Position numbers and translations under genes: made by a program | Part shown: positions 1-32,000 of the stretch, piece after piece | How the letters are laid out: the number at the start of each line of letters is the position of its first letter | Numbering within the stretch: position 1 is the first letter of the stretch | Assembly: GCA_030668875.1 (NCBI GenBank) | Contig: DAOVER010000012.1 | Span: forward strand, 1 to 32,000 | Direction: 5' to 3' | Length of the DNA stretch: 32,000 nucleotides | Source of the DNA: Candidatus Heimdallarchaeota archaeon | Lineage (GTDB): Archaea; Asgardarchaeota; Heimdallarchaeia; Heimdallarchaeales; Heimdallarchaeaceae | The notes under the pieces: model-generated | What the model was told of the DNA's origin: nothing | Databases searched by the model: none | Seen by the model: only the letters and a program-made list of their open reading frames with translations

Positions 1-157
1 TTGTATGTGAATCACGGTTTGCATTAAAATTGCTAACAGAACTACCAACCATGTATGCTTGAGATACAGGTGTTATCATTGCTATTATGAAAAGGGTAAA
101 TATAATTTGATAGTATGACAATTTTCTTAACTTTCTTACAATGGAAGGGAGCTTCAT
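1..157 (-). CDS. N-terminus of a secreted/membrane protein, partial (runs off the window start)
   Basis: Not in the ORF track. ATG at 157 on the minus strand reads MKLPSIVRKLRKLSYYQIIFTLFIIAMITPVSQAYMVGSSVSNFNANRDSHT with no stop: basic N-region, hydrophobic core and a VSQA signal-peptidase-like site. Confidence 0.7.
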   Translation of the reverse strand, partial: MKLPSIVRKLRKLSYYQIIFTLFIIAMITPVSQAYMVGSSVSNFNANRDSHT

Positions 158-231
158 TAATTATCTCATACAATAGTGTCTTAAATATTCTTCGTCAAAG
201 GCTGTACAAAAATGAGCAGAAAATTCAACGT

Positions 232-1755
232 TTAATTACCGGGGAATATACCTAGAATTATTCTAAAACCAGAAGGAACAAGAATCTCTGAAACTACTAT
301 TGCGCCTTCCGTGGAAATATCTATTAAGTTAAAACTGTTTTCAATCGAGGCGGTTTTTTGAGAAGAAATTGTGTTACAATTAACAAAAGCTGTTTTTTCT
401 ACACGCGTACAATAAGCCCTTCCAAGATGTCCGGAAAGGACTAAATTCACTTCTGTATCAATCAACATTCTCAATACATCTCCTGCATCTTCCAAAGCAG
501 AGGTTTCTATCGTATTTGGTATGGGTATCAAGTGGTGATGCATCACTATTGTATGGAATTTATCTTCTGCTTGCATTTTGGTATGATAGACATATCTTAC
601 AAGTCGATTCTGTGTAGTTCTACCTACAACACCTATTTCTGTTTCTGGTGCAGAGGTATTCAACACATAGAAACATGATTCATCTTTTTCAATTGTGTTT
701 TCTGTGTCAAAATATTTGTATAATAGAGTTTCTCCATACCCTCGTAAATCGTTTGGTCCAGGGCAGAAAATCAATTTATCTGAGTAAGGAGTGAATGCTT
801 GAACAGCAGCTTCATAGTCAGCTGATCGCCCCTTTTCAGTCAGATTTCCACAATGTATAATCACATCAGGATTTGTTGATTCAACAAGTTCCATGCCTTT
901 TTTAAATAATTCAAACTGGTCATTGTTGGATGCACCAAAATCAGTACCAGAGAGCTGAGCCATTCTGAGCCATTTACCTCCTGTTGAATTAACCATACGG
1001 AAACGTCTGGTGATGGTTTTTAACTCAGTTCTGATTTCTTTTCCCGTTGTATCTTGTATTTTTACCTTAATCTCTTTTTCTGGAGTAATTTCTACATAAT
1101 TAAATGAACGCTTGCCTCCGCTACGAGTCTTATAACTTGAAGTACTTCCCGCAGATATGATGATAGTATCCTCAACTTTGTAAACATTAGGATGATGTTT
1201 ATGTCCCGTAAAAACCGCATCAATTCCATTATCAAGGAGAATCGAAAGCATATTTCCAGCATCTACAGCATTTGATCTTTCTCTTCCAGTTTTAGGGATT
1301 GGCAGTAAATGATGGTGAAATCCAACAAGCTTTAATTTTGCTTCGCTGTACTTGGACAAAATTTTCTTTGTGTAATCAAGAGCTTCTCTACCAAAACGAC
1401 CATCATCTCTATCAGGGATACAAGAATCTAATCCAATAAACAATATATCATTAGCAAAATCATGAAACTCTCTAGGACCCACCATTTTCTCCCACACCTC
1501 AAAACCTCCACTTCTACTATCATGATTTCCTATAATCCAGTAGGACTTCGGAGAAATTATCTTCTTCCTCAACTTACTAGCTAATTCAAATTCCTCAAAC
1601 AAACCATCTTGAGTTAGATCTCCTGAGAATATAGAGAAATCATGAGGAGTAATATTAATTGAATTTACTGTATTGTCAAAGTCTTTAACCATGAACTGGG
1701 GCCTAGGAGTTATATGGGTATCACTAAAGTGAACAATTCTGATAGGTTCATCCAT
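232..1755 (-). CDS. Tandem calcineurin-like metallophosphoesterase (CpdA/Icc-like phosphodiesterase); second domain degenerate
   Basis: Domain 1 has SDTH, SGDLT, GNHD, HHH and GHKH. Domain 2 has the same layout but reads SGTD, CGNLT, GPND, HHH and GHLG. Confidence 0.85.
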   Translation of the reverse strand: MDEPIRIVHFSDTHITPRPQFMVKDFDNTVNSINITPHDFSIFSGDLTQDGLFEEFELASKLRKKIISPKSYWIIGNHDSRSGGFEVWEKMVGPREFHDFANDILFIGLDSCIPDRDDGRFGREALDYTKKILSKYSEAKLKLVGFHHHLLPIPKTGRERSNAVDAGNMLSILLDNGIDAVFTGHKHHPNVYKVEDTIIISAGSTSSYKTRSGGKRSFNYVEITPEKEIKVKIQDTTGKEIRTELKTITRRFRMVNSTGGKWLRMAQLSGTDFGASNNDQFELFKKGMELVESTNPDVIIHCGNLTEKGRSADYEAAVQAFTPYSDKLIFCPGPNDLRGYGETLLYKYFDTENTIEKDESCFYVLNTSAPETEIGVVGRTTQNRLVRYVYHTKMQAEDKFHTIVMHHHLIPIPNTIETSALEDAGDVLRMLIDTEVNLVLSGHLGRAYCTRVEKTAFVNCNTISSQKTASIENSFNLIDISTEGAIVVSEILVPSGFRIILGIFPGN

Positions 1756-1862
1756 TGTGATAAGTAATAATGTTTAGCTAATTATTTCTTCCGCTAGGGT
1801 TAACATTGTTTTGTTGAGAACTTTCGAAATATTTAACTTTGAATTCAATCTAGATTATTACA

Positions 1863-2246
1863 ATGACTTTGAGAACCTATGAAATGGATGACTCAGTTTC
1901 AAGTGTAATGACAAAAGGAATTTTGTATATCGAATCTAAGAAAAAGCTAGATGAAGCAATACAAATAATGTCTGACTTTGATGTTGGATCTTTAGTTGTA
2001 GCTGAAAAAAATGATGCTGTTGGCATTCTTACTAGTAAAGATATAATTAAGATGATTGCAAAGGGAAAGGAGCTCAAGAGCATTAAAGTAAAAGATATAA
2101 TGCAAGGTCCTCTTATTAGGATATCCGGTTATGAAACAATCTCATCAGCATTATTGAAAATGAAAGAACAGAAGATTAACCATCTCATAGTGGTTGATGG
2201 AGATAAAATAATCGGAATGATTAACCCATTAAATCTTCTAATTTAA
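1863..2246 (+). CDS. Stand-alone CBS-pair (Bateman domain) protein
   Basis: Two CBS repeats: VSSVMTK...VGSLVV...VGILTSKDI and VKDIMQ...INHLIVVD...IIGMI. Confidence 0.9.
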   Translation: MTLRTYEMDDSVSSVMTKGILYIESKKKLDEAIQIMSDFDVGSLVVAEKNDAVGILTSKDIIKMIAKGKELKSIKVKDIMQGPLIRISGYETISSALLKMKEQKINHLIVVDGDKIIGMINPLNLLI

Positions 2247-2255
2247 TGTCGTTTA

Positions 2256-3407
2256 TTGTATTATTTAATAAATAACTTCAAGAGTAGGATTAAACTGAGC
2301 AATAAAAAGGAAAGCCTATCTGCAGATGATGTAAGAAGAAAACAGAAACTAAAAACAATACTGGCTACAATAGGTGAGGGGCTACAGGAAATATTCAAAA
2401 CACATATTCTTGAAAAAACTGGAGAAAAAGCAAATCTTATTTCCATAGATAAGGTGTTTTCAACAGAGAAGGGTACCTCAAAGTCAAGAGTCCATTTTGT
2501 TACATATTCTCTAAATTCTGATGTTGGAGAACATCTTGTAAACGTTGTTGTGAAATTTTCTTCAGATGAGACAAGGTTTGAAAAAGAAATTAGGAATCAT
2601 TCAAAAATTGCAAATGTTTCTAAGATTTTTAGTGGTGTTCATGTGCCGAAGATACTTTACAAAAGCTTACAAAACAGATGTATTATCTATGAAGGCATTG
2701 ACGGGTTAAGTTTTCGTGAAGCAAAACTTGACTTAAAAGATAAAGATTTACTAGCTGGACAAGCTTTAGCAGCTATCCATGGAATTGAAACAGGGAAATT
2801 AGAAGTAGATTCTTACAAAAAACTAGTTTTATACCTTCTTTCAGTTTTGGAGAACCAACAACTGGAAGAAGAAATTCTGGATTTGATGCTACCTTATTTC
2901 AAAGCAATGGAAAAATCAACAGGAGCAACAAGAATTCATGGAGATTACCACCAAGGAAATCTATTATTTTCATCAGAGGATATAGAATTAGTACAAAATA
3001 GTCTAGATATAACAAACATAAATGTGAGAGTATATGTTATTGATCCTGAATTTATCATGGAAGGAAGAGACAGAAATGAAGACATTGGAACATTCTTTGC
3101 AAAGCCATGTATAAAGGAATTTCAGAAGACAGGTAATATTAAAAACTCAAAAAGCAAAATCAATTCATTTATTGAAGGTTATAACAAGGTTCTAAAGATG
3201 ATAGGATCTGATCAATTGTTAAGTGAAATGTATCCTTCAGGTTTAACAATAGATTTTCATATGGCTTCTTATGTTCTTTATGACCTTGTAGATAAAGTTC
3301 TAAGTAATCAATTAACAACTTATTCTGAAGAAATAAAGGATAAAGTGAAATTATTGAAAATTATGCTGAAAGAAGGACCTTTTCAAAACAATGGAATGTC
3401 TATTTGA
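2256..3407 (+). CDS. APH/choline-kinase-like phosphotransferase (protein-kinase-like fold); start uncertain (TTG)
   Basis: VVVKF ATP-binding Lys, Brenner-type catalytic motif HGDYHQGN, and VIDPE metal-binding (DFG-equivalent) motif. Confidence 0.8.
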   Translation: MYYLINNFKSRIKLSNKKESLSADDVRRKQKLKTILATIGEGLQEIFKTHILEKTGEKANLISIDKVFSTEKGTSKSRVHFVTYSLNSDVGEHLVNVVVKFSSDETRFEKEIRNHSKIANVSKIFSGVHVPKILYKSLQNRCIIYEGIDGLSFREAKLDLKDKDLLAGQALAAIHGIETGKLEVDSYKKLVLYLLSVLENQQLEEEILDLMLPYFKAMEKSTGATRIHGDYHQGNLLFSSEDIELVQNSLDITNINVRVYVIDPEFIMEGRDRNEDIGTFFAKPCIKEFQKTGNIKNSKSKINSFIEGYNKVLKMIGSDQLLSEMYPSGLTIDFHMASYVLYDLVDKVLSNQLTTYSEEIKDKVKLLKIMLKEGPFQNNGMSI

Positions 3408-3924
3408 TGAAAGTTTTAGATAAAGCCCATTTAGTTCTAATGAAGTTTAGTAGCTCAAAATAAAGCTTGCTCTCTGAGGTTGAAATTAATTCTAGACCAC
3501 TTGTACTTGGGTTGTATGAAACTACAACAAAGTAATTTTCACCCTTATAACTTATCTCAACTAATGCTGTAATCCCTTCAATAACTGATAAATCACCAAA
3601 AACTACTGTAATGTTATGTAGCGTATTGATAATTTCTAGCATATCCCTACCAATGATTTGCTCTAAAATTATCAGATCAGATTTAAACTTTCCAATACCA
3701 GCTGCATCGCCAAAAATAGCCTCTAGTTCTAATTTGTTGTCTTCTGAAACAAATTCAAACTCAATTTGAATTGTTTGTACGTTTCCAAGATAATTGATTC
3801 TTTGTAATTGATTTGCCAAATGGTAGATTTCAGGGGAACTTTCACTAGTATGACGCACTACTAAATCACTCTGGAAAACATAATATATATTAATCATTAT
3901 TAAATTTTCTACTAGTCTCATCAA
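3400..3924 (-). CDS. Hypothetical protein
   Basis: 174-aa ORF with globular composition; overlaps the kinase stop convergently by 8 nt; no motif recognised. Confidence 0.65.
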   Translation of the reverse strand: MMRLVENLIMINIYYVFQSDLVVRHTSESSPEIYHLANQLQRINYLGNVQTIQIEFEFVSEDNKLELEAIFGDAAGIGKFKSDLIILEQIIGRDMLEIINTLHNITVVFGDLSVIEGITALVEISYKGENYFVVVSYNPSTSGLELISTSESKLYFELLNFIRTKWALSKTFIK

Positions 3925-4098
3925 TCAAAAAGATATATATCCAAATAATATGAGAAAAATATCTAAACATAAAAGCAAAATAGGGATTTTGATATCGCGG
4001 ATAGATTATCTAGGAATAATAGAGCAATGGCGGATGAATTTCTGAGATTGTTTTTATAAAGGTATTACATCCGTTAATACATAAGCAAGGGGATTTGC

Positions 4099-4314
4099 AT
4101 GACGGAAGAAGAAATACCAGTATCAGGAAAAAAACTTTTATCCATTTTGGAGAAAAAAGGACCATTAACTCAAAAACAACTAATTAAAGCTTCTGCAATT
4201 CCTGCTAGAACAGCAAGATATGCATTAAGAAGGTTAATTGAATTAGGGTTAATTGTGAAACGAAGCAACCTAAATGACATGAGATCAGTTTTTTATTTTA
4301 TCGTGGACAACTAA
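4099..4314 (+). CDS. Small archaeal winged-helix (MarR-like) DNA-binding protein
   Basis: GPLTQKQLIKASAIPARTARYALRRLIELGLIVKRSNLNDMRSVFY fits the HTH plus DxR wing pattern of small archaeal MarR-type regulators. Confidence 0.85.
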   Translation: MTEEEIPVSGKKLLSILEKKGPLTQKQLIKASAIPARTARYALRRLIELGLIVKRSNLNDMRSVFYFIVDN

Positions 4315-4325
4315 TAGGAGGTCTG

Positions 4326-4366
4326 TTTCCACATTTTGTGGAAAATTACGCCCTTTTTCTTTTTTT
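4326..4366 (+). terminator. Hairpin plus T-tract downstream of the wHTH gene (terminator or operator)
   Basis: TTTCCACA-TTT-TGTGGAAA (4326-4344) is a perfect inverted repeat, followed by CCCTTTTTCTTTTTTTG. Confidence 0.55.
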
Positions 4367-4662
4367 GTTAATTAAGAACTACTAATTGTATTATTAAGAT
4401 TTTTTTCGCTATTTCTTTTAAAATCATTGTTAAACAATAAAAACTTCTGATAAAATCCTAATGGAGCTAGCCCCGCAATTAATTTTGGTGAACTAAGTGC
4501 AGATTACTAGCTCCAATAGAAAAGTAGGAAGGGATTTTAATAACATTTTCTTAAGAGGAAAAAAGGCTGTTTCTTAAGAATTCTTTACTTTCACTGCCCC
4601 ACAGTTGATTTTGCCACGCAAGGCTTAAATGTACGGGAGAGTATAGTAAATAGGTGAACTAA

Positions 4663-5037
4663 GTGGCAAAAAAAGAAACCGCAATAGGAATAAAAGTATA
4701 CTCAAAGGGAGAGATAAAGCTACAACGAAAAATCTGGTGCACGATAGAGCACTGGGAAAAAAGCAACTGGAGAAGAATAACAAATCTGTGGATGCGAATA
4801 AAGAACGAAGAGAAAAGAACAGAATTGTTAGAGAAACTGTGGACAGAAGTAATGGAAGAAGGAATGAAAGCAGAGCCAAAAGAAGAGTATGGTAAAGATA
4901 CACTATTTCAGAGAAGGAAAACTTGCAGTGGAAGAGGAGAAAGAGGAAGAATATTCAGAATACAAGTTGGATATAATACACTCAGAAACGTTCAAGACAT
5001 ATTATTCAACAATAGAAGAACTAACAACAGAGCCTAA
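4663..5037 (+). CDS. Hypothetical purine-rich ORF; may be the 5' half of a frameshifted gene with 4889-5173
   Basis: GTG start preceded by SD-like GGTGA; Trp/Lys/Glu-rich; overlaps the next ORF by 149 nt. Confidence 0.45.
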   Translation: MAKKETAIGIKVYSKGEIKLQRKIWCTIEHWEKSNWRRITNLWMRIKNEEKRTELLEKLWTEVMEEGMKAEPKEEYGKDTLFQRRKTCSGRGERGRIFRIQVGYNTLRNVQDILFNNRRTNNRA

Positions 5038-5173
5038 ATGGATACCAAAGAAGGTAGTATCGAAAGAACTGAGAATAAAAAAATGGTATGTCAGAGCGTT
5101 GAAAGAGGGGAGACTAGAAGAAGGAAGAAGAGAGAAGAAAGTGGAACAAACTGAACTAACAAGTTTTGTATAA
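4889..5173 (+). CDS. Hypothetical small Lys/Glu-rich protein
   Basis: 94-aa ORF in a strongly A/G-skewed tract; its frame is open only from 4868. Confidence 0.5.
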   Translation: MVKIHYFREGKLAVEEEKEEEYSEYKLDIIHSETFKTYYSTIEELTTEPKWIPKKVVSKELRIKKWYVRALKEGRLEEGRREKKVEQTELTSFV

Positions 5174-5192
5174 TAACTTGATATTCGTATAA

Positions 5193-5964
5193 CTAGAGAG
5201 AGTTTAAACTATCCTCCTCAGATGAATCATCAAGAGAACGAATTATCCCAGAAAAATTTCTATAATTACTGATAAATTCTTTAACCGTTTTTCTTTTCAG
5301 ATTATTCTTGAAACCTTGAAAGAACTCTTTTGAAAAATTAAAAAAAAAACTCAAATGTGTCAACAAAGATAGTATTCTCATATATGAAAGAATCAGGAGT
5401 ACTAATAATCTCTCGCTTTTGAAGGTCAAACTCTACATAGAACCCTTGATTGCGCCTAGAATCCATTGCTTTTGGATCTATCTGTAATTTCTTAATAATA
5501 TTGTCCAGATCTAACATAGCTTTAGCTAGATTTGAAGATTCACTCTCCAGCTTAAGAACTTCCTTGAATTTCCGTTGGTAAGCTTTGAGACTTAGCTCCT
5601 CTTTCAGATATTTATTCCAAAGATCTTTGTATTCTGCTTTAAATTGTGTTTCTTCTATCCATTGCCCTAAAACATAATAATGAAGTGTTTGCCAACTCAA
5701 ATGTTCCTTGTATACATGATCTTTCTGTAAATATGAAACCTCTTTGTCTGATTCTTGATAAGACCCAATAAATAAGCCAAATACAAACCAATATTTTGCT
5801 AATTCCTCGAATCCTAAAACCGCTAAAGAATAGGCGGAACCAAAAGTAGAATTCTTTCGCAAAATTAAAGAATCATTAAGAAGTCCTTCTGAATTCTGTA
5901 GACAGACTTCAATTAGTTTAATATAAAAATCATATTTGTCTGGTTTAAAATTTTGAACGTTCAT
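5193..5964 (-). pseudogene. AbiV-family (HEPN-like) abortive-infection protein, frameshifted at a T10 tract
   Basis: CLQNSEGLLNDS...AYSLAVLGFEELAK, HVYK and RRNQGFYVE are AbiV-family hallmarks. The ORF stops at ...FEFFF* (5338). Removing one base from the 10-nt tract (5340-5349) continues it into ORF 5193-5429 (FFFNFSKE...). Confidence 0.7.
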
Positions 5965-6015
5965 ATCCAGTTAACTTCTCTGATTTGTCTATATAAATAA
6001 AATGAATAAAAATAC

Positions 6016-6043
6016 GAATAACTAGTTGGAGTTCAAGTTATTC
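6016..6043 (-). terminator. Hairpin plus T-tract after the 6068-6484 gene
   Basis: Minus strand reads GAATAACT-N12-AGTTATTC followed by GTATTTTTATT. Confidence 0.45.
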
Positions 6044-6067
6044 AGCAATTCTTGCGCATACTTTAAA

Positions 6068-6484
6068 TTAGATATTCGAACAAAATTCTTTAATCTCATC
6101 TACTAGTTTGGTAAGGGCATCATCTAACTTATCTTCCTTATTCACTTCTTCTGTTAGATTACTATGAGAAAAGGAAGATTTCATCATGAAATCCTTAAAT
6201 TCTCTATAGTTTTGCTCAAAGATTTTCTTCAGATCAAAGATTAAAGGATCTTTAACTCCTTGTTGAAGTGGCTTTTCGTAATCTTGGAGTGCTTGAAGAT
6301 AAGAATCTTCGTCATTCTTATCTACAGGAGCAAGATTGATAGAAAGATCTAAAGGAAGTTCAAGAATAGCTCGCTGTTTTTTCAATAATTCAATATCTTT
6401 ATTCAATTCTTCAAATTGAGAAAGGAAGAATTTAAGCTTGTTCAAATCATATTCTGGTATTTGTTTCTGACTCATATGGTTCAT
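6068..6484 (-). CDS. Hypothetical helical/coiled-coil protein
   Basis: 138-aa ORF with heptad-like segments (FLSQFEELNKDIELLKKQR); no family recognised. Confidence 0.65.
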   Translation of the reverse strand: MNHMSQKQIPEYDLNKLKFFLSQFEELNKDIELLKKQRAILELPLDLSINLAPVDKNDEDSYLQALQDYEKPLQQGVKDPLIFDLKKIFEQNYREFKDFMMKSSFSHSNLTEEVNKEDKLDDALTKLVDEIKEFCSNI

Positions 6485-6621
6485 CTCTGATATTTTTGTG
6501 GGACGAACAACAAGAAGGGTAAGGACTAATCTGTAAAGATAATGAGAGAAATCGTATATAAAGGATGTATATTTATGCTGAAGATTTATTATTCAAAAAC
6601 ATATATTGTAATGGGAACTAA

Positions 6622-7071
6622 ATGAAAAAGAAAATAATATTTAATTCTACAATTGACTTATCTAATAGACGTACGAATGTTAAAATCCGGATTGTTCAAT
6701 CAAGAACTACGGTTATTGATATTCTAGGATATATTGATGACATAGTAGAAGAAAAGATATCTGAAACGTTATTGTTGGATGAGCAAAAGAAAGAAACAAC
6801 ATGGCAAAGTTCATTACTACCATTTTTTCCTAAAGAGAAAGAAGGAGAAGTTGCTCAAGTTTACTTCTGTGATGAAGTGAACCAGATTGCTGGAACATCG
6901 AATTATAAAACAATTCAATTAGTTCAAATATCGTATTTTGATGCTACCAATCCTGAAGAGGGTCTATCCAATAATATGGATTTCTTTTATTTTGATTTGA
7001 TTTCTGATTCTTTACAGATAAACTTATTTTACCGAATACAAAATTATTCACATGAGTTTAGAAAAGTGTGA
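6622..7071 (+). CDS. Hypothetical protein, first gene of a probable operon
   Basis: 149-aa ORF whose end overlaps the next gene's start by 20 nt. Confidence 0.65.
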   Translation: MKKKIIFNSTIDLSNRRTNVKIRIVQSRTTVIDILGYIDDIVEEKISETLLLDEQKKETTWQSSLLPFFPKEKEGEVAQVYFCDEVNQIAGTSNYKTIQLVQISYFDATNPEEGLSNNMDFFYFDLISDSLQINLFYRIQNYSHEFRKV

Positions 7072-8005
7072 TTTAGCAATTGTTGGTTCTGGTCTAACTG
7101 GTATGTCTGCAGCCTTAGCAGCTTATAGTAGAAACTCTGATCAAATCATTAAAATTTTTGGTATACCTTTTGATTCAAACACCGCAAAAAAAGGAGAAAT
7201 TGAAAATATATTAGGTATTAACAAGGTTGTTGGAGTAGATTACATTCAACAGATAGTTACTCAAATCGAGAGTTTAGATGCAGAATTTGCAAATGAAAAT
7301 GAACCTAATAAACTAGAATTCATAAACGAAGATGTGACAGTAATAGCAAAAAATGACACTCATTTTCAATTGATTACTGATTCAAGAAACATTGACGCAA
7401 AAGCTGTCATTATTTCTACTGGTCTTCCTGAACTTAAGCATACTATCAAAGGAGAAGACAATTTTGTCCACAAAGGTGTTTCTCACTGTGCTGTATGTGA
7501 TGGTGCGCTTTTCAGAGGAAAGAAAGTAGCAATTATTGGAGAAGGAAATTTGGTGGCAAGAGGAGCTTTGTTTCTTAGAAAGTATTGTCGAAAGGTTACA
7601 GTAATCTGCCCAAATTCTACGTTGGATTCTGATAATAGATTTCTAAAAAAACTTTTAAAATCACAGAATATTTCATTCAAATATAATATTGATTTGGAAA
7701 CGGCTGAGATTTTCGGATCACAACTTGTAGAAGGTGTAAGATTTCAAGAGGATGGAGAGAATAATGAATTAACAGTAAACGCGGTCTTTGTTGAACTGAA
7801 AGATAAACCTAATCTAGCTTTTCTAAAGGATTTTTCACTTGATATCACGGAAAATGGATACATTGTGAAGGACGTAAAAAATGCTACAAGTACAGAAGGA
7901 ATTTTTACAGCTGGATCTATTAGTGGAGAAATGGATTATATTCCGATATTGATGGGTGATGGATATAAAGCCGGCATCTATGCCACCGAATATTTGAAAA
8001 AATAA
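7052..8005 (+). CDS. Thioredoxin-reductase-like FAD-dependent disulfide oxidoreductase (non-canonical)
   Basis: GSGLTGMSAA FAD-binding motif, STG...GEDNFVHKGVSHCAVCDG with redox CxxC, and GIFTAGS. The NAD(P)H-binding motifs are altered. Confidence 0.85.
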   Translation: MSLEKCDLAIVGSGLTGMSAALAAYSRNSDQIIKIFGIPFDSNTAKKGEIENILGINKVVGVDYIQQIVTQIESLDAEFANENEPNKLEFINEDVTVIAKNDTHFQLITDSRNIDAKAVIISTGLPELKHTIKGEDNFVHKGVSHCAVCDGALFRGKKVAIIGEGNLVARGALFLRKYCRKVTVICPNSTLDSDNRFLKKLLKSQNISFKYNIDLETAEIFGSQLVEGVRFQEDGENNELTVNAVFVELKDKPNLAFLKDFSLDITENGYIVKDVKNATSTEGIFTAGSISGEMDYIPILMGDGYKAGIYATEYLKK

Positions 8006-8059
8006 GATAGGGCACGCACTTTGGAATTACTTTTATATTTCTTTTAACATTCTAAAGAT

Positions 8060-8710
8060 GTGAAACTAGCATTTATTTTCGCACATCCAGATGATGAAGC
8101 ACTTAGTGCAGGCGGCACGATAGCTAAATACGCCTCTACAGGCCATACAGTAAGCACACTATGTCTTTCATCAACAGAAGATAGAAAGATCGAATATCGT
8201 GCTGCTACAGAAATGTTGGGAGTTCAAGAACCGAAAATACTTGATTATGGCAATGTAGTAGATTTTGAGAAGCAAATAAAAAAAGATATCATTGATTTTA
8301 TTCTTGAATTTCGACCTGAGATTATTGTGACACATCTACCAGAAGACTATCACATCGATCATAAATCGGCGTATCATATTGTTAAAGAAGCGATAGAATG
8401 GGCAGCACATGAAACACAACACGATAATTCACATCTAGTTTCTAAGTTGTATGTAACAGAAACAACCATCCTTATTCCTAATCCTCACATTCTTGTTGAT
8501 ATTTCTGCATATTATAGTGTTAAAGAGAACGCTATCAAATGTTATTCAACACAGCTAAGTAAAGGAGGAGAAGGGTTCTATATTAAATTCCACAAACACA
8601 GAACGCTCATGCGAGGAACTCAAGCATCAACTGATTATGCAGAAGCTTATCTTGAAGTTCCCATTAAGAAGAATAGTCCATTTTTCAAAATTAAACATTC
8701 GGAGCTTTGA
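8060..8710 (+). CDS. bshB: PIG-L/LmbE deacetylase, probable BshB (GlcNAc-malate deacetylase)
   Basis: AHPDDE and DYHIDH Zn motifs; the C-terminal RTLMRG...DYAEAY resembles BshB1; bshA and bshC are in the same window. Confidence 0.75.
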   Translation: MKLAFIFAHPDDEALSAGGTIAKYASTGHTVSTLCLSSTEDRKIEYRAATEMLGVQEPKILDYGNVVDFEKQIKKDIIDFILEFRPEIIVTHLPEDYHIDHKSAYHIVKEAIEWAAHETQHDNSHLVSKLYVTETTILIPNPHILVDISAYYSVKENAIKCYSTQLSKGGEGFYIKFHKHRTLMRGTQASTDYAEAYLEVPIKKNSPFFKIKHSEL

Positions 8711-8711
8711 T

Positions 8712-10634
8712 ATGGAAGAGAACATCGTTTTTCCCGAGATTCACCACTTCATTAATTTCCTATCGTCTCAGGAATATGAGCTTTATGAAAAAGAAAAAAA
8801 GGCTTACCGAATCAATTCTTTGACTACACAATATGAAGTGTTAAGAAAGATTTTAGAAAACACCGAGAATCCATCTAATATTCTTCTTTTCATTATTGGT
8901 AAAGTTCTTTATAATTTAGTGGAGTATGATGAAATATACAAATTATGGAATAATTATGAGTCTGTTTATATTCTACTCTGGTTAGGTTTAACTGAATTCA
9001 AAAAAGGCAATTTTACAAAAGCTGAAAGTCATTTCACGAAAACAATTTTCTCAGATGATCCATTACTTAAAATTGAAGGAAAAATTGGTTTAGCAAGAAT
9101 TTCAGATAGAAAAGGCTACAAAAAGGATGCCTCTGTTCTTTTCAAACAAGTCTTTGATCAATTGAATGAAGCAAAAGATGATGAACGTAAGAATCTATTC
9201 TTGGATGCAAAGTTCAGAGGATTAATAGCTGAGCTTTGGACTCAGAGAACCGAAAGAAATGTCGAAGAGATGATAGAGCAAGCTAAAGGATTGTTGAAGG
9301 AAACTGAAAATTACGCTGATAGAATCCACATAGCAAATGTTCATACATTATTAGGAATATATTACAAGTATCTTGGAAAATGGAACATTGCCAAGGAACA
9401 TTTTGAAATTTCACGTACTAATTATAGAGATCTTAATAATCTTAGAGGAGAGGTTGCAGTCATTTCAAATTATTCCGATGTTGAAAGGTTGGAAGGGAAA
9501 CTAGACAGTGCCTTAGGTAGATTATTAAGTATAATTTCATTTTATAAGCAGTGGGATGATAAGAGATCACTAGCCCTAGTCTACTCAACGCTAGCTCAGA
9601 TTTACGCTCAAAAAAGACAATTCAAAACCGCTATTCAAGAGTTTACAAAGTCAAAATCAATCTTGAAAGAAATTGATGCAATTGATGAACATGTAAACTA
9701 TGGCTTAGCAGAATTACTCATTGAACAGAAAGAATGGAATGGATTCAATGAGATTATGGCAGAAATATTGAGTAGGAAGACAGAAAGTGAAGTTTCTCAA
9801 AATCCTACGCTGATGTATCTCTATGGAAAGAAAGAAATTCAAAATCTTAACCTTTCAAAAGCTAGAAGTTATCTTAGAACAGCTCTCAAACTAGCTGGAG
9901 AGAAAAGTCTGGATCATCTTTGTGCAAAAATTCTGATTGTATCTTTACAAATTATTCTTTATAATTACATTTCCCAACCCGAAGAATACAGCTTAATTGA
10001 AGCAAGTAAATTCATTGAAGAATTAAGATTATTCATCGAAGAAACACAGAAAGAAACAATCTTCATGCATTTGATAGAGGAAATAGATGATCACAATAAC
10101 AAGATTAGTCAAGAGAAAGAAAAAGCAAAACAAAGAACTCTTGTTTTAGAGATGCAAAAAACGATAAAAGAGCTAGCAGATTTAATTAGATATAGCACCA
10201 TTCATGGTAAAGAACCAGAGCTTGTTTTGCCAAATCAATTAGTAATATTACATCGGTCAGGCATTCCTATCAAAAGATACATAAAATCAGAGAAAATTGT
10301 TGATGATATTCTATTATTTGGAGGAATGGTTAGAGCAGCTCAAGATATTGTCACAGAGGTTTTCACAAAAGAGGTTGGAAAAGTCATGAAAATAGACTAT
10401 GGAGAAAATATAATTATCTTAGCAGAGTTTGGTGATAAAGATACGGGTATTGTCGTGATTACCTCAAAAGATACTTTTCACCAGAGAAGGTCTTTACATG
10501 AGGCAGTAAAAGATCTAAACAGTGTAATTTTACCACAACAATTCCATGGAGACATTGAGATCAAGAAAGAAGAACAGATTGATAATATCATCAACAAATG
10601 GTTTGGAAAAGGGTACAGGGGAGAAAGAGGATAA
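8712..10634 (+). CDS. TPR-repeat protein with a C-terminal longin/roadblock-like domain
   Basis: Likely start ATG 8712, right after the bshB stop. TPR-like repeats (IANVHTLLGIYYKYLGKWNIAKEHFE; LALVYSTLAQIYAQKRQFKTAIQEF). The C-terminus QLVILHRSGIPI...LFGGMVRAAQDIVTEVF...GIVVIT fits the longin-like domain seen in Asgard proteins. Confidence 0.75.
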   Translation: MEENIVFPEIHHFINFLSSQEYELYEKEKKAYRINSLTTQYEVLRKILENTENPSNILLFIIGKVLYNLVEYDEIYKLWNNYESVYILLWLGLTEFKKGNFTKAESHFTKTIFSDDPLLKIEGKIGLARISDRKGYKKDASVLFKQVFDQLNEAKDDERKNLFLDAKFRGLIAELWTQRTERNVEEMIEQAKGLLKETENYADRIHIANVHTLLGIYYKYLGKWNIAKEHFEISRTNYRDLNNLRGEVAVISNYSDVERLEGKLDSALGRLLSIISFYKQWDDKRSLALVYSTLAQIYAQKRQFKTAIQEFTKSKSILKEIDAIDEHVNYGLAELLIEQKEWNGFNEIMAEILSRKTESEVSQNPTLMYLYGKKEIQNLNLSKARSYLRTALKLAGEKSLDHLCAKILIVSLQIILYNYISQPEEYSLIEASKFIEELRLFIEETQKETIFMHLIEEIDDHNNKISQEKEKAKQRTLVLEMQKTIKELADLIRYSTIHGKEPELVLPNQLVILHRSGIPIKRYIKSEKIVDDILLFGGMVRAAQDIVTEVFTKEVGKVMKIDYGENIIILAEFGDKDTGIVVITSKDTFHQRRSLHEAVKDLNSVILPQQFHGDIEIKKEEQIDNIINKWFGKGYRGERG

Positions 10635-10642
10635 AAATAAGA

Positions 10643-10718
10643 TGGCGAGCCAGAGGCGATTCGAACGCCCGACCAACTGCTCCGCAGGCAGCCATTCTAT
10701 CCACTGAACTACTGGCTC
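10643..10718 (-). tRNA. tRNA-Arg(GCG), CCA encoded
   Basis: Minus strand: GAGCCAG/CTGGCTC acceptor stem, GCTGC-CTGCGGA-GCAGT anticodon arm, GGGCG-TTCGAAT-CGCCT T arm, ending in GCCA. Confidence 0.95.
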
Positions 10719-10945
10719 GTGTTTAAGGACATTTTCAATCTTATATAACTACTCTTTATAGTTTTCGTTCTAATGAAGAGAAGAGTGTTTTTCATAAATT
10801 CATTTTGAAAAAAAGTGAATATTCAAGATAATAAAATCCCAAGAAAGAGGATATCTTTTTAAGATGATTTAAATTGCATGTGAAGTTTTATTAATTACTT
10901 GAATAGGTTGGGATATAACTTACATAAAATCACATTTCATTTGAG

Positions 10946-12157
10946 GTGATAGAGATTACAGAAATTATTGACAACAAAAAAATCAAAGCTTTACTTGCTA
11001 GAGAGAAAAATCTAGAAAGATTTAATTTGAACACATATATGCTTCCAATTGAGAATCCAACAGGGAGAACTGTAACTGTTGGAGGAGAAGAATTCATTAT
11101 GCTTGGATCTTACAGTTATCTTGGTCTAATAAATCACCCCGAAATAATCAAAGCAGCTCATGAAGCGCTTGATAAATACGGTAGCGGAGCAGGTGGAGTT
11201 AGGCTACTAACAGGTACTACTGAGTTGCATAAAAGGTTAGAAAAAAGAATTGCTGAATTCAAACATACAGAAGATTCGATAATTTATAGTAGTGGTTATG
11301 TTACTAATATGACACTCATTTCTACACTACTTGGAAAAGATGATCTTGTTATTATAGACAAATACGACCACCAGAGCATTTATGATGGGTGTATCCTTTC
11401 CAAGGCAGACTGGAAACGTTTCAACCACAATGATTTAGCAGATTTAGATAGGGTTCTAGAAGAACACAGAAAGAACTACGAACGGGTTTTAGTAATAGTT
11501 GATGGCGTTTTTAGTATGGATGGAGATATTGCTCCCATGCCAGAAATAGTTGAGATAGCTAAAAAACATGACTCTTTCACCATGGTTGATGATGCGCATG
11601 GGTTGGGAGCAATAGGACCAAATGGTAAAGGAGTAGAGGACTACTATGATATGAAACCTGGTTCTATTGATATTATGATGGGTACTTTAAGTAAAGCTAT
11701 TCCATCAGTTGGAGGATATGTTGCTGGAAATAAAAAGATGATAACCTATCTCAGATACACATCTAATGCTTTCATTTTTAGCGCTGCTCTACCCCCAGTT
11801 ATGGCTGCAGTTGCATTAAAAGCGCTAGATATAATAGAAACTGAAAAAGATCGTGTTCAAGCTTTACAGAAGAATATTTCTACGTTCATCACTCGAGTCA
11901 AAGAAATGGGTTATAATACTCTCAAAAGTAAAGATACGCCAATAGTTCCAGTAATTATAGGAGATGACATTAAGACATTCAGATTTGCAAAGAAAATGAA
12001 AAAAGAAGGGGTATTAGTTCCTCCAATTGTTTATCCTGCAGTTCCCAGAGATAGTGGGAGATTACGCTGTTGTGTGATGGCAACTCATACAGAAGAGGAC
12101 ATGGAAAAGATTCTAAGTACAATTGAGAAAGTTGGTAAAAGTATGAATGTCATCTAA
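10946..12157 (+). CDS. PLP-dependent alpha-oxoamine synthase (BioF/Kbl/serine palmitoyltransferase family)
   Basis: SYLGL...HP, DKYDHQSIYDG, DGVFSMDGD, DDAHGLG, GTLSKA (PLP lysine) and PAVP...RLR motifs. The GTG start overlaps an SD-like GAGGTGA, so the start is uncertain. Confidence 0.9.
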   Translation: MIEITEIIDNKKIKALLAREKNLERFNLNTYMLPIENPTGRTVTVGGEEFIMLGSYSYLGLINHPEIIKAAHEALDKYGSGAGGVRLLTGTTELHKRLEKRIAEFKHTEDSIIYSSGYVTNMTLISTLLGKDDLVIIDKYDHQSIYDGCILSKADWKRFNHNDLADLDRVLEEHRKNYERVLVIVDGVFSMDGDIAPMPEIVEIAKKHDSFTMVDDAHGLGAIGPNGKGVEDYYDMKPGSIDIMMGTLSKAIPSVGGYVAGNKKMITYLRYTSNAFIFSAALPPVMAAVALKALDIIETEKDRVQALQKNISTFITRVKEMGYNTLKSKDTPIVPVIIGDDIKTFRFAKKMKKEGVLVPPIVYPAVPRDSGRLRCCVMATHTEEDMEKILSTIEKVGKSMNVI

Positions 12158-12220
12158 ATTCATCCTTTTTTCATTTATCGTAGACAGTTAATTTTATTTG
12201 CTTTGGTAGGTAATAGTAGT

Positions 12221-12549
12221 TGAACGAGGCGAAAAGGCAACTTCGGCTTTAGCTGAGGAACCTCCTGACTCCAATAAGTAGATGTAGATGTAAATCTACC
12301 ATGCGAGAGTGTGGCTCTTGGAACAGAAACGACACGCCCTTTATTCAGAGACAATGATGCGATACCGAATGTGGTGACACAAATCGAGATAAATTGCTGA
12401 GGAGAATAAAGGATACGATGAAACGGCCAATCATCTTGGAGCAAACTTGAATAGGGTTCATCTGAACCGGGTAAAGTGCTTAGATGAATGTTGCCGGGAA
12501 GGTCCTTGACGGCTTCCTAACAAAATCAGGGGTATTTTCGCGACGTTCA
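12221..12549 (+). ncRNA. rnpB: Archaeal RNase P RNA
   Basis: P1 TGAACG..GCGAAAA / TTTTCGC..CGTTCA; P2 GGCAAC/GTTGCC; P3 hairpin; CR-I GAGGAACCTCCTGA pairs with CR-V AACAAAATCAGGGGTAT (P4); P5 CTCCAA/TTGGAG; P8 and P9 with GNRA loops; ACAGAAAC; P12 CCTTTATTC/GAATAAAGG; GATGAAACGGC; GCTTAGATGAATG. Confidence 0.93.
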
Positions 12550-12550
12550 C

Positions 12551-12557
12551 TTTTTTT
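12551..12557 (+). terminator. Oligo-T terminator of rnpB
   Basis: T7 immediately after the 3' strand of P1. Confidence 0.6.
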
Positions 12558-12663
12558 AAAATGCATAAATCCGACTATTGTTTTTGTGCAAAATTATGAC
12601 CTACTCGGTAAGTTTATTAAATTAAGAAAGTAATCGTATTAAGAATAGAAAAGGAGTGCTCGC

Positions 12664-14418
12664 ATGTTAAGGAGGTTATTGTACAGTAGAATGCCAGTCG
12701 CTGTTTTTGGATTTATTGTCCTGATAGCAACGGTTGTTTTATCATCTTCTGTACAGTTACCAATGGCTCAAGAATCTCAGAATGAATCAGCAATTGCAGG
12801 TTTTATGGACCTTGAAAATTCCATTTTTAATTGTTCTTTGAACACTGATAACATAATTAGAGGGGAAGATGATTTAGTAATATTTTTCCGGTTCACTTAT
12901 GAAAACCTCACTTATATACCTGATTCCAATATATATTACAATATATCGAATTCTTTAGATGAAAAAATCTACGAGCATAATCTAATAGTGAATACATCAC
13001 TACAATTTAATGAAACAGTTATTTGGTCAACTTTTAACAGTCAAGTAGCAGGTAATTTTTCCGTGACAGCAGTAGCTAATAGTACAGCAACGGGATCAGT
13101 AACTTCAATCAATCATTTTGAATTAGCTGTGTTACCTTTTGGTAAAGTAAGAATGTCTTTCCCTTTCAATCCAGTTTTACTTATAAGAAATCAGAATAAT
13201 GATGTTGAGTGTACGATTACCAATACAGGTGGAACAACGATCACAAACGTTACAGTTACAAGTGAGATTCATAAAACTGGCACTGTGGGCTCAGTAACTA
13301 GATCACATGCAATACCAGAGTTGACTCTGGAAGAGGGAGTCGAATACAATGGTTACATAAGCTTCTTTCCTGATACTTATCTATACCAAAAACATTCATT
13401 TTCTATCACATATAGAACTATTGACGAACCTGAACAAGAACGGACACATCTAAGTGACCCCCTTGAAATAATTGTGATGCCCAATATAACGATTAATGAG
13501 TATGAGATTCCAGTTAATGCAACTGTAGGGGAAACATATAGAATTACGTATAGCGTGACAAATTATGAGGGAATAAATCTAAATATTCTTCCTTATGTAA
13601 GAGTTCAAAACTCCAGTTTCATGCTTTTTGATGAAATGAATCTTGGAAAATCAATTGAGGTTGGTCAAGGTTATCACTTCTATTCAATTGAGGGAGAACC
13701 TCAAATTGATACTTTACAGCAGTATTTGTTTTTCAAAATAGAACTAGAATGGGAAACTGTTTCAGAGACTAAATGGTACTCAAGTCTTTTACCACTTGCT
13801 GTAGTATTAATCACAATCTCTCCTGATGATTCAAGTGTAAACTTCTTTGATCCTATAGTAACATATAGCTTAATATTTGGAGCAATAGGAATCGGAATCT
13901 TTTATTTCTCAAGAGATATGTTCAAAAATATTGCAAAACGGGTTAGAGGGTCCTCTGAACGCGCTTTCCCTGAAGTAACTTATCCTTTAAATAAAGTTAT
14001 TCTTGATGGAAGTAACATCGCGTGGGAAGAAAAAAACACCTTAGATAAACCAAAGATAAGTAATATTGAAAATATGATAAATAGATTAAGCAAAGTTAAT
14101 TTCAACAAGATAATAACTGTTGCAGATGCAGCTCTAAGATATCAGATAGACAATCAAAGAAGACTAGATAAATTAGTCAAAGAGGGAGCAATGAAGATGT
14201 TACCTGCAAGAGTAGATGGTGATAAATTCATTCTACGTATAGCTGAAGAAGAGAAAGCAATGATTGTGAGCAATGATATGTTTAAGGAATTCAGAGAAAT
14301 GAAGAAATGGATAGATCAAAGAAGGATTCCTTATACAATTCTTGATGGTGAAGTATATCTTCACCCAACAGCTGTACAACCAGTTGAAAAGGAAGAAGAG
14401 GAAGAAATATCAGACTAA
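12664..14418 (+). CDS. Single-pass membrane protein: signal peptide, extracellular Ig/CARDB-like beta domains, TM helix, cytoplasmic Zc3h12a/Regnase-type PIN (NYN) ribonuclease
   Basis: N-terminal hydrophobic signal; beta-rich region with 12 N-x-S/T sequons; TM IVTYSLIFGAIGIGIFYF followed by basic SRDMFKNIAKRVR; C-terminal ILDGSNIA, VADAALRY, VDGDKFIL, IVSNDMF and RRIPY motifs. Confidence 0.85.
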   Translation: MLRRLLYSRMPVAVFGFIVLIATVVLSSSVQLPMAQESQNESAIAGFMDLENSIFNCSLNTDNIIRGEDDLVIFFRFTYENLTYIPDSNIYYNISNSLDEKIYEHNLIVNTSLQFNETVIWSTFNSQVAGNFSVTAVANSTATGSVTSINHFELAVLPFGKVRMSFPFNPVLLIRNQNNDVECTITNTGGTTITNVTVTSEIHKTGTVGSVTRSHAIPELTLEEGVEYNGYISFFPDTYLYQKHSFSITYRTIDEPEQERTHLSDPLEIIVMPNITINEYEIPVNATVGETYRITYSVTNYEGINLNILPYVRVQNSSFMLFDEMNLGKSIEVGQGYHFYSIEGEPQIDTLQQYLFFKIELEWETVSETKWYSSLLPLAVVLITISPDDSSVNFFDPIVTYSLIFGAIGIGIFYFSRDMFKNIAKRVRGSSERAFPEVTYPLNKVILDGSNIAWEEKNTLDKPKISNIENMINRLSKVNFNKIITVADAALRYQIDNQRRLDKLVKEGAMKMLPARVDGDKFILRIAEEEKAMIVSNDMFKEFREMKKWIDQRRIPYTILDGEVYLHPTAVQPVEKEEEEEISD

Positions 14419-14463
14419 TAATACAATCTAAAGAAGAGAATTAGTTCAGTTTTTAAATCATAA

Positions 14464-14554
14464 TGAACATAATATTATGTGATTACAAAAACTAAAAAGC
14501 TGTCATAACCGAGTCATTATAAAGCATTTTATTTATATTATAGGTGAACATAAT
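14464..14554 (+). promoter_or_regulatory. Putative operator/promoter of the wHTH gene
   Basis: Perfect 14-bp palindrome ACATAATATTATGT (14467-14480); TGAACATAAT occurs at 14464-14473 and again at 14545-14554 over the SD/start; TATA-like TTATAAA lies between. Confidence 0.45.
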
Positions 14555-15248
14555 GAATATGGACCATGGGTATATTGATATTCCATACAGTAACTTACCT
14601 ACATTAGATGACAGTCTACCTAATGATTACTTCTACAGTAATGAGTATGATTATCTAACAATCCAGGAAGTCCAGTTGCTTCTGACTCTATCTGATTCTC
14701 AGATATCTTATTCCTTTTCAGGCTTGAGAAAGAGAACATCCTTACATCAACACAAATTAACAAAAGCGATAAGAAGATTACAAGATCGTAATTTTCTTTC
14801 AAAGAACGAGAATAGTTCTTACGAATTAACTGATGATGGAAGCATCTACACTAGAAAACTCCTGCAAGAACTGGTAAACAAGAAAGCAGTCAATTCAACG
14901 AAAATACCCAATATTTCTTTAATAAAGAAATTACGCACCACACCTTCTTTAGAAAAAAGAAAAATAGCTGTGGTATTAGAAAAACGATGGTTTAGTAATT
15001 ATCGCTTTCTTTATAGAAGAGAGATAGGAGATTTAATAGAACTTTGTTGGGAAGATAATGAGAAAAATCAATGTCATGTATATTTAAATTCTGAAGGTGA
15101 GATTCAGATCGAATGTTCATCACTCAATCATAAATCAAATGAAACTCAATTTATTATAAACTGGGTTAGTGAAGAGATTCAAAAACATGCTGATGTTGAG
15201 GTACTGATAGAGGAGGAAGACGAATACACTAAGATACCTTATAATTAA
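14553..15248 (+). CDS. Winged-helix domain protein with an uncharacterised C-terminal alpha/beta domain
   Basis: SFSGLRKRTSLHQHKLTKAIRRLQDRNFLSKNENSSYELTDDG is a wHTH pattern. ATG 14553 is chosen for its spacing from SD-like GGTGA (the ORF track uses GTG 14544). Confidence 0.75.
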   Translation: MNMDHGYIDIPYSNLPTLDDSLPNDYFYSNEYDYLTIQEVQLLLTLSDSQISYSFSGLRKRTSLHQHKLTKAIRRLQDRNFLSKNENSSYELTDDGSIYTRKLLQELVNKKAVNSTKIPNISLIKKLRTTPSLEKRKIAVVLEKRWFSNYRFLYRREIGDLIELCWEDNEKNQCHVYLNSEGEIQIECSSLNHKSNETQFIINWVSEEIQKHADVEVLIEEEDEYTKIPYN

Positions 15249-15310
15249 CGTTTCTTGGTACAAAAACATTAAATATTCAAATCTATAAAAATGAACAAAG
15301 GTGAAATGTA

Positions 15311-15979
15311 ATGATGAATGCACCAAATTTCAATGGGGTGAATGGAAACCCATTTACTGAACTCAAGCATGGAACAACTACAATTGCTTTAAGATTTAAA
15401 GACGGTGTAGTTGTAGCTGCTGATAAAAGAGCTTCTATGGGCACTTTTGTCGCGTCTAAAAAAGCAGAAAAAGTACATACACTGAATGATTTTACTGTTG
15501 CTACCATTGCTGGGCTAGTTTCAGATGCTCAATACTTAATTAATCTTACAAGAGCAAACATCAATTTATATGAACTAGCCAGAGGTTATCCTCCAACATC
15601 AAAAATGGCTGGAAATCTGTTAGCATCTATTATGTATGAACAGTATCGACAATACTTCCCATATTACGTTAATATGATTGTAGCAGGTCTAGACAAAGAG
15701 GGACCACATGTATTTAACTTAGACATGGCCGGTGGTATAACCGATGAAGATTTTGCATCGACTGGTTCGGGATCGTTAGTAGCTATCGGTGTCTTAGAAT
15801 CTACATGGAAAGCAGACTTACCTGAGAAGGAAGGAATTGCAATAGCTATCAAAGCACTTGTAACTGCTATTAGTAGAGATACCGCTACTGGTGATGGTAT
15901 GGATGTAGCCGTTGTCAATAAGAAGGGGGTAAAGAAGTTAAAACCCGAAGACATTAAATTCATTTTGGAGGCATTATAA
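15311..15979 (+). CDS. psmB: 20S proteasome beta subunit, catalytically intact
   Basis: Propeptide, then HG|TTT with Thr1, Asp17 (AAD) and Lys33 (AEK); GSGS motif; RDTATG. Confidence 0.96.
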   Translation: MMNAPNFNGVNGNPFTELKHGTTTIALRFKDGVVVAADKRASMGTFVASKKAEKVHTLNDFTVATIAGLVSDAQYLINLTRANINLYELARGYPPTSKMAGNLLASIMYEQYRQYFPYYVNMIVAGLDKEGPHVFNLDMAGGITDEDFASTGSGSLVAIGVLESTWKADLPEKEGIAIAIKALVTAISRDTATGDGMDVAVVNKKGVKKLKPEDIKFILEAL

Positions 15980-16636
15980 ATGTTAGGACCACAATCTATG
16001 GGATATGACAGATCTCCTCTAATGTATTCTCCTGAAGGTCGTATTATACAGACTGAATATGCAAGAGAATCAGTAAGAAGAGGTAGTATTGGAATAGGTA
16101 TTAAAAGTAAAAACGGTGTTGTACTAGCAGGTTTGCTTCGTGTTGTTGATTTAAACGAGCCTGATCATAAGATACACAAAATCGCTGATAGAGTTCAAGC
16201 TATATTTGCTGGAGTAGCAGCTGATGGGCGTATTCTTATAAGTCGAGCTAGACTTGAATCTGAGATATTCAAACTCACTTATATTGAATCAATTGATGTA
16301 CGTGGACTTGCCATAAAAATAGGTGACTACGTTCAATTATTTACTCAACAAGGCGGTCTTCGTCCTTTTGGTGTAGGAATGCTTTTTGGCGGACTCGATC
16401 AAACTGGTCCAAGTTTACAATTTGTTGATCCGGGTGGTGGTGTGGTTTCATGTAAAGCTAAAGCAATGGGTGAAGGTGATTCTGAAGCAATTGCTTATCT
16501 TAAAGAAAAATACACTGAAGAACTAACCACAGATGAAATGGTTGAGATCGCTAAAGAAGCGATCAGAAAAGCATCTAGGGACGCAGAACTATCCGAGGAA
16601 AATATCGTTATAGAGATTATGCCAGCTAAGGCTTAA
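15980..16636 (+). CDS. psmA: 20S proteasome alpha subunit, divergent and short
   Basis: GYDR...YSPEGRIIQTEYA gate signature, GIKSKNGVVLA, FAGVAADGRIL, GGLRPFGVGML and DPGG; abuts the psmB stop. Confidence 0.93.
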   Translation: MLGPQSMGYDRSPLMYSPEGRIIQTEYARESVRRGSIGIGIKSKNGVVLAGLLRVVDLNEPDHKIHKIADRVQAIFAGVAADGRILISRARLESEIFKLTYIESIDVRGLAIKIGDYVQLFTQQGGLRPFGVGMLFGGLDQTGPSLQFVDPGGGVVSCKAKAMGEGDSEAIAYLKEKYTEELTTDEMVEIAKEAIRKASRDAELSEENIVIEIMPAKA

Positions 16637-16639
16637 TCC

Positions 16640-16690
16640 ATTTCTTTTCTTTCACAATTTTATTTTATTTCATTTTACTTCTTTATTCTT
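16640..16690 (+). terminator. T-rich terminator region after psmA
   Basis: TTTCTTTTCTTTC...TTTTATTTTATTTCATTTT run directly after the stop. Confidence 0.45.
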
Positions 16691-16734
16691 GAATAAGTAT
16701 TTAAGAAAGAATCTCTTACATTTTAGAGAGGATA

Positions 16735-17751
16735 ATGAAAGTTTATTTATCAAAAGCAATTAGAATTAAGGGAAAGGAGTGGAGTATTGCTTGTGATAGC
16801 ACAAATTCAAAATATTATTCTCTAGTTTTTTATAGTCATGCACACTCTGACCATATTCCGAGAAAATTGCCAGCCACTGATATAATAAGCTCATTGGAAA
16901 CAAAATCATTATTAAAAAATTTCACATCTAATTTTTCAGAAGGACGATTCTTTGAAGATTACAAAATAGGTGAAACAAGTTTCAAACAACAATCAGCTGG
17001 ACACATTATTGGTTCAACAGCACTGAAAATCAAATCAAGTGAAGGTACTTTAATCTATACAGGCGATGTTTCGATTAGAAATAAAGGATTCATTGAACCT
17101 TTTAAACCTGACAAATGTGATACATTAATAATTGAAAGCACATTTGGTTTGTCGCAATATGAGTTTCCCAAATACGAACAAGTTATCAAAGAAACCCAGG
17201 AGTCAATAGCTGAAAATCTAGATAATAACACACCAGTAGTTTTAATGGGTTATGCTTTAGGGAAGGCTCAGATGCTTTATCATGCTTTTTCTCATCTGTC
17301 AGAAAATGTAATTTTGCACGGAGCTAACTACAAAATCAATTCCTTACTCAAGTCTGAAGGCATAAAGGGGGCTGTTGATTGTGTTTCCTACCAACATGCA
17401 AAGGAAAAAGGTTTGATGGAAAAGGAAGGAAATTGGATATTATTTGCACCATTAAAATCGGGTAGAGATGATTTTTATTCCTATTTGAGAAATAAATTTG
17501 GTGCAGTACTCTATGCATTTAGTGGATGGTGTATATCATCTAATTATAAGTACAGAATGAATGTTGATTATAGTGTCCCCATAAGTGATCATGCTGATTT
17601 CTCAGAACTCATAGAGATATGTGAGTCTTGCAATCCCGATAGAATATATACAATCTATGGGTCAAACATAGCATTTGCAGCTGAACTAAGACGTCGTGGA
17701 TTTAATGCTAATCCTTTGTCTAAGCAGACACTACTGGACTCTTACTTTTAG
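16735..17751 (+). CDS. Metallo-beta-lactamase/beta-CASP nuclease (ligase-associated exonuclease / SNM1-like)
   Basis: HAHSDH, AGHIIGS, YTGD, ESTFG and SDHADF motifs. Confidence 0.88.
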   Translation: MKVYLSKAIRIKGKEWSIACDSTNSKYYSLVFYSHAHSDHIPRKLPATDIISSLETKSLLKNFTSNFSEGRFFEDYKIGETSFKQQSAGHIIGSTALKIKSSEGTLIYTGDVSIRNKGFIEPFKPDKCDTLIIESTFGLSQYEFPKYEQVIKETQESIAENLDNNTPVVLMGYALGKAQMLYHAFSHLSENVILHGANYKINSLLKSEGIKGAVDCVSYQHAKEKGLMEKEGNWILFAPLKSGRDDFYSYLRNKFGAVLYAFSGWCISSNYKYRMNVDYSVPISDHADFSELIEICESCNPDRIYTIYGSNIAFAAELRRRGFNANPLSKQTLLDSYF

Positions 17752-17752
17752 G

Positions 17753-18154
17753 TTAAGAACTAACAATCAGATCTTCAATTTGTGTTTCTTTGTACAGGAT
17801 TTCACTAAGGTGAACTACCTGTATCGGAATATTTCTTCTTGCTAGGAAATCACGTGCATTCCCGCTAATTGAATTACATACTAAAATCAGTTTTTTAAGA
17901 TTAAGGGATTCTATCAACTGTTCAAGCTGAAGCACTTTATTTGTAGGAATACTTCTTCTCCAATTCATAGTTATAATGCCTATTCGAGGACCTTGAAGAT
18001 AAAAATCTAAAACATATTTAGTTCGTCCTAACTTGAAGGTTGCATTCTCTTGAACATTGAATTTTCTTTGAGACAATTCTTGTCTAAGTACGATATTTAC
18101 AACTGACTCTTGTTCATTCATTAATGATGAATTATTGGATTCTATTAAAAACAA
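17753..18154 (-). CDS. Restriction-endonuclease-fold (Mrr-like) protein, probably inactive
   Basis: FNVQEN...VLDFYL...WRRSIPTNKVLQL...KLILVCNSISGNARDFL fits Mrr_cat topology, but the (D/E)xK position reads TMN. Confidence 0.6.
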   Translation of the reverse strand: MFLIESNNSSLMNEQESVVNIVLRQELSQRKFNVQENATFKLGRTKYVLDFYLQGPRIGIITMNWRRSIPTNKVLQLEQLIESLNLKKLILVCNSISGNARDFLARRNIPIQVVHLSEILYKETQIEDLIVSS

Positions 18155-18276
18155 ATATTATTATCAACGTAATATGCTGAAAACATCACAAAAAGCCCTA
18201 ATTCTGACATAAATCGTGGGATGGATGAATTTCAAGCTTTTCGCATTTTAGCATAATTTTGAAAAAAAGAAAAAGG

Positions 18277-20820
18277 TTAACCGAAAATATATTTCATTTC
18301 TTTTCGGTTTGATAATCGTAGTAGTAGTTTATCAGCAAACGAAATATGGCTTTTCACCATAATTTTGGGAATGTCATTGAAGACATAAATATAGTCTATC
18401 TTTTTCCTTTCTTCTTCTAATTCCTTATTCTTTATTTTGTATAGAACTTTCTCTTCATCCACACCAATTAATTGACATGCAATTCCAACCTCTATTTCTT
18501 CTTTAGTATAGAGAATAACAGATTTTCCAATCAATGTTTGCAAAGTTACTGTTTGTTTAGCTATTTTATCTTTAGAAAATCTGAGAAGAACAGGAGGCAA
18601 TTCAATTAACAAATCTTTACCACTATAAGATACTTCTTCTATCTTGCCAGCTTTGTCAACTTCAAATATAAATGAAGATTCAGAAAATGTCTTCACTAGC
18701 TCAAAAGATTTTATTTTTGCTCCTCTATCAACTCCATCCACATAGAAGAAAACTTCATTGTTAATGTAACTCTCAAAGTACGAAATTGGTTTTCCTGTAT
18801 ATTTTTCAGTATAGATTTCCTCTTCATTGTTCAAAGATTTAAAAGTAAAAATCGGTTTATAGCTCTTTTCTGAGGTTTCGTATGACAATAGAATTCCAGT
18901 CTTTCCGTTCTTCGAAACATATTTTTCATTGATTTCAGCATCATGTATACTGTAATCAGAAATTTGAATACTCTTTAAATCACCATCTTTGGTCATGATA
19001 CTCAATGAGAGAGGTCGGCAAATTAATTCGTTTATAACAACACTTTCAGCGTTTCCGACAATAAGTATATCCTCTATGTGGTCATATGCAACAACATCTC
19101 GTCCCACTATCCTGGATACTAATTCATTCATCCTAGTTATTTCAAGGAAAGTTTTCACACCATCTTTTCCATAATATTCAATATATTTCGAAGATATTAA
19201 ATCGGTGAAAGCGTCTCTTTTTCTTGCAAATTTCTTTATTGTTTTACCCCTAATGAAATTTGGCAGAATAAGCCAATAAGGGAGTAAAGCTCCTTTGATT
19301 GGAGATAATTCATCATCAACCATAGCTTGTATTCTATAAGCTGATCTTGGATGAGACATGAAAATATTTGCTATCATGTCCCATCTACCTGGACGATAAA
19401 CATGTCGATACAATCGAATTGCAGCTTCACCTAGGAATCTTTGTTTTTCCTCCTCTGTGAATTCCTTTCCCGTCAATAATTGGACATTTACCCCAAAATC
19501 ACCAGCAACTCCTTGATAGAACCCCTCAAGTCTATACAAAGCTTGAGCTAGTTCTCTTCCGTATCCTGCTTTCTTTGTTTGATTGTCTGCATCACCTTCA
19601 AGCACTCTTACGAAGATGTAAAGGAAGGCTAGGATACCATAATTTATTAAGAAATAAACACCAAAAGAAACTTCCAAATCTCTGTATGCGGAATAGTCTA
19701 GTGTTGTTGCAGGAAGCAATAGTGCTTTTTTGATAATCATCTCAGTAGCAGCAATTACTTGTAGAATAACTATGTGTAATCTTTTATTGTGTGCTAGTTC
19801 GTGTGCCACTATGCCCCTTATATCATCATCATTGAATTCTACTAAATCTCTACAAATTATTGTTATTCTTTGATCAAACCAAGGACCAAAAGCCATGGCA
19901 TTAAGAATGGGGGCTTCAACAAAACCTACTTTTAATTTCCTCTTTATTCCCATTTTTACTCTTACTTCCTCTACTAAAGATAATATTCTTTCATCCTTAA
20001 TTGGTTTAATCCCTAATAGTTTTGTTAAAAGTGGTCCAGAAATAAAATACATACCAAGAGCTGCAAAAATCAACAACTCATATGGACCTAGAGATAAGAA
20101 AACGATTCTCTCTGCATAACTGATACTTTCCGGTCCCAAATAAAACCAAGAAAGGTTTGAAACCGTTTCTGAGGAAATAACTTCAATGTTTATTAGGATA
20201 TCAATAACAATGTACAATGTTACATAAATTAATCCAAAGAGCACCAGATACAATACCTGAGGAGACATCAATCTGCTAACTAGAACAAATTTCTTACCAA
20301 AGAAAATCAGAGCCATTATTATGAATACAAAAATCATGATATTATATGCCCAAGCTGTGAATAGATCACTGCCTTTCCCAAACATTTCATGAACAAATCC
20401 CCCAATTATACCATCCGTTGATCGAAAGATAGCAGAGCTTTGAATATTGCTGGTTAACATGTCGTAAACAAAATCTCCTACTGTACCTACAAGAAAAACT
20501 AAGTAAGTTGTAAGTGAAATAATCATAAACTCTCTCCAGACTGGTGAGCGCCATAACTGGAATGTTTGATATAAAGCAAGTACAAATAGACCAAGTGCTA
20601 TTGCCATTAACCAGTCTTCAAAAACGATTAGCACCGCTCCAAAAGTCAAGCCAATAAATGCCAGCATCAAATTTTCAGATGTAGTTCCGTGTCGAATAAT
20701 TGTTATTAATTCAGATATTAGAAAAAATAATCCGAGCAAAACAATAATTACTCCAAGAATTGAATTTGTGCTTTTAGATAAATAACCCCAAGCTAAATCC
20801 ATAATTTCATTAAATGACAT
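18277..20820 (-). CDS. Multi-TM M48 (HtpX/Ste24-like) zinc metalloprotease with a long C-terminal beta-rich extension
   Basis: About 8-9 hydrophobic helices; ILNAMAFG, GIVAHELAH (HExxH), EGDAD and SHPRSAYRI motifs; roughly 300 aa soluble C-terminus. Confidence 0.88.
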   Translation of the reverse strand: MSFNEIMDLAWGYLSKSTNSILGVIIVLLGLFFLISELITIIRHGTTSENLMLAFIGLTFGAVLIVFEDWLMAIALGLFVLALYQTFQLWRSPVWREFMIISLTTYLVFLVGTVGDFVYDMLTSNIQSSAIFRSTDGIIGGFVHEMFGKGSDLFTAWAYNIMIFVFIIMALIFFGKKFVLVSRLMSPQVLYLVLFGLIYVTLYIVIDILINIEVISSETVSNLSWFYLGPESISYAERIVFLSLGPYELLIFAALGMYFISGPLLTKLLGIKPIKDERILSLVEEVRVKMGIKRKLKVGFVEAPILNAMAFGPWFDQRITIICRDLVEFNDDDIRGIVAHELAHNKRLHIVILQVIAATEMIIKKALLLPATTLDYSAYRDLEVSFGVYFLINYGILAFLYIFVRVLEGDADNQTKKAGYGRELAQALYRLEGFYQGVAGDFGVNVQLLTGKEFTEEEKQRFLGEAAIRLYRHVYRPGRWDMIANIFMSHPRSAYRIQAMVDDELSPIKGALLPYWLILPNFIRGKTIKKFARKRDAFTDLISSKYIEYYGKDGVKTFLEITRMNELVSRIVGRDVVAYDHIEDILIVGNAESVVINELICRPLSLSIMTKDGDLKSIQISDYSIHDAEINEKYVSKNGKTGILLSYETSEKSYKPIFTFKSLNNEEEIYTEKYTGKPISYFESYINNEVFFYVDGVDRGAKIKSFELVKTFSESSFIFEVDKAGKIEEVSYSGKDLLIELPPVLLRFSKDKIAKQTVTLQTLIGKSVILYTKEEIEVGIACQLIGVDEEKVLYKIKNKELEEERKKIDYIYVFNDIPKIMVKSHISFADKLLLRLSNRKEMKYIFG

Positions 20821-20934
20821 ATTATCATTGGCTTGGAATTAAAGAGCATTTAAAATGTTTTGTCTTTGGAAAATAATCTGCTTGTAATGTATCTCATTGG
20901 AAAGTTTATTATCTTAATTAGAAAGAAGTAAGTA

Positions 20935-22500
20935 ATGATTCCTTATCCCTCCAAGGTGGAACCTAAGGAGAATAAATTCACCCTTAATAGTGAAACAAGG
21001 GTAAGTTTTTCTCCTGAACTTACGCAAGTAGTAGACTACTTGAAAGATTTGATTAGTAATTCAACAGGATTTAGTTTAGCAACCAATCTTGAAACTAACA
21101 AGAAGAACACAATCAGTTTAATTTTACATGATACAAATAAAATAGAGAACACAGAGGGATATCAATTATCCATAAATATGGATAACATAATAATCGAAGC
21201 TACAACTCATCAAGGCATATTCTATGGCATTCAAACCCTTAGGCAATTATTCCCTATAGAAATTGAAAGTAGAGAAGTAATTGAAGAATTTATCTGGACT
21301 GTTCCCTGTATGTCCATAGTGGATAACCCTAGATTCAAATGGAGAGGACTAATGTTTGATGTCGGTCGGCATTTCCACGATATGGAGACAATAAAACGAA
21401 CTATAGACTTGCTAGCACTAATTAAGATGAACATTTTTCACTGGCACCTTACAGAAGATCAAGGTTGGCGTATTGAGATTAAAAAATATCCCAAGTTAAT
21501 AGAAATTGGGTCAAAAAGAGAGGATACAAAGATTGGTGGGTGGACTAGTAATAAATTTCGGGGAAAATCGCACACAGGTCACTATACACAGGAACAAATA
21601 AAGGAAATAATCGAATATGCAAGCAAGAGATTCATAACCGTTATTCCAGAAATAGAGATACCAGGGCACTCATCAGCAGCAATTGCATCATATCCTGGAT
21701 TAAGTTGTGATAATAAAGAGATCAATGTTCCAACCAAATTTGGAATCTTCTATGATATATTGTGTCCTGGTAAGGAAACGACATTCGAGTTTCTTGAGAA
21801 TGTTCTAGAAGAAGTTATTAGTTTATTTCCAGCTGATATAATTCACATTGGAGGAGATGAAGCTCCCAAGAAAAAATGGAGACAATGTAAAGATTGTCAG
21901 AAAAGGATGAAAGATGAAGATTTGAAATCTATACATGAGCTACAGCATTACACCACTAAACGAATAGGGAAGTTCTTAGCAAGTAAAGGTAAAAGATTAA
22001 TGGGATGGAATGAAATATTAACAGAGACCACAGATAGAAAATTCATTGCACAATGGTGGATGAGAGGGAAGAGGGATATTAAAAAACATATTAACGAGGG
22101 AGGAGAAGTAGTTATTTCTAAGTTTTCCCGTGTTTATCTTGATTATAATTACATCGTGACACCACTGAAAAAAACCTATTCTCATGAGCCTATGTTAAAG
22201 AAAATTAAGCCTGAACAGCAGAAACAGTTACTCGGAGTTGAAGCACCAATATGGACAGAATGGGTTCCTAATAGAGACCGACTAGATTGGCAAGTATTTC
22301 CTAGATTAGCAGCTGTTTCTGAAATCGGATGGACGAGCAGGAGTAATAAAAACTACAAAAGTTTCAGAAAGAGACTTATCAGCTTTTCCCGAAGATTAGA
22401 CTATTTGGGAGTTAATCATGCAGATCTAGAGAAGGTTGATCCTAATCTGTTGAAAAGAATATGGAATTTAAGAAGAGTACTTAAATGGCCAGAAATCTGA
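20935..22500 (+). CDS. GH20 beta-N-acetylhexosaminidase, no signal peptide
   Basis: PRFKWRGLMFDVGRHF, FHWHLTEDQGWR, PEIEIPGH, IHIGGDEA (catalytic DE) and WTEW...FPR motifs. Confidence 0.93.
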   Translation: MIPYPSKVEPKENKFTLNSETRVSFSPELTQVVDYLKDLISNSTGFSLATNLETNKKNTISLILHDTNKIENTEGYQLSINMDNIIIEATTHQGIFYGIQTLRQLFPIEIESREVIEEFIWTVPCMSIVDNPRFKWRGLMFDVGRHFHDMETIKRTIDLLALIKMNIFHWHLTEDQGWRIEIKKYPKLIEIGSKREDTKIGGWTSNKFRGKSHTGHYTQEQIKEIIEYASKRFITVIPEIEIPGHSSAAIASYPGLSCDNKEINVPTKFGIFYDILCPGKETTFEFLENVLEEVISLFPADIIHIGGDEAPKKKWRQCKDCQKRMKDEDLKSIHELQHYTTKRIGKFLASKGKRLMGWNEILTETTDRKFIAQWWMRGKRDIKKHINEGGEVVISKFSRVYLDYNYIVTPLKKTYSHEPMLKKIKPEQQKQLLGVEAPIWTEWVPNRDRLDWQVFPRLAAVSEIGWTSRSNKNYKSFRKRLISFSRRLDYLGVNHADLEKVDPNLLKRIWNLRRVLKWPEI

Positions 22501-22599
22501 TTAAAATTTTGTAAATATCAACCTCAATAGAAAACGGATTTAGAACAACCTCTTCCAAAAGAAATAATAACAATATGCTGTGTATGTAGTTAGAGAATC

Positions 22600-23304
22600 A
22601 TGTCTGATGTAGAAAAGAAGATGAATATCTTAATTGACGAAGCAAATGCAAATTATAATGCGAGCAGGTTCAAGGATGCAGCTAGAACTTTTGAACATCT
22701 TATTTCACTTGCAATTAAAAATATGGAACCTGAGGAAGCTATCTATTTTGCTTACCGTGCTGCAGACTGTTGGAAGAAAGAAAAGAACGACATGAATAGA
22801 GTTTTAATTTTCAAAGATATTGCAAAATTAGCATTTAACTTTTCATCTCAAATAGCTGATAACATTGTGAAAAAAACTAAAAAACAAGAGGATAAGGCAA
22901 AGGCTTTAGATATTGCGGGAGAATGTTTGTTGTATATTGATCCAACAACTGCTAAACAAAAACTGACTGAAAGTATCAAAATATCAAGCAAGCTTGCAGA
23001 AATGGCAAAAACTGAAGAAGAGAAAATAAATTTTCTACTAAATTCACTAGAATCAGCAAAGAAACTAGCTGATAAAAAACAGGTAAAAGAGCTACGAGTT
23101 CAAATTGCTAATCGTCATGTAAACAACGCAGAAGCGGAGATGAAGAAAGGATCCCCGGAAAATCTCCAGAAAGCTCTAAGATCCTTTGAAGATGCTCTTG
23201 AAATTTACGATGTACTTAAAATAAAAGAGGATATTCAAGGAATATCAAAGAAAATTGATAAATTGAAAGCAAAAGTTGCAAAGTATGATCCATTTGCAAC
23301 ATAA
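22600..23304 (+). CDS. Alpha-helical repeat protein, alpha-SNAP/TPR-like
   Basis: Repeats AIYFAYRAADCWKK and KAKALDIAGECLLYIDPTTAKQKLTESIKI resemble NSF-attachment-protein helical hairpins. Confidence 0.6.
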   Translation: MSDVEKKMNILIDEANANYNASRFKDAARTFEHLISLAIKNMEPEEAIYFAYRAADCWKKEKNDMNRVLIFKDIAKLAFNFSSQIADNIVKKTKKQEDKAKALDIAGECLLYIDPTTAKQKLTESIKISSKLAEMAKTEEEKINFLLNSLESAKKLADKKQVKELRVQIANRHVNNAEAEMKKGSPENLQKALRSFEDALEIYDVLKIKEDIQGISKKIDKLKAKVAKYDPFAT

Positions 23305-23402
23305 ATAAAAGAACACATAGTTTTTCTAGTTTAAAGAAGTCATTACTGAATGTGCTTAGTAAAGTAAAATTCAAAAAAGGAACAAGTAATTATCAGATAA
23401 AT

Positions 23403-23479
23403 GGTCCCGTAGCTCAGCTGGATAGAGCGTTTGCCTCCTAAGCAAATGGTCGTGCGTTCGAATCGCATCGGGATCGCCA
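23403..23479 (+). tRNA. tRNA-Arg(CCT), CCA encoded
   Basis: GGTCCCG/CGGGATC acceptor stem, TTTGC-CTCCTAA-GCAAA anticodon arm, GTGCG-TTCGAAT-CGCAT T arm, ending in GCCA. Confidence 0.95.
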
Positions 23480-23531
23480 AATCTTATACCAATAGAGTTC
23501 TGTGGTTATTATGAGTTCAAGAAATAACAAA

Positions 23532-24047
23532 ATGATTCGGGTCTCTATTTGCAATTTTCATACTTGTAATCCGAAAATATGTACAGCTCAAAAAATCATC
23601 AGATCTAAAAAAGCATTTGAAATTCAAATCAAACAAATACAATCTCAGAGTATAGTATTAACTCCTTTTTCTTTCACCGCTATTTCAATAGAGGATCGTG
23701 AATTAGCGTTAAGAAATGGATTAATTGGTGTAGATTGTTCTTGGAATAACATAGAAGGGGGGGAAGAAGCTTTGAGTAGAGGAACAGGTAGAGCACTACC
23801 CTTCTTAGTTGCTGCAAATCCTGTAAACTATGGGAAACCTTCAAAGTTAAGCACACTCGAAGCAATAGCTGCTGCATTGTATATTTTAGGTGACAGGACT
23901 CAATCAGAAGAAATTTTATCACTTGTTAAATGGGGGGGTGAGTTTTTGAAAATAAATAAGAAATATCTTGAACTATATGCGAATGCGAAAAGCAGTAAAG
24001 AAGTAGTTGAAGCTCAAACAAACATAATGGATGAGCTTTATGACTAA
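23532..24047 (+). CDS. tsr3: 16S/18S rRNA aminocarboxypropyltransferase Tsr3 (DUF367)
   Basis: CNPKICT, GVDCSWN and RALPFLVAANPVNYGKPSKLSTLEAIAAALYI motifs. The start could be 23502, 23511 or 23532. Confidence 0.93.
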   Translation: MIRVSICNFHTCNPKICTAQKIIRSKKAFEIQIKQIQSQSIVLTPFSFTAISIEDRELALRNGLIGVDCSWNNIEGGEEALSRGTGRALPFLVAANPVNYGKPSKLSTLEAIAAALYILGDRTQSEEILSLVKWGGEFLKINKKYLELYANAKSSKEVVEAQTNIMDELYD

Positions 24048-24112
24048 GGAAAAAACTGACAATAAACAGCTTTGAGCAGAAATGTTATAATTGTGGAAGT
24101 TACGCAATAATT

Positions 24113-25228
24113 ATGAAAATAGGCATCAACTGTTTTCCAACTGTAGGAGGGTCAGGTATAGTTGCTACTCAACTAGCTATTGAAATAGCTAAAAAAGGTC
24201 ATGAAGTTCATCTCATCAGCTACGACACACCATTTTTGTTACGAACTTTTCGACATCCTAACATAACTCTTGATCTAGTAGATATTATCTCATATCCACT
24301 TTTCAAAGATATTGGTGCCCCTTATACCATTCTCGCAGCTTCAAAACTTGTACAAATAGCTAGAAAATCAGAGATTGATTTAATGCATATTCATTATGCA
24401 ATACCAGTAGGGGTCTCAGCATATTTAACCAAGCAAATCGCTAATGTTCCCGTAGCAATAACAGCCCATGGATCAGATATTCACACATTAGGAATTGACC
24501 CTGCATATAATCCTATAATATCCCACGTTTTTGATAATGTAGATGGAATGTCAACAGTATCTAATTACTTGAAAGAAGAGATGATCAACAAGTTTTCTAG
24601 TCAAAAAGAGATTGAAGTTTTCTACAATCCAATTGATATTAATAAATACAAAAAGATAGACACCGAGCTTTGTGATTTTAGGCTTAAACATGAGAAAAAT
24701 TTTGCGCATATTTCTAACTTTAGACCAGTAAAGAGAGCTCCTTTTATTGTCGAAGCATTCGCAGAAGTTGTTAAAGAACATCCTGATTTAGGATTGATTA
24801 TGGTTGGAGAGGGACCAGAAAGAAAGAAATGTGAAGAACTAGCATACAAATTAGGAATCTCAGACCATGTGATATTCCAAGGAGTTCGTGTTGCTCTCAC
24901 ATCTATTTACAATTGTGCAACAGCTCTTCTCTCAGCAAGTACTAACGAAAGCTTCGGTTTAACTCTTGCTGAAGCTATGGCTTGTGAAGTACCTGTCATT
25001 GCTCCAAGAGTTGGAGGTATTCCCGAGGTTATTGATCACAATGAAAATGGATTCATGTACGAGTTAGAGGATAAAACTGCATTGATCGACTACATGAAGC
25101 AACTTTTGGATGATGAACAATTGAAACTGAAATTTGGTAGAAATGGAAGAAACAAGGTAGAAAAACAGTTCGAATCGTCTAAGATTGCAGATCAATATAT
25201 TGCTTGGTACGAAAAATTATTGGAGTAA
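24113..25228 (+). CDS. bshA: N-acetyl-alpha-D-glucosaminyl L-malate synthase (GT4)
   Basis: MKIGINCFPTVGGSGIVATQL, HIHYAIP, TAHGSDI, HISNFRPVKR and ESFGLTLAEAM match BshA signatures. Confidence 0.92.
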   Translation: MKIGINCFPTVGGSGIVATQLAIEIAKKGHEVHLISYDTPFLLRTFRHPNITLDLVDIISYPLFKDIGAPYTILAASKLVQIARKSEIDLMHIHYAIPVGVSAYLTKQIANVPVAITAHGSDIHTLGIDPAYNPIISHVFDNVDGMSTVSNYLKEEMINKFSSQKEIEVFYNPIDINKYKKIDTELCDFRLKHEKNFAHISNFRPVKRAPFIVEAFAEVVKEHPDLGLIMVGEGPERKKCEELAYKLGISDHVIFQGVRVALTSIYNCATALLSASTNESFGLTLAEAMACEVPVIAPRVGGIPEVIDHNENGFMYELEDKTALIDYMKQLLDDEQLKLKFGRNGRNKVEKQFESSKIADQYIAWYEKLLE

Positions 25229-26851
25229 TCACAGCATAGAATTGATGAACCCAATTCCCCCTACGGGCGTATCCGGGGAGTAATGTCTTCTATATGAAGC
25301 TATACCATCATTTAAACCAGTAACAGCAGCCATTACAAACCATGGCCAACTGACTTCTTGCCATTGATGTTTGTCATCATACATACCATATTGCCAGGAT
25401 TTAAATCGATCAATGAGACTGGTTGGTTTGTTTTTTACTTTCTTAATAGCTAATCTTCTATTATTGACATAATCACCTAGATTTTTAGTATGTTTTTTGA
25501 GCTCAGTTATTTCGCCCTTTCTTCTTGCTTTTGCAAGAGAACCTAAAATGCCAAAGAATTCTGGAGTAAGAATTGAAAATGGTTCAAGAGAAGGATCCTT
25601 GCTATATTTCTCAATCCAAGGTGTGTTATATAGCATTCGAGTGTATTTCACGTATAATGGAAACTTAAAACCTAGTTTTTGAACAGCTGGAATAACTTGA
25701 GCATTATAATTAATTTCTCCAGGCCCAGATATTCTGATATACGTGGGGATAATAGTTTGAAGTAGAGCTTGATTAGTATCCAGACGTGGATAAAGGTTCT
25801 TTACGTGAGATGATAGATCAATATTATCTTTACTCACACTGAATGAATAGTCAACACTATCAATAGGACACTTCCCTTGAAAAAGTAAAACACCATCATT
25901 CTCCCTACATGACATTTTAATTCTGTAATGATCATTCGGACATTCATAAAAGAAAGGAGAATAATCAGGTTTCTTTTTCGCTGTAGTTGGTTTGAATCCT
26001 AGTTCTTCAATTTTCTCTGTTGCTCTATTAAACTCGCAAATATAGTTAGATCGAGATTGTAAAAATGGTGCATATCCCTCAGAGGTCATTTTACGAATTT
26101 CTGGATGGGAAGTTGGAAAGAACACTATCCCCCAGTCATTGATAATGTTTGTTTGAATACCCCAGATAAGTGTCATCCATTCACCTAAGTCTGATGAGCT
26201 TCTGTATGTTTCTCTAAGGAAAGTAAGGATATGTTCGGTTTTTTCGAGAAATAATTTCGATTTATCCTTGTTTATAGTGGATTTGAATTCACTAAATATA
26301 TTCTTGATGACTGAAAGACTCTCTTCTAACCATGTGTAATTATTAGAAGTAATTGTGTTTGCTATAATGCCTTCTATAGCATCAGGAAGATTTATTGCCT
26401 TACTGACTGATGATTGATAATTTGGCAGATGAATTGTTGTAATTTCAGGTTGAATGCTATCATGGGTATTGATTAAAAAGACTGGAACTAGAAATTTTCC
26501 TTTCTTCTTACTAATTTCGGATACATTGGCAATTGCGGAAATCTTATTTCCAATTATTCCAGTACCACCAAATATAGTAGCTTGTTGACCTGCTAATACA
26601 ACTCCTTCTTGTAATTTTGAAATATTATCTTCTGTTTTTGGAGTGAGAATTCCAAGACTTTCATGATACTTTGTAAGTATGTGTTTAATTTTTGAGATCT
26701 TTCCACCTTCAATCTTAATCTCAGGCATTGAAGATGCATATTCTACAGCATCACCATAAGTTTTGGGAATATTGTTGTAAAAGTAAGCAGAATCTGGAAA
26801 ATCAGCTTGTTCATTCAAATAAGCTTCGTACAAATCTCCAATTCTTTCCAT
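25229..26851 (-). CDS. bshC: Bacillithiol biosynthesis cysteine-adding enzyme BshC
   Basis: GQQATIFGG (cf. GQQAGLFxG), THDS, ISGPGEINY (cf. GGPGEIAY) and a C-terminal WQE; tail-to-tail with bshA with no gap. Start ATG 26851 is preferred over 26884. Confidence 0.85.
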   Translation of the reverse strand: MERIGDLYEAYLNEQADFPDSAYFYNNIPKTYGDAVEYASSMPEIKIEGGKISKIKHILTKYHESLGILTPKTEDNISKLQEGVVLAGQQATIFGGTGIIGNKISAIANVSEISKKKGKFLVPVFLINTHDSIQPEITTIHLPNYQSSVSKAINLPDAIEGIIANTITSNNYTWLEESLSVIKNIFSEFKSTINKDKSKLFLEKTEHILTFLRETYRSSSDLGEWMTLIWGIQTNIINDWGIVFFPTSHPEIRKMTSEGYAPFLQSRSNYICEFNRATEKIEELGFKPTTAKKKPDYSPFFYECPNDHYRIKMSCRENDGVLLFQGKCPIDSVDYSFSVSKDNIDLSSHVKNLYPRLDTNQALLQTIIPTYIRISGPGEINYNAQVIPAVQKLGFKFPLYVKYTRMLYNTPWIEKYSKDPSLEPFSILTPEFFGILGSLAKARRKGEITELKKHTKNLGDYVNNRRLAIKKVKNKPTSLIDRFKSWQYGMYDDKHQWQEVSWPWFVMAAVTGLNDGIASYRRHYSPDTPVGGIGFINSML

Positions 26852-26928
26852 ATTAGAAGGTGAATCTCTACATGTTCTTAACAATTCTTATATATCATTT
26901 TTCCAGGTTTATTCTAGAGGAATCAAAC

Positions 26929-27276
26929 ATGAATAATCATGGTTTTGCACACATAGAACTCCCAGCTAAAGACCTAGAAAAAACAAAAGAGTTCTACGAA
27001 TCTGTCTTTGAGTGGGGAGAGGTAATTCAGACAGGCTTCGATGATTATACTTTTTTCAAAGAAACAGAAGACAGTATTGGTGGAGCTTTTCAGAAATCAG
27101 ACAAAACAACTAATGGTGAAGTTACATTGTATATCAATACAGATGACATTGATTTATCTTTAGAAAAAATCAAGGACGCTAAAGGAGAGATTGTTCAAAA
27201 AAAGACTCAAGTTTCTGAAGAACATGGGTTCTATGCTTTGTTTAAGAACCTTTCTGGTAATGTAATGAGTCTCTGA
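26929..27276 (+). CDS. VOC (glyoxalase/bleomycin-resistance) family protein, possibly truncated by 4 aa
   Basis: FAHIELPAKDLEKTKEFYESVFEW, GGAF, LYINTDDID and FYALFKNLSGNVMSL*; TGA sits where the family usually has Trp. Confidence 0.85.
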   Translation: MNNHGFAHIELPAKDLEKTKEFYESVFEWGEVIQTGFDDYTFFKETEDSIGGAFQKSDKTTNGEVTLYINTDDIDLSLEKIKDAKGEIVQKKTQVSEEHGFYALFKNLSGNVMSL

Positions 27277-27466
27277 TCTAGAAATTAAACTGACCGAGTC
27301 CTTATTCTACTGGTGTTTTACAAAGATTTACGTGGATTAGTTTGTCTCAATGATTCCTTCAAAAATTAAGTGGTTGCTGATATATTTCGATGATTCTTAC
27401 ACAAATTTTTTAAAGGAAGAATTAGTAATGAAACAACAAGAAACAATTCTAAAGGTGAAAATAAGA

Positions 27467-27625
27467 ATGGCTAAAGAGTGTCCTAAATGTCACAGTAAAA
27501 ATCTCAAAGAAGTAGAGGATAAATCGAAAGTGATTGCATATTTCAACCATCAACCAATCTATAGAAAGAAAGCTGTTTGTCGAGAATGCACTTATGAATG
27601 GTTCCCTGAAGGTGGAGCAGAGTAA
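27467..27625 (+). CDS. Small zinc-ribbon protein (CxxC...CxxC), 52 aa
   Basis: MAKECPKCHSKN...VCRECTYEW; ATG 27467 has an upstream AGGTGA SD. Confidence 0.75.
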   Translation: MAKECPKCHSKNLKEVEDKSKVIAYFNHQPIYRKKAVCRECTYEWFPEGGAE

Positions 27626-27724
27626 ACTAAATTAAATCATGTTTTTAATTTTCTCCACTTTTACTTCCTCCTTCCTTTTAAGGGATATGTATACTCCTGC
27701 TTACATCAATTGTAGGTTCAAATT

Positions 27725-28900
27725 ATGAAGATAACTACTTTTCTCAAGAAATACCTATTCAGAATATTAGTTGTTCTTCTCATGTTAGCTGCACTAACAT
27801 TCTTTTTCGTAGACCTAGCAAATAGAGATGAGCTAGGAGAAGCTTTTACACGTTTAGCAACGGCAAAAGAGCTATATTTAGTATTAGCGGCTCTACTAAT
27901 GTTAGTAAGTATGATTATCAAAGCATACAGATTTTTCATTCTAATAAAGCCATCAAGTCCTAGACTTAAGTTCCACAAATTTCTGCTTCCATTTTTCCTT
28001 GGCTATGGGTTTAGCACCTTGGGCCCATTGAAATCTGGAGAAATTGCAAGTGTTGAAATCAACAAAAGATCATTATCTATTCCCCGTTCATCATCTTTAG
28101 CAGCGATAGCTTTTTTCAGAGTGTTTGATTTATTTGTTGTTTTAATTCTGTTTATTATTGGTTTAGGAACAACAATCCCTAGAATGGTAGAGGAGCAATA
28201 CACAGTTTATCTAAATATTATTTTCTATATTTCTTTAACAGGGACAATTGTTCTATCCTTTTTACTGTTCTTCCCCCCAGTTGGTAGAGTGTTCTTACGT
28301 GGAGTAAAGGTAATTGTAGGAAAGATATCTCTGAAGGGAATAAAATGGTTGAACACTACAATAGATCCAGCCCTTGAAAATTACTATACATCTCTACAAT
28401 ATCTTTACAAACAAATTTTCTTAGCATTGTTGGTCATCTGGACTACACTAATAAGATGGTTTCTAGAGTTTTATTCATTTAAACTAACAATGATGGCATT
28501 TGGTGAAAATATTTCCCTTTTTGATGCCGCCTCTATTTCATCAATTACATTATTTGTAGGAATCCTCACCTTTGTTCCAGCTGGCTTGGGTACAGGAACA
28601 CTTACAACACAGTATCTTCTAGAACAATTGATTGCAGCACCAACAGTTGTAGCTAAACCATCAAGTGAATTAATTAGAACATTTTACAGTGGCTTAGGAT
28701 CATTTACTATACTACCGGCAATTGCAGCAGCATCAGTAATCTTTCAAACCATTGTTGGAACTGGTGTAACATTATCTGTAGCAGCAATATCTTCATTTTT
28801 TGTAAAAGAACAAGAAAAAAAGGAAAAGGAGGAAAATAAAGAGGAAAACAAAACTGAAGTGGTAGACGTTATAGAGATAGATGAAAGAAAAGTTCGTTAA
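27725..28900 (+). CDS. Lysylphosphatidylglycerol-synthase TM / UPF0104 flippase-like membrane protein
   Basis: Multiple TM helices with KAYRF, PLKSGE, FRVFD and FVPAGLG motifs. Confidence 0.85.
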   Translation: MKITTFLKKYLFRILVVLLMLAALTFFFVDLANRDELGEAFTRLATAKELYLVLAALLMLVSMIIKAYRFFILIKPSSPRLKFHKFLLPFFLGYGFSTLGPLKSGEIASVEINKRSLSIPRSSSLAAIAFFRVFDLFVVLILFIIGLGTTIPRMVEEQYTVYLNIIFYISLTGTIVLSFLLFFPPVGRVFLRGVKVIVGKISLKGIKWLNTTIDPALENYYTSLQYLYKQIFLALLVIWTTLIRWFLEFYSFKLTMMAFGENISLFDAASISSITLFVGILTFVPAGLGTGTLTTQYLLEQLIAAPTVVAKPSSELIRTFYSGLGSFTILPAIAAASVIFQTIVGTGVTLSVAAISSFFVKEQEKKEKEENKEENKTEVVDVIEIDERKVR

Positions 28901-29619
28901 ATCCCTCTCTTTAATCGATTTATTAGAAATGGATGAAATTGTAAATCTTCCATCTTTTTACTGGTTGTTTCAATATCATATTCTAGTCGAACATGCTCAT
29001 ATTCAAAGTCCTTGCTTTTTTCATTTATTTTGAAAATCATAAAAGAAGCTCTTGAATCATTATCTCGGGGTTGACCTACGGAACCAGGATTAAAAAGATG
29101 CTTTTTCTCATTTACGATGTGTAATGGTTTATGAGTGTGCCCTACGAATAGAAAATCTATTTCTGTGAACTCTCTTGTAATTTCAAAAAACATATTGTAT
29201 GACCATGAAGGCAAATTTGGAGAAACATAATCTCGTAAAGGTTCTCTTGGAGAACCATGAACAAACATTGCGTTTCCTTCAGAAATGAAAAGTGGAAATA
29301 TGGAAAATAGTGGGTGAGACCCCAGAAGTTGAATTTCTTGATCTGATAGTTGTTCTTTTGTCCACAAAAGTGATAGCTTTGGAAGTGGATTAAAATGGAT
29401 GAAGTTATTAGTAAAAAGTGCATAATCGTGGTTACCTACTACATGGATTTGTGACATACTCTCAACAACTTTTATACATTCCTTGGGGTTAGGTCCGTAT
29501 CCAACTGTGTCACCTAAGTAAATAATAATGTCAGGTGATAGGTCTCTGATTTGATCACTAACTACATTTAGAGCTTCAAGATTTGAATGCACATCAGAGA
29601 ATATTGCAAGGGTAATCAT
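28897..29619 (-). CDS. Metallophosphoesterase (YfcE/PPP-like)
   Basis: SDVHSN, LGDTVGYG, GNHD, HGSP, GHTH and NPGSVGQPRD motifs. Confidence 0.92.
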   Translation of the reverse strand: MITLAIFSDVHSNLEALNVVSDQIRDLSPDIIIYLGDTVGYGPNPKECIKVVESMSQIHVVGNHDYALFTNNFIHFNPLPKLSLLWTKEQLSDQEIQLLGSHPLFSIFPLFISEGNAMFVHGSPREPLRDYVSPNLPSWSYNMFFEITREFTEIDFLFVGHTHKPLHIVNEKKHLFNPGSVGQPRDNDSRASFMIFKINEKSKDFEYEHVRLEYDIETTSKKMEDLQFHPFLINRLKRGI

Positions 29620-29688
29620 TAGTAACTCTCAAACAAGGTTTACTCTTAAAGTATAATAAGATTTTTCAGAAAAAGAAAAAGTTAAAGA

Positions 29689-30621
29689 TTATTTAGATCT
29701 CCACTGTTTCTCCATTTCAATGATTTCGTCTGATACAATCGTTTGTAACTTTTGTGGGGCTACTTCAAATGATACATTTGTTGCTCCATAACTCAGAATT
29801 TCTCCTTCAAGCTCAATAGGTAGAGGTTTAGCCATCTCCAATGTAACTTTCTTAGCTCGAAGATAATAAACGCCTTCTCTTCCAAGATGTTTTCCCGGTT
29901 TCAACGCATTCAGGAGATTTATTTGACTCATTTTTCTAATATCCCTTACATAAAGCACAGCAAAATCATCCATGAAATGGTAGTTATCAGGTAACACATT
30001 AAAACCTCCACCAAATCTACTACCTGGACCAACAGCCAGCATCACTAAGCCAACATCTTCTAACACTTGATCATCGATTGTTATAGTAGATTTAACTAGT
30101 CGATATTGGAGAAGCTTCTTGAAAGCTAAATAGTAGTATTTCAAAAAGCCTTTTAACCACTTTGCTTCTGTGAAGGAAGCAACTGATACAGTTGCACCAA
30201 CTCCGGTATCTGCAACGTTTATAAAATACCGTTTATCACCATTAGTTTCTGCAATTCCAACAGTTACTCCAATTGTCTTGCCTACTTCTAGAATATCTAA
30301 GCTTCTATTGAAATCATCATCGAAATCTAAGCTAATGGAAAAATCATTGCCATTTCCAAGAGGGATTATACCAAATTTTGTGTCAGTTCCATATAAACCA
30401 TTAGCAACTTCATTTATTGTTCCATCTCCCCCTACAGCAACAACACAATCAAAGTCCTTTTCCATTTCTTTTACAATTTCTATTGCATGGCCTTGGTGTT
30501 GAGTGTATATCGATTTATGATCAAGTCCTCTTTTTAATATCTCTTCCTCAACAATTGGCCACGTTTTTCCAATTCCTCCGTTGCGAGCGTTTGGATTAAT
30601 AACGAAAAGATAAGTTGTCAT
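29689..30621 (-). CDS. Diacylglycerol/sphingosine-kinase family lipid kinase (YegS-like)
   Basis: INPNARNG, VGGDGTINEVANG, PLGNGNDF and FGGG motifs. Confidence 0.92.
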   Translation of the reverse strand: MTTYLFVINPNARNGGIGKTWPIVEEEILKRGLDHKSIYTQHQGHAIEIVKEMEKDFDCVVAVGGDGTINEVANGLYGTDTKFGIIPLGNGNDFSISLDFDDDFNRSLDILEVGKTIGVTVGIAETNGDKRYFINVADTGVGATVSVASFTEAKWLKGFLKYYYLAFKKLLQYRLVKSTITIDDQVLEDVGLVMLAVGPGSRFGGGFNVLPDNYHFMDDFAVLYVRDIRKMSQINLLNALKPGKHLGREGVYYLRAKKVTLEMAKPLPIELEGEILSYGATNVSFEVAPQKLQTIVSDEIIEMEKQWRSK

Positions 30622-30674
30622 AATATAAGGAATTTTTTGCTCTTATTTAAACATTCATGCGAAAAATAAGGAAC

Positions 30675-30763
30675 TGGAGCCTCAGAGGGGATTCGAACCC
30701 CTGCCCTGTGACTTTCTCGATAGTTTACGAGATCACTGCTCTGGCCATCTGAGCTACCGAGGC
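30675..30763 (-). tRNA. tRNA-Thr(CGT) with a 12-nt intron at 37/38 (30714-30725), CCA encoded
   Basis: Minus strand: GCCTCGG/CTGAGGC acceptor stem, GTGAT-CTCGTA-[AACTATCGAGAA]-A-GTCAC; exon CTCG pairs with intron CGAG to form the BHB central helix; T arm AGGGG-TTCGAAT-CCCCT. Confidence 0.92.
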
Positions 30764-30917
30764 ATTGTTTATCCTTTTCTCTAGATAGATTTAAAGATTT
30801 TATGTATAGGTTCATTTACATTGATTAAGTGAGACTTGTTCATTATATTGTGAATTTTAGAGAGAGAATCTCACATAAAATGAAGAAAAGAATAATGATG
30901 ATTTTCTTTATTTCTTA

Positions 30918-31964
30918 TTATTCCATTGGAAAGGCGGCATATCCTCTGAACTCAATCCAGTCCCTTAGTTCATCTTCTATTATTTCTTGTATTGCATCTT
31001 GGTCTAGATCTTTAGACATGTTTTCATCTGTTGTTAACATAGCCATAACATAACGTTCGCCACTGAATTTCAAATCACGAAGAATGAAAATTTCATTTAC
31101 ATTGTCATCTAGAGTATACCGTCTAATTCTTAGAAAGGGTTCTCGTATATCAACAATTGATTCGATTGCATCATAATATGCATTATGAGCTAAGTCTTCA
31201 AGCTCTTCTTCTTTTGCAAATCTAGCAAAACAGACATTGCTTCTGAAATCGTACAAACCAAAGAAATCTGAATCTAGCCCCTCAGCAACACTTTTTGTGG
31301 CTTGCTGCACACCCTCTTGTATTAAGGAAATTCCTCTAAATATGTGTGAGAATGCACCAAGAATAGATGAACGAATTCTAACACTTGTTCTAAAGAAATC
31401 TTTTGCAGGATTAAAGTAAGGACATTTATCAGCCATGTATTCAATGATGGAACTGAAAACCTCTGCACTTTTATCGTCAATCTCATATTCAGGATCTGAT
31501 TTGTGGAAGAAAATTTTCCAAGGAACTTTAATTTTGAGATTGTTTGCTACATTAATAATTTGTTTTAGATATTCAAAACTTTCTTGGAATCTATCTTTAG
31601 CTTGTATATCTATCACATAGATTATAGTATCTGTTCCAACAAAATATTGCTGTGGATTTTCTAAATAATCTTCACGGTAAATACTTTGCCCTCCTAACTC
31701 GTGAAGATGAACATCCATTCCAAAAACTTCAATTTTGCTGCGAAGAAGACCGCGGGTTGGTGTTAATCCATTTAATCTCTGGAATAAAGAGGATAATGCA
31801 CCCCTATGTTTTAATGCGATTGAAAGAGAAGTTTTTCCAGCGTTGTCAATACCAACCATTATTATTTTTGCACCAGTAGTGACTTTCTCTGTTTCCTCAA
31901 CTAATAAAAGTCTGCTAGCAGCTATCCAACTATTTATTCTCTCTTTGGGGACTTTCTTAGCCAT
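30918..31964 (-). CDS. Rag/Arf-like small GTPase fused to a C-terminal roadblock/longin-like domain
   Basis: G1 GIDNAGKTS, G2 TPTRG, G3 ELGGQ, G4 HKSD, G5 TSV; about 130-aa C-terminal alpha-beta-beta-alpha-beta-beta-beta-alpha-like extension. Confidence 0.85.
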   Translation of the reverse strand: MAKKVPKERINSWIAASRLLLVEETEKVTTGAKIIMVGIDNAGKTSLSIALKHRGALSSLFQRLNGLTPTRGLLRSKIEVFGMDVHLHELGGQSIYREDYLENPQQYFVGTDTIIYVIDIQAKDRFQESFEYLKQIINVANNLKIKVPWKIFFHKSDPEYEIDDKSAEVFSSIIEYMADKCPYFNPAKDFFRTSVRIRSSILGAFSHIFRGISLIQEGVQQATKSVAEGLDSDFFGLYDFRSNVCFARFAKEEELEDLAHNAYYDAIESIVDIREPFLRIRRYTLDDNVNEIFILRDLKFSGERYVMAMLTTDENMSKDLDQDAIQEIIEDELRDWIEFRGYAAFPME

Positions 31965-32000
31965 TTTAGCGTATTGATCACTCCATTTGGTAGAGAGATT

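Follow-up and report, generated by a model that had tools for sequence, protein, structure and literature searches.

A predicted type-I membrane protein with an Ig-like ectodomain and a PF11977 NYN ribonuclease domain in Heimdallarchaeota

The eukaryotic proteins Regnase-1/MCPIP1 (ZC3H12A), ZC3H12B-D, KHNYN and N4BP1 belong to the same Pfam family, PF11977, as the nuclease domain of the archaeal protein described here, and in Regnase-1 head-to-tail dimerisation of the PIN domain is required for activity. Antiviral action has been described for eukaryotic Regnase-1, KHNYN and N4BP1 (PMC5499597), and PRORP has been assigned to the same PIN-like group as the Zc3h12a proteins (PMC5499597). The prokaryotic branch of PF11977 is evolutionarily separate and its function unknown (Matelska et al., 2017; PMC5499597), the bacterial proteins being listed as of unknown function (PMC5499597).

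We analysed a window of 32,000 nucleotides from a Candidatus Heimdallarchaeota archaeon, from a group counted with the nearest known relatives of eukaryotes, where an earlier note had proposed that one gene encodes a receptor-like ribonuclease. The ORF encodes 584 aa with boundaries exactly as first noted, and the source genome has no second PF11977 gene (profile search, 65.7 bits). The note knew of no such architecture in archaea, and our literature searches on NYN, Zc3h12a or Regnase in Asgard archaea, in archaea at large or in membrane-anchored form found no paper describing the layout. We are aware of no membrane-bound endoribonuclease characterised so far from archaea. The protein is a candidate for one of two roles, either membrane-localised RNA decay or direct receptor-to-RNA signalling.

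Gene, distribution and genomic surroundings

The gene and the elements ahead of its start codon are as follows.

12664..14418, + strand: whole gene of the predicted type-I membrane NYN ribonuclease (P0001), 584 aa (ORF, translation, homologue search).
12613..12621, + strand: TATA-like box TTTATTAAA, about 47 nt ahead of the ATG (sequence).
12653-12656, + strand: GGAG Shine-Dalgarno-like element (sequence).

The TATA-like box was kept in orthologous spacers from three genera (alignment A4). Directly upstream lies the RNase P RNA gene, rnpB, followed by a T7 run which suggests that the TM-NYN gene forms a transcription unit of its own. In four metatranscriptome runs rnpB was deeply covered. On the ORF, the same runs yielded only three short low-depth contigs of relatives about 87% identical to it, which says nothing either way about its transcription. 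The gene is located in a syntenic housekeeping block that comprises rnpB, wHTH, proteasome beta and alpha, and beta-CASP genes. By family, the neighbours were proteasome and wHTH genes in f1 and f2, PAC2 and a Ras-like GTPase in f3, and either alkaline phosphatase or a PIN_12-like protein with AlaX in f4; comparison of these neighbourhoods revealed neither an operon partner shared across the order nor a component of downstream signalling.

More than 60 full-length homologues were found, at 40-92% identity. All four families of the order (Heimdallarchaeota, including LC_2) have the full architecture, in single copy and in most of their genomes, with full-length matches in 25 of 29 (f1), 1 of 1 (f2), 2 of 3 (f3) and 10 of 12 (f4) genomes. 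Neither a representative search of 1.8 billion proteins nor the 82 genomes of the class yielded the three-domain ectodomain without its NYN tail or on another tail. In these searches, the combination of this ectodomain with NYN was confined to one order, outside which ectodomain matches were single CARDB-like domains, and weak. The ectodomain-TM-NYN fusion is real, order-wide, single copy and obligate.

In a tree of NYN domains, the membrane family came out as a clade of its own with a long stem branch (SH-aLRT 99). Two other membrane-anchored NYN domains fell outside this Heimdall-order clade, one from a Promethearchaeota protein (signal peptide, PQQ beta-propeller, TM, NYN; 8 of 8 sequons outside) and one from a Thermofilaceae protein (signal peptide, ectodomain of about 220 aa, TM, NYN). 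Since the deep branches had support of only 13-66, any count of independent TM fusions is tentative. The occurrence of different ectodomains on the same TM-NYN module in other archaea nevertheless suggests a general, so far undescribed sensor-effector design. NYN ORFs of 165-214 aa (Asgard family f31) were also considered as N-terminally anchored forms and were rejected, as they have no hydrophobic segment and carry a C-x2-C...H-x3-C zinc finger at the N-terminus.

Topology and domains

The segments that determine the predicted topology are listed below.

12664..12768, + strand: N-terminal signal peptide or signal anchor, aa 1-35, with basic MLRRLLYSR and then hydrophobic aa 10-30 (hydropathy).
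13852..13926, + strand: TM helix, aa 397-421, ending in the juxtamembrane motif Y414-F-S-R-D418 (hydropathy; AF2 helix in both models).
13927..13986, + strand: basic cytoplasmic linker, aa 422-441, with conserved F-P-E..Y-P (alignment).

A signal peptide and a single TM helix had been proposed, and hydropathy analysis of the 584-aa protein found two segments only, at aa 8-30 and aa 398-416 (nt 13855-13911). The first, with a Kyte-Doolittle mean of up to 2.5, is a feature kept across homologues, and the second is followed on its C-terminal side by RDMFKNIAKRVRGSSER. In 45 family members, the 15 residues after the TM contain on average 3.8 Lys+Arg, versus 0.5 before it. Recounting of N-x-S/T sequons gave the 12 reported before the TM (aa 40, 56, 81, 93, 110, 116, 131, 139, 195, 274, 285 and 316), compared to 5.8 expected from composition, and none after it, compared to 0.7 expected; in 45 family members, ectodomains held 537 sequons versus 247 expected, and cytoplasmic parts 23 versus 42. 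Signal sequence, sequon asymmetry, positive-inside rule and the AF2 helix support the type-I topology predicted in the earlier note, in which a glycosylated Ig-like ectodomain would face outward and the nuclease the cytoplasm. The hydrophobic stretch at aa 370-386 was ruled out as a second TM, being sub-threshold in hydropathy and a beta strand of ectodomain domain 3 in the AF2 model.

Next to the membrane, Y414 is present in 38, F415 in 34 and D418 in 31 of 46 family members, and linker residues 428-432 had pLDDT values below 50 (AF2). That the YFSRD and FPE..YP segments are kept across families suggests that they do more than tether the nuclease passively.

The beta-rich region of about 350 aa previously noticed was resolved by AlphaFold2 into three beta-sandwich domains (aa ~53-155, 162-271 and 275-386; mean pLDDT 91.4).

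12820..13128, + strand: ectodomain domain 1, aa 53-155, macroglobulin/Ig-like beta-sandwich with 7 sequons and a near-invariant RGEDDL motif (AF2 pLDDT >90).
13147..13476, + strand: ectodomain domain 2, aa 162-271, a beta-sandwich of CARDB-like type containing an NTGGTT motif (AF2 model).
13486..13821, + strand: ectodomain domain 3, aa 275-386, the beta-sandwich nearest the membrane and the part that varies most (AF2 model).

Domain 1, in which G67 is invariant across the order, aligned with the alpha2-macroglobulin MG domain 2p9r over 97 residues (Z 12.7, rmsd 2.0 A; VIA-align). Domain 2 gave weak Pfam matches to CARDB and DUF7507, its N187 and G189 are invariant, and its ESM Atlas neighbours were archaeal CARDB/NPCBM_assoc surface proteins. 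Searches with Foldseek/PDB, ESM Atlas and VIA-align wide retrieved no specific relative of the ectodomain, only generic tandem Ig, macroglobulin, CARDB and glycoside-hydrolase accessory domains, and these generic surface beta-sandwich folds offered no recognisable ligand site. Ectodomain dN/dS was 0.1-0.5 (0.11-0.51 in domain 3) and did not reach 1 for any domain or pair in which dS was usable, a weaker constraint than in the NYN domain, where values of 0.03-0.06 indicated very strong purifying selection; identity between families was 15-17% in the ectodomain versus 40-45% in the nuclease. Because it combines a pLDDT of 91, dN/dS of 0.1-0.5 and conserved sequons and motifs, the modelled ectodomain is judged to be functional rather than a spacer.

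The C-terminal part of the protein comprises the following features.

13987..14364, + strand: Zc3h12a-type NYN (PIN-like) ribonuclease domain, aa 442-567 (PF11977; AF2; Foldseek).
Within it, predicted site residues D448 (14005-14007), N451, D488 (14125-14127), D518, D520 (14221-14223), S536, N537 and D538 (14275-14277).
14374..14415, + strand: acidic low-complexity C-terminal tail, aa 571-584, differing between species (alignment; pLDDT <50).

PF11977 matched aa 442-563 with an E-value of 5.7e-17 and 62.3 bits, the curated gathering threshold being 23 bits. The domain modelled as PIN/NYN, as had been anticipated, with AF2 pLDDT values of 93-98, and its 22 best Foldseek matches were all ZC3H12C, ZC3H12B, Regnase-1 or KHNYN (E 1e-8 to 2e-6; target TM 0.58-0.73). 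The three motifs on which the original assignment was based were located at aa 446-451 (ILDGSN), 517-522 (VDGDKF) and 535-538 (VSND). Residue correspondence was read from the ZC3H12C and KHNYN alignments, the aligned positions being those which we take to be D141, N144, D225, D226, S242 and D244 in Regnase-1 numbering. All 46 family members examined carry D448, N451, D488, D520, N537 and D538, and all have Ser or Thr at position 536; of these, D448, N451, D520, S/T536 and D538 are the counterparts of D141, N144, D226, S242 and D244.

The match to the eukaryotic YDD motif proposed in the earlier note stood only in part. The eukaryotic DD aligns to G519-D520, and the second Asp alone is kept; the position equivalent to Regnase-1 D225 is Gly in 37 and Ala in 9 of the 46 members. 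D518, two residues upstream of D520, is Asp in 31 of 46, and D518 together with the invariant D488 may substitute for the missing first Asp. In 26 aligned soluble or other NYN relatives, the D225-equivalent position was Ala in 19 and Asp in 4. The membrane family has additional invariant basic residues (R492, K511 and R525). No CCCH zinc finger follows the NYN domain, Cys occurring at aa 57 and 183 only and zinc-finger Pfam matches being absent, and NCBIfam returned nothing for the 584-aa protein. Sequence and model support PF11977 membership, an acidic site that is intact, and a fold like that of Regnase-1, ZC3H12C and KHNYN; by prediction the domain would be a catalytically complete, metal-dependent endoribonuclease. 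As the soluble domain is small (about 150 aa) and confidently modelled, an activity assay should be straightforward.

Possible functions

We tentatively favour a conserved, single-copy type-I membrane glycoprotein acting as a receptor-like, membrane-tethered NYN RNase. Three Ig/macroglobulin-like domains are predicted to face outward, one TM helix with its conserved juxtamembrane motif would span the membrane, and the putative endoribonuclease would follow on the inside, some 25-45 residues away from the membrane face. Depending on its state (ligand, surface contact or lateral clustering), the ectodomain might determine how concentrated the NYN domains are locally or how they are oriented, and these would then cut membrane-located RNA, for example mRNAs under translation at the translocon, in a metal-dependent manner. 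Architecture, intact site, constrained ectodomain, conserved TM-proximal segments, obligate fusion, the recurrent ectodomain-TM-NYN layout and the dimerisation requirement known from Regnase-1 speak for a receptor-RNase; the lack of an operon partner, the generic ectodomain folds and Gly/Ala at the first DD position speak against it. With no zinc finger or other RNA-binding domain, its substrate selection is left unexplained.

By analogy, IRE1-like gating, in which an outside cue would dimerise the ectodomain and switch on the RNase as the earlier note proposed, is plausible. The fuller proposal, that in the Heimdall group the ectodomain gates the cytoplasmic NYN by induced proximity, and that this design arose more than once in archaea (with a three-Ig-domain, beta-propeller or other ectodomain on NYN), we regard as possible but doubtful. 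A homodimer prediction for two copies of TM+NYN (alignment A3) scored 0.00 without controls and carries no weight on either side of the dimerisation question.

Most of these data are equally compatible with a constitutive RNase located at the membrane. Such a housekeeping enzyme, in function the archaeal analogue of RNase Y or RNase E, would always degrade or process near-membrane RNA, and the ectodomain would anchor, stabilise or position it, or have a separate surface role. The single-copy, near-universal presence in the order within a syntenic housekeeping block, the extreme purifying selection on NYN and the failure to find partner or signalling genes are all in line with this. A plain anchor, however, needs no glycosylated three-domain ectodomain of about 360 aa under purifying selection, other archaea fuse different ectodomains to TM-NYN, and the juxtamembrane motif is conserved; we consider constitutive action somewhat unlikely.

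The faster evolution of the ectodomain, seen in its lower between-family identity and higher dN/dS, would also suit an antiviral or abortive-infection sensor, in which the ectodomain would sense an attaching virus or a damaged envelope and set the RNase loose on viral or host RNA. A STAND NTPase is fused to NYN in a separate protein (P0112), an architecture typical of conflict systems, and Regnase-1, KHNYN and N4BP1 are antiviral in eukaryotes (PMC5499597). This role is nevertheless improbable, given that P0001 matched no PADLOC-DB model, that its surroundings are stably syntenic housekeeping genes and no variable defence island, that nearly every genome of the order has the gene, in one copy, and that ectodomain dN/dS stays below 1 wherever dS is usable.

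Replacement of the first Asp of the eukaryotic DD by Gly or Ala, and the lack of an accessory RNA-binding domain, might indicate a nuclease-dead or non-RNase tail, serving as an RNA- or protein-binding module or acting, for instance, on DNA. Against this, all 46 members share six invariant polar or acidic site residues, D-x-D is the commonest form in the 26 soluble or other relatives too, and the dN/dS of NYN fits an enzyme, making such a tail very unlikely. An assembly or annotation artefact, that is, a chimera of a surface-protein gene and an NYN gene, has no point in its favour and is refuted by the same uninterrupted frame of about 560-620 aa in dozens of independent assemblies, including the closed single-contig genomes G015 and G016.

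Comparison with described ribonucleases

Kinship with the Regnase family, as claimed in the earlier note, holds for the Pfam family and the fold, and the equivalents of Regnase-1 D141, N144, D226, S242 and D244 are kept. Unlike the eukaryotic proteins, however, the archaeal one has no CCCH zinc finger, UBA, KH or CUE domain, is predicted to be membrane-anchored with an added ectodomain, and combines Gly at the D225 equivalent with the extra invariant D488 after strand 2. Human KHNYN and ZC3H12A-C scored only 21-27 bits against it. Judged by sequence, the archaeal NYN sits in the prokaryotic PF11977 branch and not among Regnase/ZC3H12A-D proper. Its nearest nuclease-domain relatives are soluble prokaryotic PF11977 proteins (single-domain, TPR-NYN, zinc-finger-NYN and STAND-NYN; 60-100 bits), which share the D-x-D motif and D488 with the membrane family but have no signal peptide, ectodomain or TM. 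In the structural search, the PRORP metallonuclease ranked directly behind the Zc3h12a proteins (Foldseek E 2e-6 to 1e-4); the archaeal protein differs from it in having no PPR or zinc-binding domains, and the genome retains an RNA-based RNase P.

RNase Y, by an N-terminal TM helix, and RNase E, by an amphipathic helix, are endoribonucleases likewise held at the cytoplasmic membrane face, although their catalytic folds differ from NYN and they have no large extracytoplasmic domain; we know of no membrane-tethered decay RNase of this type in archaea. IRE1 and RNase L are RNases activated when their sensor domains drive oligomerisation. With IRE1 the protein has in common the predicted single-pass, type-I arrangement, in which a sensor-like domain lies outside the cytoplasm and an RNase within it. 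Its cytoplasmic part, however, consists of linker and NYN only, with no Pfam match to a kinase, pseudokinase or KEN domain, and its RNase fold is unrelated, so that the likeness to IRE1 and RNase L would be analogy and not homology. If true, an induced-proximity receptor-RNase would give prokaryotes a counterpart to the logic of IRE1 and RNase L, one that is analogous but does not share their ancestry.

Layout and predicted topology of the NYN protein

The ORF lies at 12664..14418 on the + strand, exactly where an earlier note on this DNA had placed it, and its product has 584 aa. A 19-residue hydropathy scan revealed two hydrophobic segments only, and a predicted structure of aa 30-422, built from an alignment of 46 sequences (mean pLDDT 91.4), contained three domains between them:

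aa 8-30: N-terminal hydrophobic segment, after the basic start MLRRLLYSR (hydropathy scan)
aa ~53-155: ectodomain domain 1, beta-sandwich (predicted structure)
aa 162-271: ectodomain domain 2, beta-sandwich (predicted structure)
aa 275-386: ectodomain domain 3, beta-sandwich, then the TM helix (predicted structure)
aa 398-416 (nt 13855-13911, + strand): TM segment, then RDMFKNIAKRVRGSSER (hydropathy scan)

A moderately hydrophobic stretch at aa 370-386 was rejected as a second membrane pass because it forms the last strand of domain 3 in the model, which leaves a single pass beyond the signal sequence, as the earlier note had proposed. Its count of N-x-S/T sequons was also reproduced: there are 12, all within aa 40-316 (5.8 expected from composition), and none beyond the TM helix (0.7 expected). 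Across 45 family members, ectodomains carry 537 sequons vs 247 expected, and cytoplasmic parts 23 vs 42. In the same members, the 15 residues past the TM segment hold on average 3.8 Lys+Arg and 1.1 Asp+Glu, compared with 0.5 and 2.3 before it. From this sequon asymmetry and charge bias, the NYN nuclease is predicted to lie on the cytoplasmic side.

The neighbours of the ectodomain model in the PDB were tandem macroglobulin or Ig-like arrays, with domain 1 superposing on an alpha2-macroglobulin MG domain over 97 residues (Z 12.7, rmsd 2.0 A), and those in the ESM Atlas were archaeal CARDB, NPCBM_assoc and 'adhesin-like surface protein' clusters. The Ig-like or CARDB ectodomain anticipated from sequence was thus recovered in the model, where its structural neighbours are generic.

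The C-terminal part matched Pfam PF11977 (RNase_Zc3h12a) at aa 442-563 (E 5.7e-17, 62.3 bits; cut-off 23), and the previously noticed motifs ILDGSN, VDGDKF and VSND are at aa 446-451, 517-522 and 535-538, respectively. The cytoplasmic-part model (alignment of 72 relatives; mean pLDDT 88 overall, 93-98 across the nuclease) starts with one long helix (aa 397-430), from which a short linker of low confidence leads to an alpha/beta domain spanning aa 444-567. In a Foldseek search of the PDB, the first 22 matches to the NYN model were all Zc3h12a-type structures (ZC3H12C, ZC3H12B, Regnase-1/MCPIP1 and KHNYN; E 1e-8 to 2e-6, TM by target 0.58-0.73), and PRORP metallonuclease domains came next. This ranking agrees with the classification of PIN-like domains that puts PF11977 together with PRORP (Matelska et al., 2017, PMC5499597).

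D448, N451, D488, D520, N537 and D538 are invariant in 46 membrane-family sequences, in all of which residue 536 is S or T; the acidic site is thus predicted to be intact, as had been suspected. In HMMER alignments to ZC3H12C and KHNYN, the IDGSN motif is matched by D448 and N451, 'SND' by S536-N537-D538, and the second of the two Asp in 'DDRF' by D520. The first Asp of the eukaryotic DD pair is replaced by Gly or Ala in the membrane family, and at the same position in 26 aligned soluble or other relatives Ala is commonest (19/26; Asp 4/26), so the site has the form D-x-D. A further Asp, behind strand 2, is invariant in the membrane family.

Conservation of the fusion

A word-indexed search returned more than 60 full-length homologues of ~560-650 aa with 40-92% identity. 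All those named come from Heimdallarchaeota, Heimdallarchaeaceae, Heimdallarchaeum, or unclassified Asgard/Thorarchaeota-labelled MAGs, and they are annotated as 'hypothetical' or 'NYN domain-containing', nothing more. A copy is also present in Candidatus Heimdallarchaeota LC_2. An exhaustive search of 1.8 billion representatives yielded 33 clusters at E < 1e-30 which, truncated sequences aside, share a hydrophobic N-terminus, a ~350-aa region, a strongly hydrophobic TM segment and the NYN domain, with 24-45 residues from TM to NYN. Among 399 Asgard genomes, full-length matches were found in 25/29 genomes of the window's own family and in 1/1, 2/3 and 10/12 of the other three families of the order; beyond the order there were none, and the NYN domain alone matched. 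An ectodomain-only profile found the three-domain ectodomain restricted to the order, always in ~560-600-aa frames, and elsewhere in the class gave weak matches to single CARDB-like domains only. The fusion is therefore neither an assembly artefact nor a singleton, possibilities that the earlier note had raised. PF11977 is represented by a single gene in the window's genome.

Pairwise Nei-Gojobori dN/dS between orthologues
NYN domain: 0.03-0.06 (0.10 in one near-identical pair)
Ectodomain domain 1: 0.12-0.35
Ectodomain domain 2: 0.09-0.41
Ectodomain domain 3: 0.11-0.51

Both nuclease and ectodomain are under purifying selection, which is three- to ten-fold more relaxed on the ectodomain. Two juxtamembrane segments are kept across families, Y414-F-S-R-D418 where the TM helix ends on the cytoplasmic side and F-P-E..Y-P in the linker, and their conservation hints that the coupling is a defined one and not a loose tether. 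Taken together, this is a real, conserved architecture built on a known nuclease family and apparently undescribed so far.

Gene neighbourhood

The NYN gene directly adjoins a co-directional RNase P RNA gene, within a syntenic block of rnpB, NYN, a MarR-like wHTH gene, proteasome beta and alpha, a beta-CASP-like hydrolase and an M48 peptidase:

12224-12546 (+): rnpB, Rfam RF00373, 144 bits, 118 nt upstream of the NYN gene
14544-15248 (+): wHTH-like protein, 234 aa, no Pfam hit (ESM Atlas features 0.95; weak PADLOC WH_III-A match, E 1.5e-6)
16735-17751 (+): short beta-CASP/metallo-beta-lactamase-like hydrolase, 338 aa (weak RMMBL match only, E 1e-3)

The rnpB-NYN tandem is kept in 5/5 sampled genera of the window's family (rnpB in related loci: L020 8009-8323; L024 2095-2419; L026 3332-3654; L027 7422-7736) and not in the order's other families, where different genes surround the NYN gene; neighbourhoods compared across families contained no order-wide partner. 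The 234-aa protein looks like a MarR/HTH_5-type winged-helix regulator, and its gene is the NYN gene's neighbour in the whole family, with its orientation reversed in one genus, and stays close by in a second family. The beta-CASP-like gene, behind the proteasome genes, is conserved in the whole family. That the NYN gene has its own promoter is suggested by a run of T behind rnpB and by a conserved TTTATTAAA box lying ~47 nt ahead of the ATG.

The pairing of rnpB with a Zc3h12a-type NYN gene is curious, this NYN fold being the closest relative of protein-only RNase P (PRORP), but it may be plain synteny. Marine-sediment and cold-seep metatranscriptome contigs (RNA runs X16, X18, X20 and X21) showed high depth on rnpB (window 12260-12542), one being near-identical to the window (2 differences/273 nt). 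At the related locus L008, the longest ORF start (1306-3252; database protein P0015, 648 aa) runs into rnpB (1052-1367), so the ~65-aa N-terminal extension of P0015 is probably spurious. At 30675-30763 (-), ARAGORN predicted a tRNA-Thr(CGT) whose 89-nt length makes an intron probable.

Possible function and relation to known NYN proteins

The earlier note had envisaged a receptor-like RNase gated by an outside cue; its topology, fold, intact site and conserved fusion stand by prediction, and its activity and gating are proposals only. The NYN domain would cleave RNA at the inner membrane face, and the ectodomain would matter for this function. We tentatively favour a receptor-like, proximity-controlled RNase, since mere anchoring needs no large ectodomain under selection, the juxtamembrane segment is conserved, the same effector is elsewhere joined to unrelated ectodomains, and the PIN domain of Regnase-1 must dimerise to be active. 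The main rival, a constitutive RNase that would act in RNA decay or processing at the membrane, fits the housekeeping neighbourhood equally well and appears somewhat less probable. A defence sensor is improbable given genomic context, copy number and universality, with no defence island around the NYN gene and no PADLOC match for its protein.

Asgard archaea commonly carry Zc3h12a-type NYN domains, and do so in several architectures. In other Asgard lineages, NYN is the C-terminal domain of TPR proteins (locus L023, 4906-6420, and database protein P0221) and of a STAND/AAA NTPase (P0112, 891 aa). In the Promethearchaeota MAG protein P0218/P0130, a signal peptide is followed by a PQQ-type beta-propeller, then by a TM helix and NYN, with 8 sequons all ahead of the TM. 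In the Thermofilaceae MAG protein P0110, an ectodomain of ~220 aa lies between signal peptide and TM helix, and a coiled-coil-like stretch separates the TM helix from NYN. Both have a receptor-like layout with an outside part unlike the Heimdall-group ectodomain. A tree of 145 NYN domains, with weakly supported deeper nodes, groups the membrane family as a single clade (SH-aLRT 99) that sits on a long stem. The propeller protein's NYN nests among soluble ones, so more than one origin of the receptor-like fusion is probable, although the tree falls short of proof.

The membrane NYN domain scored only 21-27 bits against human PF11977 members and 60-100 bits against soluble prokaryotic NYN proteins. 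Small soluble NYN proteins of another Asgard family (165-214 aa, many genera; L014 5911-6408, L015 5364-5879, L016 5431-6075) carry an N-terminal C-x2-C...H-x3-C zinc finger, a pairing that recalls Regnase with the order of the two reversed. The membrane protein belongs to the same Pfam family as Regnase, yet it is not a Regnase: its last Cys is at or before aa 183, so the CCCH finger is absent.
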